DNA of 64,000 nt, taken from contig CP169074.1 in NCBI GenBank assembly GCA_041891055.1, positions 32,001 through 96,000 of the forward strand, read 5' to 3'. The notes beneath the pieces are model-generated. The model saw only the letters and a program-made list of their open reading frames with translations, had not been told where the DNA came from and made no database searches. Position numbers and translations under genes: made by a program. Positions 1 to 64,000 of this stretch are shown piece by piece. The stretch's first letter is position 1. Every line of letters begins with the position of its first letter. This stretch comes from Halorutilales archaeon Cl-col2-1 (lineage in GTDB: Archaea > Halobacteriota > Halobacteria > Halobacteriales > Afararchaeaceae).

Positions 1-1519
1 TGCTCACCGTCTGTGTGTCGGAGAAGGTGAGGCTGTCGCCAGTCTCGACGTTCATCGATGAAAGACGGTCACGTCCCGAGAGACGGTATACGACACGTTT
101 CCAGAAGACAGGATAGAGGTAGTTGAACTTGAACTCCGAGGAGTCCTCCATGAAGCCGTAGTAGAGGCTACGTCCCGAGACCGCGATGAGTGGGGAGCCG
201 TCGGAGGTGTTGACTATCGCTGTCCCCTCGTCGAGACTCGCACTAAGGTACCTGTCGGGGGATGAGAACTCTATACCCTCAACGAGGGGATCGTCGGAGA
301 CGACACGTGCTGAGCCACCCGACTGTACGCCGTCGACTGAGACGGGGAGTAGATCTCCGTATCCCGCCCTCGACAGACCTTCCTGCGCCTGTATCACGAC
401 ACCGCCGCCGTTCTCTATTGTGTCACGCCCCTTCTGTACTGTTCCCTGGAGAAGTCTGTCGGGGTTGACGTTCGAGTAGATGACGATGTCGTAGCTTCCG
501 GGTACCGAAGCCGGCGGGTTCTTCACTGTCAGACTCACCTCCTCCATCACGGAGAGTGCCGTCGAGAGATAGGTGTTCTCGTCGTTAGTGACGAGAAGGA
601 CGTCTATCTCCGACTTCGAGGGTCCCGAGATGTAGGCGGTGTCGTCGGTGGGAAATGAGTCGCCGGGAGAGAGACTGACCCTCGACCTGCCGGGCGGAAC
701 GTCTAGCTGAACAGTCTCGGAGGAGCCGGGTCCCAGAGTAACCGACTCCGATGAACCTCCGAGACTCACTGATCTCTGTTGCTCCGACTCTCCGAAGTTG
801 GTGACTGTGACCGATACGGTGTTCCTGTCGTATGCCATGTCCGTTATACCGACGTTCGAGTCGCCCCCTCGGTTGTACTGGTTGAGTGCGACGGGAACGT
901 CGCTCGCCCTCGCTTTCTCGACCTCAACCTCCCACTCTGTCGCCCCCGCGAAGTCGCTGTATACTAAGACGCGCGAGTCGTCGCTCGCTACGGATGCGGC
1001 ACGCGAGACTGCGTCGGCAAGGCTCCCCTGTGTGTCGGAGACACTCAACGATTCGAGAGCACTACGTGCCTCCTCCGCCGATCCTTCGGTCAGAACACTT
1101 CCCGACGACCCTCCTGACACGATTACTGAGGTCGTGCTGGTGACCTCCGACTTAGCGTCTGCTACTGCGTTCTCGAACCGTGTTCCGTCTCCCGTCTGGG
1201 TCGCCATGCTCGCCGAGGCGTCGATCACTATCACTGTGTTACCCGTCTCGGCGGTCGCAGTCGTCTCGACGTAAGGCGACGCGAGTGAGAGGCTTATGAG
1301 TATCAGAGCAAGAATCTGGAGAAGCAGCATCAGGTTTCTCCTAAGCCTCTCTATGACGGGGTTTGTCCCGCCCTCGTCGGTCTGTTCCGATAAGAACTCC
1401 ATAGTCGGAATTCTCAGCCTCCTCGGGTCGGGCTTTATGATGTAGAGTATTATCAGAGGTATCAGAGACGCGAGACCCGCTAGCCCGAGCGGGTTGAGGA
1501 AGAAGTCAGAGATTGCCAT
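1..1519 (-). CDS. BatA/vWA-domain membrane-anchored protein (partial, runs off the window start)
   Basis: Manual translation from ATG at 1519: MAISDFFLNPLGLAGLASLIPLIILYIIKPDPRRLRIPTMEFL...LLLQILALILISLSLASPY...VIVIDASASM. This is a BatA-like N-terminus followed by the vWA MIDAS DxSxS motif. Not in the ORF track because it is truncated. Confidence 0.8.
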   Translation of the reverse strand, partial: MAISDFFLNPLGLAGLASLIPLIILYIIKPDPRRLRIPTMEFLSEQTDEGGTNPVIERLRRNLMLLLQILALILISLSLASPYVETTATAETGNTVIVIDASASMATQTGDGTRFENAVADAKSEVTSTTSVIVSGGSSGSVLTEGSAEEARSALESLSVSDTQGSLADAVSRAASVASDDSRVLVYSDFAGATEWEVEVEKARASDVPVALNQYNRGGDSNVGITDMAYDRNTVSVTVTNFGESEQQRSVSLGGSSESVTLGPGSSETVQLDVPPGRSRVSLSPGDSFPTDDTAYISGPSKSEIDVLLVTNDENTYLSTALSVMEEVSLTVKNPPASVPGSYDIVIYSNVNPDRLLQGTVQKGRDTIENGGGVVIQAQEGLSRAGYGDLLPVSVDGVQSGGSARVVSDDPLVEGIEFSSPDRYLSASLDEGTAIVNTSDGSPLIAVSGRSLYYGFMEDSSEFKFNYLYPVFWKRVVYRLSGRDRLSSMNVETGDSLTFSDTQTVS

Positions 1520-1643
1520 TATAGGCTCGAATAACGTCTTCTCCGACTTAAGCTTTCTATATATTTGACTTCACATTTCCCGACTTGACTTCAGGTTTCT
1601 TCCACCGATGGCTTTAATTGTGACGCAGACAGTCTCATAGACC

Positions 1644-1907
1644 ATGCAGGACGACATCAACCGCCTAATGGGATACGACGTCTACTCGACCAACGGAGTC
1701 TTCGTAGGAAAGGTTGACGACGTACAGATAGACGTCAACGAGAGGTCGATATCGGGACTCGGTATCACCGACGTCAACCAGGATCTCTTCGAGAAGGAGG
1801 ACACGTCTGGCAAGGGCGTAATCCTCCCGTACAGATGGGTGAGTGCGGTCGGAGACATAATACTCGTCAAGGACGTCGTAGAACAGACCGCCGAGACTCC
1901 CGAGTAG
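1644..1907 (+). CDS. PRC-barrel domain protein (CdpB-like cell division protein)
   Basis: GYDVYSTNGVFVGKVDDVQID...GVILPYRWVSAVGDIILV is a PRC-barrel pattern; next to a TrkA-N/DHH gene as in other haloarchaea. Confidence 0.85.
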   Translation: MQDDINRLMGYDVYSTNGVFVGKVDDVQIDVNERSISGLGITDVNQDLFEKEDTSGKGVILPYRWVSAVGDIILVKDVVEQTAETPE

Positions 1908-1919
1908 GATTAGACCAGG

Positions 1920-3350
1920 TCAGTCGCGCTCTTCCTCGACGCCTATCGAGTCGAATATACGTGACTCGACCGCCTCTGCTGTGAGTTCGAGAAGAGTCTC
2001 GCGGTCTTCGCCAGTCTCCCCTATTCCCTTGAAGAGTCCGAGAGGAACCCGGGCGTTGGCTCTTCGGGTGTGTCCCGCGACCTCCCCTATTCCGCCAAAG
2101 GCGTCTTCGAGAACCCTCGCTATGTTGATACGGATGTCGTTAGACCTCGCGGCTATATGTATGTAGTCGTCGGTTATTCCGAAGACAGCCGTAGTATTCA
2201 CGCCTTCGAGTGAGAGGAGATGGTCGGCGGCGGGTATTAGAGCCTCGTTGTCGTTTATGTATCCCGCGTTAGATATGAGGTAGGAACTCCTGACCTCTCT
2301 GTTGTGTATCGAGTCGGCGAGTACGTCGAAGGTCTCGGGGCTCATAGACGGAGACTCTATCTGTTCGAGAAGCTCGTGGTCGGCGAGTGCATAGAGGTAC
2401 GCAGCTGCTGTCAGGTCGGCGGGGGCAGTGTTCCGGAAGTCGTCTGTCGCCGTCCTTATACCGTAGAGTAGAGCCGTCGGAACCTCGTTAGGAACGTCCG
2501 CCTCGGTCTCCTGTATGTACTTCGTCATTATAGTCGATGTACTCCCTAGGTTGGGACGGATGTCCTCGAACTCGGCGTCGACCTCGTACTCCGAGGCTCT
2601 GTTGTCTATGAATATGTCTACCTCCGTACCCTCTTCCTCTACGTTCTCGACGTGGTCATAGACAGCTACTGTTCCGTAGTCGTCGAGGTCGACGCCGCTC
2701 ATTCTAGTGAGATCTATCTCGAGGAGGTTAACGAAAGCCTGGTTCTCTCTGTGTCCGAGGTCTCCCTTGTAGAGTATCTCCGCCTCGACGTCGAAGCTCT
2801 CAGCGATGCTTTCGAGAGCGACGGCGCTCGCTATCGAGTCGGGGTCGGGACTGTCGTATACGAGTATCGCCATCTTTCCGTCGGTCGACTTTATGACATC
2901 GACGAGGTTTGAGACGCGGTACTCCATCTCTCCCGTCTCGACCGCCCGGAGAGCGCTCTGTGCTATAACTGTGGGGGGATTTATGACCGAGTCGGCACCC
3001 TTCTCTATGAGAGTCTCCTGTGAGACGGGGTCGGACGCCCTCACGACGATGTACTGTTCCCTACCCGTCTCACGGAGATTTTCGAGAGCCTCGGCATTGG
3101 CGTCTATGTCGTCCGTAAGTATGAGAACGACGTGTCTGTCGGAGACCTCCTCCGTCGCCTCGGGGTCACGTATGTCCATCTGTATCGCGTTGAGATCCTG
3201 ATCCCTCAGCGACTCGACACGGCTCTCGTCCTTGTCGATTATAGTGATCTCTTTCCCCCTGTTGAGTAGATCCTGAGCCACCTCGTATCCCACACTTCCG
3301 CAGCCGAGTATACCGTACCCGGAGGCGGTGTCGGGGACTCTTTCGACCAT
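1920..3350 (-). CDS. TrkA-N (RCK) + DHH/DHHA1 family phosphoesterase-like protein with degenerate catalytic motifs
   Basis: N-terminal GCGSVG Rossmann/RCK motif and DHH motif I (SPDPDSIASA); the DHH position reads DNR. Confidence 0.8.
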   Translation of the reverse strand: MVERVPDTASGYGILGCGSVGYEVAQDLLNRGKEITIIDKDESRVESLRDQDLNAIQMDIRDPEATEEVSDRHVVLILTDDIDANAEALENLRETGREQYIVVRASDPVSQETLIEKGADSVINPPTVIAQSALRAVETGEMEYRVSNLVDVIKSTDGKMAILVYDSPDPDSIASAVALESIAESFDVEAEILYKGDLGHRENQAFVNLLEIDLTRMSGVDLDDYGTVAVYDHVENVEEEGTEVDIFIDNRASEYEVDAEFEDIRPNLGSTSTIMTKYIQETEADVPNEVPTALLYGIRTATDDFRNTAPADLTAAAYLYALADHELLEQIESPSMSPETFDVLADSIHNREVRSSYLISNAGYINDNEALIPAADHLLSLEGVNTTAVFGITDDYIHIAARSNDIRINIARVLEDAFGGIGEVAGHTRRANARVPLGLFKGIGETGEDRETLLELTAEAVESRIFDSIGVEEERD

Positions 3351-3552
3351 GCCTCAGACAAGACGCGGAGACACTTACATCTTCAGTTTGGACACCGGCG
3401 TGAGAGTTATACGTCCTCAGTCTCCAAACTCTTCCATGGCATCTGTTAGCATCAGTATACCCGACGAGATACACGACGAAGTTCTCGAGTACGCCGAGAA
3501 ACATACCGAGTCGGTCGATCAGGCTTACGTGAAGTACCTCGGGGACAAGCCC

Positions 3553-3650
3553 CGTCACAAGATCTCCGATCTTGTTGGCACGTCAAACAAAGTTTGACGA
3601 ACGTCACGAGAACTTCGTTCTCGCGGGCTCGCAAATCTTCGATTTGCGAA
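3553..3650 (+). repeat. Two tandem 49-bp twin-hairpin repeat units
   Basis: CGTC ACAAGATC TCC GATCTTGT TGGCA CGTCAAAC AAA GTTTGACG AA / CGTC ACGAGAAC TTC GTTCTCGC GGGCT CGCAAATC TTC GATTTGCG AA. Confidence 0.9.
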
Positions 3651-3967
3651 CGAGGCTTCGCCGTTTTGGGTCTGCACCGCACCCGCAGGCGAATTTAATT
3701 CCTCCCGACCTTGTGCATCAGCACTTGGCTGGAATTAACACCCGAACACCTCGATAGTGTCCGTGGGAGTCGGTCGCTCCACCACGACCCGATAGTGCCC
3801 GTCTCACCGCCGTAGCGGGTTTTTGAGAGGCACCACATTTCCATAGTTTACTCAGTCAGCGTTGGATTAAGGTCTTTAACCCGTCTTTGGAGTTTTTCTG
3901 ACTGTTACTCTACTATGCGAACCGTGGTTAGTTAAAAGTTCGTGTCGGCTTCACCCTCGGGGTCAAG

Positions 3968-4019
3968 TCAAGGAAAATCTTTGATTTTCCGTATCCCAAA
4001 AAGCTCTGCTTTTTGAAGA
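3968..4019. repeat. 52-bp twin-hairpin element (variant subfamily)
   Basis: GGAAAATC TTT GATTTTCC and CAAAAAGC TCT GCTTTTTG hairpins lying inside CCTCGGGGTCAAG|CCCCGAGG. Confidence 0.8.
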
Positions 4020-4157
4020 CCCCGAGGCACTCGCCTTGCTTTCTGTAGAACTCGTTGAGTTCGCACTCAACAACGTCGAACATGACCCCGACGAGGACAC
4101 CTACATAATGTGACTCTAACGGGACTGTTTTTAGTGCCCAAGCCGTACTCCGAGTAA

Positions 4158-4613
4158 ATGGCGATCACCGACAGGATCTATCTCAAGGACGCGAACGCCA
4201 TATCGAGTCAGATCGACAGGAGGATGCCACGTAACATCTTCAGCGGCGCGGCTCTCGACATTCTTTACTCGACTGAGGCTCTCGAAAGCCTCGACCCCGG
4301 GACACGTGATCAGCTTCTCGAGTTCGTCGAGGACTTCCTCGACTGCGGCTGTAAGGACGCGCCCTACTGTGGACATCCCGAGGAGAAGTTCATGGAGTAC
4401 CTCCTCGAACTCCGTTCGGCGGGTCTCTCTCCCGACGAGATAGTTGAGACGATGGAAGCGGAGTACGGTCTCTACGCCTACACGGGTGACATACTCGACT
4501 TCCTCGACTCCGCCGTCAGAAACCTCGAAGCCTTCGAGAAGATAGCCGGCGCGGCTGGTAAGGACGGAGTGAAAAGTAGGTCCGAGAGACTGAGACGCGA
4601 CCTGGTCGAGTAG
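4158..4613 (+). CDS. DUF5814-like protein (resembles C-terminal domain of archaeal helicases)
   Basis: MAITDRIYLK start and FLDCGCKDAPYCGHPEEKF Cys/His cluster. Confidence 0.7.
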   Translation: MAITDRIYLKDANAISSQIDRRMPRNIFSGAALDILYSTEALESLDPGTRDQLLEFVEDFLDCGCKDAPYCGHPEEKFMEYLLELRSAGLSPDEIVETMEAEYGLYAYTGDILDFLDSAVRNLEAFEKIAGAAGKDGVKSRSERLRRDLVE

Positions 4614-4674
4614 AAGTAGAACCAGAACCCGAACCGGAAGTGGATTTATACGGTTTGAGAACCTAATTCTTGGT

Positions 4675-6657
4675 GTGAAGACTCGTACGGGAGTACTTGA
4701 CACAGTCGTTTTCGGGGTCGACGTACAGAGCGGCGACGTGAGAGGTGACTCTCCCTCTTACGCCGTAGTGGCTTTCGACGGTGAGAACATCGACAGGGAC
4801 GTAGTCTCACACAGGAAGCTTCTGCGTCTCATACAGAGAGAGGAGCCCGACATAGTCGCGACTGACAACATGTACGAGGTAGCCGAGGACAAGAAAGACC
4901 TCGTGGGGTTCCTACGTAACCTACCCTCCGAGACGCGTTTAGTACAGGTCACGGGAGACGAACGTCCCGAACCCCTCTCCCGAGTCGCGGCGCGCCACGG
5001 AGTGCCGTACGGAAAGAAGCCCATAAAGGAGGCGGAGGCGGCGGCACGTCTCGCCGCCGACAACGTCGGATACGTCGTCTCGGCGTTCGAGGACACGACA
5101 CGTCTCAAGGTGTCGAGGGGACGGTCGACGGGGAAGGGCGGCTGGAGCCAAGACCGTTACACGAGAAGGATACACGGCGCGGTCAGGAGACGTTCGAGAG
5201 GGATAGAGGAGAAGCTCGACAACGAGGGCTTTGAGTACGATCTCGATGTCACAGAGAAGTACGGCGGATACTCGAACGCCGTCTTCACTGTCGAAGCGAG
5301 AGCCGGTGAGGTACCTGTGTCGTCGGAGAGGTCGGGTGACGTGCGTGTCGAGGTCGAGGAGGTGCGTAAGGACGGAATAGAGTTCGAGCCCCTCGCCCGC
5401 AGACGTGACTACGTCATAGTCGGCATGGATCCAGGTACGACCACAGCCGTAGGAGTCGTGGGACTCGACGGTGAGATACTCAACGTCGTGAGCACACGTA
5501 CCTCCGACATCTCTGAGATCATAGAGTGGATAGTCGAGAGGGGACGTCCCGTAGTCGTCGCCGCAGACGTCACTCCGATGCCCGACACAGTCGAGAAGGT
5601 TAGGAGGAGCTTCGACGCCGCCGGATGGAAGCCCGACGAGGATCTCCGTGTCAACCATAAACAGCGCGTAACCTCGGAGTACTCCTACGACAACGACCAC
5701 GAGAGGGACGCAGTCGCCGCCGCACTCTTCGCGTTCGACGAGTACGACGAGAGGTTCGAGAGAATATCACGTAAGGTACCTCCGGGACTGGAGGACGGCG
5801 AGGTAATACGCCGCGTGGTCGCGTACGAGGAGTCGGTTGAGACGGCGATAGATGTCCTCACCGAGACAGAAGACGAAGACGACGAGGACGGCGGACACTC
5901 GCCGCGCGAACTCACTGAGGACGAGAGACGTATAAAGGATCTCGAGAAACAGGTCGAACGTCTCAAGTCGTACGTCGACGACCTCGAAGGGACAGTAGAG
6001 GAGAAAAACGACGAGATCGACGAGCTTCAGGAACGTCTCTCCGAGAGACGCCGAGAGGAGAAGAAGGAGATACGTAAGACCGACGAGGTCAGACGTCTCG
6101 AAAAGAAAAACCAGAGGCTCGAACACAAGCTCACGTCGGTCGAGGAGAAGTACGACGACCTCAGATCGAAGTTCGAGAGACTCAAGAAGTTCTGGAAGCT
6201 CGACCACTCGAACTTCTCCGACGTCGCCGGAGACGCCGACGGCTACACCTCGGTCAAGATAATAGACAAGTTCACGAAGTCGGCGATAGACGAGACAGAC
6301 GAACGCACGGGTCTCGTCGAGGACGACGTCATACTCCTGCGTGACGCGAGCGGAGCGGGTAGAAGCACTGCCGAGAAGCTCGCATCGGTCGAGCCGCGTC
6401 TCGTCCTCAAGAACGGAGGGATCTCTGAGGTAGCCGACGAGGTACTATTCGAGAACCGGATTCCCGTCGGAGACGCCGACGATGTCAAGGTACGTGAGGT
6501 CGATGACCTCGCGATAGGCTTAGAGTCGGACGTCGAGGATGTCATAGAGGACTGGGAGGAGAGAGCCGAGGAGAGGAAGAGAAAGAGGAGTTCGGAGATG
6601 GTCGACAGCCTCATAACCGAGTACAGGGCTGAGAGAAAGAGAGAGACGAGCGACTAA
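4675..6657 (+). CDS. DUF460/COG2433 protein (RNase H-like domains + coiled coil)
   Basis: FGVDVQSG, GRSTGKGGWSQDRY and GMDPGTTTAVG motifs; long coiled coil. Confidence 0.85.
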   Translation: MKTRTGVLDTVVFGVDVQSGDVRGDSPSYAVVAFDGENIDRDVVSHRKLLRLIQREEPDIVATDNMYEVAEDKKDLVGFLRNLPSETRLVQVTGDERPEPLSRVAARHGVPYGKKPIKEAEAAARLAADNVGYVVSAFEDTTRLKVSRGRSTGKGGWSQDRYTRRIHGAVRRRSRGIEEKLDNEGFEYDLDVTEKYGGYSNAVFTVEARAGEVPVSSERSGDVRVEVEEVRKDGIEFEPLARRRDYVIVGMDPGTTTAVGVVGLDGEILNVVSTRTSDISEIIEWIVERGRPVVVAADVTPMPDTVEKVRRSFDAAGWKPDEDLRVNHKQRVTSEYSYDNDHERDAVAAALFAFDEYDERFERISRKVPPGLEDGEVIRRVVAYEESVETAIDVLTETEDEDDEDGGHSPRELTEDERRIKDLEKQVERLKSYVDDLEGTVEEKNDEIDELQERLSERRREEKKEIRKTDEVRRLEKKNQRLEHKLTSVEEKYDDLRSKFERLKKFWKLDHSNFSDVAGDADGYTSVKIIDKFTKSAIDETDERTGLVEDDVILLRDASGAGRSTAEKLASVEPRLVLKNGGISEVADEVLFENRIPVGDADDVKVREVDDLAIGLESDVEDVIEDWEERAEERKRKRSSEMVDSLITEYRAERKRETSD

Positions 6658-6674
6658 GACTAACAGACGTTAAC

Positions 6675-7043
6675 TTACAGACCTCTATCTCCGTCTTCGT
6701 CTCTGAATATGAGTCTGTCGCCCTCCTCGACACCGTCTAAGCCTCCCGCCTTAGTCTCTATGACCCTCTTAGCCTCGTGGGACACGTACCCCGTCCACGC
6801 CTCCATACGTGTCTTCTTCACGACCCTGTTGTCTGAGTCGAGGAAGACGGCGTCGATACCGAAGAAGACAAAGACCATGTGGAGACGTACCTTCTTCTCG
6901 GAGTCGAACTCGAAGACTAAGGCGTAGCCGTCGGGAACTGACTCTGAACGTCGGAACATCAGACCCAGAGACTTAGACAGGAAGGTATCGGCGACCTCGG
7001 CTTCTTCTGTGACTACATTGCTGTTCTGAGTCTCTATTCTCAT
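6675..7043 (-). CDS. DUF192 family protein
   Basis: ADTFLSKSLGLMFR...LHMVFVFFGIDAVFLD. Confidence 0.85.
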   Translation of the reverse strand: MRIETQNSNVVTEEAEVADTFLSKSLGLMFRRSESVPDGYALVFEFDSEKKVRLHMVFVFFGIDAVFLDSDNRVVKKTRMEAWTGYVSHEAKRVIETKAGGLDGVEEGDRLIFRDEDGDRGL

Positions 7044-7071
7044 CTTATTCTATTCTTATGACGTCTCAGAC

Positions 7072-7398
7072 TCAGACGGGTATCCCGTGTTCCTCGACTA
7101 TCTCCTCCCGGAGTATGAGGTCGGCGTTCGCTCTGACGTAGTCGGGAGCGTCGTCTGCTATCAGAACCGCCTTGAGGTCGGGATTGACGTGTTTGGCGAC
7201 AGTGACCTGTACAGACTTCTCGCCGCCGTAGACCACGAAGATGTCGGCGTCGTCTATACCCGCCTCGATCAGGGCGTCCTCACCGACCCCCTCGGCTTCG
7301 ACGACCTCGACATCGACCTCCTCGGCTTCGTCATCTTCACTCTCACCGAGGTCGAACTTTCTCAGTCTCTCCGGGACTCCGAGAACGACTACCTTCAT
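7072..7398 (-). CDS. Small conserved haloarchaeal protein downstream of guaAB (RCK-like fragment)
   Basis: LIEAGIDDADIFVV...VAKHVNPDLKAV; operonic with pyrG-guaAB. Confidence 0.6.
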   Translation of the reverse strand: MKVVVLGVPERLRKFDLGESEDDEAEEVDVEVVEAEGVGEDALIEAGIDDADIFVVYGGEKSVQVTVAKHVNPDLKAVLIADDAPDYVRANADLILREEIVEEHGIPV

Positions 7399-8316
7399 CT
7401 ATTCGTACTCTATCGTCGCAGGTGGCTTGTGTGTGACGTCGTAGACGACACGTGCGACGTTGGGATGTGCCCCCGTTATCCTCGACTGTATCCTCTGGAG
7501 GCTCTCCCACGGTATGTCCATCGCCTGTGCGGTCATTCCGTCACGTGACTCTACGGCTCTCACGGCGACTATCCAGCCGTGAACCCTGTTGTCGCCCTTG
7601 ACTCCCGTGCCCTTTCCTACGACTGCGGCGAGAGCCTGCCACGGGTCGAACTCCTCGACCTCCTCCTCGACGACTGCGTTAGCCTCGCGCGCGACCTCTA
7701 GCTTCTCCTCTGTGACCTCGCCTATCACACGCACTGCGAGACCGGGTCCCGGGAAAGGCATCCTCTCGCTGATGTCCTCGGTGAGACCGAGTGCACGCGC
7801 GACCTCACGTACCTCGTCCTTGTAGAGCTCTCTCACGGGCTCGACGAGTCCCTCGAAGCTTATGACCTCGGGGAGACCTCCGACGTTGTGGTGGCTCTTT
7901 ATTCCACCCTCGCTCTCTATCCTGTCGGGGTATATCGTACCCTGGACGCAGTACTCCGCCTCGACCTCTGAGGCGACCTCCTCGAAGACACGCATGAACT
8001 CCTCTCCTATTATCTCGCGTTTCTCCTCCGGATCTGTGACTCCCGAGAGTGCGTCTAAGAACCTCTCTCGCGCGTCGACTATACGCAGACTCTCCATGTA
8101 GTCGAATGTCTCACGTATCTCGTCGGTCTCGCCCTTCCTCATCAGACCCGTGTCGACGTAGATAGGCGTGAGACGGCTGCCTATTGCCTCGTAGGCGAGT
8201 GCCGCGCTCACAGCCGAGTCGACGCCTCCCGACAGGGCTATGACGGCGTGACCGTCGCCGACGTCTTCCTTTATCTCCTCTACCGCTTCGTCTATGAAAC
8301 TGTCTGTGTCTACCAT
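7399..8316 (-). CDS. guaAB: GMP synthase, ATPPase subunit B
   Basis: [10 protein letters not shown]-loop, [27 protein letters not shown]. Confidence 0.95.
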
Positions 8317-8330
8317 CTTTGTAATCTCCT

Positions 8331-9953
8331 TTATGCCTCTATCCTGGCACCGTGTTTTCTTTCGAGCGCTGCCTCCACGAGCCCTACGAATACGGGGCTC
8401 GGCTTACCCGGACGTGACTTGAACTCGGGGTGGAACTGTGTGCCGACGAAGTAGGGGTGTTCGTCCTGTGGGAGTTCGAGTATCTCCATACGGCTGTTCG
8501 AACGTCCCGAGAAGACGAGACCGTTTTCCTCTAAGACGTCTATGTACTCGGGGTTGACCTCGAACCTGTGTCTGTGTCTCTCGCTCACCGACCTCGCGCC
8601 GTAGAGGCTGTGTGCGAGGCTGTCCTCGTCTATCTGAGTTTCTTTTTCGCCGAGACGCATCGTTCCTCCCATATCCTCGACGTCGTACTGTTCGGGGAGT
8701 ATGTCTATCACGGGATTCGGAGTCTCCTCGTCTATCTCTGTCGAGTGTGCACCGTCTAAGCCGACGACGTTACGTGCGTACTCGACGACAGCCATCTGGA
8801 AGCCGAAACACAGTCCTAAGAAGGGAACACCGTTCTCACGCGCGTACTTCACGGCGTTGACCTTGCCCTCTGTTCCTCTCTCGCCGAACCCTCCGGGAAC
8901 TATCAGACCGTCGACTTGACGTAGCTTCCTCCTGTCTTCCTCCTCCATGTCCTCGGTGTTGACCCAGAGAACCTCCGTCTCGACGTTGTGTCTCAGACCC
9001 GCGTGTTTGAGAGCCTCGTGTACGGAGAGGTAGGCGTCCTCGAACTCATACTTCCCCGCGAGGGCGATCTTGACAGTCTCGTCGGTCTCCTGTGTCACCG
9101 TCTCGCGCCAGTCTGTGTTCATCTCGTCGGCTTCCGACTCCAGACTGAGCTCCGACATCACGTACTCGTCCATTCCCTCGTCCTCAAGCGTGAGGGGAAC
9201 GTGATAGATGTCATCGACATCCGGCGTGCTTACGACTGCGTCGGTCGGTACGTCACAGAAGAGACTGATCTTCTCGCGCGTCTCGTCTTCGAGCTTGTCC
9301 TCCGATCGTCCCACGACTATGTTGGGATGGAGACCCAGCTCCCTCAGCTCCTTCACGCTGTGCTGAGTCGGCTTAGTCTTCTGTTCGCCGTTGTTAGTGA
9401 GAGGAACCAGAGTTACGTGGACGAGTAGGAAGTCGTCTTCGTCCTCCTCGTTGTGCATCTGTCTCACCGACTCAAGGAAAGGCATTCCTTCTATGTCTCC
9501 GACTGTTCCGCCGAGCTCTATTATACAGATGTCCTCATCGTCTCCCGCTTCACGTATACGTCTCTTTATGTCGTCGGTGATATGCGGAATTATCTGTACG
9601 GTCTTCCCGAGGTAGTCCCCCGACCTCTCACGGTCTATGACGTTGCTGTAGACCTTCCCAGTCGTGACGTTGTGGTCGAAGGTCATGTCGATATCGAGGA
9701 ACCTCTCGTAGTTGCCGAGATCGAGGTCGACCTCTCCGCCGTCCTTGAGGACATAGACCTCACCGTGTTCGTACGGGTTCATAGTCCCGGCGTCGACGTT
9801 GAGATAAGGATCGATCTTGACCGCGGTCACGTCGAAGCCACGGTTCTTGAGAAGCCTCCCCAACGACGCCGCAGTGATGCCCTTCCCGAGTCCGGACATC
9901 ACACCTCCGGTCACGAATATAAACTTAGTATCAGTATCAGACTCCTTCGGCAT
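8331..9953 (-). CDS. pyrG: CTP synthase
   Basis: [47 protein letters not shown]. Confidence 0.98.
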
Positions 9954-10032
9954 ACTATCTGTAGGGAAAACCGGTTGAAAACTGTTGCTACTGGACTGGA
10001 ATACGCGAAATGTTGACGTATATGTGAGTGAG

Positions 10033-10479
10033 TCAGAACTCGTCTTCCGAAATCCGTGTCACAGTCACGTCGTCGGTGTCGTAGAGGTCGTACTCGGGAG
10101 GCTCCTCCTTGCCGTATACCGGCTCACGCAGTTCTCCGTCGACCACGCCTCTCACGAGGTAGTACTCCGTCGTATCCTCGGGATCGACATCCCTCTCGTA
10201 GAGCTTCCGCGCGAGAGACCGCGAGAGCCACTCGTGGGTGCTCACGCTCGGCTCCAGAACCTCGGAGAATCGCGCGTACCTCGTGAGGTACCAGTCGAGA
10301 TCGTTGAGAGACGCGAGTGCACCTCCGAGAGAAGACGTGCGGTATACGACCGAGTTACGTATCTCTACCTCAGACTCGACGCGGTCATACGACGAGAGTG
10401 CCTCGCGTGCGGTCTCACTCGTGACTAACTCATACTCCAGACTGACGTCCTCCCTTCCTATTATACGTACGCGTGTCAT
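10033..10479 (-). CDS. DUF5804-like conserved archaeal protein
   Basis: [14 protein letters not shown]...[19 protein letters not shown]...[15 protein letters not shown]. Confidence 0.65.
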
Positions 10480-10480
10480 C

Positions 10481-11710
10481 TCAGTCCCGTCTCACGCGAA
10501 CTTTCTCCGCTCTCTCAACGGCGTCGGAGACGAGCAACCCAACATCGGTGCTTAGACTCTTTTCCTTCTCACGTACCTTTTCGAGGTCGGCGTGTGTCGT
10601 CGGATGGTGGGGGGCGAGCGACGCACATCCCTCGTCTATGTCGACTGTCGGATACGTTCCTATCACCCTCGCCTTCGCCGTAATCTCGGTCTTGTCACTT
10701 CCGAAGAGTGGTCTGTGTACGGGCATACCGACCGCCTCCGAGGTCACACGGAGGTTTCTCGCCGTCTGGCTCGACTTCTGCCCTAGCGACTCCCCTGTGA
10801 CGATACCCTCGGCGTCCTCCTTCTTAGCTATCGCCTCGGCGATCCTCAGCATGATTCTCCTGTAGATGATCATCCTGTCACGTTCGACCTCGTCGAAAAG
10901 CTGTAGGAGTATCTCGTCGGTCGGGACTCTCCAGATCTCGTCGACGTCGGGAGCGTACCTCGACAGAGACTCTACGGCGAGACGCGCCCTCTCGAAATGG
11001 TCTTCGCCTACGAGGGGGTCGAGGTCGAGGTATATAGGCACGAGGCTCGAACCCCGTCTCAGACTGTACCAAGCCGCGACGGGCGAGTCTATTCCGCCGC
11101 TTACCAAGCCGACTGTCCGTCCCTGTGATCCCACGGGAAGACCGCCGACACCCTCCATCTCCTCGACGTAGACGTAAGCCGCGTCTTCGCGCGCCTCTAC
11201 GCCTACCGAGAGGTCGGGATCATCGAGGTCGACCTCAGGCGCGTCTATCGCTTCCCAGACCGCGTCTCCTATCTTCCGTCCCATATCCTCGCTGTCGAAC
11301 GAGTGGTCGCCTGCCGACCTCGGACGTACTGCGAACTTCCCCGAGTCGAATCCGACTGCCTTTACGAGGCTCACCGCGGCGCCCTCCATCTCGTCCATCT
11401 CTGGGGATACGCGTCTTGCGGGAGAAGTCCTCACGACACCGAAGACGTCGGCTACCGCCTCAGCTGCGTCTACGACGTTATCGGAGTCTACGAAGAGACG
11501 CCCCCACTCGACCTCTATTCCGTTGTACTCAATCTCTCTGTCGTCGAGCGTGAGACGTATTCTGTCGGCTAAGAGACGCTGGAGACGTGACCTCACTGAG
11601 CTACTCTTGTTGCCTACCTCTCCGTAACGCACGAGGACTGTGTCGTACAGAGCCTCGGCTTCGACGTCTTGGGTCTCCTCGGCGTCGTTTCGTTTCGTGT
11701 CGGCTCTCAT
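10481..11710 (-). CDS. thiI: tRNA 4-thiouridine sulfurtransferase ThiI (THUMP + PP-loop)
   Basis: LVRYGEVGNKS, THUMP region, GGLPVGSQG, LVSGGIDSPVA, TGESLGQKSSQT. Confidence 0.92.
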   Translation of the reverse strand: MRADTKRNDAEETQDVEAEALYDTVLVRYGEVGNKSSSVRSRLQRLLADRIRLTLDDREIEYNGIEVEWGRLFVDSDNVVDAAEAVADVFGVVRTSPARRVSPEMDEMEGAAVSLVKAVGFDSGKFAVRPRSAGDHSFDSEDMGRKIGDAVWEAIDAPEVDLDDPDLSVGVEAREDAAYVYVEEMEGVGGLPVGSQGRTVGLVSGGIDSPVAAWYSLRRGSSLVPIYLDLDPLVGEDHFERARLAVESLSRYAPDVDEIWRVPTDEILLQLFDEVERDRMIIYRRIMLRIAEAIAKKEDAEGIVTGESLGQKSSQTARNLRVTSEAVGMPVHRPLFGSDKTEITAKARVIGTYPTVDIDEGCASLAPHHPTTHADLEKVREKEKSLSTDVGLLVSDAVERAEKVRVRRD

Positions 11711-11747
11711 CTGTGAAAAGATACGGTTGAGACTCTTTTAACTCTGG

Positions 11748-13004
11748 CTAGAAAGTCGACATCTCGCCGTGTATTATGTCACGTGTGAGGTCAGTCACAT
11801 TTTCGAGGGCGTCGTCTGTGATCGACTCTATCTCGTACTCGACGTCGGAGAGTTCGACGCCTTCCTCTGTCTGAACCTGGAGACCGGCTATCTGTGGCTC
11901 GTCTATCGGCTTTCCTATCTGTGACAGGAGCTTTACCCTCAGGTCTTCTATGCCGTCGACCTCGTCGACGACCTTCCTCGCTATACGTATCGAGAGGAGG
12001 TTGTAGATCTTGCCTATGTGGTTGACGGGGTTCTTTCCGCTCGTGGCTTCGAGGCTCATGTTCCTACTCGGGGTTATGAGACCGTTGGCGCGGTTGCCCC
12101 TTCCGACGCTTCCGTCGTCTCCCATCTCCGCGCTCGTTCCCGTCTCTGTGAGGTAGAAAGTCCCCTCGTCCCGAGGACTCTTTGAGTCCTCGTGTGCACG
12201 CGAATCTTCAGATTCGCGAACGTCGTAGTCGTCGGCGGTGTTGACTGCGACGTTGAGGTCTCTGTCAGTGTGTTTCTCGGCTGTCGAGGCAACGAACTCC
12301 CTCACGTCCTCCATCACGCTGATATACTCGTCGGCGTCCTCGACGTACTCCGAGACCGTCGCCGCCGCGACCGTGAGATCTAACGTCTCGCCCTCGCGTT
12401 TCCCCATCACTTTGACGTCCTCTCCCACCGCGGGAATCTCGTGTCTCAGGTCTTCGTAGATCTGTGTCTCGGTCTCGTAGACTACCTTCTCGGTCTCGGA
12501 GAAGGGCGCGTGACCCACTCCGAACGAGGTGTCGTTTGCCTTCGGAACCGCACCGTCCTCGAGCTTGAAGACGTCCTTGAGATCTGTCGACCCCTCGCCC
12601 ATACGTACGTCGACGACGACCTCGGATTCAAGGTCGATATTCTGGAGAGTGTCGTCGATATAGTCGCGTGCCGCCTTGACAGCGAGGGTGTCGGTGGGTA
12701 TCGCCTCGCCCTCGAACTCCTTAGTCGCCCTTCCGACTATCAGGACGTAGATCGGCTCGACGACCTCACCGCCACCGAAGTCGGGCTGGCTCCGTCCTGC
12801 GACCAACTGACACTCATCTGTGTTGTGGTGGAGGACAGCACCGAACCTGTCGAGGTACTCCTGAGACAGCGCGCGCATCACCGACTCCGCAATGCCGTCA
12901 CAGATAGAGTCGGGATGTCCCATTCCCTTTCTCTCGGCGAGCTCGATCCTCTGTTGATCCACAGGGATCTCGTCGAGAGACTCCACTCTTATATTACGCT
13001 CCAT
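11748..13004 (-). CDS. mat: Archaeal S-adenosylmethionine synthetase, carrying an 18-aa in-frame insertion
   Basis: [54 protein letters not shown]; likely start ATG 13004. Confidence 0.95.
12168..12221 (+). repeat. 54-bp twin-hairpin element inserted in frame within mat
   Basis: CGTC C CGAGGACTC TTT GAGTCCTCG TGTGCA CGCGAATC TTCA GATTCGCG AA CGTC; encodes [18 protein letters not shown] on the minus strand. Confidence 0.88.
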
Positions 13005-13101
13005 ACACAGAGTCGTCGCCGGCTGATCTAATAACTTCTGATCACATCTCCCGACGTGGGTTAAAGTTATGAGTATAGACTCCTCTAACATAACCTAACG
13101 C

Positions 13102-13776
13102 ATGGCGCGCTCCGACGAGGCAGAGGACTCGATAGTCCCCGAGGGGTACGTCGAGCCCGAGATCTCGACCCCCGAGGACGACGACCTCGACGAGGACATG
13201 GCTAAGACCCCTGACGAGATCAAACACGACGTCGAGAAGATCGACGACAGCCGTAATCTCGTCCGTCTTAACGAGAGCCAGGAAGACGAGGTGGTCACAT
13301 CTCCCCGTCAGAAAAAGAGCCGGGGTCACGGACGTGACCGTCCCAACCCCAAAACAGAGTCATCTAAGCCCAAACGCTCGTTGGAGACTGCTGTCGAACC
13401 CTCGGAGTCCGTCGACGAATCCGATGGAATAGACAGTAAGCTACGTGAGGCTCTTGAGGACAGGCACGACAACGCCTTCTACGTCGGAGTAAAGAGAGAG
13501 GGCGAGATAGAGATACTCGACTCAGACGTCGACTCCTCCGATGAAATAATCCGGGAGGTCTTCACCCAGTACGTAAGATACGAGTACGAGTCGGACGGCG
13601 GGTCGTATGAGGAGACCGCGTACGACAACCTTTCGAGGCTTCCCGTCTCGCCGCGTCTCACACCCCTCGACGTCTTCAAGATAATAAAGTCATACGACGT
13701 CTCGCCCGACGACACAGTCATGGATCTCATAGAAGAGGTCGAGAAGGGCGGAAGCAGACGTCTCGATGAACTTTAG
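13102..13776 (+). CDS. Hypothetical acidic protein
   Basis: 224-aa acidic ORF with host-like codon usage, divergent from mat; no family recognised. Confidence 0.6.
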   Translation: MARSDEAEDSIVPEGYVEPEISTPEDDDLDEDMAKTPDEIKHDVEKIDDSRNLVRLNESQEDEVVTSPRQKKSRGHGRDRPNPKTESSKPKRSLETAVEPSESVDESDGIDSKLREALEDRHDNAFYVGVKREGEIEILDSDVDSSDEIIREVFTQYVRYEYESDGGSYEETAYDNLSRLPVSPRLTPLDVFKIIKSYDVSPDDTVMDLIEEVEKGGSRRLDEL

Positions 13777-15729
13777 TTATCCTATCTTCCTGTCCTCGAC
13801 TCCCGAGATGTCGGGGGCACCCTCGGCGCCCTCCTTGAGGGGAGCCTCGCCGAACTTCTTCTTGAGTTCGTAGAGGACTTCCTCTCTCATTCCCTCGGCG
13901 AACTTTATCGAGCCTACGACGAGATGTCCTCCTCCGTCGACACCCGCTCCTCTGATCTCGTCCTTGAGTTCGTCGACTATCTGGGGTATGTCTATGCCGA
14001 CGCCGTGTCCTCTTATGACACAGAAGTCGGGTCCGTATCCTATCGTAATTACAGGATCGTCTGTCTCGTCGACCTTCGTGTCGTGTATCTCTCCCGTCGT
14101 CTTGCCGGGTCCGGGGAAGGTGAACTTGTGGGCGTACTTCTCGACGTTTATGGTGTAGAGACGCGCGCCGTTTTCGAGCCTCTCCTCCTGTACGTGGGGC
14201 ATCGCGGTCGATATCTGTCTCTCGAATGCCTCGTCGGCGCGTTGGTTGAGCTTCTCGACGAGTTCGTCGTGTACGTAATTGTCGCTCACGTCGAGTATGT
14301 CGTTGACGAGATGCCTCCCCTCGTCGTACTTGAGCCAGAACGCCTCGTAGTCGAGAGCATCAGCGACGTCCTCTAAGTGACCCTCTTCATAACCCTCTTC
14401 GACTGCCATCTCGACGTAGTCTTCCATCTCTTCAGCCTCCGACCTGTCGCCCTTGCCCGACACAGCCGGAACGTGGCGTACTTCGTCCTCGACATCGGGG
14501 TTGACGAGACGTGCTAGTTCGGTACACAGCATCCCCGAGGTTATCGAGTAGTCCTCTTCTATGAGGTAGGGGTTGACGTGTTCCTCGACGAGAGGGTCTA
14601 CCGAGTCGGGGTCGGGGAAATGGTGGTCGACTATGTAGATCGGAATGTCGTAGGTTCTCGCTATCTCGTACGCCGGAGTATCCTCCTCGGTCGATCCGTT
14701 GTCGAGCATCACGAGTATAGGCATCGAGTGACCGTGTCTATTGACGTCCTTGAGGGCGTAGTTGAGGTCACGCGTGACGTCCTCCATCTCGTAGAAGGGC
14801 GCCTTGCTCGGCGACCGCGAGAAGAGATGGTACTTCGCCTCGGGGTCGTCGTTGACCTCGTCTATCATAGAAGTCACAGCCCTCTCGACTACGACTCCGC
14901 TCGATATACCGTCGGCGTCGGCGTGGTGTCTGACTATTATCGGACGGTTGGTGAGAACAGCCTTCCTTATCGCCTTAGCTACGTTTCTGAGTCCCGGGTA
15001 GAGACTGTCTATGCTGTCGGCGTCTATGAGAGGCTCTATCTCGGGAGGCTCAGCCTTCTCGTCGAGACTCGCCTGTATTCTCTCCTCGACCTCGTCTCTC
15101 TCGTCGCCTTCGAGCTCTGTCATTTCGTCTACTTCTATCTGGAGGTCGCCGTCACGTGTCTCGACCTCTCCTCTTATACGTACGAAGTCGTCTGTCTCTA
15201 TCTCGGGATATGCACGTACACCCGCTTCGACGAACGCCGCGGTGTCGACTGTCCCCGTCTCGTCGGTGACCGTGAAGATAGTGGGACCTCCCGTCTGTTT
15301 CGTACGGACGACCTCACCCTCGACGTAGACCGACTCACCTATCCTGTCGCTGAGACTACCTATCTCCGCCCTCGTCGTCTCACACTCTATCTCGGCGTCG
15401 TTGTAGTCATGCATGAAAACGGGACGCAGATCTATGTCTCCGTTGTCCTTTATCTCCGAGACACGTACCTTGACCTCATCTCCGACTTCGAGACTCTCCG
15501 AGAGGTTCGACTCGTGTATCAGACCGCTTATGTCGTCGTTGAGGTCGACAAAGACACCGTAGTCGACCACACCGTTGACCTCACCCTCGTAGACCTTTCC
15601 CTCGTCTACCTCGTCTAATCCACACGAGTCGCCGAGATGGTACAGAACAGGTGTGCCCTCGTGCTCGCTACACAGGTCACCGCCATCCTCAACTTTCTTT
15701 CCGCAGACATCGCATCTAGATTCGTTCAT
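13777..15729 (-). CDS. RecJ-like DHH exonuclease with S1 and OB domains (haloarchaeal RecJ3/4 type)
   Basis: S1 motif YGVFVDL...GLIHESNL, OB fold QTGGPTIF, HHADADG, LDNGST, VDHH, GGGH. Confidence 0.88.
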   Translation of the reverse strand: MNESRCDVCGKKVEDGGDLCSEHEGTPVLYHLGDSCGLDEVDEGKVYEGEVNGVVDYGVFVDLNDDISGLIHESNLSESLEVGDEVKVRVSEIKDNGDIDLRPVFMHDYNDAEIECETTRAEIGSLSDRIGESVYVEGEVVRTKQTGGPTIFTVTDETGTVDTAAFVEAGVRAYPEIETDDFVRIRGEVETRDGDLQIEVDEMTELEGDERDEVEERIQASLDEKAEPPEIEPLIDADSIDSLYPGLRNVAKAIRKAVLTNRPIIVRHHADADGISSGVVVERAVTSMIDEVNDDPEAKYHLFSRSPSKAPFYEMEDVTRDLNYALKDVNRHGHSMPILVMLDNGSTEEDTPAYEIARTYDIPIYIVDHHFPDPDSVDPLVEEHVNPYLIEEDYSITSGMLCTELARLVNPDVEDEVRHVPAVSGKGDRSEAEEMEDYVEMAVEEGYEEGHLEDVADALDYEAFWLKYDEGRHLVNDILDVSDNYVHDELVEKLNQRADEAFERQISTAMPHVQEERLENGARLYTINVEKYAHKFTFPGPGKTTGEIHDTKVDETDDPVITIGYGPDFCVIRGHGVGIDIPQIVDELKDEIRGAGVDGGGHLVVGSIKFAEGMREEVLYELKKKFGEAPLKEGAEGAPDISGVEDRKIG

Positions 15730-15843
15730 CGCTTACGCGACCTTTGTTATAGAGTCTAAAGGCTGTTCGGGTTTTGGTTCACGATAGATATACCGTCAAA
15801 AGACTGCTAAAAGTAAAGTATCTTTGCGCCCGATGTACAAGGT

Positions 15844-16308
15844 ATGAGCAACCAGGAGATAGACGACGTCGACAGGGCTATTCTGTACGCGTTACAGGAG
15901 GACGCCCGAAACACCTCGTCAGGGGATATCGCCGAACGGACGGGTACCTCCGACAGCACTGTCCGCAAACGCATACAGAAACTCGAGTCCGAAGAAGTCA
16001 TCAAAGGATACAGTGCCGAAATCGACTACCAGAAGTCGGGCTATCCCCTCCGCATGATGCTGTTCTGTACGGCGTCGATCCCCGAGCGCGGCGACCTCAT
16101 ATCCGAAGTACTCGAAATAGACGGCGTGGTGTCAGTCCAGGAGCTAGTCACGGGTGACGAGAACCTTCTAGTTACTGCTGTCGGGGAGAACGACAGCGAC
16201 ATCACACCGATCGCCCAGGAGCTCCTCGACATGGGTGTGACGGTAGCCGACGAGGTACTCGTCCGGAGTCACGAAACCACTCCTTTTGGCGGGTTCGACA
16301 CCGAATAG
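15844..16308 (+). CDS. Lrp/AsnC family transcriptional regulator
   Basis: IDDVDRAILYALQEDAR...IAERTGTSDSTVRKRIQKLESEEVIKGY HTH. Confidence 0.93.
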   Translation: MSNQEIDDVDRAILYALQEDARNTSSGDIAERTGTSDSTVRKRIQKLESEEVIKGYSAEIDYQKSGYPLRMMLFCTASIPERGDLISEVLEIDGVVSVQELVTGDENLLVTAVGENDSDITPIAQELLDMGVTVADEVLVRSHETTPFGGFDTE

Positions 16309-16516
16309 GTGAGACTCAACTCGGAACTCGGAGGGTTCAGAATCACCTTTCCTGACCACAGTCAGAGACTGGGATAACGATGTATTTATCAGACAGGAGA
16401 ATACGAACAATCCGGTAATATTTTAGACATCAAAGACCAACCTGTTTGTAAGTGACAGCAGTGAACCGTAGTGGCAGACTGTACCCACGTCGACAGACGG
16501 AGGTCGACTCTCAGTA

Positions 16517-17197
16517 ATGACGGAGGAAGCAATAGAGTCGGTGGTTAAGTCAGTCCAGGATAACCTTAGCCCTGAAGAGGGGTACGTACACAACTCTGAT
16601 TCACAGACTGCTCATATAGTCACGTGTATGATGGAGAACCGTGAACACGGTGAGCCGCCTTGGCCCATCGAAGTTCCGTGGCGCGTCTTCGGCGTCGAGA
16701 CAGTCGGCAACCAAGTACGGGAGAAGTGCGGTAACAAAACGGCTCTTGACAGTAGTCTCCTACATCTCACATCTCAGCACGACTTCACAGCCGTGGTCGT
16801 CGTCGGTCACACTGACTGTGAGGCTGTCAAGGACGCCTACGAGTACTGGGTTTCCCCCTCCTCAGAGCCACCCGCGGGGATCGAATCGCGCCTAAAGCCA
16901 CTCGTCTCGGTAGTCGATGACGCGTTCGATGAGGGCGTCTTCGAGGAATCGACCCCGCTACGAGCCGTACAGAGCAGACTCGTCGAGTACAACGTCGTGC
17001 GTCAGGTCTCGTTTCTCGAAGAACATATCCCAAACTCGACTACTACGGTCGGATACGTTTACGACGAGAACGGTGTCTACGGCTCGTTCCCAGACATGAA
17101 ATATATGGTTGCACTCGACGGCAGGAGCGATCCAACCGAGATCCGAGACCGCCTTCCGGAGGAGACCTCGGTTCGTGTCGCAAGCCTGATAGACTGA
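16517..17197 (+). CDS. Beta-carbonic anhydrase-like protein (degenerate CxDxR motif)
   Basis: VGNQV, VVVGHTDC (HxxC), LVEYNV..QV, GYVYD; first motif reads TCMMENR. Confidence 0.75.
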   Translation: MTEEAIESVVKSVQDNLSPEEGYVHNSDSQTAHIVTCMMENREHGEPPWPIEVPWRVFGVETVGNQVREKCGNKTALDSSLLHLTSQHDFTAVVVVGHTDCEAVKDAYEYWVSPSSEPPAGIESRLKPLVSVVDDAFDEGVFEESTPLRAVQSRLVEYNVVRQVSFLEEHIPNSTTTVGYVYDENGVYGSFPDMKYMVALDGRSDPTEIRDRLPEETSVRVASLID

Positions 17198-17383
17198 GTC
17201 GGCGCTACACTCATCTAAAAACCGTAATGTTCAACAAACCATACTTTAGGGAACGTTCTGGTAATATAGGTAACTTTAATAGGCACTTTGTTCGTACTAG
17301 CATGTAGAGACTACCGATGGCTGTAGTCACGGCTTACTAGCCCGTCTCGACAGTCGTCGGTCACAGGCAGGTCAAACAAAAAT

Positions 17384-18874
17384 ATGTCAGGACAAGAACA
17401 GACGACTACGGTTGGACAGCTTCCGACTCCGAGTACTGAGGAACCACGTCTTCCTACGGTACTGACGAGGCTCGTGTGGCTTCTCTGGATACTGAGCTGT
17501 GGCGCTCTCGCCGCCTATCTCTGGAACTGGAGCGGAGAAGCTTGGGAAGTAGCGGGACTCGTGCGCGTCGATGGACTTACAGTAGTGATGTGGACGACGG
17601 TCACCTTCTTCAGCGGCATCGTCCACAGCTACTCGCGGCGGTACATGTCAGGGAGCCGGAGCATAGACAGCTTCTTCCGCCGTGTCTTCGGCTTCACGGT
17701 CGCTGTGATGGTGTTGGTCGCGGCTGACAGCTTCGTCTTGTTCGGGGCTAGCTGGCTCGCGATGGGACTCGTTATGTCTCAGCTAATCGGACAGTTCGAC
17801 GGCTGGCAACAGGCACGTTCGGCGGGTTCGCTCGCACGCCGGTACTTCGTCGGTAGTACGGCGTTACTCGGGGTCGGACTCGTGACAGTCTGGTTGTTCA
17901 CCGGAGTGGCAACAGTCTCTGGGGTCGCCTCTGCTGTCGAGAAGACTTCTTCGACGGTGTTACTCTTCGCGGCTACTGCGCTCGTGTTAGCCGCTATGGT
18001 TCAGTCGGCACTGATTCCGTTCCACACGTGGCTGCTCTCGTCGATGACAGCACCCACACCTGCCTCGGCGCTGATGCACGCGGGCTTCGTCAACGCGGGT
18101 GGAATTCTACTCACACGGTTCGCTCCCATAGTCACTGTCGACCCGGGATTCATGGTCGCGACAGTCGTCGTCGGAGCCGTGAGTGCTCTCGGAGGTAAGA
18201 TACTCAAGTCAGTCCAGACAGACTTCAAGAGCACTCTGGGATGTTCGACAGTCGGACAGATGGGATTCATGATAATGCAGGCAGGTCTCGGCTTCTTCGG
18301 GGCTGCAGTCACCCATCTCATAATACACGGCTTCTACAAGGCGTATCAGTTTCTCTCGTCGGGAGGCGAGGTCGAACACAAGAGCCCCAAGAAGTCGAAA
18401 CCCACCGGCTCGGTAGGATTTGTCGACACCGTCGTTGTTATCGCCACAGGACTCGCGGGCGGTGGGGTCTTCGCCGCGCTCACGGGCAAGGGAACCAAGC
18501 TCGACGGAGGCATAGTCTTAGCCCTCCTCGTCGTCCTGACAGTTCTACGTGCTTCCCTCGAAGTCGTTAGACACAGTTCGTTGTCAGCCAAGCTTCGGTA
18601 TGGCGTTCCGGTCATCGCACTCCCCGCTATCGGAGTCTATGCCGCGGTCTACCGAGTGATAGAGGGAGTACTCGCCGAACTCCCCGGTGTCGGTCAGCCA
18701 GCCGAACTGACACCGATCCATCTACTCGTCGCAGTCGCCTTCGTCGTCGTCTATGTCGGTATCGAGAGCGGCGTCCACAAGCGGAGCCACCGGCTCTACG
18801 TGGCGTTGCTAAACACGACACAGCCCCCGTCTGAAACCCTACTAACTTCGAAGGAGGAATACAATGAGTACTGA
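17384..18874 (+). CDS. dabB: DabB, NuoL/MrpA-like membrane subunit of the DAB inorganic carbon pump
   Basis: QSALIPFHTWLLSSMTAPTPASALMHAGFVNAGG, STVGQMGFM, HLIIHGFYKAYQFL; overlaps the DUF2309 gene. Confidence 0.88.
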   Translation: MSGQEQTTTVGQLPTPSTEEPRLPTVLTRLVWLLWILSCGALAAYLWNWSGEAWEVAGLVRVDGLTVVMWTTVTFFSGIVHSYSRRYMSGSRSIDSFFRRVFGFTVAVMVLVAADSFVLFGASWLAMGLVMSQLIGQFDGWQQARSAGSLARRYFVGSTALLGVGLVTVWLFTGVATVSGVASAVEKTSSTVLLFAATALVLAAMVQSALIPFHTWLLSSMTAPTPASALMHAGFVNAGGILLTRFAPIVTVDPGFMVATVVVGAVSALGGKILKSVQTDFKSTLGCSTVGQMGFMIMQAGLGFFGAAVTHLIIHGFYKAYQFLSSGGEVEHKSPKKSKPTGSVGFVDTVVVIATGLAGGGVFAALTGKGTKLDGGIVLALLVVLTVLRASLEVVRHSSLSAKLRYGVPVIALPAIGVYAAVYRVIEGVLAELPGVGQPAELTPIHLLVAVAFVVVYVGIESGVHKRSHRLYVALLNTTQPPSETLLTSKEEYNEY

Positions 18875-21320
18875 ATCCACAATCAAGGATAGTATCGAAT
18901 CAGCAGCCGATACGGTCGGTTCCGTCTGGCCCCTACACTCGTTCGTAACGTCGAATCCTCTGTCGGGCTTCGAGGATCAGCCGTTCCACGAAGCAGTCGA
19001 GGAAGCAGAGGATCTGATAGGCGGAGACGGATATCCGAGTCATGACGTGTTTCGGAGAGCGTGGGAGTCGGGACAGATCGACACCGAAGTGTTAGAGAGA
19101 CGTCTGAGACAGAACGGCTACGGTCTGAGTCCCGAGGAGTCACTCGACCGCATGGCTGAGAAAAGAGCGGAGACGGACGACGATCCCAGAAAGACAGCCG
19201 AGATGGAGAAGGTCGATGCGGTTCTAACGAAATGGCTCGCGGCGTTCCTCGACCAAGGACATGCTGACTGGTCGATGCCGAACCGCGAGGAGGGTTTCTA
19301 CGAGGCTTTCCGAACCGTCGCACGCCACGACACGGATATACCCGACAGGGACTTTATCGCGGATCTTCCCGACGATCCCATCGAGGCAGTCAAGGACTGT
19401 CTCGCGGATTACCAGGTCGGCGACTGGCACAGTATCTTCGATTTCCAGATGGCGGAGCTACCGGGCTGGACGGGGTACCTCAAACAGCGTGCCGATGACG
19501 ATGGTGCCTGGCAGTCGAAGTACCCGATAACCCTCTCGGGGTATCTCGCGGTTCGTCTGACTCTCGTAGACCTCTTCGATGCACCTCTCGCACCGTCGGA
19601 AGAATATTCCGGCGACACCGACCGCAGAGACTCGACCGGCGAGGACAGAGAGGGACTTCCACTCCCCGAAGTCTGGCTCGCGGCTTGGGAGGAGACATAC
19701 AAGACCGAACTCGTCGAGTCGATCCAGGAGACAGGTGACTCGGCGTCGGATACATACAGAGAGGGACGTCCCGACGCCCAGCTAGTCTTCTGTATCGACA
19801 CACGGTCCGAGATCATCAGACGTCATATCGAGGAGGCTGGCAAGTACGAGACCCACGGCTACGCCGGCTTCTTCGGGGTTCCGATGCGGTACTCGGAGTA
19901 CGACGGCGACGTGGATGTCGATGCGTGTCCCCCGATACTCGACCCACAGCACCGTATCACAGACCGTCCCGCGGAGGACTGCGACAGTAAGAGTAAGGAC
20001 GAGTACGAAAACTGGCAAAAAACACTGACTGCGGGAAAGAAGGCTCTCAAGAGTATCAAGTCGAATGCCGCGACAGCCTTCAGCTTTGTCGAGAGCACAG
20101 GCGTGGGATACGGCGCAGCCTTAGCCACTCGGACGATCCTACCTGCACGTGTCTATGACCTCTTCGACACAGTCGACGAACACGTCCCTGACGACCACGA
20201 GTTCTGTGAGCCTTCACTCGACTTCGACTGTGACGCCCCCACCCATGACAGTGACCACGGGCTACGCGAGGGACTTACGCTTGACGAGAAGGTTGAGTAC
20301 GCCCAGACAGCCTTCGAACTCATGGGATGGGAAGAGTTCGCCCGCCTCGTAGTCTTTACGGGACACGCTAGCCAGACTACGAACAATCCCTTCGACTCGA
20401 GCCTCGACTGTGGAGCTTGCGCGGGCAATCCGGGCGGTCCGAACGCACGTGTCCTCGCGGCAATCTGTAACGACGGCGAAGTCAAGCGAGAGCTACGTGA
20501 CCGGGGCATCGCCGTCCCAGACGACACCGTCTTCGTCGCTGCTGAACACAACACGACTACCGACGGGATCGAGATCTACGACAGTCGAGTCCCTGAAAGC
20601 CACGAGGAGGACTTAGAACAGCTACGTGACGACCTCGAAACTGCCCGAGAGGCTGCGGCTGAGGAGCGTTCCTGTAGCATGGGTGTCGACGGAGACGCCG
20701 AGTCAAGAGTCCGTGATACAGAGCGCCGTGCCGCTGACTGGGCAGAGACACGTCCCGAGTGGGGTCTCGCGGGAAATGCGGGCTTTGTAGTCGGTCCTCG
20801 CACACTCACCCAAGACTGTGACCTCGACGGACGGTCTTTCCTTCACTCGTATGACTGGAGGACAGACCCCGAGGGCGACGCACTCGAGGATATACTGACA
20901 GGTCCTATGGTCGTTACTCAGTGGATCAACGCCCAGTATTACTTCGGGACGGTCGACAACGCCGTCTACGGGAGTGGCTCGAAGGTGACACACAACCCCA
21001 TCGGAAATATCGGTGTCTACCAGGGCAACGGTGGCGACCTGATGACAGGTCTGCCGTTAGAGTCCCTGATGAGTGCCGATGACGAGCCCTACCACCAGCC
21101 TCTCCGTCTCTCGACTGTGGTTCACGCACCCGTCGAGAATGTGACCGAGATACTCTCCGAAAACGACGAGATCACACGTCTTCTCGACAACAACTGGCTC
21201 TCACTCACGGTCGTCGATCCCCAACGGGGACACCGGGCGTTCGAATACGACGGCAGTCTTAGCTGGACGCCAGCCACAGACGAGACCGCCGAACGCGAGC
21301 GCGTCAGTATAACCAACTGA
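18864..21320 (+). CDS. dabA: DabA (DUF2309/UPF0753), Zn-dependent vectorial carbonic anhydrase subunit
   Basis: WPLHSFVTSNPL, FCIDTRSE, GHASQTTNNP, LDCGAC, AEHNTTTD, PMVVTQWIN, YHQPLRL. Confidence 0.92.
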   Translation: MSTESTIKDSIESAADTVGSVWPLHSFVTSNPLSGFEDQPFHEAVEEAEDLIGGDGYPSHDVFRRAWESGQIDTEVLERRLRQNGYGLSPEESLDRMAEKRAETDDDPRKTAEMEKVDAVLTKWLAAFLDQGHADWSMPNREEGFYEAFRTVARHDTDIPDRDFIADLPDDPIEAVKDCLADYQVGDWHSIFDFQMAELPGWTGYLKQRADDDGAWQSKYPITLSGYLAVRLTLVDLFDAPLAPSEEYSGDTDRRDSTGEDREGLPLPEVWLAAWEETYKTELVESIQETGDSASDTYREGRPDAQLVFCIDTRSEIIRRHIEEAGKYETHGYAGFFGVPMRYSEYDGDVDVDACPPILDPQHRITDRPAEDCDSKSKDEYENWQKTLTAGKKALKSIKSNAATAFSFVESTGVGYGAALATRTILPARVYDLFDTVDEHVPDDHEFCEPSLDFDCDAPTHDSDHGLREGLTLDEKVEYAQTAFELMGWEEFARLVVFTGHASQTTNNPFDSSLDCGACAGNPGGPNARVLAAICNDGEVKRELRDRGIAVPDDTVFVAAEHNTTTDGIEIYDSRVPESHEEDLEQLRDDLETAREAAAEERSCSMGVDGDAESRVRDTERRAADWAETRPEWGLAGNAGFVVGPRTLTQDCDLDGRSFLHSYDWRTDPEGDALEDILTGPMVVTQWINAQYYFGTVDNAVYGSGSKVTHNPIGNIGVYQGNGGDLMTGLPLESLMSADDEPYHQPLRLSTVVHAPVENVTEILSENDEITRLLDNNWLSLTVVDPQRGHRAFEYDGSLSWTPATDETAERERVSITN

Positions 21321-21386
21321 AACAGTTCAGCTTCTTCGGCTTGACAAGCTTTGTATACTCCCGAACTCTATACGTCCCATCCTCGT

Positions 21387-21809
21387 ATGTACAAAATTCT
21401 CGAACACACTGCAGACGCCAAGTTCAAGGCTGAGGGCGAGACACTCGAAGACGCATTCACCGAGGTAGTCGAGGCGTTCGCCGAGGTGGTCGGAACACCA
21501 CGGATAGAAGACGAAGACGACGATTCCGAGACTGATGTTGGGATAGCGGTTGAGTCGGAGAACCTCGAAGCCCTTGTCTTCGACTTCCTCGACCGTCTTA
21601 TCTACACTCAGGACGTCGAGGGCGTCGCAGTCGTGGAATCCAAGGACTTGACTGTCGACGAGACGGACAGCGGCTACTCACTCGAAGCCGTTCTCAAGAC
21701 AGTGCCCATAACCGGAGGCCTCACCGACATCAAGGCTCCGACATACAACGACATGAGGGTCGAGGAGACCAACTCGGGATGGCTGATTCAGGCGGTTCTC
21801 GACATCTGA
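21387..21809 (+). CDS. Archease
   Basis: YKILEHTADA...IKAPTYNDM...AVLDI; directly upstream of rtcB. Confidence 0.92.
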   Translation: MYKILEHTADAKFKAEGETLEDAFTEVVEAFAEVVGTPRIEDEDDDSETDVGIAVESENLEALVFDFLDRLIYTQDVEGVAVVESKDLTVDETDSGYSLEAVLKTVPITGGLTDIKAPTYNDMRVEETNSGWLIQAVLDI

Positions 21810-21846
21810 CCCAAAGGTTTAGTTAGGCAGATTCGAAGACTCAGGT

Positions 21847-23271
21847 ATGGAGATATCACAGGTAGACGAAAACATCTACGAGATCGAGCAGGAAGACGAC
21901 ATGAACGTTCCTGCGAGGGTCTACGCTTCTGAGCTTCTTCTGGAGAAGATCGAACAGGACAAGACGCTCGAACAGGTCAGAAACGTCGCCACCCTGCCGG
22001 GAATACAGAAGTACTCTATCGTTCTCCCCGACGGTCACCAGGGATACGGATTCCCGATAGGCGGCGTCGCGGCTGTCGACATGGACGACGGAGTCATAAG
22101 TCCCGGAGGTATCGGCTATGACATTAATTGCGGCGTCCGTGTTCTGCGTACAAACCTGAGTTACGACGACGTGAAGGGAACGGGGGAGAAGCTAGCCGAG
22201 AGGCTCTACCAGACAGTCCCATCGGGTCTCGGCAAGGGAAGCTATCTAGACACGGATCTCGACGACATAGAAGGTATACTCGAAGGCGGCATGGAGTGGA
22301 TGCTCGAAAACCGACACGCCTTCGAGGAGGATCTCGAACACTGTGAGGAGAACGGCAGGCTACCCGGCGATCCGAAGGCTGTTCCCGAGGAGGCGAAGGA
22401 GAGAGGAGTCAGCCAGGTTGGATCGCTCGGATCGGGCAACCACTTCTTAGAGGTACAGAGGGTCTCGAACCTCTACGACGAATCGACCGCCGAAGCCTAC
22501 GGTCTTGAGGAGGATCAGATCGTCGTCATGATACACACGGGATCGAGGGGTCTCGGACACCAGACGTGTACCAACTACCTCAGGAGGTTCGAGAGGGAGT
22601 ACCCCGATATAGTCGAGGATCTCCCCGACAAGGAACTCATATACGCGCCGATAGGCGACGACCCAGCCGAGGAGTACAGAGACGCTATGTACGCCGCCGC
22701 CAACTTCGCGTGGTCGAACAGACAGGCGATAACACAGGCTGTGAGAGAAGTCTTCAACGAGATGTACAACATCCGTGAGAGGGACGTCGAACTCGTCTAC
22801 GATGTCTGTCACAACATAGCCAAGGAGGAGACCCACACCGTAGACGGCGACGAGAAGGAGCTACTCGTCCACAGGAAAGGCGCGACGAGAGCCTTTCCCG
22901 CAGGAAGGGAGGAGGTTCCCGACGTCTACCAGGACGTAGGTCAGCCCGTTCTCATACCCGGTACGATGGGCACCGACTCGTGGATACTCTCGGGAGGTGA
23001 GAAGTCGCTCGACCTCTCGTTCGGATCGACCGCACACGGTGCTGGCAGGGTGATGTCGAGGACACAGGCGAAGAAGGACTACTGGGGACGTGACGTACAG
23101 GAACAGCTCGCGGAGAGGCAGATTTACGTCAGGGCAGAGAGCGGATCGACTATCGCCGAGGAGGCACCCGGAGCGTACAAGGACGTCGATGAGGTCATGA
23201 GGGTGAGCGACGAACTCGGAATAGGTGAGAGGGTCTCACGTCTCGCTCCTATAGCGACTATAAAGGGGTAG
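21847..23271 (+). CDS. rtcB: RNA-splicing ligase RtcB
   Basis: PDGHQGYGFPIGG, GYDINCG, GSGNHF, HTGSRG, HRKGAT, HGAGR, EEAPGAYKD. Confidence 0.97.
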   Translation: MEISQVDENIYEIEQEDDMNVPARVYASELLLEKIEQDKTLEQVRNVATLPGIQKYSIVLPDGHQGYGFPIGGVAAVDMDDGVISPGGIGYDINCGVRVLRTNLSYDDVKGTGEKLAERLYQTVPSGLGKGSYLDTDLDDIEGILEGGMEWMLENRHAFEEDLEHCEENGRLPGDPKAVPEEAKERGVSQVGSLGSGNHFLEVQRVSNLYDESTAEAYGLEEDQIVVMIHTGSRGLGHQTCTNYLRRFEREYPDIVEDLPDKELIYAPIGDDPAEEYRDAMYAAANFAWSNRQAITQAVREVFNEMYNIRERDVELVYDVCHNIAKEETHTVDGDEKELLVHRKGATRAFPAGREEVPDVYQDVGQPVLIPGTMGTDSWILSGGEKSLDLSFGSTAHGAGRVMSRTQAKKDYWGRDVQEQLAERQIYVRAESGSTIAEEAPGAYKDVDEVMRVSDELGIGERVSRLAPIATIKG

Positions 23272-23310
23272 AAACGAGAGAGACAGACACAAAGACAGAG
23301 AACTAATAGA

Positions 23311-24132
23311 CTAAGACAGCTTCTTCTTGGCTTCCTCGACTATTCCGTCTATGTCGGCGTCCTGGAGATCCTCGTCGCCGAGTCGGAGACGCAGACGCGG
23401 TCTTCCTATGTCGATCGGCTCCTTCTCGGTGTCTATCAGACCTGCGTCCTCCAGCTCAGTCTTCTTACGTGAGAAGGTCGCCTTCGACGCGACGCCCGAG
23501 TCTTCTCCCCATTTCGAGATGTCATAGAGGAGTATCTTGTTCTTCGCCGCGACCAGGAGAGCGACTGTGATCTCGTCGAGCCCCTCACCGTCACCCTTCG
23601 CGGCGTCGAGGAGGTCGAGGACTCTTCTGAAGTCGTCCTCAGTCTCGTCGCCTATCTCGTCGCTCAGACTCTGGCTCACGTCGCTCATCGGCGGAGTACG
23701 TATCTTGAACTCGTCTCCATCCTCCCACATCGAGTCGAAGAGGTTCGAGACCGACTCGGCGAGTTCGTCGTTCTCGGCTGCGACGGTACCTATCGAGTCG
23801 TCGGTCTCTATGAAGCTGATAGTCTCTGTGTCGTCGAGTATAGCCACCGACCTCTCGACCGTGTCGTCAGTAGACAGTATCTCTAAGACTCCCTCCTTTA
23901 TGAGGTCACTCGCGGCACTCGATATCAGGAAGTCACGCATCACCTCCTTGAGACTCTCCTCGTGGACGAGTACACGCATCCTCTCGATCTTGTCGCGCTC
24001 CTCGCTCGCGACCTCTATGTAGTCGCCCAGAACCCCAGGAGAGACCTGCAGAACGTCGAGACTGCCTCCGCTTTCCTCTATGGATCTCCGTATAATGTCC
24101 CGTCCGTCGACACCTGTCAAGTTCGCTGTCAT
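23311..24132 (-). CDS. tbsP: TbsP-like transcriptional regulator (DUF5821 + HTH)
   Basis: LLYDISKWGEDSGVASKATFSRKK...IDIGRPRLRL; divergent from glyA as in other haloarchaea. Confidence 0.75.
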   Translation of the reverse strand: MTANLTGVDGRDIIRRSIEESGGSLDVLQVSPGVLGDYIEVASEERDKIERMRVLVHEESLKEVMRDFLISSAASDLIKEGVLEILSTDDTVERSVAILDDTETISFIETDDSIGTVAAENDELAESVSNLFDSMWEDGDEFKIRTPPMSDVSQSLSDEIGDETEDDFRRVLDLLDAAKGDGEGLDEITVALLVAAKNKILLYDISKWGEDSGVASKATFSRKKTELEDAGLIDTEKEPIDIGRPRLRLRLGDEDLQDADIDGIVEEAKKKLS

Positions 24133-24334
24133 TCTGACTAAGTATATTGATAGGTCTATATTTAATTTGACGGTCTGAGTCTGATAAATGAGGGATAACG
24201 AGGTAGTTGGAATACGTCAGTCTTAGATTGACTATAACACAGATCGGGGATATGTGGAATACGTCGCTCGCCGACGCTTGAAAGTCTCGGTTGGATCGGA
24301 GAAGACTTATGCTCGACAGTCCGTTTGGTTAGGT

Positions 24335-25579
24335 ATGGAACACATAGACGAGACCGACCCCGAGACGGCGGAGGCGATACGCGGAGAGATCGAGAGGGAG
24401 GAACGCGGTCTTGAGATGATAGCGAGCGAGAACATCGCCTCGAAGGCTGTGATGGAGGCACAGGGCTCTGTAATGACCAACAAGTACGCCGAGGGGTATC
24501 CAGGAGAGAGGTACTACGGCGGCTGTGAACACATGGACGAGGTCGAGGATCTCGCGAGAGACCGCGCGAAGGAGATCTTCGGAGCCGACCACGTCAACGT
24601 ACAGCCACATTCGGGGACACAGGCTAACATGGCAGTCTACTTCTCTGTTCTTGAGCCCGGCGACAAGATACTCGGAATGGATCTCACACACGGAGGACAT
24701 CTCTCCCACGGACATCCCGCCAACTTCTCGGGAAAGCTCTACGACGTAGAGAGCTACGAGGTCGACGAGGAGACGGGACGTATAGACTACGACGACCTGA
24801 GGGAGCACGCCGAGGAGTTCGACCCCGACATAATCGTATCGGGAGCGAGTGCGTATCCCCGCGAGATAGAGTTCGACACTATAGGAGAGATAGCCGACGA
24901 CGTCGACGCCTACCATCTCGCCGACATAGCACACATAGCCGGATTAGTCGCCTCAGACGTTCATCAGAGTCCTGTTGAGCACGCCGAGTTCGTGACGACG
25001 ACGACACACAAGACACTCCGTGGTCCGAGAGGCGGAATGATAATGTGTGACGAAGAGTTCGCCGACGACATAGACACGACTGTCTTCCCCGGAGTCCAGG
25101 GAGGACCCCTGATGCATGTCGTAGCCGCTAAGGCTGTCTCGTTCAAGGAGGCACTCACAGACGACTTCGACGAGTATCAGGAGGCGATCGCCGAGAACGC
25201 ACGTGTCCTCGGTGAGACGCTCCAGGACGAGGGATGGAACCTCGTGAGCGGCGGAACCGACAACCATCTCGTCCTGATGGATCTACGTGGTACCGGAATT
25301 ACCGGAAAGGAGGCGGAGGAAGCACTCGAAGACGTCGACATCACAGTCAACAAGAACACCATACCCGGCGAGGAGAGAGCCCCGACCGTCGCCTCGGGAA
25401 TACGTATAGGTGCTCCCGCGCCGACGACACGTGGTCTGAGAGCCGACGAGTTCGAGAAGGTAGGACGTCTCATCTCACGCGTCCTCAACAACACCGACGA
25501 CGACGAGGTCAAGGCGGAGATCAGAGAAGAGGTAAACAGTCTGTGTGACGAGTTCCCGATCTATCCCGTACTGAACTAA
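24335..25579 (+). CDS. glyA: Serine hydroxymethyltransferase
   Basis: [35 protein letters not shown]; start ATG 24335. Confidence 0.97.
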
Positions 25580-26676
25580 ATCTTAATCTCCTCACAGACG
25601 CGACGGAAGACTTCTTTTTCGGCTTCGTTCTCATTCTCGTTCTCGTTGTACGCCTCGATCTGACGCTGTGCCCCCGACTCCTCTATGAGACTCTCGGCGA
25701 GACTTAGTTTCTGACCCTCAAGACTCCCGACCACGTCATCGAAGAGGTCTTCGAGTTCGACTACTCCGGTCTCCCCTTCCCCCGTACGCAGGAAAGAGGC
25801 GTCGTGTCCGTGTCTCAGGGCGCGCCACTTGTTCTCATCGAGTATCTCACGTCTGACGTCGGTGTGACCGCCTCTGTCGCAGTCCGAGTACAGATCGAGG
25901 ACGAGTGCACGTGTCAGAGCCACGAACCCGACGACCCTCTCGATACTCGTCTGTGAGTCGGGCGAACGTATCTCGACTGTGCCGTACCTCGTGTTGGGAC
26001 GCACGTCCCACCAGATCTCTCCTCTGTCCTTTATCGATCCTTCCTCGACCATCCTCTTCTCGAACGACCTGAAGTCGCGCCACGAGTCGAATGCGGTCGG
26101 CATCCCCGTGTTAGGCAGGTTCTCGAAGACGACCGCCCTCGCACTTCTCAGACCCGTCTCGTATCCCTGCCAGAAAGGAGAGTTGGCTCCGAGAGCGAGA
26201 TACATCGGAAGGTAACGTCTGATCTCGTTGGCTATACAGACCGCGGTGTCGGCGTCGTCTACGCCTATGTGGACGTGGAGACCCGCCGTCGTGTTCCTGT
26301 GCTGAGGATAGCCTATACGTTCGAGCTGTTTGGTGTAACGCGGCTTCTGTATCTGTTCGTTCTCGATCCATCTCGCCGAGGGATGGAGACCCGCCGCGAG
26401 AACCTCGTAGCCGTAAGACCGGACGTACGACTTGAGAGCCTCCCTCTTCTCGGCGACCTGGTCACGTGCGTCTCCGACGGAGGTCGCCGTGTCGGTCGTG
26501 GTTTCGAGGACGAACTTGAATAGCTCGGTGTCAAGATGATCCTGAAGCTCGCGTGGAGGGTCTTCTAGAAGACTGTCGGAGGCTGGCACGGGCTGAAGAG
26601 TCTCGGAGTCGACGACGTAGAACTCCTCCTCGACCCCTATCGTGCCTAACGTGTCGAACCTTTCCCTCTCTTTCAT
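25576..26676 (-). CDS. Glutamate--cysteine ligase (GCS2/YbdK family)
   Basis: TIGVEEE, GLHVHIG, NSPFWQG, IWWDVRP, GTVEIR. Confidence 0.9.
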
Positions 26677-26746
26677 CCGACTCTCGCCTCTGTGTACTTG
26701 TGATTGGAAAACCAGATATAAAAGTGAATCTAACTAAACTGAGTCT

Positions 26747-27511
26747 CTACGCCGCGGCTTCCTCACGTATCCAGTCGTAGCCCTCGTCCTCGAGCTTCTC
26801 GGCGAGCTCGTGTCCTCCCTTCTTAGCCACCTCTCCGTCGAGCATCACGGCGACGCGGTCGGGCTCGACGTAGTCGAGTATTCTCTGGTAATGCGTGATG
26901 AGGAGAGTACCCATCGAGTCGTCACCCTGTGTGAGCTCGTTTATGCCCTCGGCGACTATCTTGAGTGCGTCTATGTCGAGACCCGAGTCGACCTCGTCTA
27001 TGAGGGATATCTCGGGGTTGAGAACCGCCATCTGGAGGACTTCCATTCTCTTCTTCTCTCCTCCTGAGAATCCCTCGTTGATCGACCTGTTCATGAAGTC
27101 GGAGTCGATGTCGAGTATCTCCATCTTCTCCTCGAGCATCTCCTGGAACTCCGCAGGTCCTATTTCGTCTTCCTCGTCCCTACCGGCGTTCACCGCGGTA
27201 CGAAGGAAGTTACTCACCGTCACACCCGTGATCTCCTTGGGGTACTGGAAGGCGAGGAAGAGACCGAGATTTGCCCTCTCGTCGGTCTCCATCTCAAGTA
27301 TGTTCTCGCCCTGGAGGTACGCCTCTCCCTCGGTGACCTCGTAAGCCGGATGTCCCATTAGTACCTTCGCGAGAGTCGACTTTCCGCTTCCGTTGGGACC
27401 CATCATGGCGACGACCTCACCCTTCTCTATCGTGATGTCGACTCCGTTGAGTATCTTTTCTCCGTCAGCCTCTACGTGTAAGTTGTTTACTTCAAGTTGT
27501 GTCTGTGTCAT
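26747..27511 (-). CDS. sufC: Fe-S cluster assembly ATPase SufC
   Basis: GPNGSGKST, LAFQYP, NEGFSGGEKKR, DSGLDIDAL, ITHYQRIL. Confidence 0.97.
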   Translation of the reverse strand: MTQTQLEVNNLHVEADGEKILNGVDITIEKGEVVAMMGPNGSGKSTLAKVLMGHPAYEVTEGEAYLQGENILEMETDERANLGLFLAFQYPKEITGVTVSNFLRTAVNAGRDEEDEIGPAEFQEMLEEKMEILDIDSDFMNRSINEGFSGGEKKRMEVLQMAVLNPEISLIDEVDSGLDIDALKIVAEGINELTQGDDSMGTLLITHYQRILDYVEPDRVAVMLDGEVAKKGGHELAEKLEDEGYDWIREEAAA

Positions 27512-27556
27512 TGTTGATCTTATCTTGTCTTAACTTAAGCTACCTGTCTAACTATG

Positions 27557-27940
27557 CTATGCCTCTGCCTCGTACTCTGCTACGCCGCCTTCGAGAACCT
27601 TGAGACCTAAGACCGCACATTTCACCCTCATCGGGTTGAGATCTATGCCGAGCATATCCATTATGTAGTCGCGGTCGAGGTCTTTGACCTCTTCGAGAGT
27701 CATTCCCTTGATCTCGTCAGTGAGCATCGACGCGCTCGCCTGGCTGATCGCACAGCCCTCCCCCTCGAACTTCGCGTCTACTATCTCGCCGTCCTCGTCT
27801 AGCTCGACGTAGACGTCTATCTCGTCGCCACACGACGGGTTGACGTCATCGTACTCTATGTCGGGGTTCTCGATCTCGCCGTAGTTGTGGGGATTCCTGT
27901 AATGGTCGAGTATGTTCTGCTTGTACATGTCGCGGCTCAT
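27557..27940 (-). CDS. sufU: SufU/IscU-type Fe-S assembly protein
   Basis: ILDHYRNPHN, NPSCGD, GCAISQASAS, RVKCA. Confidence 0.88.
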   Translation of the reverse strand: MSRDMYKQNILDHYRNPHNYGEIENPDIEYDDVNPSCGDEIDVYVELDEDGEIVDAKFEGEGCAISQASASMLTDEIKGMTLEEVKDLDRDYIMDMLGIDLNPMRVKCAVLGLKVLEGGVAEYEAEA

Positions 27941-29187
27941 GCTCCGAACACCTCCTTGACGTCTTCGAGTGACTCTACGAATCTGTCCGCCTCCTCACGT
28001 GTGTTGTAGAGGTAGAACGACGCACGTGCTGTCGCCGCTACATCTAACTGATCCATAACGGGCTGTACGCAGTGGTGTCCCGCTCTGACGGCGACTCCCG
28101 AGTCGTTGAGTATGTCGCTCGTGTCGTGAGCGTGTGCGCCCTCGACGTTGAACGAGACGACCCCTCCTCTCTCCTCGTAGTCGGAAGACGGACCGTATAC
28201 CTCGACACCGTCGACCTCTTCGAGTCTTTCGACCGTGTACTCCGCGAGCATCTTCTCGTGTTCGTGTATGTTCTCCATGCCTATATCTTCGAGGTACTCT
28301 ACGGCTCTCCCGAGACCTATCCCCTCGGCGACGTTCGGGGTTCCCGCCTCGAACTTCCACGGAATCTCCGCCCACGTCGCCTCCTCACGTGTGACCTTCT
28401 TTATCATCTCTCCGCCGTACTCGAACGGCGATGTCTCTTCGAGGACTTCCTTCGAGCCGTATAGGACTCCGCTTCCCGTCGGTCCACACATCTTGTGTCC
28501 GCTGAAGGCGAGGAAGTCACAGCCTATCTCTCCGACGTCTACGGGCATATGAGGAACGCTCTGGGCGGCGTCTACGAGACACCGTGCGCCGACTTCGTGG
28601 GCGCGGTCACAGATCTCCTCTACCGGCGTGACCGTGCCGAAGACATTCGACATATGTATCACCGAGACCATTGCTGCGTCCTCGGTGATCTTCGTCTCTA
28701 TCTCGCCTTCCTCTATGAATCCGTGGTCGTCGGTTTCGAGAAAGACGAGGTCTGCGCCCGTGCGTTTAGCGATCTGCTGCCACGGGAGGAGACCCGAGTG
28801 GTGTTCCATCCCCGTGAGGACGACCTCGTCGCCCTCGCCGAGGTTATCGAGACCCCAGCCGTATGCTACTGTGTTGATCGCCTCCGTCGTGTTCGAGGTG
28901 AAGACGATTTCGTCGCTCGACGCGCCTATGAAGTCTGCGACCTTGTCGTGAGCCGTCTCGTAGGCTATGCTAGCCTCCTGGCTCATCTCGTGGAGACCCC
29001 TGTGTACGTTGGCGTTGTACCTCTCGTAGTACTCGTTCATCGCGTCGACGACCTGAGTCGGGGTCTGTGAGGTCGCTGCGTTGTCGAGGTAGACGAGTCT
29101 CTCCCCGTTGACCTCACGTCCGAGTGCGGGGAAGTCTCTCCGTACCTCCTCGACGTCTATCGGGCTAGGGCACTCCTCGGCAGTCAT
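27937..29187 (-). CDS. sufS: Cysteine desulfurase SufS
   Basis: YLDNAATSQ, SGHKMCGPTG, FEAGTP, RAGHHC, RASFYLYNT. Confidence 0.96.
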   Translation of the reverse strand: MTAEECPSPIDVEEVRRDFPALGREVNGERLVYLDNAATSQTPTQVVDAMNEYYERYNANVHRGLHEMSQEASIAYETAHDKVADFIGASSDEIVFTSNTTEAINTVAYGWGLDNLGEGDEVVLTGMEHHSGLLPWQQIAKRTGADLVFLETDDHGFIEEGEIETKITEDAAMVSVIHMSNVFGTVTPVEEICDRAHEVGARCLVDAAQSVPHMPVDVGEIGCDFLAFSGHKMCGPTGSGVLYGSKEVLEETSPFEYGGEMIKKVTREEATWAEIPWKFEAGTPNVAEGIGLGRAVEYLEDIGMENIHEHEKMLAEYTVERLEEVDGVEVYGPSSDYEERGGVVSFNVEGAHAHDTSDILNDSGVAVRAGHHCVQPVMDQLDVAATARASFYLYNTREEADRFVESLEDVKEVFGA

Positions 29188-29192
29188 CTCTA

Positions 29193-30410
29193 TTATATTT
29201 CCATCTTACGTTCGACTATCTCGCGGCAGTCGTCCTCTAACTCCTCGAGAGGGAGCTCTCCGAAGACGGGCTCGAAGAATCCCTCAACTATTCTGCGTCT
29301 CACCGTCTCCTCGTCGAGACCCCGCGACCTCATGTAGAACATCTCCTCGTCGTCTATCCTACCGACTGTTGCGGCGTGAGAGCATTTGACGTCGTTGTTG
29401 TCGATCTCGAGACGCGGCGACGCGTCAGCCTCCGCCTTGTCACTCACGAGTAGGACGTTCTCTGTCTGGTAGGCGTCGACGTTGTAAGCGGGCTCGGAGA
29501 CCTCTATGGTGCCCTCGTAGGCACCCACCGCCTCGTCGTCTAAGACTCCTCTCGTGAACATGTCACAGACGGAGTTGGGAGCGTCGTGGCGTGTACGTGT
29601 CTCTACGTCGAAGTGCTGGTCTCCCGTTCCGAAGAAGAGACCCAGGTTCTCGGTGTCGGCTCCCTCTCCCTCTATCACCGTGCTCACGGTCGACTTCGTG
29701 AGAGCGGTTCCGAAACAGCCGTCTATCCAGTTGACACTCGCGTCTCTTCCCGCTGTCCCTCTCTTGACCGTGTACTGGTACGAGTCCTCGGAGAGATCCT
29801 GTACGGCTCCGTAGTTGACCTCGGCTCCGTCTCCTGCGTGTACTTCGACAATGTTCGAGAAGTACGACTCGTCTCCTCCCTCGATACTCTCGGAGACGTT
29901 GACCTTGGCGTTATCCTCGACGACGACGAGTGTGTGACTGAACTGTACCGTGTCGTCCACGACGGTCTGGGTCGAGAGAATCTCGTCGACCTCGACGCCC
30001 TCGGGAACGTAGACGAAGACACCGTCGGTAACTGCGGCGGCGTGTATAGCAGTGAAACGGTTGTCGTCCCATCTCACAGCCTTGTTCATCAGGTTCTCAC
30101 GTACGAGATCCTCGTGTTCTTCGAGTGCTGTCTCGAAGTCGGTGAGGACGACTCCCTCGGGCAGATCGGCTTCGTTAGTCTCGATCTGCCTCTGGGTCGT
30201 ACCCTCTCCCTTAGCGAGCGACCTCGCTGTTAGCTCTCCTAAGTCGGTCCAGACCTTTCCGGGTGTGGTTATGACCTTCGGGAACGGGAGGTCTTCGTAC
30301 GACTCCCATGCTTCGAGTCTTCTGTTCGTGAGCCAGTCGGGCTCGTCTCTCGACTCGGAGACCTCAAGTACGTGGTCTCGGTCGAGCTTCTGTTGGGGTT
30401 CTGCGCTCAT
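29193..30410 (-). CDS. sufD: Fe-S cluster assembly protein SufD
   Basis: PRLEIDNNDVKCSHAATVG, FYMRSRG, IVEGFF. Confidence 0.92.
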   Translation of the reverse strand: MSAEPQQKLDRDHVLEVSESRDEPDWLTNRRLEAWESYEDLPFPKVITTPGKVWTDLGELTARSLAKGEGTTQRQIETNEADLPEGVVLTDFETALEEHEDLVRENLMNKAVRWDDNRFTAIHAAAVTDGVFVYVPEGVEVDEILSTQTVVDDTVQFSHTLVVVEDNAKVNVSESIEGGDESYFSNIVEVHAGDGAEVNYGAVQDLSEDSYQYTVKRGTAGRDASVNWIDGCFGTALTKSTVSTVIEGEGADTENLGLFFGTGDQHFDVETRTRHDAPNSVCDMFTRGVLDDEAVGAYEGTIEVSEPAYNVDAYQTENVLLVSDKAEADASPRLEIDNNDVKCSHAATVGRIDDEEMFYMRSRGLDEETVRRRIVEGFFEPVFGELPLEELEDDCREIVERKMEI

Positions 30411-30461
30411 TGTCTTTGTCTTGTGGTGTGGTTACGTCGTTTTAAAATACAACTGTTGTTT

Positions 30462-31874
30462 CTATCCGAGTGATCCTTCCATCTCGAGCTCTATGAGACG
30501 GTTTAGCTCGACGGCGTACTCAAGAGGTAGCTCGTCGGTTATGGGCTCTATGAAGCCCGAGACGACCATCTGCATAGCCTCGTCGTCCTCTATTCCGCGT
30601 GACTGGAGGTAGAATATGTCCTCGTCTCCTATGCTTCCGACAGTCGCCTCGTGTGCCATGTCGACGTCCGACTCGTTGATCTCCTCGTAAGGCATCGTGT
30701 CGCTCACCGACTCGTCGTCGAGCATCAGTGCGTCACAGTCGACGCTCGATTTGACGCCCTTCGCTCCCTCGGAGACACGTACGAGTCCTCTGTAGTTCGT
30801 CCTTCCGCCGTCCATCGATATCGACTTCGACTCTATCGTCGACGACGTGTCGGGCGCGAGGTGTGAGACCTTAGCTCCCGTGTCTATGTCCTGACCCTCT
30901 CCCGCGAAAGCGACCGAGATCTGACGCGCGTTGGCGTTTCTTCCCTTGAGAACCGACATCGGGTAGAGCATCGTCGTCTTCGATCCCATCGATCCCGATA
31001 TCCACTCCATCGTTCCGTTCTCCTCGACGAGTGCGCGTTTCGTGTTGAGGTTGTAGGTGTTCTTGCTCCAGTTCTGAACTGTCGAGTACTTGACACGTGC
31101 GTTCTCGTCGACGAAGACCTCGACACATCCCGCGTGGAGGTTGTGGCTGGTGTACTGGGGAGCCGAACATCCCTCTATGTAATGAACTTCAGCACCTTCC
31201 TCGGCGATTATGAGGGTGTGCTCGAACTGTCCCATTCCCTCGGTGTTCATACGGAAGTACGCCTGTATAGGCATCTCGACAGTGACTCCTTCGGGGACAT
31301 AGACGAACGACCCACCCGAGTGTACCGCGCCGTGTAGAGCGGCGAACTTGTTGTCGCTCGGGGGGACTGCCTGTGTCATGAAGTACTCCTTCACGAGATC
31401 CTCGTGCTCCTGTATCGCTGTGTCTATGTCGGTGAAGACGACTCCCTTCGACTCCCACTGCTCCTTCATGTTCTGGTAGACGACCTCCGACTCGTACTGG
31501 GCACCGACTCCGCCGAGTGCCTTCTGTTCCGCCTCGGGGATACCGAGCTTGTCGAAGGTGTCCTTTATGTCGTCGGGAACCTCGTCCCAGTCCTGCTCCG
31601 ATTCCGACTCGTCAGCGCGGAGGTAGGTCACTATCTCGTCTATCTTGAGATCCGACAGGTCGGGACCCCAGTCGGGCATCGGCATCTCCTTGAAATGCTC
31701 GAGAGCGTTGAGACGTCTCTCGAGCATCCAGTCGGGCTCGCCTTTCTCCTCTGAGATCTCACGTATTATCTCCTCCGAGAGACCCTTCTCACTCTTGTAC
31801 TCCGACCTCTCGGGGTTGCGGTGGTCGAACCTCTCCCTCTGGGCTTTTTCTAACTCTCTTGTGTCTGAGCTCAT
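30462..31874 (-). CDS. sufB: Fe-S cluster assembly protein SufB
   Basis: GAQYESE, GQFEHTLII, HYIEGC, STVQNWS, HEATV, LPLEYAVELNRLI. Confidence 0.97.
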   Translation of the reverse strand: MSSDTRELEKAQRERFDHRNPERSEYKSEKGLSEEIIREISEEKGEPDWMLERRLNALEHFKEMPMPDWGPDLSDLKIDEIVTYLRADESESEQDWDEVPDDIKDTFDKLGIPEAEQKALGGVGAQYESEVVYQNMKEQWESKGVVFTDIDTAIQEHEDLVKEYFMTQAVPPSDNKFAALHGAVHSGGSFVYVPEGVTVEMPIQAYFRMNTEGMGQFEHTLIIAEEGAEVHYIEGCSAPQYTSHNLHAGCVEVFVDENARVKYSTVQNWSKNTYNLNTKRALVEENGTMEWISGSMGSKTTMLYPMSVLKGRNANARQISVAFAGEGQDIDTGAKVSHLAPDTSSTIESKSISMDGGRTNYRGLVRVSEGAKGVKSSVDCDALMLDDESVSDTMPYEEINESDVDMAHEATVGSIGDEDIFYLQSRGIEDDEAMQMVVSGFIEPITDELPLEYAVELNRLIELEMEGSLG

Positions 31875-32022
31875 GTTATCACTTGTAAGTATAAGGACTT
31901 ACCATTTTGAAAGTAGTCTGTCTTCCGCTTAAGTCTTACGTGTTGGGGACTGTCTAAAGTGTTTTCTCTTTGCCGCAGCCCGGAGACACAGCTAATAATA
32001 CCCGCCGACGCCTAAGACTTTC

Positions 32023-32742
32023 ATGGACACCGTCTCGGAGATACTCGAGGTTGGCGGCGACGCCGACGAAACCGCACTCCGATCACCCCCCGTCGAATCG
32101 TACTCGTGGGACACCTTCACGGCGACCGTGCGTAAGACCGCGAACCTCGCCTCAGGTCTGGGTCTGAGACGCGGTGACACCATCACAGTCTCCGACCACG
32201 ATACCCCAGAGTCCCTCTTTTTCTTTCTCGGTGCGTCTCTCATAGGTGCTCAGACAGTCTTCGGAGATGGAGACGAAGACGCTACCCTCACCGTAACTCC
32301 GTGCTCAGAGACTAAAGACGTATCTGCGACGCGTCTGTGTTACGGCGAGAAGCCTGACGACCCTGGGGTTACGCATTACGAGAGAGAGATCTGGGGGGAG
32401 AGTCCCCTCTTTCCCTCCGACAGACTCAGCCAACCCGACGACACCGTACTCCTCTCGGGTTCACGCCGGTACACACAGGAAGAACTTGTGACTGCGGCGG
32501 AGGAGGTCGCCGACGACTACGGAATAGCTGAGTACGACGAGGCTGTAACCGGTTCGGTATCGACACCCGAGACACTCGTAGCCGGGATTCTCGCGCCTCT
32601 GATCTCACGTACTACGGTGTCTCTCCCTGGGGATGGGAGCCGAGACTCCGACACAGACACCGACACTGATTCGGATGCTGTTCTACTCCGCCGAGGCGAC
32701 ACACAGAGAACTCTCGGGATCGAGTCGGTCTCTATAAAATAA
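32023..32742 (+). CDS. Truncated AMP-binding/acyl-CoA synthetase-like protein
   Basis: YSWDTF...RKTANL..LGLRRGD, FFLGASLIGA, HYEREIWGESPLFP; N-terminal ANL-like fold only, no P-loop seen. Confidence 0.55.
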   Translation: MDTVSEILEVGGDADETALRSPPVESYSWDTFTATVRKTANLASGLGLRRGDTITVSDHDTPESLFFFLGASLIGAQTVFGDGDEDATLTVTPCSETKDVSATRLCYGEKPDDPGVTHYEREIWGESPLFPSDRLSQPDDTVLLSGSRRYTQEELVTAAEEVADDYGIAEYDEAVTGSVSTPETLVAGILAPLISRTTVSLPGDGSRDSDTDTDTDSDAVLLRRGDTQRTLGIESVSIK

Positions 32743-32765
32743 AAGAAGCTGTCTGTTACTCTACT

Positions 32766-32978
32766 CTATTCGTTGTCGCTCGTCGCTACGCGTCTCACGT
32801 CGATAGCTCTTGGACCTTCTTCTGCCTCCTCAATCTCGAACTCGACTACGTCATCTTCGTCAATCTCGGCACCTAGAACCTCCGTGATATGGAAAAACAC
32901 GTCCTCGTCGCCGTCCTCACGCTCTATAAATCCGTAACTCTTCTCGTTGTGGAAGAATTTTACAGTACCTTCTGCCAT
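32766..32978 (-). CDS. Cold-shock domain protein
   Basis: MAEGTVKFF...YGFI...DVFFHIT...GPRA. Confidence 0.93.
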   Translation of the reverse strand: MAEGTVKFFHNEKSYGFIEREDGDEDVFFHITEVLGAEIDEDDVVEFEIEEAEEGPRAIDVRRVATSDNE

Positions 32979-33079
32979 TTGAGTTCTCCTTTGAGGTCTG
33001 TAGGTTCTTGGTCTTAAAAAGAATTCTGGTGGTCTTCCGTTTCCGTAAGTATAATCCGGGAACCTCCCCAACTCGGCGT

Positions 33080-33532
33080 ATGTCACTCATAGACAACGTG
33101 ATGGCGTCGCTTCACGTGATATTTGCCGCAGTCTGGATAGGAAGTGCCCTCTTCATGGCGGGGGTTGTTGTACCCGCCGCGCGCGACGGGAAGATGAGTG
33201 CTGAACTCGCGTCGCACGTCGCCGACAGGTTCTCTCTCGTCTCGATCGTCGGCTCCGCAGTCATGTTCGTGACGGGAGGACATATGGCTGGCACGATGTA
33301 TACCTTTGGTGCCCTCCTCAACACAGTCGGCGGCAACCTCGTTCTTACTATGGTCGTCCTCTGGTTCCTGATCTCGGGATTCCTACATATGGCGACGAAG
33401 AGGTTCAAGGACGGAGTCGACGAAGACAGGGTCAGGACACCGGCTAAGAACAGCTTAGTCTGGTACAGGATCTCGGCGGTTCTCGGATTCCTCCTTCTCG
33501 TGAACGGCGCGCTCCTCAGCTTCGTGTATTAG
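33080..33532 (+). CDS. CopD-like 4-TM membrane protein
   Basis: LHVIFAAVWIGS, TGGHMA, four hydrophobic segments. Confidence 0.65.
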   Translation: MSLIDNVMASLHVIFAAVWIGSALFMAGVVVPAARDGKMSAELASHVADRFSLVSIVGSAVMFVTGGHMAGTMYTFGALLNTVGGNLVLTMVVLWFLISGFLHMATKRFKDGVDEDRVRTPAKNSLVWYRISAVLGFLLLVNGALLSFVY

Positions 33533-33535
33533 AGA

Positions 33536-34327
33536 TCAGTCACTCGTCCTTACGAGACGGTGTTCGATACCTTCTGACTGGAGCCTGTCTGTCAGACCTC
33601 CGGTTCTGTCCTCGACTACACAGACGACCGCCGAGACACCGTTGAGACATGCCTCGACGACTCCTTCCTCGACTCCGTACCGAATGTAGTCTTCGACCCC
33701 TGACTTTTCGAGTGCGACCTCGGCTTCGGTTCCGAGTCCGAATACGACATCGGCGTCGTTGGTTTCATTTCTGACGACGTCTGTCTCGACTTCTCGGCTT
33801 CCGCCGTCCTCGACCGAGGGAACCTGAAGGACTGTAACCGAACCCGGCTCCATCTCTATCAGACCCTCGAACTCGGTTATTCCGACGTCCTCGCCTTCTT
33901 CGGCGGCTGTGACGGCTACGGCAGTCGGAGAGTCGTCGCCGTCGGCGCGTGATACGTACATCCTCCCTTTCTCCATCTCTATGCTCACTCTGTCGCCCTC
34001 GTCTATCTCCTCCCTTGCAACAGCCGTCTCCACGAATACCTCCCCCATTACGTCACCCGTGACGTGTTCGAGGTAGTCGTCTAGCTCCTCAGCGTGCGAG
34101 AGTATTAGGTCAGCGCCTTCCTTAGTCACCGTGTACCTTCCGCGCGCGAGGTTCTCGACGAGACCCTCGTCGACGAGGTAATGCATGTGATCCGAGACAG
34201 CCTGCGGGGTTATACCTATGCTGTCGGCTATCTCCGTCTGGCTTATAGCGGGCTGGTTCTCCGCAATCTGAACGAGTATCTGGAACCTGGTTATCTCCCT
34301 CTTGTCGTTGAGAAGTCGGCTCTTCAT
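33536..34327 (-). CDS. Archaeal winged-HTH (MarR-like) transcriptional regulator
   Basis: QPAISQTEIADSIGITPQAVSDHM...GRYTVTKEG. Confidence 0.85.
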   Translation of the reverse strand: MKSRLLNDKREITRFQILVQIAENQPAISQTEIADSIGITPQAVSDHMHYLVDEGLVENLARGRYTVTKEGADLILSHAEELDDYLEHVTGDVMGEVFVETAVAREEIDEGDRVSIEMEKGRMYVSRADGDDSPTAVAVTAAEEGEDVGITEFEGLIEMEPGSVTVLQVPSVEDGGSREVETDVVRNETNDADVVFGLGTEAEVALEKSGVEDYIRYGVEEGVVEACLNGVSAVVCVVEDRTGGLTDRLQSEGIEHRLVRTSD

Positions 34328-34426
34328 TAACTGATCTTGGCGCGTATAGACGTGTTCGAGACTAATCTATCTTGCCAAGCCGTCCTCGACTAAAGATATA
34401 TTAAGCGTGAGCGTGATTAAGACGCC

Positions 34427-35479
34427 ATGGACTCTCCAACGAACAGGAGAAGGTTCCTCGCGTCTGTCGGTGTCTTAGCCTTGGCGGGCTGTGTTCAGGC
34501 AACGGATCAGCAGAACGGGAACCAGACTGATGGGGGCGGAGACTCCGAAAACGGCTCCGGAGGTGGTTCCGAAGGCGGAGACAGTGGTAACGACAACGCC
34601 GGAGACACGTCTCAGAACGAGACACAGAACGAGACGGCGAACGAGACTGCCGAGGTCGAGGAGGAGGTCGACTACGTCTCGGAGCCGAGAAGGGACAGAC
34701 GTGTGAGCTTAGTCCGTGACTCGGTAATGGTTCAACACGGTGGTGGGACAAGTGGCGATGTGATAGGTGAGGTCGAGAACACAGGGAACGTTCCCCTCAT
34801 GGGAAGCGACGTCGAGATCGTCGGAAACATGATCGACAACGACGGTATCGAGATACTGAGGGGTGAGACTAACCCGGAGGACGTCTATTTCGAGCCGGGC
34901 GAGACGTTACCCTTCAAGTTCACCGTGAGTGAGAAGTCGGGAGTCATCGACAGCCAGAGGATACGTGAGACCATAAAGGAACGTCTGGAAGCGGCGGAAC
35001 AGCTCTCGAAGTTCGGACAGAGAATCGCGGACAACCTACATCTCGAAGCCAACGTTGTGTCCAAGTCGGAGATAGACATACCAATACCTAGGAGACATTT
35101 CGGAGCTGACGTCCTTGAACTCCTCGAAGGCGAGATCGTCGAAGTCAATACGTCGGTTACTTCCGAGGGAAGTATACTCCCGGAGTTCGGGGAGCCCAAG
35201 TTCGAACTCCGTCTCAACAACCTCTCGGGAATGGAGATAAGGAACCTCGGCGTCATGATGATACTCAGGAAATCGGGGTCGACCCCCCACGTTGTCTCCT
35301 TCATAATTAACAGCTATACCATAGAAGCCGATAGCAGGGGTACTCAGAGGCGGGTGGAGGACGTCAACATGAACAGCGGCACGACTCTAAATAACGTCCC
35401 GGTCTCCGAGGTCGGCGACCCTGAGATACGTATAACTCTCTATGAGAACACCGAAATAGTAGCTGCGGACGCTGAATAG
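34427..35479 (+). CDS. Tat-exported lipoprotein, hypothetical
   Basis: NRRRFL twin-arginine motif, LAGC lipobox, Gly/Ser/Asn-rich linker, Ig-like GEVENTG segment. Confidence 0.8.
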   Translation: MDSPTNRRRFLASVGVLALAGCVQATDQQNGNQTDGGGDSENGSGGGSEGGDSGNDNAGDTSQNETQNETANETAEVEEEVDYVSEPRRDRRVSLVRDSVMVQHGGGTSGDVIGEVENTGNVPLMGSDVEIVGNMIDNDGIEILRGETNPEDVYFEPGETLPFKFTVSEKSGVIDSQRIRETIKERLEAAEQLSKFGQRIADNLHLEANVVSKSEIDIPIPRRHFGADVLELLEGEIVEVNTSVTSEGSILPEFGEPKFELRLNNLSGMEIRNLGVMMILRKSGSTPHVVSFIINSYTIEADSRGTQRRVEDVNMNSGTTLNNVPVSEVGDPEIRITLYENTEIVAADAE

Positions 35480-35489
35480 ACTGCCTACT

Positions 35490-35816
35490 CTACACTTCTT
35501 CTAGGTGCTCTATTCCCTTCTTGCTCACGTTCGCCTCTGTGATCTCGTCGGGCATCCAGTCGGGCTTGTTCTCGGGGGCTTCCTCCTCCCAAGACCACGC
35601 GTCGTATATGTGTACCTTGTCGGTACCCTTCTCACGCAGACGTATCTCAGTCGCGTTGTCCTTTGCGTCTTCCTCCGACCCATAGACGTCGTCGAGCCTT
35701 CTTGCGGCTTTGAGCGCAGCCTGTCTAGGCGTGTTGCCGCTGAAAACGCTTGTCTCTTGACCGTCCTCTCTTAGTGCGAAGTTTCTTTTACCGTCTTCTC
35801 TTACCATTTTTGGCAC
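35490..35816 (-). CDS. Non-histone chromosomal protein MC1
   Basis: RNFALR...VFSGNTPRQAALKAARR...LREKGTDKVHIY...PDWMP. Confidence 0.93.
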   Translation of the reverse strand: MPKMVREDGKRNFALREDGQETSVFSGNTPRQAALKAARRLDDVYGSEEDAKDNATEIRLREKGTDKVHIYDAWSWEEEAPENKPDWMPDEITEANVSKKGIEHLEEV

Positions 35817-35937
35817 ACCGTATGGGGAAGTCTATTCCGTACTGTAATATTAAATTAACGGCGGTCTGCATCTATTTCGCCGAAAGATACTTAAGACAAG
35901 ATAGAAGGAGGGGGCGAAACAGACCCAACCGCGCGGA

Positions 35938-37149
35938 TCACGTCGTCGTTATGATATCGTCGACGACGTCATTGACTCCCATCGCTATTCCCTCGACCTC
36001 TATGCCGCCTTTACCCTTCGCGGCGTCGCCCACTACGTAGACGTCGTCGATCGGCGTCTCAGTTCCCGCCTTGTAGCCGTTCGCAACTCGGTTGACGGGC
36101 CAGTCTCCCTTGTAGCCCTGTGACAGGAGTATCTCGTAGTCGGCGTCGGGGAAGATATCTTCGAGGTCTGACTTCGCCTTACGTATCGCTTCGCCTGCCG
36201 TCTCTTCGTCGGGGTTCCAGCTCATATGTGCCTCCGTGAGATGTTTGCCGTCGGGCGCAAGGCTCGGGTCGGCGTGTGTGACCTCGTTTATGCCGTCTAT
36301 CCTCTCGGCGTCGGGAGCGAAGAGTATCCCGTTGTAACCCAGGAGAGGCTCGTCGACTCCTAAGCTCATCTTTATTCCCGGCGACGGCGGGCGACTCTCC
36401 GCTTCTTCGAGGTAGTCGTCGTCCCCCATCAGACGCGCTGTGATACGGTGTCCTGCGTTCGAGATTACGTAGTCGGCTTCGACCGTCTCGCCGTCGACTG
36501 TGATCTCGCCCTCGTCTATCGCCTCGACCTCGTGTCTCGTATGTATCTCGCCACCCTCCGACTCCACGACGTCGGCGAGTGCGTCGACGACTCCCGAACA
36601 GCCGCCCTTCGGAACCCCGGGCATCCCGTACTTCTTAGTGTTCTTCATTATGGCGTAGATCTCGTCGACGGGCATCTCCTCCGCCGTCAGAGAACATGAC
36701 CAGCCACAGAAGGCGTCGGCTACGTCACGCATCTCACCGCTCGTGATGTCGTCGAGATTCCTCCCTCTCATGAGACCGTACCACGCTCTGAGATACCACA
36801 GGGCGTTCTTGACGAGACCGTACTTGCCGAATACGTACTCGTTCATGGGGACGTCGTCGCGGTCGTCCTCGAAACGTATCTTAGCCGCGGGATCGCATTC
36901 GACTATTTCGACGTCCGCGCCTACGTCGTCGAGTATCCTTCCGAGAGGACCCGTGGCTCCATGAGGGATCATATGGAGCGCCCCGCTCGTAAGCTCGTAG
37001 CCCTCGTACTCGAGGTTGCGGAAACGTCCTCCTATCTCGTAGTTCTTCTCGAAGACCTCGACCTCGAAGCCCTCCCTCGCGAGCTTAGCGCCCGCTGAGA
37101 GACCTCCGATCCCCGCGCCGACGACGACGGCTCTGGGTTTCGTAGCCAT
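35938..37149 (-). CDS. FAD-dependent oxidoreductase, phytoene desaturase-like family
   Basis: VVGAGIGGL, GALHMIPHGATGPL, PKGGC, VVGDAAKGKGGIEVEG. Confidence 0.82.
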   Translation of the reverse strand: MATKPRAVVVGAGIGGLSAGAKLAREGFEVEVFEKNYEIGGRFRNLEYEGYELTSGALHMIPHGATGPLGRILDDVGADVEIVECDPAAKIRFEDDRDDVPMNEYVFGKYGLVKNALWYLRAWYGLMRGRNLDDITSGEMRDVADAFCGWSCSLTAEEMPVDEIYAIMKNTKKYGMPGVPKGGCSGVVDALADVVESEGGEIHTRHEVEAIDEGEITVDGETVEADYVISNAGHRITARLMGDDDYLEEAESRPPSPGIKMSLGVDEPLLGYNGILFAPDAERIDGINEVTHADPSLAPDGKHLTEAHMSWNPDEETAGEAIRKAKSDLEDIFPDADYEILLSQGYKGDWPVNRVANGYKAGTETPIDDVYVVGDAAKGKGGIEVEGIAMGVNDVVDDIITTT

Positions 37150-37160
37150 TAATTCGTTAC

Positions 37161-38198
37161 TTACAGGATTCTCTCGGCTATGACCTCAGCGTTGAGTAGG
37201 CTCGCTCCTGCCGCGCCTCTTACCGTGTTGTGTGCGAGACACGAGTACTTTGTTCCCTTCGTGTCGTCACGTACTCTTCCGACACTCACCGACATTCCGT
37301 TCCCCGCGTTCCTGTCGAGTCTCGGCTGTGGTCTGTCGGGCTCGTCGTGGACTATGATCGTCTGGTCGGGAGCCGTCGGGAGATCGAGAGTGTTGAAGCT
37401 ACGGAATGCCTCCTTTAGCTCGTCGACTGTTGGATCTTCGTCTAGCTCGCCCCAGACGTTTTCGAGATGTCCGTCGAATGTAGCGACGCGGTTACACGAA
37501 GCCGAGATGTCGATCTCAGCCTCGTCTATCTCGGAGCCGTTGAACTCGCCGAGTATCTTGAGGGGCTCTGTCTCTATCTTCTTCTCCTCGTTGCTTATGT
37601 AGGGGATGACGTTGTCGAGTATCTCCATGCTACTGACTCCCGAGTACCCGGCTCCGCTGACCGCCTGGAGCGTCGCGACGACGACACGTGAGAGACCGAA
37701 CTCACGCAGAGCGGCTATCGTCGGCGTCATCGTGATCGCAGAACAGTTGGGGTTTTTGACTATGCCGCCGTCCCAGCCTCTCTCGTCGGACTGAACTTCG
37801 AGGAGGTCAAGATGGTCGGCATTTATCTCGGGTATAACGAGGGGTATGTCGTCTTCCATACGTGCCCATCCCGCGTTCGACGCCACTATGTATCCCTCAT
37901 CTGCGAAGGCGGGCTCGACCTCCTGTGCCGCCGACGACGGAAGCGCGCTGAAGACTATATCGACGTCGTCGTCGACATCGTCGGGCTGCGTCACTCCTAC
38001 CTCCAACTCCTTAGCCATCTCGGGGAGACGTGAGTCGAGTCTCCAGTCGACTACCTCCTCGTAGGTCTTTCCTGCGGAAGACTCGCTCGCTGTGACCGAC
38101 GCTAGCTCGAACCACGGGTGGTCGTCGAGAAGCTGTATGAAACGCTGTCCCACGTTTCCGGTTGCTCCTAGGACTCCGACTTTCGTGTTGTTAGTCAT
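37161..38198 (-). CDS. asd: Aspartate-semialdehyde dehydrogenase
   Basis: GATGNVGQ, NPNCS, QAVSGAG, CNRV...GH, HNTVRGAAG. Confidence 0.96.
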   Translation of the reverse strand: MTNNTKVGVLGATGNVGQRFIQLLDDHPWFELASVTASESSAGKTYEEVVDWRLDSRLPEMAKELEVGVTQPDDVDDDVDIVFSALPSSAAQEVEPAFADEGYIVASNAGWARMEDDIPLVIPEINADHLDLLEVQSDERGWDGGIVKNPNCSAITMTPTIAALREFGLSRVVVATLQAVSGAGYSGVSSMEILDNVIPYISNEEKKIETEPLKILGEFNGSEIDEAEIDISASCNRVATFDGHLENVWGELDEDPTVDELKEAFRSFNTLDLPTAPDQTIIVHDEPDRPQPRLDRNAGNGMSVSVGRVRDDTKGTKYSCLAHNTVRGAAGASLLNAEVIAERIL

Positions 38199-38234
38199 GT
38201 ATCTGGTGGAGAACTCCCAAAGCCTAAACCTTTT

Positions 38235-38531
38235 CTATGTTTCGACTCCGAGGAGAAGAGCGGCTATCCTGTGTAGAAAGACGCCGGTTATTACGACTAC
38301 GATAGCGACCCTGTGGTTCACTGCGAGTAAAGACCATCCGAGGCTGAAGACCGAAGATACGAATAGACGGCTCGTCTCGTTCCTCGAAGCTTCTTTCCAC
38401 TCGTCTGCTGACTCGGACTCCGAAGATCCTCTCCGGGCTATCCAGAGCCAGTATACCCTGTGTACGACACCCAAGAAAGGAACGTAGTCCACCAGACTGC
38501 TTCTTCCCCAGTCCCTCTTAGACTTCTCCAT
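38235..38531 (-). CDS. Small hypothetical membrane protein
   Basis: 98-aa ORF with hydrophobic segments filling the gap between DUF555 and asd. Confidence 0.5.
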   Translation of the reverse strand: MEKSKRDWGRSSLVDYVPFLGVVHRVYWLWIARRGSSESESADEWKEASRNETSRLFVSSVFSLGWSLLAVNHRVAIVVVITGVFLHRIAALLLGVET

Positions 38532-38544
38532 TCCGGCTGCTGAG

Positions 38545-38973
38545 TTACTCTTCGAGTATGTCGTCAAGACCCGGAAGATCGCCTTCCTCTCCCTCACTTG
38601 TCTCGGCTCCGGCTTCGACTTCTTCGACTTCCTCTTCTTCTATCTCCTCGACCTCAGTGACCTTGAGTGGTATGTCGGAGAGCTTCTGACCTATCTCCTT
38701 ACGAGCGACTCGTGAGGCGTGTTCCTCGCTCTCGACGTTGAACACCTTCATCTCAAGCTCGAGAGCCACGAGACCCTCATCTGCGGCTATGAAAGCGGGG
38801 TCTTGTTCGGCTCCACACTCCTCACACTCCCTGTCGCCTACGTTGATCTCGACGTAGTTGAGGTCGGGATTGAGCATGTCTCCGACCTTGCTTATCGCAA
38901 TCCTGACTGCCTCGTCGCTTGTCTCTACGTCGTAAACCGGTACTGCTGCTTCAACGACTACTTTGTAGTTCAT
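38545..38973 (-). CDS. UPF0212/DUF555 protein
   Basis: VVEAAVPVYDV...AVRIAISK...CEEC...VFNVESEEHASRVA. Confidence 0.88.
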   Translation of the reverse strand: MNYKVVVEAAVPVYDVETSDEAVRIAISKVGDMLNPDLNYVEINVGDRECEECGAEQDPAFIAADEGLVALELEMKVFNVESEEHASRVARKEIGQKLSDIPLKVTEVEEIEEEEVEEVEAGAETSEGEEGDLPGLDDILEE

Positions 38974-39121
38974 GGTTTTACCTTCTCTCCTGCGTCTGCA
39001 ACATCTGAACGCCTTTACTGCGGCGTGTTATTTATATTCCTTAGTAGAACCTCAAAAATCTTCCGCTGTTTTGGGTAGGTCAACGAAGCCTTTAATAAGT
39101 TCACAGACTCGGTTTAACCCA

Positions 39122-39655
39122 ATGACGGATTTCGAGGATCTACTCTCGAACGAGGTAGTACAGGCATATCTCCAGAAGCTTGTGGGGTCGGAGGGTATGC
39201 CTGTCGCGATGAACCCCGCCGAGGAGGAGATCACTGACGAGGATCTCGCCGAGGAACTCGACATGGAGCTAAACATAGTGAGGAGGACACTCTTCATACT
39301 CTACGAGAACGACCTCGCGTCTTACAGACGTCTCCGTGACGAGGAGACGGGCTGGCTCACGTATCTCTGGACCTTCGAGTACGACGAGATACACGACAAC
39401 CTCAAAGATGAGATGGAGAAGCTCTACGAGAGTCTCGACGAGAGGTACGAGTACGAGCGCCAGCATCAGTTCTACATCTGTGAGGTCTGTGGAATACGTT
39501 TCGAGTTCGAGGAGGCTATGGAGCTCGACTTCAACTGCCCCGAGTGTGGATCTCCGCTCGAATCGATGGACAACGACGACCTCCTTGGCGCTCTCGAGTC
39601 GAGGATGGAGAGCATAGAGGAAGAGCTTAATCTCAAGACTCCTCAGTCCCAGTAA
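39122..39655 (+). CDS. tfe: Transcription factor E (TFE alpha)
   Basis: TDEDLAE...VRRTLFILYE...YRRLRDEETGWLTYLW; Zn ribbon CEVC...FNCPECG. Confidence 0.95.
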   Translation: MTDFEDLLSNEVVQAYLQKLVGSEGMPVAMNPAEEEITDEDLAEELDMELNIVRRTLFILYENDLASYRRLRDEETGWLTYLWTFEYDEIHDNLKDEMEKLYESLDERYEYERQHQFYICEVCGIRFEFEEAMELDFNCPECGSPLESMDNDDLLGALESRMESIEEELNLKTPQSQ

Positions 39656-40332
39656 TGAAGAAGGTTCTCAACTCGAAGATCTACGTAGAGGGAGACGCCC
39701 GCGGCAGGGCACTCGACGGCGCGGAAGCCGTCATAAGAGACAGGCTCGAAGGACTCGACGTCGAGTACGAGGTACGTCTGAGGGAAGATGACAGAATAGA
39801 GGTCGAAGGGATCGGAGAAGACATAGAGATGGCTCTCAGCCTACTCGCCGACGAGTTCGGTGAGTTCGAGACCGATCCCGAGAAGGGCGAGACCTACGTC
39901 GGAACCTTGGAGTCGTGGGACGAGGACGGCTTCACAGTCGACATAGGACGCGAAGTTCTCGTGCCCGCGGAGTCTCTCGATGCCTTAGGCGCAGGAACCC
40001 CGTCACAGATACGTGAGAGGTACGGCTTAGTCCAGCACACCCCCTTAGAGGTCGTCTGGGAAGACACTCCGCACCTCTCCGACGACCAGGCTGACGAGCT
40101 CTGGGACTGGCAGAAGGGGAACGGACGTATCAATGTCAACTCGTCGACGCGCGGAGAGGTCAGGGCTACTGTCAACAGGGCTGGACACGCCCAGGACATA
40201 GTCACAGTCGAACGTCTCGGCTTCTTAGAACAGAGCATAATCTGTAAGCAGGACACAGACCCGCCGGGTCTCTTGGCGGAGATAGGCAAGTACATACAGG
40301 GTGAGATGAAGTGCGTCGTGGCGTCGTCTTAG
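39655..40332 (+). CDS. DUF2110 family protein
   Basis: Conserved downstream neighbour of tfe; RAGHAQDI...ERLGFLEQSIICK..TDPPGL. Confidence 0.85.
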   Translation: MKKVLNSKIYVEGDARGRALDGAEAVIRDRLEGLDVEYEVRLREDDRIEVEGIGEDIEMALSLLADEFGEFETDPEKGETYVGTLESWDEDGFTVDIGREVLVPAESLDALGAGTPSQIRERYGLVQHTPLEVVWEDTPHLSDDQADELWDWQKGNGRINVNSSTRGEVRATVNRAGHAQDIVTVERLGFLEQSIICKQDTDPPGLLAEIGKYIQGEMKCVVASS

Positions 40333-41003
40333 CCGCAGTCGTCGCGTTAGTAGTGATCTCGGGATGTATGGGATCGCCGGGGGAAGAGTCGGCGGAGTAC
40401 GACTGGGAAACCCCTGACGGTGTCGACGTCTACTACGACCTCAACTCCAACAACTACACCGCCGTTATCGACGTGAGTAACGTCGAGGGCGAGACTTTAG
40501 AGCTTTCACAGGAGGACTCATTCGGAGGACGTATACCCGTGCGCGCTACGACTGTGCGTTTCCGGTACCCCAACTCGACAGTTATAAATGCCTCCGTCGA
40601 GACCGAGTCGGAGAAGGCAGTCGTAGACCTACCATCGAACACGGGAAAGCTCGCGTACACGTCGCCTATGAGATCTAACTCGTTCGCGCGTGAGGTACCC
40701 GTGCCAATAGACGGCGATGTCGTAGTCGTCCTCCCCGAGGGCAAGGACGCCAGGAACAGGATACTCGGCGGAATATCGCCGAGTGGCTACGAGGTAGTCT
40801 CCGAGTCGCCTCTGACACTCAGATGGGACGTCAAGGGCTTAGAAGAGGGCGATACCGTTGACATCAGCTTCTACGACAGGGGTAACTCACGTCTCCTACT
40901 CTACCTCGTAGGAGGACTCATAGCCGGCGCAGTCGGCGTCTTAATCTACTTCAGACAGCGTCTCATCGATCTGCGTGAGAAGAGGAAGAAGTACGAGTAC
41001 TAG
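40311..41003 (+). CDS. DUF5803-like lipoprotein with C-terminal TM anchor
   Basis: ISGC lipobox, RFRYPNST, C-terminal TM helix plus basic tail; GTG start overlapping DUF2110. Confidence 0.7.
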   Translation: MRRGVVLAAVVALVVISGCMGSPGEESAEYDWETPDGVDVYYDLNSNNYTAVIDVSNVEGETLELSQEDSFGGRIPVRATTVRFRYPNSTVINASVETESEKAVVDLPSNTGKLAYTSPMRSNSFAREVPVPIDGDVVVVLPEGKDARNRILGGISPSGYEVVSESPLTLRWDVKGLEEGDTVDISFYDRGNSRLLLYLVGGLIAGAVGVLIYFRQRLIDLREKRKKYEY

Positions 41004-41476
41004 TCCTTCTCAAGCTCGACGAACTCAAGTGACCTACCGTGTTCACAGTCGATGTCGGAGCCTCCGGCTGTCTCCTTTATAGTGTAGTCCTCTCCGAAGT
41101 CGAGACCGTCAGGGACGCAGTACTTGTAGCCCTTGCACTCCTTCTTGTCACACGTCTCCTCGTCTATCGATACCGTCGATCCCTCGAACGCCTTCTTCGA
41201 GTCGACCTGTGCTAAGACGGGAGACTCAGTGACTTCGACCGCACGCACGCTTCCTCCGGCGTGGACTCCACAGTCGAGATCCTGACCTCCCTCACGGACG
41301 TCGACGATCCGGTAACGGACGCCCTCTTCGAGGCTGAGACACGTAGAGCTGTGAGGACAGTCGTCACAGCCCTCGGCACCGCCCTCGAATATGAACTCGT
41401 TCCCCACCTCCGCTAGCTTCTTTCCTATCAGAGTAATCTGTGTGTTCTGATGTGTTGATGTTGAGTCTGTGGACAT
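41000..41476 (-). CDS. UPF0179 family protein
   Basis: ITLIGKKLA..G.EF...CDDC...C..LEEGVRYRI...C..H. Confidence 0.87.
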   Translation of the reverse strand: MSTDSTSTHQNTQITLIGKKLAEVGNEFIFEGGAEGCDDCPHSSTCLSLEEGVRYRIVDVREGGQDLDCGVHAGGSVRAVEVTESPVLAQVDSKKAFEGSTVSIDEETCDKKECKGYKYCVPDGLDFGEDYTIKETAGGSDIDCEHGRSLEFVELEKD

Positions 41477-41596
41477 ATCCGTATATGTTCTATCTATCTT
41501 GATATGCCTTCCGTCAGACGCCCGATCCGTACTCTTCCCCAAAACCACCGAAACGAGACGTTAGTCTTAAATCCCGGACGTGTGTCTCTTGAAAAG

Positions 41597-42658
41597 ATGG
41601 AAGAAGACGAAGGCTTCAGGAAGTCTACGTGGATAAGCCTCCCGAGTGACGTCGTCGTGGGACACGGCGTCCTCGAAGAGGTCACGGACGTTCTCGACAA
41701 GTCGTCTGAGTCGGCTCTCGTCGTGACTTCATCCACGACGCGCGGGATAGCCGGGGACCGCGTCGCGGAGCAACTCGTAGACGCCGGGATGGAGTCGGAG
41801 ACGGTTGTAGTAGAGGGCGCGAGCTTCGACTCGATAGACGACGTGATATCGACCGCGGAGGAAATAGGTGCGGACGCCCTCTTAGGGGTCGGTGGGGGCG
41901 TGCCGATAGATACAGCCAAGGTTGCGTCACACCGTCTCGACGTACCGTTCGTGAGCGTCCCTACGGCGGCGTCACACGATGGAATCGTTTCGTCGCGCGC
42001 CTCTATACCCGACGGCGAGTCGCGTCACTCTGTCGCGGCGTCGCCTCCCCTAGGGGTCGTAGCCGATACACGGATACTCGCCGACGCACCTCGGCGTCTC
42101 ACAGCGAGCGGCTGTGCTGACATAATCTCGAACTACACCGCTGTCAAGGACTGGAGACTCGCACAGCGTCTCCAGAACGCGAGTTACAGCGGATACGCGG
42201 GGGCTCTGAGCGAGATGACCGCCGAGATACTTCTTGACAACGCCGACTCGATAAAGCCCGGCTTGGAGGAAAGTGCGTGGATGGTAGTCAAAGCCCTAGT
42301 CTCCTCGGGCGTCGCGATGAGTATAGCCGGGTCGTCACGTCCCGCGAGCGGGAGCGAACACAAGTTCTCTCACGCACTCGACCGTATAGACTCGAAGAGA
42401 GCTCTCCACGGAGAACAGTGCGGCGTCGGGAGCATAATGATGATGTACCTCCACGGCGATGACTGGGAACGTATAAGAGACGCACTCGAAACCATAGGTG
42501 CTCCGACGACCGCCGACGATCTCGGATTTGGGCGTGACGAGATAATCGAGGCACTCGTGACCGCCCACGAGATAAGACCCGAACGTTACACTATACTCGG
42601 AAGCGGACTCACCCCCGAAGCCGCGGAGAACGTCGCCGAGATTACGGGTGTGGTGTGA
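41597..42658 (+). CDS. egsA: Glycerol-1-phosphate dehydrogenase
   Basis: GVGGG..IDTAK, PTAASHDG, SRPASGSEHKFSHALD, LHGEQCG, RYTILG. Confidence 0.96.
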   Translation: MEEDEGFRKSTWISLPSDVVVGHGVLEEVTDVLDKSSESALVVTSSTTRGIAGDRVAEQLVDAGMESETVVVEGASFDSIDDVISTAEEIGADALLGVGGGVPIDTAKVASHRLDVPFVSVPTAASHDGIVSSRASIPDGESRHSVAASPPLGVVADTRILADAPRRLTASGCADIISNYTAVKDWRLAQRLQNASYSGYAGALSEMTAEILLDNADSIKPGLEESAWMVVKALVSSGVAMSIAGSSRPASGSEHKFSHALDRIDSKRALHGEQCGVGSIMMMYLHGDDWERIRDALETIGAPTTADDLGFGRDEIIEALVTAHEIRPERYTILGSGLTPEAAENVAEITGVV

Positions 42659-42725
42659 ACCGCTCAGGGTCAAGCGGCTTGGAACACCTAACGTCGCAAC
42701 AACAGAAGTCGGTTAGCCTAGGGGG

Positions 42726-42905
42726 TCAATCAGCCGCTTCTAACTGATCCTCGCCGAGACCCGCTATTCTCTCGTCGTCGACCTCGACGGTGTAGGTGTT
42801 GCCTCCGAACATCGTCTCGCTGACCTGTACTACCTCTCCTTCCTCTCCGTTCTTGTCGTGGTACTCGTCCTTGAGGATGATGCTGTCTCCTTTCTCGAAG
42901 CTCAT
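42726..42905 (-). CDS. Small conserved haloarchaeal SH3/KOW-like protein (59 aa)
   Basis: Manual translation MSFEKGDSIILKDEYHDKNGEEGEVVQVSETMFGGNTYTVEVDDERIAGLGEDQLEAAD*; below the ORF-track cutoff. Confidence 0.75.
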   Translation of the reverse strand: MSFEKGDSIILKDEYHDKNGEEGEVVQVSETMFGGNTYTVEVDDERIAGLGEDQLEAAD

Positions 42906-42951
42906 ACACGTAGGAAGAAGTCGATGGTCAAAAGAATTTGTTATTCGCTTT

Positions 42952-45000
42952 TTACATCTCGTCTTCTATGAAGCCGCGCGCGTCGTCGATCTCGTCTTGT
43001 GAGAGTTCGAAGGAGCCGTCTGACGACTCGACTCTCAGACCCGACTCTGTGACCTCTCCGATCACGGTAACCTCGAGATCGGTTGTCTCAGAGACAGCGT
43101 CGGCGTCGTCGGTGACAAAGACCACTCTTCCGTAGGTCTCGTCGAAGGGATCTTCGTACTCGACTGAGGCTCCGTTCTCGCCACACATCTCGGCGAGAGC
43201 GACCACGAGACCACCTTCTGAGATGTCGTGTGACGCCGAGACGGATCGAAGGCGCGCTATCTCGACGGTGTCGTCGATTACGTCTCTCGGATCGGCGTCG
43301 GTGCCGTCGACGACGACTACGGAGTCGCCAACGTCGGCTTCCGAGAGGTCTGCGCGCGGGGCGTCGGGGTCGGGTGTCCTTCCGAAGACACCGACGCTGG
43401 GTGTGGGATTTACGGCGGTTCCGAACTCCTCCGACTCATTGTAGAGGGAGACGTTTCCGCCTACGATAGGAACGTCTATCTCGTGAGCCATGTCACCTAA
43501 GCCGCCGACTGCATCGGCGAAGACGCCGTATACATCGGGTCTCTCAGGGTTTCCGAAGTTGAGACAGTCGACCATAGCGATGGGCTCGGCACCCTTGACA
43601 GCGAGGTTCATCGCGTTCTCAAAGACAACGTCGCGCGCGCCCTTCTCGGGGTCGGCGTCGACACGTTTCGAGTTACAGCCCGACGAGACCGCGAGACCCG
43701 TTCCGTCTATGTTGAGAACACAGGCGTCGTCGCCCGGCTTTACGACTGTACGTGTCTGAACCTCGTGGTCGTACTGTCGGTATACCCACCGCTTCGAGGC
43801 GTTGTTGGGGTCTGAGAGTAGGTCGAGTGCGTCCTCCTCCGTGACGTCTCTGTCGGCGTTCGGCGCGTACTCCTCGACGTCGGGCTCCTCTATTCCGAGG
43901 TCGTGTGTCGGCGCGCCGTCGGCGAGATACTCCGCGGGGAGGTCGACGACTGTCTCTCCGTCGAACTCGGCGACGTATCTCTCTCCTTCTGTGACCTCGC
44001 CTATCACAGTCGCTTCGAGGTCGTACTTGTCGGCTATCTCCTCGACAGCCTCGACGTCATCGTGATCGAGTTCGAAGAGCATCCTCTCCTGTGACTCGCT
44101 GAGGAGGATTTCGAGAGCGTTCATCCCTGTCTCGCGGAGATGTACCTCGTCCAGGTCGATACGTGCTCCCGTACCGCCTATCGCCGCCATCTCACTTGAG
44201 GCTCCCGCGAGACCCGCCGCGCCGAGGTCACGTGCCGCCTTCGCGTACTCACGTATTTCGAGTGTCGCGTCTATCAGGAGCTTCTCTGTGTAGGGGTCGC
44301 CGACCTGTACGGCGGGACGTTCCTCTGTCTCTGCCTCTTCACCTAAGTCTTCACTCGCGAACGAGGCACCGCCTAAGCCGTCTCTACCGGTCGACGAGCC
44401 GACTAAGACGAGCTTGTTCCCGGGCTGCTTACATCCCGCAGTCACGATGTCGTCCTTCTGTGCGACTCCGACACAGACGACGTTGACAAGCGGGTTTCCG
44501 TTGTACGACTCGTCGAAGAAGGTCTGTCCTCCGACGGTCGGGACGCCTATCGAGTTTCCATAGTCGGAGATTCCGTCGACGACTCCGTCGAAGAGGTAAC
44601 GCGTCTTCTCCCTCTCGAACTCGCCGAAGTAGATAGTGTCCATCAGAGCTATCGGACGAGCACCCATGCTGAGTATGTCACGGACTATTCCGCCGACACC
44701 AGTCGCGGCTCCGTCGTAGGGATCGACGTAAGAAGGATGGTTGTGGCTCTCCATTCCGACGGCTATGACTGTGTCGTCGTCAGAGCCGGAGTCAGAGTCG
44801 AGTTCGAGGACAGCGGCGTCATCGCCGGGTCCTATGTAGACGTCGTCGGAGTCACTCGGCAGATCGGAGAGAAACATACGCGACGATCTGTAGGCGCAGT
44901 GTTCGCTCCACAGGTTGACGAAGAGTGCTTCCTCGACCTCGTTCGGAGGTCTGTTTAGCTCTTCCTCGACGAGTTCGTAGTCGTCCTCGGAGAGTTCCAT
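42952..45000 (-). CDS. purL: Phosphoribosylformylglycinamidine synthase subunit PurL
   Basis: [51 protein letters not shown]. Confidence 0.97.
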
Positions 45001-45066
45001 GTTGTGGTTGTGTTGTGTCTTAGCTGACTTACGCGTTCGTATTCGTATTCGTATTTTACTTCAGAT

Positions 45067-46641
45067 TCAGAGAGAGACGTACTTCGCCGACTTGATTCCG
45101 TCCTCGGATGTGATCTCATCCCTGACCTCACGCGAGACTTCGGAGTCGACGTTTAGGACTATGATAGCCTCTCCGCCCGACGACTCACGCGCGTTGAACA
45201 TTCCGGCTATGTTGATGCCGTGTTCTCCGAGCATCGAGCCGACACGTCCTATCATTCCGGGTCTGTCCTCGTTGTGGATCACGAGCATATGTCCGTGGGG
45301 GAGAGCGTCGACACGGTAGTCGTCGATGTAGACGATCCTCGGCTCGTTCTTTCCGAAGAGTGTTCCCTCGACCTTCGTCTCGTCGCCGTCCTCCGTCCTT
45401 GCTGTGACTGAGACGAGTGAGACGAAGTCCTCCGTATGTCCCGTCTTCGACTCGGTGACCTTGACTCCTCTCTCCTCTGCTAAGACCGGAGCGTTTACGA
45501 AGTTGACGGGGTCGTCGAGTATGGGCTCGAGCATCCCCTTCTGTACCGAGACGGTGAGAGGCGATGTGTCCTCGTCGGCTATCTCTCCGCTGTACTCTAT
45601 CTCAAGCTCCTCGGTGCTCGTGTCGGTTATCTGTGCTGTGAGCTTTCCTAGAGTCTCAGCGAGGTTGGCGTATGCCCTCATCTTGGGGCTTCCCGTAGCT
45701 GCGGGGGCGTTGAGTGCGTTCTCGGCGACGCCTCCCTCTAAGACGTCTATGACCTGTTCGACTATCGAGGTCGCGACGTTTCTCTGTGCCTCCTCCGTCG
45801 ACGCACCGAGATGGGGAGTGACTATGATGTCCTCGACACCGAGTAGAGGCGAGTCCTTCGGGGGCTCCTCCTCGAAGACGTCGAAGGCGGCTCCCGCTAT
45901 CTCTCCTGACTCGACGCCGTCTGCTATCGCCTCCTCGTCGACGACTCCTCCGCGTGAAGCGTGTACGAGACGTGCGTGATCCTGCATGATCTCGACCTCG
46001 TCGTGGCTGATCATGTGGTGTGTCTCGTCTGTGAGAGGAGTGTGTACGGTGATGAAGTCACCACGTCTCAGAACCTCCTCCATCGACGCGAGTTCGGCTC
46101 CGAGCTCCTCTGCACGGCTCTCGCTCACATAGGGGTCGAAGGCGACGAGATCCATTCCGAGCTTCGAGGCTCTCTTGGCGACCTGACCGCCTATACGTCC
46201 GAGCCCGAGCACGCCGAGAGTCTTGTTGTTGACCTCGACTCCTATGAAGTCGCTCTTACGCCACTCTCCGTCCTTGAGAGAGTCGTGAGCCTGAGGTATG
46301 TTACGCGCCATCGAGAGCATCAGAGTCACTGCGTGTTCGGCGGCGGCGACAGTGTTGCCCTCGGGAGCGTTCGCGACGATTATACCTTTCTGTGTCGCGG
46401 CGTCGATGTCTATGTTGTCAACACCGACGCCCGCCCTGCCTATTATCTTGAGGCTGTCGGCGTTCTCGATGACCTTCGGCGTCATCTGTGTCCCACTCCG
46501 CACGATTATGGCATCGTACTCGCCGATCTGAGACGCGAGCTCTTCCTCGGTGAGCTCGGTCTTTATATCGACGGCATACGACTCTCTGAGACGCTCAACG
46601 CCCTCGTCTGAGATCGGGTCGCTGATTAGAACCTTCGGCAT
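45067..46641 (-). CDS. serA: D-3-phosphoglycerate dehydrogenase with ACT domain
   Basis: [36 protein letters not shown]. Confidence 0.96.
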
Positions 46642-46705
46642 GCTGGTTTGTTCCAGAGAAGACGCCTTGAGGCTTTCTATACCTCTCTGGTCTCAGGTTC
46701 GTGAG

Positions 46706-46803
46706 TTCGTAAATCTTGATTTCGTTAGCCCGCGAGAACGGAGTTCTCGGGACGTTCAGAAATCAAAGATTTCTGAGCCCACGAGAGCAAAGCTCTCGGG
46801 ACG
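46706..46803 (-). repeat. Two tandem 49-bp twin-hairpin units (reverse orientation; the 46706-46754 unit is partly degenerate)
   Basis: Reverse complement of 46755-46803 = CGTC CCGAGAGC TTT GCTCTCGT GGGCT CAGAAATC TTT GATTTCTG AA, the same architecture as 3602-3650. Confidence 0.88.
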
Positions 46804-46847
46804 CTTCCAAAATTGATTTATACTGATAAATCAGCATTATTCTATAT

Positions 46848-48491
46848 ATGTTAGAAGGCATGGATCTTTCGGGAGTCGAAAGCTACGAAGAGGCGAGGGA
46901 GGAGTTCGAGTGGGAGATCCCCGACAAGTTCAACATGGGTACGGCGGCGATAGACCAGCACGCCGACGACCGCGGAAGGGTCGCCCATTTCTGGGAGAAC
47001 AAGTACGGTGAGAACGAGACGTGGACATTCTGGCAGTTCCAGAAGAGAGCCAACCAGTACGGAAACGCGCTCGACGATCTCGGTATTACACAGGACGACG
47101 TCGTCGCAGTACACGTTCCCCAGCAGCCCGAGACGATAATCGCACATACCGGAACGTGGAGGTACGGCGCTATCTCACTCCCTCTCGCGTACACCTTCGA
47201 GAAGGATGGAATCCGTTACAGGCTCAACGACTCCGAGACGAAGGCGATAGTCGTCCACGAGACGAAGATGGACACTATACGTGAGATAAAGGACGACGTC
47301 GACTCTCTCGAACACATACTCATAGTTGGAGACGGAGAGCCACAGGACGACGACGAGATACTCTTCAACGACTACCTCGACGAGAAGTCGACCGAGTTCG
47401 AGCCCGCCGACACCACACCTGAGGACGACTGTCTCCTGATGTACACCTCGGGTACTACGGGAGACCCCAAGGGAGTCCTCCACGGACACAGGATACTTAT
47501 TGGACATCTCCCCGGCTTCCAGATGCTCCACAACATGGAGATGGAAGGAGTCTACTACACGCCCGCAGACTGGGCGTGGGCGGGAGGAATGTTCGACTGT
47601 CTCGTTCCCGCTCTCTTCTACGGACAGCCCGTTGTGGGTACCAACCTCGGCAAGTTCATACCCGAACAGCAGTACGAGCTCATGGAGAAGTTCGGCATCA
47701 GCCACGGCTTCGTGCCTCCGACGGCTCTCAACATGCTGAGACAGGAAGACGACGACCCCTACGACCTCGAACTAGAGTTCATCGTCTCTGGAGGAGAGTC
47801 GCTCACTCCCGAGGCTCTCGAATGGGGACAGGAACGCGGCATCCATATAAACGAGCTATACGGACAGACAGAGGCGAACCTCCTCGTCGGAAACTGCGAC
47901 AAGCTCTGGGACGTCAAGCCCGGCAGCATGGGACTTCCGTTCCCCGGACACGAGGTCGAGGTCATAGACCAGGATACCCTAGAGCCGTGTGAGCCCCGTG
48001 AACTCGGCGAGATCGCTCTCAAGGCGGACGACCCCGTCAAGTTCAAGAAGTACATAAACAAGCCCGAGAAGACCGAGGAGGTACACGAGGGCGACTGGTA
48101 CCTCACCGGAGACCTCGCCGAGAAGGACGAGGACGGCTTCATCTGGTTCCAGTCGAGAGACGACGACCTCATAATATCGTCGGGCTACCGCATAGGACCC
48201 GTCGAGGTCGAGAACGAGATCATGGAGGTTGAGGAGGTCGCCGAGGTCGCTGTCGTGGGTATACCCGACGAGGTCAGAGGAAACATAGTCAAGGCTTACG
48301 TCCAGGTCGCTGACGGCGCCGAGCCTTCCGACGGTCTCAGGGAGAAGATACAGGATCACGTCAAGAACAACCTCGCGAAGCACGAGTATCCGCGTGAACT
48401 CGACTTCGTCGACGAGTTCCCGAAGACTGCGACAGGGAAGATACGTAGGAAGACTCTCAGAGACCGCGAGATAGAGAAGCAGCAGGATTAG
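46848..48491 (+). CDS. Acyl-CoA synthetase (AMP-forming)
   Basis: YTSGTTGDPKG, YGQTE, YLTGD, SGYRIGP.EVE, PKTATGKIRR. Confidence 0.94.
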   Translation: MLEGMDLSGVESYEEAREEFEWEIPDKFNMGTAAIDQHADDRGRVAHFWENKYGENETWTFWQFQKRANQYGNALDDLGITQDDVVAVHVPQQPETIIAHTGTWRYGAISLPLAYTFEKDGIRYRLNDSETKAIVVHETKMDTIREIKDDVDSLEHILIVGDGEPQDDDEILFNDYLDEKSTEFEPADTTPEDDCLLMYTSGTTGDPKGVLHGHRILIGHLPGFQMLHNMEMEGVYYTPADWAWAGGMFDCLVPALFYGQPVVGTNLGKFIPEQQYELMEKFGISHGFVPPTALNMLRQEDDDPYDLELEFIVSGGESLTPEALEWGQERGIHINELYGQTEANLLVGNCDKLWDVKPGSMGLPFPGHEVEVIDQDTLEPCEPRELGEIALKADDPVKFKKYINKPEKTEEVHEGDWYLTGDLAEKDEDGFIWFQSRDDDLIISSGYRIGPVEVENEIMEVEEVAEVAVVGIPDEVRGNIVKAYVQVADGAEPSDGLREKIQDHVKNNLAKHEYPRELDFVDEFPKTATGKIRRKTLRDREIEKQQD

Positions 48492-48584
48492 TGTAGTAGC
48501 TACGCTTTTCTGCTTTCTGCTTTTTAATCACTGTCTTCTGATCGAGCAACAAAGCCAACTTTAATTATATCTCGGGCTTACTTC

Positions 48585-49457
48585 TTGAGACAGATGGGTG
48601 CAACTTCGGGGATGAGTCGGAGGGAGCGTATACCCTTCGGGCTCGCGACTCTCGACACGATGTTCAACGGCGGCGTTCCGCGCGGAAGCTTCGTACTTCT
48701 GTCGGGAGAGACGGGAGCCGGAGCCCCCGAGTTCGCATATACGAGTGCCGCGATGGTTCTGATGGCGAGACACGCCCCTGACAGGTTCTCTGTCTACCAC
48801 GGCGGTGATGTCGAGGAGTCTAATCTGCCGAGTGACATACATTACCTGAGCTTCACGAGGAGCAAATCGGACGTCCTCAACGAACTCAGGTATGTCCTCA
48901 ATGACGACATGTACGATGTGATGACCGAGAACCTCGTCTTCAGGGACTTCTCGAAGTCGTACTTCCAGAACACAGCGGTTCCGAGGTCTTGGATGGGAGA
49001 GGAACTCAGAGGTCTCAAGGGTCTGGGAGCCTCCGAGAGCACCGAGGGTCTACTGTCGGAGTTCGCCGACTACCTAGACAGAAACGCGGGCGACAACCTC
49101 ATAATAATAGACTCTTTGACGTCGCTCGTGAGGGCGACCAACGTCCGTATAGACTGGAATGATCTCCTCGTTCTCCTAGCAGGTCTCCAGAAGATGTCGA
49201 AGGAGTGGAACGGTCTCATATACGGTCTCTTAGACGAGAAGACTCTCAGCGAGAACAGACACGAGTCTATCTCGGCGACTGTCGACGGTACGTTACATTT
49301 TGAGTGGGCGAAGGGGGAGATGCAGAGACAGAGGACTATGTACATAGGCTCGTTCAGAGGAGCGATGGCTGAGCTCAGCGAAAACGAGAACGACGTCTAT
49401 GAGACGAGCGTGACCGACGAGGGATTCGAGATAAGTAGTATAAGAAAGTACGGGTGA
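48585..49457 (+). CDS. RAD55/KaiC-like protein with degenerate Walker A
   Basis: GLATLDTMFNGGVPRGS, GETGAGAPEF (no Lys), IIDSLT; exact start codon uncertain. Confidence 0.82.
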   Translation: MRQMGATSGMSRRERIPFGLATLDTMFNGGVPRGSFVLLSGETGAGAPEFAYTSAAMVLMARHAPDRFSVYHGGDVEESNLPSDIHYLSFTRSKSDVLNELRYVLNDDMYDVMTENLVFRDFSKSYFQNTAVPRSWMGEELRGLKGLGASESTEGLLSEFADYLDRNAGDNLIIIDSLTSLVRATNVRIDWNDLLVLLAGLQKMSKEWNGLIYGLLDEKTLSENRHESISATVDGTLHFEWAKGEMQRQRTMYIGSFRGAMAELSENENDVYETSVTDEGFEISSIRKYG

Positions 49458-49466
49458 GAGAAGAGG

Positions 49467-50351
49467 ATGTCAGACGAAGAAGACGACTTCGGCTTCGGAG
49501 AGTTCGGCGACGACGAAGGCGACACTGGGGAAGAGCCAGAGCCGGAGTTAGAGCGAGTAGACGACGAGGCAGGTGACCTAGGCGATCCGGACGACTGGTT
49601 CCCCGACGTGACGAAGGGGAAGAACAAAGGCGACGAGGAGGATCTGGAGGTCGGAGAGAACCGTATAAGGACGGGTGTCAACGGTCTTGACGAGATGATC
49701 GACCGCGGAATACCCCGCGGAAGCATGATAGCAACCGTCGGAAGTCCGGGTACGGGTAAGACGACCTTCGGGATGCAGTTCATCCACGAGGGACTCTCGA
49801 ACGGAGAGAAATGCGTCTTCTTCGCGCTCGAACAGACCGAGGACTCGGTGAGATCGACCGCCGACAGTATGGGATGGGAGTTCAGCAAGTACGAGGACGA
49901 GGGCTCTCTCGAAATCGTACATATGAATCCCGTCGAGGTTGCCACGAGCCTCAACAGCATACGTAACGAACTCCCGCGTATGCTCACTGACTTCGGCGCT
50001 AGCCGTGTCGTCTTCGACTCGGTGACACTCATAGAGATGATGTTCGACACAGCGGGGGAGAGACGTAACCAGGTCTTCAGGTTCGGAAAGAGTCTCAAGG
50101 ACGCCGGAATAACAGTTCTGATGACGAGCGAGGCGGCGGACGACGACGCCTACAAGTCGAAGTACGGCATAATAGAGTACCTCGCTGACGCCTTCGTAGT
50201 CCTACGTTACGTACGTGAGGAAGGCGGCTCCGGAACACGGATGGCTGTCGAGATAGTCAAGATACGTGACACGTCCCACTCACGCAGCATAAGACCCTAC
50301 GAACTCACATCGGAGGGGATAGAGGTCTACTCACGCGCGAGTATATTCTGA
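49467..50351 (+). CDS. KaiC-domain (RAD55-like) ATPase
   Basis: GSPGTGKTT, VVFDS, EYLAD, IVKIR.T.H. Confidence 0.92.
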   Translation: MSDEEDDFGFGEFGDDEGDTGEEPEPELERVDDEAGDLGDPDDWFPDVTKGKNKGDEEDLEVGENRIRTGVNGLDEMIDRGIPRGSMIATVGSPGTGKTTFGMQFIHEGLSNGEKCVFFALEQTEDSVRSTADSMGWEFSKYEDEGSLEIVHMNPVEVATSLNSIRNELPRMLTDFGASRVVFDSVTLIEMMFDTAGERRNQVFRFGKSLKDAGITVLMTSEAADDDAYKSKYGIIEYLADAFVVLRYVREEGGSGTRMAVEIVKIRDTSHSRSIRPYELTSEGIEVYSRASIF

Positions 50352-50393
50352 CTTCTGACCTCTGACACCGGAAAAAACAGATGGAGAAAGCCG

Positions 50394-50417
50394 AAACCCG
50401 AGTTGGGTTTTAGTTTA
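50394..50417. terminator. Possible terminator between convergent genes
   Basis: AAACCC-GAGTT-GGGTTT hairpin followed by T-rich sequence; A-run at ~50372 on the other side. Confidence 0.35.
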
Positions 50418-50419
50418 TC

Positions 50420-50737
<318 letters not shown>

Positions 50738-50771
50738 TTACAAATGATCTTTTAGTATTATAATGTTTACG

Positions 50772-51461
50772 CTACGATGCCTCGAACTCGGCGGAGAGCC
50801 AGTCGGCTGCGTCCTCGACCTCGTCCTCGTCGCCGGAGGTGAGCTTGACGCGCACCTCCTCGCCCTCGCCGCCGGGGTAGCTTCCGACCTGTACGTCGAA
50901 TTTTTGACGCACCTCTTCGAGGTATCCGAGTATTTCGCTCTCGTACATCGTGGTGTAGACGAACCTCGTGTGTCTCTCATCGCCCTCAAACTCGTCCTCG
51001 ACCTTCTCGAACATCGACTTCATCTCTACGGGAACCCCGGGTAAGACATAGACGTTCTCGACTATGCATCCGGGGGCAACGCCCTCGTGGTTCACGACGA
51101 CGCGGCAGTCCTCGGGAAGCTCCGCGGTGGCTTCGAGGCTCGTCTGCCCCGAGTATCCCTCACGCAGATGTTCGAGAGCCTCGTCGTTGAGTTCGAGATT
51201 CTTTTCGAAGGCTTGTGAGACCGCCTCTACTGTGACGTCGTCGTGAGTGGGTCCGAGGCCTCCGGTTACTACGACTGCGTCGTAGAGACTGCTGTGTTCC
51301 CTCACAGTTGACGAGATGACCTCTCTTCTGTCTGGGAGGACACAGATACGTTCGACGTCGACACCGATCTCGGAAAACTGCGAGGCTAGCCACGTCGAGT
51401 TGGTGTTCTGTATGTCTCCGTCGAGTATCTCGTCGCCGACGTTGAGTATGGATACCTTCAA
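50772..51461 (-). CDS. CinA-like molybdopterin-binding (MoCF) domain protein
   Basis: VGDEILDGDIQNTN, TGGLGPTHDDVT, LPGVPVEM. Confidence 0.9.
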   Translation of the reverse strand: MKVSILNVGDEILDGDIQNTNSTWLASQFSEIGVDVERICVLPDRREVISSTVREHSSLYDAVVVTGGLGPTHDDVTVEAVSQAFEKNLELNDEALEHLREGYSGQTSLEATAELPEDCRVVVNHEGVAPGCIVENVYVLPGVPVEMKSMFEKVEDEFEGDERHTRFVYTTMYESEILGYLEEVRQKFDVQVGSYPGGEGEEVRVKLTSGDEDEVEDAADWLSAEFEAS

Positions 51462-51473
51462 GACGGTGTCTGT

Positions 51474-52385
51474 TTAGTGGTCGTGATCGTGATCGTGTTC
51501 CTCAGCAGCCTGTATGTCCTCTGCTATCTCCTCGGCGGAGACTTCCTCGCCGCCCTCGTTGGGAACGACCTCGGGTCCGAGCCCTCCCATTCCCATGCCC
51601 ATTCCCTCGCCTGCGTCTATCGTCTCTCTCACGACTACCCTGTCGACGTCTAGCTGGTCGATTATCTCCTGTGCGACCTGGTTCTTGCCTATTATCCAGT
51701 TCTGGTTCATCGAGAGCTCGGGGGTCTGTTCTATGTAGAGTGTCTCGACATCGACTTCCTCTTCTTCCTCGATTTCGTCACCTTCGTCGGTCTCGACGAC
51801 CTCTGTTTCGGTCTTCGTCTCGGTGCCGAGCGTGACGTCGACCTCGGCACCAGCGTTGAGTAAGACGAGAGCCTCCGCCTTCTCGACTTTACCTTCGACT
51901 GTGTCGACTACCTCGAAGTCGTACTCTATGTCCTGTCCTGCGAGGGGGTGGTTGAAGTCGACTCTCGCGCGTCCTCCGACGACTGTCTCTATGTAGCCCT
52001 GCTGTCCGTCTACCTCGACCTGAGCACCGGGGTAACGGTTCTCCTCGTCTATCTTCTTGACGTTGACGGTCTCGACGTTCTCGGGATCGTACTCTCCGAA
52101 TGCGTTCTCCGCCGAAATCGTGATCTCTCCCGAGTATCCGACGTCCTCACCGACTATCTCGTCCTCGACCTCCTCGAATATCTGTCCCTCTCCAACTATG
52201 ATGGGCTGGGGCTCGAAGGATCTACCCTCTTCGTCGAGTCCCTCTTCATCTGCGACCTCCTGTCTCGTGGTGTCGACGACTGTTCCTTCCTCAGTCGTCG
52301 CGGTGTAGTCTACGAGTATGAAGTCTCCTTCCTGAATTCCGGACTGCGTCTCGTCTTCGGACTCGTCGGCTTCTTGTTCAGTCAT
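51474..52385 (-). CDS. FKBP-type peptidyl-prolyl isomerase (long archaeal SlyD/MtfK type)
   Basis: DFILVDYT, DTT, AFGEYD, VDFNHPLAG; His-rich C-terminus HDHDHDH. Confidence 0.93.
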   Translation of the reverse strand: MTEQEADESEDETQSGIQEGDFILVDYTATTEEGTVVDTTRQEVADEEGLDEEGRSFEPQPIIVGEGQIFEEVEDEIVGEDVGYSGEITISAENAFGEYDPENVETVNVKKIDEENRYPGAQVEVDGQQGYIETVVGGRARVDFNHPLAGQDIEYDFEVVDTVEGKVEKAEALVLLNAGAEVDVTLGTETKTETEVVETDEGDEIEEEEEVDVETLYIEQTPELSMNQNWIIGKNQVAQEIIDQLDVDRVVVRETIDAGEGMGMGMGGLGPEVVPNEGGEEVSAEEIAEDIQAAEEHDHDHDH

Positions 52386-52490
52386 AGAGTAAGACAGACG
52401 GCTTAGATACTTAATCTGTTTGTTTGTTAAGCCACCAAGAGAGACGAGCCGTGGAGGTTAAGTGTGACCGCGACCTACTTCTCCGTAGTT

Positions 52491-52802
52491 ATGGAGTTCT
52501 GTCCAGAGTGTGGCTCGATGATGTACCTAGACGACGGCGTCTTCAAGTGCAAGGAGTGTGGCGCGGTCAAGGTGAAGGAAGACGACGCCGACTACACGAC
52601 AACTGAGGAGGGTGGACGGGGCGAAGTCACCGTCCTTGAGGACGAAGAGGACAAGGGTCTGCCGACCACGGAGGAGAGATGTCCCGAATGTGGCAACGAC
52701 ACAGCCTACTGGTATCTCCAGCAGACGCGCGCCGCAGACGAGTCGGAGACACGTTTCTACATCTGTACCGAGTGCGACCACAAGTGGAGGGACTACGACT
52801 AG
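52491..52802 (+). CDS. tfs: Transcription factor S (TFS/RpoM family)
   Basis: MEFCPECG, CPECG...QTRAADESETRFYICTEC..W. Confidence 0.93.
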   Translation: MEFCPECGSMMYLDDGVFKCKECGAVKVKEDDADYTTTEEGGRGEVTVLEDEEDKGLPTTEERCPECGNDTAYWYLQQTRAADESETRFYICTECDHKWRDYD

Positions 52803-52861
52803 ACCGACATTGACGTCGACGTCGTAAGCTTAAAACCCCGAAGACACAAGGTTAGTTTAGA

Positions 52862-52935
52862 GGGTCGGTAGTCTAGTTGGTCATGACACCGCCTTCACAC
52901 GGCGGAGGCCGTCGGTTCGAACCCGACCCGACCCA
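52862..52935 (+). tRNA. tRNA-Val(CAC)
   Basis: Acceptor GGGTCGG/CCGACCC+A, anticodon arm CCGCC-TTCACAC-GGCGG, T-arm GTCGG-TTCGAAC-CCGAC. No intron, CCA not encoded, TATA-like CTTAAAA ~30 bp upstream. Confidence 0.95.
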
Positions 52936-52987
52936 TGGATCGATATCCCCTCTTTTATACTGTTTCGCGGTTTAGTGTAGATAGCAC

Positions 52988-54256
52988 ATGTCCATACTGT
53001 CTTCTGTCACCGAAGAGTTAGGTCTCAAAGGTCATCTCTCGAAGTCGGATCAGCATCTCCTAGCCTACTCGACCGCGGCACACTCACTCAACCACGCAGT
53101 GATGCTATCGATACCCATTCTGGTGCCGATCTGGGTGACTGAGTTCGGGGTCACGAGATACGAGTTGGGTCTCGTCGTGACAGCGATGGCGGCTCTCTTC
53201 GGGGTAACGTCGCTACCCGCGGGGATCATAAGCGACAGACTCGGTGCCGATACTGCGATAGACCTCTTCCTCTTCGGAACCGGGGCGGCTCTCCTCGGGA
53301 TCTACTTCGTAGACAGCTTTTGGGTCTTAGCAGTCGTCGTCGCACTCACAGGAGCTGGCGCGGGACTCTACCACTCGCCCGCACTCAGCCTCATAAGTAG
53401 ACGTGCCGACGAGCCGAGCAAGGGGTTCGCGTACCACGGTCTCGGCGCGAACATAGGAATAGGTCTCGGGCCCTTGGGAGTTACTCTCGGTCTCGCGTTC
53501 ACCGACTGGCGGACGCTCCTCGTTCTCCTCGGCGCGTCGCTCGTGGTTTTCGGCGTCGTCTTCCGTGTATGGGGACCCGACGATCCCGTGTCCACGTCGA
53601 CTGACGAGAACGGGGACGAGATCCGTACGGGATTTCTCACACAGATGAGTTCTTTCGCAACTGTGGGATTCGCCGCGGTCGTCGGCGTCTACATCTTCGC
53701 GGGGATGTATTACAGAGGCTCCCTTACCTTCCTCCCCGACTTCCTCAATACAGTGTCGTCTCTCCCAGACCTCCAACTCGCCGGAAAAACTGTCGAGTCG
53801 GGACGGTGGGTCTACTCGGTCATACTCCTGATAGGCTCTGTGGGACAGATAGTCGGAGGTAACCTGGGAGAGAGATTCGAGGTCGAGACAGTCCTGAGGG
53901 GAGTCTACGTCGCCACGAGCGCGTCATTCGTCGTCCTCGGACTCGGGTCAGGCAGATGGATACTCGCAGGTGGAGTCGCCTTCGGCGCGCTCCTCTTCAC
54001 ACTTCCACCTCTCCACTCGACTGTCGTGACTAAGTACCTCCCCGAGGACAACAGAGGTGTCGGGTTCGGTCTCGTCTTCGGTATAAACTTCGGCGTAGGT
54101 GCTGTGGGTGCCGCCTTGGTGGGATGGGTTCTGACACAGACAGGAGGCAACTACACCGCGATGTTCTTCCTCCTCGCCGTCTTTCCACTTGGGTCGCTCG
54201 TCTCTATAATGGCTCTGAAACGCGTGTCGGGAGGCGAACCAGTCGTGAGTATGTAA
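52988..54256 (+). CDS. MFS transporter
   Basis: GIISDRLG motif A, GLYHSPALSLI, ~12 hydrophobic segments. Confidence 0.92.
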   Translation: MSILSSVTEELGLKGHLSKSDQHLLAYSTAAHSLNHAVMLSIPILVPIWVTEFGVTRYELGLVVTAMAALFGVTSLPAGIISDRLGADTAIDLFLFGTGAALLGIYFVDSFWVLAVVVALTGAGAGLYHSPALSLISRRADEPSKGFAYHGLGANIGIGLGPLGVTLGLAFTDWRTLLVLLGASLVVFGVVFRVWGPDDPVSTSTDENGDEIRTGFLTQMSSFATVGFAAVVGVYIFAGMYYRGSLTFLPDFLNTVSSLPDLQLAGKTVESGRWVYSVILLIGSVGQIVGGNLGERFEVETVLRGVYVATSASFVVLGLGSGRWILAGGVAFGALLFTLPPLHSTVVTKYLPEDNRGVGFGLVFGINFGVGAVGAALVGWVLTQTGGNYTAMFFLLAVFPLGSLVSIMALKRVSGGEPVVSM

Positions 54257-54452
54257 TGTAGAAAAGAAATATATGTCTCACAGCCGTCTTCGGGTCTATT
54301 CCGGGGACAGAGACACAGAGAACAGCCGAGTTCAGACGTATAACGGATCTAGAGTCGGAGTCACCCACACTCGTTGAGGGGTCACAGGCACAGGGACAGA
54401 CACAAGAGCCGAACGGTGAAACCGGTATGTACCAGTAAATAAGAGTAAGTAC

Positions 54453-54881
54453 ATGAGACTCAGATACATTGTCACTGTCTTAGGACTTGCTCTCGTAGTC
54501 GTTACCGCGGGATGTACCGCGCCGACCGACGGAACTGACAGCGAGAGGGAGAGTCTGAGTCTCGGACTCAACGACTCGGGTAGGTGTTACGAGGTCGAAA
54601 GCGGCACCGAGTTCACGGTAAGACTCTCGGAGAACCCGTCGACAGGATACAGATGGAACGTCACACAGAAGGAGGGCGTACGTATACAGAACAGTACCTA
54701 CGTGGAGCCCGACTCGTCTAAGCTGGGTGCTCCGGGCACGAGACTGATAGACGGAGTTGTCGAGGAGACCGGAGGTCTGAGAGCCGAGTACGTCAGGGGA
54801 TTCGACGACTCCGAGCCCGAAGAGGTCTTCGAGGTGAGCTTCGGAGTCGGCGAGAGGTGTCCCATAGGCTCGTCGGAGTAG
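54453..54881 (+). CDS. Chagasin-family (I42) cysteine-protease inhibitor lipoprotein
   Basis: TAGC lipobox, LSENPSTGYRW, LGAPG, EYVRGF. Confidence 0.82.
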   Translation: MRLRYIVTVLGLALVVVTAGCTAPTDGTDSERESLSLGLNDSGRCYEVESGTEFTVRLSENPSTGYRWNVTQKEGVRIQNSTYVEPDSSKLGAPGTRLIDGVVEETGGLRAEYVRGFDDSEPEEVFEVSFGVGERCPIGSSE

Positions 54882-54953
54882 TGTGGTGTGGCGTGGGAAC
54901 CGAAGACAAACGACAAACGGCATAAACACCCAAGAACTACACGGCGTATGGGT

Positions 54954-55889
54954 ATGAAGAAACGCAGTCTGGGGGAGATTGAGGTCTCTGAGGTCGGATT
55001 CGGGGGATGGGGAATAGGAGGAGACGAGTACGGCAACTCTTACGGTCCTACCGAAGACGACGAGTCGGTAGCCGCTGTACGTAAAGCGCGCGAACTCGGC
55101 GTCGATTTCTTCGACACAGCCGACGTCTACGGACACGGTCACTCGGAGGAGATACTCGCCGAGGCAGTCGAGACTAACTCCGACGATGTACGTGTCTGCA
55201 CGAAGGGAGGAGCCGACTTCTACCAGGACGGCGATATGAACTTCGACTCTCAGTACATAAAGTACGCCGCGGTCAAGAGCATAGAACGTCTCCGAGCCGA
55301 GTACATAGACGTCTACATGCTTCAGAACCCGCCGCGTAAGGCACTCTCCGACCCCGGGACATATGAGTCACTCAAAAGGATGAAGAACGAGGGCGTGATA
55401 GGACAGTACGGCGTCTCTGTACACGAGCCTGCCGAGGGACGTATAGCCGCCGAGACAGGAGACGTAGACGTCGTCGAGGTCGGCTTCAACATAATAAAGA
55501 AGGGCGCTAAGAGAGACCTCTTCGACTACGCCGAGGACAACGACGTGAGTATAGTCGCGCGTGAGCCCCTCGCCAACGGCTTCCTGACGGGAAAGTACGA
55601 CGAGGATCACACCTTCCGTACGACTGATATGAGGGAGGGAATGCCCGACGAACTCGTGAGACAGAGAGTGCGCGCGGGAAACGAACTCAAGAGCCTTGTC
55701 GAGGAGGAGAACAAAGATTACAGCCCCACACAGGCGGCTATAAAGTATGTACTCGCACACGACGCTGTCTCTGTGACTATACCCGGCGCGAAGACTCCCG
55801 AACAGGTTGAGGAGAACGTCGCCGCGGCGACCGAGTACGAGCCGATGTCAGACGAGATGGTCGAGAAGATAGAGTCTCTGGTGTTCTGA
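54954..55889 (+). CDS. Aldo/keto reductase
   Basis: GFGGWGIGG, FDTADVYG.GHSE, TKGG, REPLANG.LTGK, IPGAKTPEQ. Confidence 0.93.
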   Translation: MKKRSLGEIEVSEVGFGGWGIGGDEYGNSYGPTEDDESVAAVRKARELGVDFFDTADVYGHGHSEEILAEAVETNSDDVRVCTKGGADFYQDGDMNFDSQYIKYAAVKSIERLRAEYIDVYMLQNPPRKALSDPGTYESLKRMKNEGVIGQYGVSVHEPAEGRIAAETGDVDVVEVGFNIIKKGAKRDLFDYAEDNDVSIVAREPLANGFLTGKYDEDHTFRTTDMREGMPDELVRQRVRAGNELKSLVEEENKDYSPTQAAIKYVLAHDAVSVTIPGAKTPEQVEENVAAATEYEPMSDEMVEKIESLVF

Positions 55890-55890
55890 T

Positions 55891-56523
55891 ATGGATCGGC
55901 AGGAACGCGCACAGGAGGTCTACGAACGTCTGGAGGAGGAGTATCCCGAGGCACACACTACACTTGACTACGAGACTCCGTTTCAGCTACTCGTAGCCAC
56001 GGTTCTGTCGGCACAGTGTACTGACGAGCGCGTGAACAAGGTCACACCCGAGCTCTTCGACGAGTATCCGACGCCCGACGCGATGGCAGAGGCGGACGAG
56101 GATAGGCTGAAGGAGATTATCCGTTCGACGGGCTACTACAACTCAAAGTCGGATTACCTCTTAGAGTCGTCGCGGCGTATAGTCGAGGAGTACGGCGGCG
56201 AGGTACCGAGGAGCATGGACGAACTCACGACACTCAAGGGGGTGGCGAGGAAGACCGCGAACGTCGTCCTGTCGAATGCCTTCGACAGCCACGAGGGAAT
56301 CGCAGTCGACACACACGTTCAGCGGGTCTCACAGCGTCTCGGTATCACAGAAGAGGAGAAGCCCGAGAGGATAGAGGAAGACCTGATGGAGATATACGAC
56401 AGAGACCAGTGGAGACTCGTCTCACATCTCCTGATATTCCACGGAAGGGCGACGTGTACGGCGAGATCGCCCGACTGCGCCGACTGTGTCCTCGAAGACA
56501 TCTGTCCGTCGTCGGAACTCTGA
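55891..56523 (+). CDS. nth: Endonuclease III
   Basis: LSAQCTD, LKGVARKTANVV, VDTHV, CTARSPDCADCVLEDIC. Confidence 0.96.
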   Translation: MDRQERAQEVYERLEEEYPEAHTTLDYETPFQLLVATVLSAQCTDERVNKVTPELFDEYPTPDAMAEADEDRLKEIIRSTGYYNSKSDYLLESSRRIVEEYGGEVPRSMDELTTLKGVARKTANVVLSNAFDSHEGIAVDTHVQRVSQRLGITEEEKPERIEEDLMEIYDRDQWRLVSHLLIFHGRATCTARSPDCADCVLEDICPSSEL

Positions 56524-56577
56524 CCCGTAGTTCTAACCGAAAGTATCAAACCCTCGGGACGTCTACCCTTATGCACT

Positions 56578-56856
56578 ATGAAGATGCCGAGACGTTTCAG
56601 GACTTACTGTCCCAACTGTGACTCCCACCAGGAGATGGAAGTCGAGAAGGTACAGAGAGGACGAGAGACGGGTATGAAATGGATAGACCGACAGAGGGAG
56701 CGTAACTCGGGAATAGGTAACGACGGTAAGTTCTCGAAGGTTCCGGGAGGAAACAAGCCGACTAAGAAGACTGACCTGCGTTACCGATGCAGTGAGTGTG
56801 GCAAGGCACATCTCAGAGAGGGATGGAGAGCCGGAAAGCTCGAACTGGAGGACTAA
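56578..56856 (+). CDS. rpl44e: 50S ribosomal protein L44e (eL42)
   Basis: [24 protein letters not shown]. Confidence 0.96.
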
Positions 56857-56857
56857 G

Positions 56858-57031
56858 ATGGCGGGAAGATTCCTCAAGGTCAAGTGTGACGACTGTGAGA
56901 ACGAACAGGTAGTCTTCGAGAAGGCGGCTTCGGAGGTACCGTGTGCAGTCTGTGGCTCGACTCTCGTTGTCCCGACGGGAGGAGAGGCTGAGATACAGGC
57001 AGACGTAGTAGAGGTAGCGGAGGCGCGGTAG
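56858..57031 (+). CDS. rps27e: 30S ribosomal protein S27e
   Basis: [16 protein letters not shown]...CAVCG..LVVPTGG. Confidence 0.96.
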
Positions 57032-57035
57032 ACGG

Positions 57036-57845
57036 ATGAAGTACAGCGGCTGGCCTGATCCCGGAGAGCTCGTCGTGGGTAAGGTTACAGAGGTCGAGGA
57101 CTTCGGTGCCTTCGTCGACCTCGTCGAGTACGAGGACAAGGAGGGTCTCGTCCACGTCTCGGAGGTCTCGAGCGGCTGGGTCAAGTACATACGTGACTAC
57201 GTCCGCGAGGATCAGACAGTCGTCTGTAAGGTTCTGGAAGTCGACAAGGAGAGTCACCAGATAGACCTCTCGATCAAGGACGTCAACGACAAGCAGAAGA
57301 GGACGAAGATACAGGAGTGGAAGAACGAGCAGAAAGCCGACAAATGGGTCACGATGGCTCTCGAAGACGAAGAGGTCGACGTCGAAGACCCAGACGAGGC
57401 TTTCACGCGTGTAGCCGAAGCCCTCATTAACACCCACGGCACGATGTACGAGGCTCTCGAGGAAGCGGCAAAGGGCGGAGTCGAGGTAATCGAGGAAGCC
57501 GAAGTAGAGCCCGAGATCGCCGAGAGCATCACACGTGTCGCACGTGAGAACGTCAGCGTTCCCTATGTCGAGATAGACGGATTCGTAGATCTTGAGACCG
57601 TCTCGCTCGGCGGCGTCGATGACATAAAGGAAGCCCTCGAAGAGATAGGATACGACGGAGAGGAGGAGGTCGAGATAGACGTCGAGTACGTCTCGGCACC
57701 CGAGTACCGTATAACAGCGAAGGCACACGACTACAAGACCGCCGAGAGGGCAGTCGAGGAAGCCGCACAGAAGGCAGTCGACAGGATAAAAGACCTCGGA
57801 GGTACGGGAGAGTACCACTCTGAGTCACGGACTGCCGAAGCATAG
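57036..57845 (+). CDS. eif2a: Translation initiation factor aIF-2 alpha
   Basis: S1 domain PDPGELVV..FGAFVDL.EY..EGLVHVSEV, SAPEYRI...DYK. Confidence 0.96.
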   Translation: MKYSGWPDPGELVVGKVTEVEDFGAFVDLVEYEDKEGLVHVSEVSSGWVKYIRDYVREDQTVVCKVLEVDKESHQIDLSIKDVNDKQKRTKIQEWKNEQKADKWVTMALEDEEVDVEDPDEAFTRVAEALINTHGTMYEALEEAAKGGVEVIEEAEVEPEIAESITRVARENVSVPYVEIDGFVDLETVSLGGVDDIKEALEEIGYDGEEEVEIDVEYVSAPEYRITAKAHDYKTAERAVEEAAQKAVDRIKDLGGTGEYHSESRTAEA

Positions 57846-57900
57846 CATAGCACATCACGACACGACTTTCTAATTAATTAATATCCGTAATCCACAGATA

Positions 57901-58077
57901 ATGAAATCGATAATCAGGAGATGTCTCTCGGACGAACACGACAAGCCTGTCTATAGCTTAGGTGAGACGTGCCGAGTCTGTGGAAAAGAGACAGAAAACA
58001 GTTCACCGCCTCGTTTTTCACCCAAGGACAAGTACGGTAAGTACAGGAGGAAGACAAAATGGGAAGATCACAGATAG
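57901..58077 (+). CDS. nop10: H/ACA RNP protein Nop10
   Basis: Manual translation MKSIIRRC...YSLGETCRVCG...PPRFSPKDKYGKYRR; conserved operon position. Confidence 0.92.
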   Translation: MKSIIRRCLSDEHDKPVYSLGETCRVCGKETENSSPPRFSPKDKYGKYRRKTKWEDHR

Positions 58078-58844
58078 AGACAGAAGAGATAGCCGTCGAG
58101 GAGGTCGCAGAGGTCGAAGTAGAGAGCCCGGTTCTGATAGAGGGGCTCCCGGGAGTCGGACACGTCGGGAAGCTCGTCTCGGATCACATAGTCGGTGAGT
58201 TCGAGTCGGAGGTCGTGAGACGTATCTACTCACAGCATTTCCCTCCACAGTCAGAGGTCGACGACGAGGGGATGGCGGAGCTTGTGAGCATAGAGCTTCA
58301 CCACTGTGAGGTCGAGGGCAACGACTTCCTCGTCCTTACGGGCGACCACCAGTCACAGACGATGGACGGACATTACAAGGTCACGGGACGTGTCCTCGAT
58401 ATTGCCGAGGAGTTCGGCGTCGAGAGAGTCTACACACTCGGTGGCGTCCCGACAGGAGAGCTCGTCGAGGAGTACGACGTCTACGGCGCGGCTAACGACC
58501 GCGACTTCCTAGAGGAGACGAAAGAACTCGGAGTCGACTTCGAGAGCGACGAGCCCGCTGGCGGAATAGTCGGAATATCGGGTCTCCTACTCGGGTTAGG
58601 AGAACAGAGAGGAGTCCCCGCTGTCTGTCTCATGGGAGAGACGAGCGGCTACATGGTCGATCCCAAGAGCGCACAGGCAGTCTTAGAAGTCCTGACCCAG
58701 GCACTCGGCTTCGAGGTCGACATGGAAGAGCTTGAGGAACGCGCCGAGGAGATGGAAGAGGTCGTACAGCGTCTCCAGGACATGAACCAGATACAGCAGT
58801 CCCCGTCGGCGGCGGGCGAAAACGATCTGAGGTACATAGGGTAA
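58059..58844 (+). CDS. Proteasome assembly chaperone (PAC2) family protein
   Basis: EGLPGVGHVGKL, HFPPQ, CLMGETSGY.VDPKSA. Confidence 0.92.
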   Translation: MGRSQIETEEIAVEEVAEVEVESPVLIEGLPGVGHVGKLVSDHIVGEFESEVVRRIYSQHFPPQSEVDDEGMAELVSIELHHCEVEGNDFLVLTGDHQSQTMDGHYKVTGRVLDIAEEFGVERVYTLGGVPTGELVEEYDVYGAANDRDFLEETKELGVDFESDEPAGGIVGISGLLLGLGEQRGVPAVCLMGETSGYMVDPKSAQAVLEVLTQALGFEVDMEELEERAEEMEEVVQRLQDMNQIQQSPSAAGENDLRYIG

Positions 58845-58850
58845 TAAATA

Positions 58851-59249
58851 ATGCCAGTAAAAAGAGACTCAGACGTCGAGTTAGAGGAGGTCGGAAGAGG
58901 CGACGGAGTTGAGGTTCGGCGTTTCATCACGGAGGACGACGGCGCTCCCAACTTCAACCTGAGGAAGTTCTACATGGAGCCCGGCGGCGGAATGCCGAGG
59001 CATTATCATCCCGGAACCGAACACGAACAGTACCTGATACAGGGAGAGATACGTCTGACACTCGGGGGCGGCGACGAAGACGAACATGAAGACGAACACG
59101 AAGAGACACAGACCGTCGAATCCGGCGACACAGTCTACATACCCGCGGGAACCCCACATGAGTACGAGGTCGTGAGCGACGAGCCCGCCGAGTTCATCTG
59201 TGTGGTTCCGCAGGGTGAGACCGAGACGGTATTCGTCGACAAAGAATAA
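58851..59249 (+). CDS. Cupin domain protein
   Basis: PRHYH...EHEQY, GDTVYIPAGTPH. Confidence 0.9.
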   Translation: MPVKRDSDVELEEVGRGDGVEVRRFITEDDGAPNFNLRKFYMEPGGGMPRHYHPGTEHEQYLIQGEIRLTLGGGDEDEHEDEHEETQTVESGDTVYIPAGTPHEYEVVSDEPAEFICVVPQGETETVFVDKE

Positions 59250-59262
59250 CTATCCAGTTATT

Positions 59263-59517
59263 TTATCTGTTGTTGTCTATCCATCTGCAAAACTCGTCGA
59301 AGTCATCCGCGCCAGCTTGGTCAGCTATGTTACGTAATGTGCCGGTTCGTAGCGATTCGTGTCGAGGTACTGTAACAGTACGCGGATTAGTATCGTGGTT
59401 TTCGGGAGGCTCCCACTTCAGAATCATATGATCTCCTGTCGTCCGATCCCAGACGAAGTTGCCTTTGTTAACTAGAACTCGGGCGACATCATCCCCCGAG
59501 AAGTTACGTGTCACCAT
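59263..59517 (-). CDS. hicA: HicA-family toxin
   Basis: FSGDDV, RTTGDHMIL, VTVPRH..LRTGTLRNI..QAG. Confidence 0.88.
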   Translation of the reverse strand: MVTRNFSGDDVARVLVNKGNFVWDRTTGDHMILKWEPPENHDTNPRTVTVPRHESLRTGTLRNIADQAGADDFDEFCRWIDNNR

Positions 59518-59524
59518 CCTTCTA

Positions 59525-59785
59525 CTACTTCAGAAAGTCAGGGAGTTCGCCTCCGGCTTCGTTATCGTTGTCGTTGTCCTCGGGATCTATGCCGATCTCA
59601 CGGAGCTCTTCCTCGGTAGGCTCACGTCCTATCTCGCCCTTGTGTAAGGCGACCGCCTCCTCAAGGTTATCGAGGGCTTCTTCCTTCGTCGATCCCTGAG
59701 ACGCCACTCCCTCATCTTCATCCTTAGCCACCCAGACGCCGTCTTCTTGGGTCAGGGTTATCTTGCGTTTTATTTCGGTACTCAT
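59525..59785 (-). CDS. hicB: HicB-family antitoxin (short form)
   Basis: EDGVWVA...VASQGSTKEEALDNLEEAV. Confidence 0.88.
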   Translation of the reverse strand: MSTEIKRKITLTQEDGVWVAKDEDEGVASQGSTKEEALDNLEEAVALHKGEIGREPTEEELREIGIDPEDNDNDNEAGGELPDFLK

Positions 59786-59866
59786 TTTCCCACCATCAGG
59801 TTTTGGGTTGTTCCTCTCTGTCTCCTGTGTCCGTACCGCTTCTTCACGAATAAAGCCTTCGCCAGA

Positions 59867-60982
59867 TCACACCACACCCATCTCCGACAGCCTCTCGGGG
59901 AGGTACTCGTCTGTCACGAAGTCGAGACCGTACGAAGCGAGTGACTGCTGTTCCGCCTTCTTGTCTATGTCTAACTGAAGCTCGATCTGTTCCCTCCAGT
60001 AGGGGGTGTCAAACCTCGGATCTGTAAGCTCGTTTTCGAGAGCGTTTATGTCGGAGTCACTCAGAGGGTCGGTCGGCAGGTCGTAGTCGACTATGTCGGA
60101 GGGCTGTATGCCTATGAACTCAGCCTCGGGAGTCGCGAGATGCTTCGAGAGATGAGCGCTCTTTATCGAGCCGTAGGCGACGCTGCTGTATATCCTGTAA
60201 GACCACGGGTCACTGTCAGTGAAGACGACGACGGGAAGGTCACGCTCGTCGTGGAGCCTCTTTATGATACGTCTCGTCGAACGCGCAGGCTGCCCCTTGA
60301 GATGCACGATGATCGAGCTGTGTGACTCGTCGAAGCCGTTCTCGACGAGACGGTCACGCATACCACCCGTCTCGACTGCTAAGACGAAGTCAGCGTCGTC
60401 GTCGAGGAACTCGACTGTGTCGACGTCGGTGGGTATCTGGTAGCCTCCCTCACCGACGTCCTCCTGACAGTGTATGTCGCGCTCGCCACGTCTCGTCTGT
60501 TCACGGAGTTCGAGAGGTCCTATGACGGTCGCGCCGTCCTCCTCGGGACGCATATGTAGAGCCTCACGTCTCAGGTCGCCGAGTATCTCGAGATCCTCTA
60601 TGAGGCGGTCGCTCTCGTCCTGTGACGAGAACTGGGCGTTCTCCCATCCCTCGGAGAGGTAGTATAGCTCCCTCAGTGTCGACGACCTCTCCTCCTCTAT
60701 CTGTTCGCGGAGGAACTCGGTAGTGTAGACGAGACGCAGAAGCTTACGCGCGCCGCTGACCGAGTTCGCCGACCGCGTACTCTTCGAGTCTCCGTAGACC
60801 CAGACGTCGGACTCCTCGTCGTACTCGACGTTGTTCTTCGTACGTGTCGGGAGACGTACACGTGGTATCTCCCCGTCGTCGAACTGTTCGTATATCTCGT
60901 CGGCGAGTTCGAGGAGTGTCTCGCGTGCCGCCTCCTCCCTCGACATCTCGGTGCTGTCAGTGTCGGTGTTACTCTTACTCAT
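59867..60982 (-). CDS. top6A: DNA topoisomerase VI subunit A
   Basis: TLRELYY, VETGG, KGQPAR, DSDPWSY, KAEQQ. Confidence 0.96.
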
Positions 60983-63419
60983 TGTGGTGTTCGTGTATCT
61001 GTATTAGGTCGTCCTCTATCCCCTCGGCTGTGATCTGTACGTGGCTGTCGCTGTCGCCCTCAGCCGAGTCGGTGTCGTACTCTATGCTCGCCGACTCGCC
61101 CTTCGCGAGGTCTACGTTCCAGACCAAGTCGTACTCGCCGTCGAGGTCGACTACCTCTACGCCGTCTGTGTTACCGTCGACACTCGGCTCGGCGTCGGTG
61201 AAGATGTGAAGCTCGAAGCTCTCACCCGAGTTCGAGTGGTTGGTGACCTGGATCGACTCCGACGACTCGCCGCCGTCGGATTCGACAGAGACGTAGACCT
61301 TGTTCATTATCTCGGCGACTGTCTCGTCTATCTCAGGAGTCTCCTTCCCCGTGATTTCGGCGACCTTCTCAGCCATCTCGGGGAGTATCTTCCCTATGAC
61401 ACGTTCCTTCTTCTTCCTTTTTTGGCGCGACCTCTGTTTACTCAGGTGATCCTTGAGGTCACGTGCAACCTCCCTCACAGCGAGTTCGACCTCGTCGTGT
61501 ATCTCAGGGACTCCGGCGACGGCGTCCTTCGACTCGCTTGTGAAGGGAACGTTTGTCGAGGCGACGTGTACCATTATCACGAGAGGACCCTCGGGTAGCG
61601 ACCCCGACGACTGGCTCAGACCGTAGTTCCTCCAGCCTATCTCCTCGACTGCGTCGGTTATGACACACGCTCCCTGCTGGTAGACGAGTGGAACCCTGTT
61701 GGCGAACCTCAGAAGGTCTGCTTTCGAGTCGCCGTGGAGTGATCCGCCGTATGCGATTCCCGCCTCGACGACAAAGGGGTCGCCTCCGTGGACGCTCGCG
61801 TCACGCGTCGCCGTCGAGTAGAACTCGGCGTCGAACTCCTTTCTGAGACCCTTCTCCATGAGGTCGGGTGTTATGGGAGACAGACAGCCCGTCGGAGGCG
61901 ACATCACGTCTGTCGCACGCATCGAGTCGAGGAGAAGACGTGCGGTGTCTCTGTCTTCGGCTACCTCTCTCACGAGAGGCACGTCGTCGGGGACAGTCCT
62001 CATCGTATCCCATGTCTCGTCCGTGATATTCTGCCTCGCTGTCTCACCCACACGGACATCACGTAGCTCCTCGACCGAGTCAGCCGCCCTGTCGACGTAT
62101 TCGGTGACGTCGTCGTAGACGTATCTCGATCCGAGTGTGTCATCAGTCCCGTCTTCATCCTCACCTTCGCCATCACGTACGAGCTTCGGCGCGAGTCTCT
62201 TCGATATCTCCTCGACAGTCTCTGTGTCCTTCGAGGTCGTGGTCGCCGACTCGACTATCTCGCGGACATCGTCCACGGGGTCGTTGGTCAAGGAGTCGTA
62301 GACCGCCTCGGTGGCTTTCTGACGTACTGTCTCGCCGAATGTCGTCCCGGTCTCGTCTTGTGTCTTCTCGGCGGCGTCGTCGACCTCATCACGTATCTCG
62401 AACCCAGCTAAGGTCTCGTGCTGAAGTAGGTTCTCGACTACGTGGTCGGCGAACTTCCGCGTGTCACCGGTGGTCTTGTTCGAGACCGAGTCTATGACTG
62501 ACTGTCTCATGTCCGCGACACCGTCGGGCGAGGGAGTCGACCACGCCATCTCTCTCCCGTAGTACCTGTCACGGAACTCGTCGAGTATCCCGTCGGAGGT
62601 CTTCGACCCTACCCGCGTGAACTCCTGTCTCACGAACGCCCCGACGTTGTACGAGTCGGTCGACTCTAACATACGTATGAGAGTTCCGAGCTCTATTCCG
62701 TGGGGATGTGGCTTTATCTCCTCAGCCTTCTCGGGTAGCTCGTCGGTCGCCCTCTCGAACTCGAAGTCGTTCTCGGGCTCCCTGAGACGTATACGTGCGT
62801 GGGGATTGACGACAGCCGTGTTCTTGATGTAGGTATGGAGCTGTCTCCTCGCTCGCATGTTCGCCTCGAGCTCTATCTCAATACGTGTGCCGTGTGTCCT
62901 GTCCCAGTCGACTATCTCGTCGCTGAGTATCTCGGGGTCGTTGGTGTCGGTGTCGATGGTTATCTCGAACTCGTGAGCCTCGCCGCTCTCGGTCTTCGAG
63001 ACGATCTTCGCGGGCTTTCCGCTCGTGAGCTGTGAGTAGAGGACAGCGGCGGAGATTCCTATACCTTGCTGACCTCTCGACTGAACACGTTTCCCGAACC
63101 TGCTTCCGTAGAGGAGCTTACCGAATATCTTCGGAATCTGCTTTCTAACTATCCCTGGACCGTTGTCCTCGATCACGAGCCTGTAAGTCTCGTCGAGCTC
63201 CTCTATCTCGACGAATATGTCGGGAAGTATCTCCGCCTCCTCACACGCGTCGAGTGAGTTGTCGACCCCCTCCTTGACAGCCGTCACGAGACCACGTGCT
63301 CCCGAGTCGAAGCCGAGCATATGTTTGTTCTTCTCGAAGAACTCGGCTACGGAGATCGAACGCTGTTCCTGTGCTAGTTCCTCAGCAATATCGTCCGTAA
63401 GTTTAGATTGATAAGACAC
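60975..63419 (-). CDS. top6B: DNA topoisomerase VI subunit B
   Basis: [49 protein letters not shown]; GTG start. Confidence 0.96.
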
Positions 63420-63536
63420 CTTGAAGAAAAGTAGTCGTCGAGGATTTAAACGCGTTACGGAACGCCGAAAGGCACATCAGGACGGCGGTATACCGGAACC
63501 CAAACGGAGTAGAAGACCGAGACAGAGAAGTCGTGT

Positions 63537-63824
63537 CTACTCCTGTGTCCTTCGGAGGTACTCGGCGGTCTTCTCCTCGGGAGACGCGCTCGGCATCTCC
63601 TCCTCGATCTCCTCGAATACGTTTTCGACCTCTCCCCTCTCGTGAGTCGCGTAGTCTATCTCGTCGCCACAGTCGGGGCATACGAGGTCGATGTTGTCGA
63701 GCTCTGTGTTCTCGGAGTTTCCGTCACGGTAGTAAATTTCGAACGAGTCCCTGGACAGACTCTCTCCGCAGGCGATACAGACGTGCTGTTTCCATTTCCA
63801 GACTCTCCAGTCGTTGACACTCAT
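63537..63824 (-). CDS. Small HNH-like Zn-finger protein lacking the catalytic His residues
   Basis: CIAC...EIYYRDGNSENTELDNIDLVCPDC matches HNH spacing. Confidence 0.6.
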   Translation of the reverse strand: MSVNDWRVWKWKQHVCIACGESLSRDSFEIYYRDGNSENTELDNIDLVCPDCGDEIDYATHERGEVENVFEEIEEEMPSASPEEKTAEYLRRTQE

Positions 63825-63850
63825 TTAGTGGTTCACCTGGGTTTTAGACC

Positions 63851-63869
63851 CTTGGTAACTATTACCAAG
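63851..63869. promoter_or_regulatory. Perfect 8-bp inverted repeat, candidate operator
   Basis: CTTGGTAA-CTA-TTACCAAG, 27-45 bp upstream of the HNH-like ATG. Confidence 0.4.
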
Positions 63870-63906
63870 TTATGACTTATATCCTTTTTGCTAACAGTTG
63901 ACATTC

Positions 63907-64000
63907 TCACCGGAGTCGGCTTACTACGCCGACCAAGACGAGTATCAAGACTAAGGGAGCTCCGACGACCTTCAGACGTGTTATGTTGAGGGAGCTCCAG
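63907..64000 (-). CDS. C-terminal end of a probable membrane protein (partial)
   Basis: WSSLNITRLKVVGAPLVLILVLVGVVSRLR*: hydrophobic tail plus basic end. Confidence 0.4.
   Translation of the reverse strand, partial: WSSLNITRLKVVGAPLVLILVLVGVVSRLR

Follow-up and report, generated by a model that had tools for sequence, protein, structure and literature searches.

Both end palindromes of a transposase-less IS200/IS605-type element from a haloarchaeon carry nested twin-hairpin repeats

Results

A PATE with two split palindromes interrupts a small ORF

The window, i.e., the whole stretch of 64,000 nucleotides that we analysed from the genome of Halorutilales archaeon Cl-col2-1, contains a small mobile element whose parts are collected in Table 1 and whose top strand (the tnpB sense) is the minus strand of the window. 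The element splits a small ORF: when the sequence is read through the 3528/4045 joint, the frame that begins with the ATG at 3436 continues uninterrupted through 53 codons; a Pfam search of this ORF returned nothing significant. The longest frame lying wholly within 3529-4044 is at most 76 aa according to the ORF list, and searches of the genome for Y1_Tnp and TnpB domains gave no match within these bounds. In Rfam searches, the region 3300-4300 matched no family save one at chance level (E 0.13), and the single match in the whole window was a tRNA.

Table 1. Features of the element and its flanks (positions in the window).
Feature	Position	Strand	Remarks
Small ORF split by the element	3436..4113	+	parts 3436-3528 and 4045-4113
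PATE, IS200/IS605-type, no transposase gene	3529..4044	-	516 bp; from empty-site joints and second copy
Right-end terminal octamer	3529..3536	-	top strand TACTTCAC
Right-end subterminal palindrome, first 18 of 21 nt	3537..3554	-	CCTCGGGGACAAGCCCCG; rest AGG at 3653-3655
Twin-hairpin unit 1, 49 bp	3555..3603	+	covariance model 65.5 bits
Twin-hairpin unit 2, 49 bp	3604..3652	+	covariance model 66.8 bits
Final trinucleotide AGG of the interrupted right-end palindrome	3653..3655	-	from sequence
Element core	3656..3954	-	right-end-proximal part homologous to tnpB 3′ end and region downstream
Left-end subterminal palindrome, first 13 nt (plus strand)	3955..3967	-	CCTCGGGGTCAAG; rest at 4020-4027
Twin-hairpin insert of a different subfamily, 52 bp	3968..4019	+, orientation uncertain	missing from intact homologues
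Remainder of the split left-end palindrome	4020..4027	-	CCCCGAGG; from sequence
Left-end terminal segment	4028..4044	-	boundary from empty-site joints; similar segments in other copies
Flank GTAGA (TCTAC on top strand), likely target 5′ of left end	4045..4049	-	conserved

The bounds of the element follow from joints in metagenome contigs of three runs, which skip 516 bp (3528 to 4045 in X1, 3531 to 4048 in X3 and X4) and hence delimit 3529-4044 with an ambiguity of 2 nt and no target duplication; the same span had been guessed in the original prediction, which was made from the letters of the window. Two of the empty-site contigs reach 18.6 and 26 kb; in their flanks, 9 of 532 and 16 of 553 positions deviate from the window. 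Given that these contigs, 97-98% identical to the window in the flanks, join 3528 to 4045, the element is missing at this site in close relatives. A second copy lies at C1:1208142-1208664, in flanks that differ from those of the window.

The element has no terminal inverted repeats; instead, similar palindromes, CCTCGGGG-ACAAG-CCCCGAGG and CCTCGGGG-TCAAG-CCCCGAGG, stand near both termini on one strand, both in the same direction, with 8 and 17 nt between them and the element ends. On the plus strand, the window reads GTGAAGTA, CCTCGGGGACAAGCCCCG (3537-3554), 98 bp (3555-3652) and AGG, and GTGAAGTA is the start of the element in every copy inspected, on the side opposite GTAGA. The octamer TACTTCAC is common to the window element, C1:1208k, G001, G005, the Haladaptatus plasmid and a Natrialba TnpB element, and the flanks diverge past it. 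At the other end, GTAGA follows the element in seven copies (window, C1:1208k, C1:750941, G001, G005, G022, Haladaptatus plasmid), and G011 has GTACA. Insertion 3′ of TCTAC together with a right end that closes with TACTTCAC, as in the minus-strand reading, is typical of IS200/IS605 elements.

The core matches 21 haloarchaeal plasmid records. A homologous element of the 366-bp type on a plasmid of Haladaptatus sp. YSMS36 is 88% identical over the core, and positions 208-315 of the core query overlap the 3′ end of the annotated TnpB gene of Natrialba magadii pNMAG02; the region downstream of the tnpB 3′ end, to which part of the core is homologous, is where characterised elements encode omega RNAs. 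Left ends of the same type lie directly 3′ of tnpA, the Y1 transposase gene, in G022 and G001, a tnpB at C1:750846-752600 has the same loaded left end as the window element, and the same palindrome type terminates two tnpB elements of this genome with 410-aa ORFs. The ends homologous to those of tnpA/tnpB elements and the insertion on the TCTAC side without duplication agree with the predicted assignment of the host to the IS200/IS605 type. The element at 3529-4044 is a palindrome-associated transposable element (PATE) as Dyall-Smith et al. (2011; PMC3119063) use the term.

The palindromes are interrupted by twin-hairpin units

The sequence bears out that the right palindrome is split by 98 bp in two units, with the CG repeated, and the left one by 52 bp (3968-4019), with an outer stem around two hairpins that the DNA fold also returns; the predicted coordinates were correct to within one base, the right palindrome starting at 3537 and not at 3538. 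The 98-bp insert consists of two different 49-bp units, each starting with TC, followed by hairpin 1, a (T)GGC spacer, hairpin 2 and an AACG end; all four stems are perfect, 7-9 bp long and closed by 3-nt loops, and CG flanks the insert on both sides. Identical copies of unit 1 are found at C1:1208168 and as the first unit of the array at C2:58177-58225, and a single unit similar to unit 2 occupies the same site at C1:682503-682551. The 52-bp unit of the left end has no CG junction, a point against the reading given in the Discussion; it is of a different subfamily, and the covariance model described below does not match it. Folded as DNA, the left end forms a 10-bp outer stem around the two hairpins (-23.4 kcal/mol, z -5.3, none of 200 shuffles as good), and the right end, folded as single-stranded DNA, keeps a 5-bp CGGGG/CCCCG hairpin beside the four unit hairpins. 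All four twin-hairpin loci predicted for the window exist (3555-3652, 3968-4019, 12169-12222 and 46723-46801).

Intact homologues identify the inner hairpins as insertions

On the Haladaptatus plasmid both palindromes are whole, with the same ACAAG and TCAAG loops and with CCTCGGGGACAAGCCCCGAGG as the intact right-end form; hence, the inner hairpins of the window element are insertions. In G005, four copies among the matches listed go directly from position 26 of the query to position 123, the two segments sharing the 2 nt CG, and their right palindromes lack the 98 bp (one inspected copy has one stem mismatch). The left palindrome occurs without the 52 bp in G011:C12, G020:C110 and G022:C5, in G022 directly 3′ of the tnpA gene. 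The only intact copy of the right-end palindrome in the genome under study, at C2:112942, is of the CCTCGGGGTCAAGCCCCGAGG form and lies 3′ of a 410-aa tnpB. The load of this palindrome varies from none (C2:112942) over one unit (C1:682503) and two (window) to nine hairpins (C2:58001-58223), and the left palindrome of the C1:682k element is likewise split.

One might suppose that the inner hairpins are a native end structure of the element family and were never inserted, since both full copies and all four copies of this left end in the genome bear the same inserts, and the loaded left end is kept across families with stem-preserving changes (G011). Such a view is extremely improbable in the face of the uninterrupted palindromes of the Haladaptatus plasmid, of G005 (right) and of G011, G020 and G022 (left), of the intact C2:112942 form in the same genome, and of a unit number that ranges at one site from none to a nine-hairpin array. 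Because intact homologues exist, it does not hold that all copies share the same internal hairpins; these intact forms corroborate the predicted interruption of the end palindromes by inserted mini-elements, and they establish both the nesting and its polarity.

The units belong to a family with more than a hundred matches in the genome

Throughout the genome we counted 514 perfect hairpins (stem of at least 7 bp, loop of 3 nt), among them 148 adjacent pairs. The twin hairpins are not a product of chance: the first 500 kb contain 112 hairpins and 28 pairs, as compared with 35 and 0 in one shuffle. A covariance model built from 19 units gave at least 109 matches at E ≤ 0.01, at least 103 of them non-overlapping, with 150 of 1372 candidates scored. 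The units are 49-54 bp long and highly variable in sequence, and their structure is kept; as the arrays hold different units, they are not tandem duplications. CG stands before 40 of 59 array edges and also closes the units; its presence on both sides is compatible with a 2-bp duplication or with the insertion behind a CG of a unit whose own last letters are CG. A strand bias test of G.T against A.C mismatches comprised three cases only.

When the covariance search was extended to 41 genomes, it returned 85 units in the genome under study (G000) and 87 in the sister genome G001. G011 had 20, six other genomes had between 1 and 9 each, and the remaining 32 had none. No plasmid matched the 98-bp two-unit insert in blastn, and a scan of genome contigs for a longer pattern likewise gave nothing. 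At an intergenic site orthologous to window positions 46723-46801, the array of the sister genome (G001:C2:95400-95860) is ~300 bp longer and holds at least 14 hairpins versus 4, between flanks that are 94-96% identical; since the size of an array differs at an orthologous site, arrays grow or shrink on a short time scale.

Units are enriched at the ends of tnpB elements

Of the at least 103 non-overlapping matches, 35 are associated with tnpB: 3 fall within its ORFs, 20 flank the gene toward the right end and 12 toward the left end. When strict arrays were considered, 31 of 85 fell within the 1.58% of the genome that surrounds the ends of tnpB ORFs, whereas random placement put 1.66 arrays there on average and never more than 7 (2000 trials). 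Moreover, in-silico excision brought back a perfect hairpin, GC-rich and no shorter than 8 bp, at 15 of 85 arrays (mean 1.0 and maximum 3 in 40 random replicates). Hence, the predicted enrichment of twin-hairpin inserts at IS200/IS605 ends is corroborated by both counts, and the comparison with random sites, set beforehand, gave a clear excess in the tnpB-end zones. A looser restoration test (stem of at least 7 bp, any GC content) gave 35 of 85 versus 15-25 in the controls and was set aside as too permissive in favour of the stricter one.

By our inspection, 15 of 29 full-length tnpB copies have units in the stretch from the stop codon to the right terminus, whereas closely similar copies have none. 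Sites after GAGCG and inside the CCCCA|CCCT arm recur; some copies have units there, and in close relatives the sites are empty. G005 carries a different 54-bp unit at the exact left-end position of the 52-bp unit of the window. Since units multiply along with their host elements, the enrichment figures are counts of copies and overstate the number of independent events; proven independent gains are few, namely the left ends of the window element and G005, and the filled versus empty right-end hot spots.

This caveat leads to the alternative that the units have no target preference at all, a few chance insertions having been amplified by host transposition and by recombination between ends. 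Common descent indeed accounts for many of the units in these ends: the window, C1:1208k and C2:58k have an identical unit 1, and one six-hairpin array is found three times unchanged. In addition, 68 of the 103 model matches lie away from tnpB. We nevertheless consider this alternative quite unlikely: it does not account for different units at the same left-end position in the window and G005, for at least three separate right-end hot spots that hold different units or unit numbers alongside empty sister copies, or for GC-rich hairpins restored by excision at 15 of 85 arrays, where about 1 is expected. An independent tally of SMR-A, small repeats of Haloquadratum walsbyi, likewise stands against it, as 104 of 192 nested events were insertions of SMR-A that had a PATE or an IS605-type transposon as target in the part of that report which deals with nesting (PMC3119063).

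Another view would be that the units are selected functional modules, such as extensions of the TnpB guide-RNA scaffold or regulatory hairpins, and not selfish DNA. On the right-end side, 18 of 20 units are opposite to tnpB in orientation, so that one orientation relative to tnpB prevails, and compensatory changes keep the stems. However, the same units are found in protein-coding genes, near tRNA-like ends and in intergenic arrays that differ between sister genomes, and many functional-looking tnpB copies have no units, which makes this view very improbable. We retain targeted insertion as the preferred reading, and infer that the units are attracted by the hairpin-forming single-stranded ends of the elements.

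The loaded element seems to have retained its mobility

Between the window element and its copy at C1:1208k, overall identity is 82%, yet their ends agree without a difference, over ~80 nt on the right, unit 1 included, and over ~89 nt on the left, where the stretch takes in the complete 52-bp unit. The loaded left end is present at four places in this genome and at least six in the sister G001, at one of which it adjoins a tnpA ORF; at G011:C1:258307 it bears stem-preserving substitutions and an inverted loop. The right end in G001 holds a single hybrid unit, the sequence of which is consistent with a deletion between the two units. On such comparisons of copies and on the empty site in close relatives, our results suggest that the loaded element is still able to move. 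The empty site in the metagenome contigs could reflect excision of an older, unloaded element; the sister copy argues otherwise.

The original prediction had also considered that the units are retained because they immobilise the element, which finds no support in view of the empty site in close contigs, the second loaded copy and the recurrence of the loaded left end. A wider form of this idea is that the units are kept as a host defence since they disable the end palindromes and so immobilise IS200/IS605 elements. The insertions fall in palindromes that TnpA binds in characterised members, and the only tnpA-bearing element of the genome has its left palindrome filled by a 140-bp six-hairpin array. 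In addition, the PATE is represented by 2 full copies here versus at least 14 core copies in G005 (14 among the matches listed), whose sampled right ends are intact, and defence is the reading that the authors of PMC3119063 proposed for SMR-A in their treatment of nested insertions. We find it improbable nonetheless, because the loaded element is polymorphic at its own site, two copies at different loci have identical loaded ends, the loaded left end occurs in many copies (next to a tnpA ORF in G001), the folds keep the 10-bp outer stem on the left and the 5-bp hairpin on the right, and units also lie in ordinary genes and intergenic DNA.

Joints that omit 98, 52 or similar lengths also occur in the metagenome runs, with sides that measure just 20-28 nt; an origin in other copies or organisms is probable, and these joints are at most a hint. 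In contigs of X3 and X4 (depth 10 and 22) we also observed a joint from 4040, near the left end, back to 3529, the first base of the right end, with six other letters between, which could represent two adjacent copies or the circle junction of a related copy.

Units inside genes and beside tRNA-like sequences

The 54-bp unit at 12169-12222 lies in frame within an archaeal S-adenosylmethionine synthetase gene (minus-strand ORF 11751-13094). In the HMMER alignment to 4l4q_A, the solved chain has a 17-residue gap at the unit; the G001 ortholog, of equal length and 96% identical, shares the insert, and the G011 ortholog matches with 54 nt fewer. Two tnpB ORFs of 435 and 411 aa contain units in frame as well (G000:C1:129990-130037 and C1:219448-219495), both encoding the same 16-residue stretch just before the VLGVDLG motif, and other long ORFs read through units, e.g., at C1:1774566, C1:1205609 and C1:645162. 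The arrays at G000:C1:372191-372382, C1:182120-182189 and C1:1656349-1656393 abut what looks like tRNA 3′ ends (GGTTCAAATCCC-type flanks).

Discussion

Small repeats that target the end palindromes of IS605-type elements are already known since 2011, when SMR-A (HqIRS42, HqIRS43 and HqIRS55) were reported from Haloquadratum walsbyi (Dyall-Smith et al., 2011, PLoS One 6:e20968; PMC3119063). As that paper characterises them in its account of the repeats, SMR-A are about 110 bp long, the members of a type being over 95% conserved. Prominent inverted repeats mark their termini, the target is not duplicated, and the preferred sites of insertion are the palindromes near the termini of PATEs and IS605-type transposons; their mobilisation was called enigmatic (PMC3119063). 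The units described here resemble them as short haloarchaeal repeats without a transposase and with the same preference for palindromes, but are set apart by that description in several respects. They measure 49-54 bp instead of about 110 bp and consist of two unlike hairpins with 7-9-bp stems and 3-nt loops, variable in sequence, combined into mixed arrays and lying mostly beside CG. Their ends (TCRCAAGATC... and ...GATTTGCGAA) are alike when inverted only insofar as both hairpins follow a loose shared consensus, and the CG on both sides would fit a 2-bp duplication as well as insertion after CG. The host element itself shares all essentials of PATEs and of the IS200/IS605 type as outlined in PMC3119063 (conserved pentanucleotide at the insertion site, near-terminal palindromes of nearly the same sequence, no transposase) and differs solely by the nested units. 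Finally, the 2011 report, in its discussion of nesting, read the targeting by SMR-A as an inactivating defence, whereas the loaded element here appears mobile, and our population data suggest that the loaded form still moves. A literature search in a limited collection returned no paper besides PMC3119063 on small repeats targeting IS605-type end palindromes. To this picture our results suggest adding the evidence for retained mobility, a natural pair of loaded and empty ends, units in genes and, possibly, further archaeal lineages.

Two other classes of small repeats invite comparison. Bacterial REP/BIME sequences associated with RAYT are short hairpin repeats that form pairs and alternating arrays and are linked to Y1 HUH enzymes, and the units described here are likewise hairpin pairs and mixed arrays. 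Unlike REP, they have no GTAG-type head and are located inside mobile-element ends and genes, not just in intergenic DNA. A RAYT-like gene flanked by inverted repeat copies was not found in the genome search, whose sole Y1_Tnp match is an ordinary tnpA, divergent from tnpB inside an insertion sequence and associated with units only within the left palindrome of that element. Rickettsia palindromic elements are small palindromic repeats that can sit in frame within protein-coding genes, similarly to the unit in the S-adenosylmethionine synthetase gene; their sequence, size and host are unrelated, and they have no known preference for transposon ends.

Taken together, we interpret the locus as a non-autonomous element that carries nested twin-hairpin units of a targeted family and has retained its mobility, a reading to which we assign as a whole a probability of about 0.8. 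The PATE would be a tnpA/tnpB insertion sequence reduced by deletion to its two ends and the surroundings of the tnpB 3′ end, and it inserted beside TCTAC inside a small gene without target duplication. Both of its GC-rich subterminal palindromes hold nested 49-52-bp mini-repeats from a unit family of more than 100 copies that settles preferentially in such palindromes and in the region downstream of tnpB, mostly beside CG, and new units are added onto existing ones, giving rise to arrays of mixed units. If the loaded element stays mobile, as we think, the units are passengers (hyper-parasites) of insertion sequences and not their inactivators.

As to what moves the units, our leading guess, which we put forward tentatively and consider less likely than not, is that an enzyme dependent on single-stranded hairpins, e.g., the one Y1 TnpA of the genome, acts on them in trans. 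The mechanism of IS200/IS605 elements is known from work on IS608, and the strand bias at the right end, the CG at both junctions and the preference for hairpin DNA fit a single-strand reaction of the TnpA type; the genome search found one intact Y1_Tnp ORF (C1:979038-979397). On the other hand, a role of TnpA is disfavoured by the composition and position of the unit hairpins: they are rich in AT, and only 2-4 nt separate them from the unit ends, whereas the palindromes of the insertion sequences here are GC-rich and lie 8-27 nt from the ends. The association of tnpA with units across the 41 relatives is weak and confounded by kinship: 12 of the 32 genomes without units have Y1_Tnp, and five of the six with 1-9 units have no Y1_Tnp match, two of those genomes being 78% complete. 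An even bolder proposal, and in our judgement an unlikely one, combines several claims, namely that the 49-nt unit is the smallest known substrate of hairpin-dependent ssDNA transposition, and that it is a hyper-parasite which, by means of TnpA or a conserved archaeal enzyme, integrates into extruded IS200/IS605 end hairpins and rides along, reaching DPANN and methanogens and residing in frame in essential genes.

The ends of IS200/IS605 elements are the recognition sites of TnpA, the right end is also part of the guide RNA of TnpB, and TnpB is the ancestor of Cas12. Repeats of 49 bp that land in the end hairpins alter the substrate of both proteins. The empty palindromes of the Haladaptatus plasmid and G005 form a natural test pair with the loaded palindromes of the same element, which opens the questions of how much of the palindrome TnpA needs and of what moves the mini-repeats.

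The exact palindrome of the second unit hairpin, TCGGAAATC-NNN-GATTTCCGA, was encountered in at least 118 places in genome contigs (loci L014-L131), many of them in assemblies of Woesearchaeota, Nanoarchaeia, Micrarchaeota, Methanosarcinales and Methanobacteriota, and often beside a second hairpin with an 8-9-bp stem and a 3-nt loop. About 25 of 100 loci tested gave a full-length model match of at least 29 bits, as compared with ~23 bits for the hairpin alone, by which these loci had been picked. The spread of the units to those archaeal lineages is only a lead.

We also noticed loops that are inverted between unchanged stems, TTC versus GAA at window positions 3638-3640 and C1:1208251-1208253, and TTT versus AAA for G011:C1:258307-258403; the inversion of a 3-nt hairpin loop is a signature of template switching within the hairpin. 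The left palindrome CCCCGCCC...GGGCGGGG beside the only tnpA (G000:C1:979447-979586) encloses six hairpins and is one of three near-identical copies, the others lying at C1:533469-533608 and C2:51551-51690; a fourth copy at C2:69963-70006 encloses the outer two hairpins only, which indicates nested insertion.

Follow-up and report, generated by a model that had tools for sequence, protein, structure and literature searches.

What are the short twin-hairpin sequences that occur at positions 3553-3650 and at three other places in the 64,000 nucleotides of Halorutilales archaeon Cl-col2-1 DNA analyzed here (contig CP169074.1, hereafter the window)? The original prediction, made from the letters of the window, described six units at these four places and read them as a structure-conserved, non-coding mobile element that is moved in trans. 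Our results support this core reading through the existence of further copies, through homologous sites that are empty, through covariation in the stems and through the absence of a transposase from the window. A widespread family of non-autonomous mini transposable elements of Halobacteria is, with good probability, the best explanation of the units as a whole.

The units of the window and their relatives

All of the predicted units are present, and the coordinates given for them were exact within the 2 to 4 nt of their positional ambiguity. To search for them we used a covariance model, R1, whose seed consisted of 11 copies that all come from outside the window, and the window was scanned with the filters of the search turned off. 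R1 finds five of the six units at E values from 2e-12 to 1.5e-8, and the next match, which is unrelated, scores 12 bits (E 0.11). The same five units give the twin-hairpin structure when they are folded as single-stranded DNA (z = -3.8 to -5.8). The 98-nt block at 3553-3650 consists of unit 1 at 3553-3601 on the minus strand (R1 31.7 bits, E 1.5e-8 at 3552-3604; DNA fold z = -4.25) and unit 2 at 3602-3650 on the plus strand (R1 36.3 bits, E 3.9e-10 at 3601-3653; fold z = -3.76). The minus strand gives the higher score for unit 1 (31.7 versus 14.1 bits for the plus strand), and an inverted, head-to-head dimer therefore describes this block better than the head-to-tail dimer originally proposed. 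The head-to-tail description does hold for the pair at 46706-46803, which occupies the divergent intergenic region between a serA-like gene and a gene for an AMP-binding enzyme. One unit of that pair lies at 46755-46803 on the minus strand (R1 42.6 bits, E 2.4e-12 at 46752-46804; fold z = -4.83). Its neighbor at 46706-46754, also on the minus strand, is degenerate: hairpin 1 is intact, hairpin 2 is bulged, the fold z is -1.23 and R1 gives no match to it even at E <= 10. The variant unit at 3968-4019 is A/T-rich and 52 nt long (R1 34.9 bits, E 1.2e-09 at 3967-4020 on the minus strand; fold z = -5.8); its strand is left unassigned, since R1 matches it in both directions (34.9 bits for minus, 29.6 for plus) and the orientation is therefore ambiguous. 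The last unit, of 54 nt, lies at 12168-12221 on the plus strand within the gene for S-adenosylmethionine synthetase (R1 33.4 bits, E 4e-9 at 12166-12223).

Short hairpins as such are no more frequent in the window than expected. A scan for perfect hairpins with a stem of at least 7 and a loop of 3 gives 16, 10 of them at the reported sites; in the comparison with shuffled sequences the count for stems of at least 7 is 17 versus 14.9, a total not above chance, and with stems of at least 6 the count is 94 versus 91.6 +/- 7.7 (30 dinucleotide-preserving shuffles), again without enrichment. This agreement with the shuffled expectation is what one would see if palindromes had clustered by chance in a genome of moderate GC content, yet the twin arrangement is enriched: 7 pairs of hairpins stand 2-9 nt apart, against 0.93 on average and at most 4 in the shuffles, and all 7 such pairs in the 64 kb are the reported sites. 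The independently built model recovers the units at E values down to 2e-12 and homologous copies exist in about 20 genera, and with these results a chance origin can practically be dismissed.

The relatives were found on haloarchaeal plasmids. In a blastn search of a plasmid collection, positions 3545-3660 matched haloarchaeal megaplasmids weakly but consistently, at about 80% identity. When a canonical copy (L004) was the blastn query, 50 places in 30 plasmid records were matched; 29 of these records are haloarchaeal and represent about 20 genera, while the 30th holds a chance-level Methylobacterium match (E 0.6). The plasmid-borne copies score 52-80 bits with R1, and the matches in the window, at 31.7-42.6 bits, identify the window copies as diverged members of the plasmid-borne family. 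Chromosomal copies are sparser elsewhere than in the window. There are 5 strong R1 matches in its 64 kb, as opposed to 3 full-length copies (L078, L020 and L040, the first of which belongs to the R1 seed) in 1,436,934 bases of chromosomal loci around the S-adenosylmethionine synthetase gene of 80 other haloarchaea, and from this difference the source lineage seems to have undergone an expansion of the units. The canonical unit had no match in a phage collection. R1 had none in 68 kb of Haloquadratum DNA (plasmid PL47 and a 21-kb locus of a metagenome-assembled genome). Rfam, applied to the whole window at gathering thresholds, returned tRNA only, and for positions 3300-4800 at E <= 1 it returned a single match at chance level, so no Rfam family corresponds to the units there.

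Filled sites, empty sites and the preferred target

Two of the four loci, the 98-nt block and the 52-nt variant, share one host element, a PATE-like non-coding dispersed repeat at 3529-4050 (strand unassigned; its ends were taken from alignment A5 and the right boundary is approximate). PATEs are derived from insertion sequences by deletion of the core and have no inverted terminal repeats; they and the IS200/IS605 elements are abundant in haloarchaea, carry hairpins near both ends and cause no target duplication. Like PATEs and IS200/IS605 elements, the repeat in the window bears a GC-rich palindrome close to each end, the two being similar, and both palindromes are interrupted by twin-hairpin units: the 98-nt block is in the left terminal palindrome, and the 52-nt unit is in the right one, between TCAAG and CCCC. 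The core of the repeat (3654-3966) matches 37 places in 21 haloarchaeal plasmid records, the best of them over its full length at 88% identity on a Haladaptatus plasmid. One match of the core underlies an annotated TnpB gene. Three homologous copies of the repeat from three genera (L099, L100 and L101) provide the empty sites: all three lack both the 98-nt and the 52-nt block, TCAAG runs straight into CCCC, both palindromes are uninterrupted and R1 finds no match. The comparison fixes the 52-nt block at 3968-4019 exactly and the 98-nt block with a boundary ambiguity of 2 nt.

Empty sites were also found elsewhere. A second dispersed repeat, unannotated at every match, occurs at 29 places in 20 records and carries the element at two bonds, which are separated by 25 nt and occupied in different genera. 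The two insertions thus provide empty sites for one another, and the insert is exactly 54 nt long, from TCGTC to AACGA, with zero duplicated bases.

The unit at 12168-12221 lies within an essential protein gene. The S-adenosylmethionine synthetase gene (archaeal MAT) extends from 11748 to 13091 on the minus strand and is identified by the Pfam family AdoMet_Synthase (E 1.9e-171) and by PDB entry 4l4q (E 9e-132). The 54 nt add 18 codons in frame, and the Pfam match covers 412 residues over 395 model positions. We compared the gene with 80 loci, taken with 10-kb flanks after a protein search of genome contigs, of which the best relative is 67-68% identical. None of the 80 homologous genes has the 54-nt (18-residue) block: tblastn places an 18-residue gap at the insert site in 79 loci and a 20-residue gap in one. 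The solved archaeal MAT structure, 4l4q, is likewise without the insert. Its boundary is ambiguous by 4 nt because CGTC is repeated at 12167-12170 and 12221-12224. A bulge-helix-bulge intron was considered for this insert and set aside when inspection by eye gave no convincing motif. Other genes hold copies as well. Three copies, in three genera, lie at one position of tnpA just before the HUH motif, where they form an in-frame insert of 18 residues, and one 66-nt copy is in frame in a PglZ gene (22 residues). Copies whose length is a multiple of three thus survive inside genes, as shown by MAT, tnpA and PglZ. Such in-frame survival, with 18 codons in MAT and tnpA and 22 in PglZ, recalls the Rickettsia palindromic elements, which are 100-150 bp long, are confined to Rickettsia and are inserted in frame within conserved protein genes; our units differ from these in being mostly non-genic and shorter and in having no sequence relation to them.

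In all, insertion is demonstrated by empty-site comparison for three of the four loci of the window (MAT, 3553-3650 and 3968-4019), and the boundaries predicted for these units (12168-12221 in the case of MAT) coincide with those of the indels. The flanks of the fourth locus, 46706-46803, belong to none of the repeats that we found in plasmids.

The target was examined in a table of 30 copies from outside the window with their flanks. In the common form the insertion bond is G^C, the preceding base being G in 29 of the 30 copies and the following base C in 28, and over a wider context purines tend to precede the bond and pyrimidines to follow it. A palindrome of the GGGG-TCAAG-CCCC type is the site of ten copies, which lie where the loop meets the 3' arm or next to this point (CAAG^CYCC). 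Five are at GGCCG^CCTCC in the second repeat and three at ACTG^CCTCG, 25 nt upstream in the same repeat. Three are inside tnpA at one position, one is at the 3' end of a tnpB, and eight are in other contexts, including PglZ. The five copies at GGCCG^CCTCC represent three sequence subfamilies and both orientations, which points to several independent strikes on this site. Altogether 22 of the 30 copies have as their site a repeat of the IS200/IS605 type or a PATE-like one, or else tnpA or tnpB, and 10 of these are in a GC-rich palindrome; the figure of 22 is indicative and biased, since the copies were gathered by similarity, and for the eight copies in the second repeat the link to IS605 was drawn solely from a similar small palindrome. 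At locus L005 an intact copy of the GGGG-TCAAG-CCCC-type palindrome adjoins a tnpA. Exact comparison of filled and empty sites reveals no target duplication for the common form and for 3968-4019. The block at 3553-3650 and the MAT copy have flanking repeats of 2 nt (CG) and 4 nt (CGTC), respectively, which are indistinguishable from microhomology; these repeats, together with ends in the window that are unlike those of the common form, suggest that the insertion rule may differ among subfamilies.

The frequency of IS contexts could be explained in another way: the units might not be independent elements but belong to the IS itself, as constituents of its IS200/IS605 ends or of the guide-RNA scaffold at the 3' end of tnpB, and persist as PATE fragments after its decay. 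The first annotated match was at the 3' end of a tnpB beside tnpA (L003), a second tnpB remnant (L005) also has units at its 3' end, and two of the four window loci lie inside a PATE-like repeat. Decay would not, however, leave three homologous repeat copies with intact palindromes and no units, nor one host repeat carrying the unit at different bonds; moreover, in L005 and other loci the unit splits a recognizable palindrome at one defined bond, and MAT, PglZ and plain intergenic DNA all contain copies that have no IS in their vicinity. The units as a tnpB right end or guide-RNA scaffold were rejected on the empty sites, and we consider an origin by IS decay highly improbable.

Conserved structure, divergent sequence

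The length of a unit is about 49-56 nt, and over all copies it runs from 49 to 66 nt (the dimer has 98 nt), those of the window having 49, 52 and 54 nt and their plasmid relatives 52-66 nt. The common form has 54 nt. The end TCGTY is followed by a stem of 8 bp (CGAGAGAC type) that closes a loop of 3 nt; the linker TGATCA comes next, then a second stem of 8 bp (CGAAAATC type), again with a loop of 3 nt, and finally RACGA as the other end. The 3' end RACGA is the inverted complement of the 5' end, and except for the inner bases of the stems the two halves are inverted copies of one another. The inverted ends measure about 13 nt with the hairpin arm included, and the central linker of the common form is palindromic. 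In the window copies the 5' end reads CGTC-N instead of TCGTY. Across the units, hairpin 1 has 7-9 bp, the linker 5-6 nt and hairpin 2 8 bp, and both loops have 3 nt, while the mean column identity among units is 63-84%.

The original prediction held that stem sequences differ between copies while their pairing is kept. We examined this with an alignment (A6) of 28 copies, each on its best strand, and covariation is strong in both stems: double changes occur in 18 of 20 pairs versus 6.4 in shuffled alignments. Standard pairs are formed by 92.0% of the cells, compared with a shuffled mean of 80.1%, and 60 cells have a double change, compared with a shuffled mean of 12.9. For all five covariation measures the observed value was reached in none of 500 shuffles, and in slid controls, where the 3' partner was moved by 1-3 columns, only 25-49% of cells are paired. 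Hairpin 1 has 98.6% of its cells paired and double changes in all 8 pairs, hairpin 2 has 92.0% and 7 of 8, and a closing helix of 4 bp formed from the two ends has 79% and 3 of 4. The values for hairpin 2 include two rows (L011b and L020) that MAFFT misaligned there; they were retained and lower the support for the structure. In DNA palindromes, paired changes arise by template switching within the hairpin as well as by selection, and the covariation may come in part from such hairpin-templated mutation rather than from selection.

The loops are almost always TTC, TCC or TTT, or their exact complements GAA, GGA or AAA. Either orientation of a loop is found on the same stem, even at one orthologous site, where three Natribaculum plasmids have TTC, GGA and TCC. 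These in-place loop inversions are best explained by the formation of a hairpin or cruciform in living cells, that is, by a structure that actually forms in the cell. An earlier remark that the loops are of the GNA kind, which forms very stable hairpins, is valid for one of the two orientations (GAA and GGA), the other being TTC and TCC.

Covarying stems are also a mark of functional RNA, and one of the loci in the window lies between two divergent genes. Both observations would suit units that are conserved features of the host and not mobile, such as sites bound by dimeric regulators, hairpins that end or stabilize transcripts, or a small structured RNA. Co-option of REP-like elements for regulatory or RNA roles is known in bacteria and counts for the same view. 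A regulator site would conserve its sequence, though, and here the stems change in pairs; there is no match to an Rfam family; copies lie on the antisense strand of the MAT coding sequence and inside another repeat, and one site has them in either orientation; and their presence or absence at homologous sites amounts to insertion. We therefore judge host features very unlikely as an account of the family, and exaptation of single copies for a host function is possible.

Relation to known small elements and to possible movers

The units are best compared with the small mobile repeats of Haloquadratum walsbyi, with which the original prediction had supposed a possible overlap. As described by Dyall-Smith et al. 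2011 (PMC3119063), the SMR-A repeats (HqIRS42, HqIRS43 and HqIRS55) are non-coding, about 110 bp long and more than 95% identical within a type, their inverted terminal repeats are related to no transposon, they cause no target duplication, and they have a strong preference for the near-terminal palindromes of PATEs and IS605-type transposons. The supposition was apt. Like SMR-A, our units are too short for a transposase at 49-66 nt, have inverted ends, cause no target duplication and favor palindromes of the IS/PATE type (2 of the 4 window loci, with 22 of the 30 other copies in IS/PATE contexts). They differ from SMR-A in being about half as long, in keeping structure rather than sequence (63-84% column identity) and in occurring in about 20 genera rather than in one species. 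An inverted dimer of 98 nt would resemble an element of about 110 bp with long inverted ends, and it is a speculation that the SMR-A elements might be dimers of twin-hairpin units; plasmid PL47 contains no SMR-like inverted repeat. The units match SMR-A point for point in behavior and form a new, structure-defined and taxonomically broad family of an obscure known kind, and this likeness lowers their novelty. The open literature searched contains no description of this twin-hairpin family, and the terms SMR and HqIRS appeared there in PMC3119063 alone.

The other known systems were also compared. With PATEs and with the IS200/IS605 elements (IS605-type and IS1341-type) the units share hairpins and the lack of a target duplication. 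Unlike PATEs, they have inverted ends and stems foreign to the GC-rich palindromes compared, and they enter the ends of PATEs and IS as blocks; by their inverted ends and foreign stems, they are not PATEs. Like REP sequences and REPINs, they are short non-coding hairpin repeats, sometimes arranged as inverted doublets, for which the presumed mover is an enzyme that acts in trans and recognizes a DNA hairpin. REP sequences have the conserved end motif GTAG, whereas the units have another end motif, occur also within genes and are archaeal. No RAYT-like gene flanked by units was found in the window or in any fetched locus, and the tnpA genes beside copies are either interrupted by a unit or neighbors of a target palindrome; they do not have units on both sides, the arrangement expected of a RAYT gene. 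As no Y1 gene is linked to the element except as its target, the comparison with REP and RAYT is one of analogy only. Double-hairpin elements of fungal mitochondria and repetitive hairpin-forming elements of sponge mitochondria are likewise tiny, non-coding mobile repeats of two hairpins that have no known enzyme. These differ from the units in being organellar and in having no sequence relation to them, and we know of no description in which they target IS ends. Classical MITEs are small, with terminal inverted repeats, ends in common with a parent DDE transposon and usually a target duplication. The units resemble them in being small and non-autonomous and in having terminal inverted repeats, and they are not classical MITEs, given that there is no duplication and no parent transposon: no parent element with ends of the unit type was present in any fetched locus.

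A unit codes for nothing and must therefore be moved in trans. The window itself contains no transposase, as had been predicted: 69 ORFs were scanned, and tblastn with one TnpA and one TnpB gave no match. The copies analyzed show that the element is inserted as a block at a precise bond, in either orientation and without target duplication. Under the mechanism that we propose, mobilization in trans would involve recognition of the unit as a folded structure, through its hairpins in single-stranded or cruciform DNA. The insertion without duplication, its precision to the bond and the hairpin-forming targets are the reasons to consider first a Y1/HUH single-strand transposase, of the TnpA kind of IS200/IS605 or of the RAYT kind, which would be the likeliest catalyst among the known types of enzyme. 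We name it as a possible mover with some hesitation. Against the classical IS200/IS605 TnpA reaction counts the finding that the stems of the units are unlike the palindromes of the IS and PATE copies compared; tnpA itself is related to the units as a target and not as a partner. An enzyme that is still to be identified is at least as likely to be the mover as one of the Y1/HUH type, and its chances may be put at about even.

One form that such an enzyme could take is suggested by the symmetry of the system. Only about 5 nt separate each end of the element from the foot of its hairpin, and this spacing, the inverted ends, the conservation of both flanking bases and the two orientations at one site also count against the classical TnpA reaction and together suggest a two-fold symmetric one. 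The units would then be mobile through a reaction on double-stranded or cruciform DNA, carried out by a kind of enzyme new to transposition and not by Y1/HUH. With its inverted ends of about 13 nt and its palindromic linker, the element is itself nearly two-fold symmetric, the target approximates purine-purine-G^C-pyrimidine-pyrimidine, where the G is conserved in 29 and the C in 28 of 30 copies, and a single bond has been entered in both orientations. The inverted ends of the SMRs, related to no transposon, and a mobilization that the 2011 authors called enigmatic (PMC3119063), fit the same scheme. On the other side, no candidate gene is known for it, blunt insertion without duplication is typical of HUH mechanisms, the targets form hairpins, and both orientations would also be explained if the target were a short sequence with G as its last base on either strand. 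We give this symmetric reaction slightly less than an even chance. A serine-recombinase route of the IS607 type was set aside. In IS607-type recombination a dinucleotide common to the ends and the target is expected, and the common-form junctions have none that is shared by both ends and the target.

A unit that enters a terminal palindrome presumably inactivates that end of the IS or PATE by destroying the hairpin to which the transposase would bind, and the 2011 authors came to the same view for SMR-A (PMC3119063). A bolder reading of the results casts the units as hyperparasites of the IS200/IS605-TnpB world throughout the haloarchaea. They would be moved by an undescribed reaction that recognizes the folded DNA with its two hairpins and inserts it precisely, without duplication, at G^C in either orientation, with a preference for those hairpins to which the IS transposase has to bind, and would in this way act as natural disablers of these transposons. 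We regard this reading as doubtful on balance; if it were true, the inverted hairpin loops would be a trace of hairpins forming in living cells.

For the annotation of haloarchaeal genomes, the effect of the units is that MAT, TnpA and PglZ acquire 18-22 extra in-frame residues and that spurious small ORFs are created or lengthened. The paired changes of the stems and the inversion of the loops are also a natural data set on the dynamics of DNA hairpins in polyploid cells at high salt. A class of mobile DNA so far known in one species through the SMRs of Haloquadratum is extended by these results to a structure-defined family in about 20 haloarchaeal genera, and since this family can be modeled and found, the question of its mover can be addressed by phylogenetic profiling and by biochemistry. 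The favored targets are palindromes of the kind that stands at the ends of IS200/IS605 and TnpB elements. If these palindromes are, as we suppose, hairpins bound by the transposase, the family may limit or reshape the elements that gave rise to the RNA-guided nucleases TnpB and Cas12.

Host chromosome and the MAT gene

The gene content of the window is of the core-chromosome type, with a GC content of about 56%, and includes CTP synthase, GMP synthase, ThiI, the Suf system, RtcB with archease, SHMT and topoisomerase VI, together with a DabA/DabB-like carbon transporter pair and a HicA-like toxin-antitoxin pair (59263-59785). When the S-adenosylmethionine synthetase (MAT) was compared with 80 haloarchaeal homologues, its closest relatives came from uncultured Halobacteriales MAGs and shared 67-68% identity with it; the species representatives searched thus include no organism closely related to the source. 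The longest MAT ORF (11748-13091, minus strand) carries about 30 additional N-terminal residues that lie outside the Pfam and PDB matches, and the true start is probably an internal Met near residue 30.

The PATE-like host repeat

The PATE-like repeat is a non-coding element at 3529-4050 with similar palindromes, one at each end. In the core, identity reaches 88% with a Haladaptatus plasmid copy and 83% with copies in Halobaculum and Halorubrum, whereas MAT from the same window reaches at most 68% with any of the 80 haloarchaeal homologues; this difference in sequence conservation suggests a recent horizontal spread of the repeat. A 53-codon ORF on the plus strand (3436-3597) with an RHH-like start enters the repeat and terminates within the first twin-hairpin unit. 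A Pfam search of this ORF gave no match. Either the reading frame is spurious, or the insertions have replaced the 3' end of a gene.

Repeated insertion and loop inversion

A second dispersed haloarchaeal repeat, which is unannotated and may be a PATE or a small RNA gene (L001 2840-3160; also in the comparison loci L006, L007, L093, L094, L096, L102 and L106), was found in 29 places on 20 plasmid records. Twin-hairpin units of three subfamilies, and in both orientations, enter it at two fixed bonds spaced 25 nt apart. Clusters of two to four family members, adjacent or nested and some of them truncated, are present at IS ends in L003 (2924-3048) and L011 (14906-15059 and 34749-34855), where repeated insertions seem to accumulate at the same targets. 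Three Natribaculum plasmids carry orthologous copies of a unit at one site (L002 2996-3049, L009 20002-20055 and L011 20000-20053), in which the first stem is identical and the loop reads TTC, GGA or TCC; the loop has thus been inverted in place. Over 30 unit copies, nearly all loops are TTC, TCC, TTT or their complements.

Units inside plasmid genes

On a plasmid of halophilic archaeon DL31, a PglZ-domain gene in a BREX-like defence cluster carries an in-frame member of the family that is 66 nt long and has longer stems (L010 20002-20067). The IS200/IS605 tnpA genes of Haloferax, Halobellus and Natrinema contain a unit directly upstream of the HUH motif (L005 2740-3192, L008 about 2804-3055 and L097 about 1505-1558); in L005 it forms an 18-residue in-frame insert and the gene is annotated as intact. 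The codon position is identical in the three genera. An IS lineage may thus be spreading with the twin-hairpin unit inside its transposase gene.
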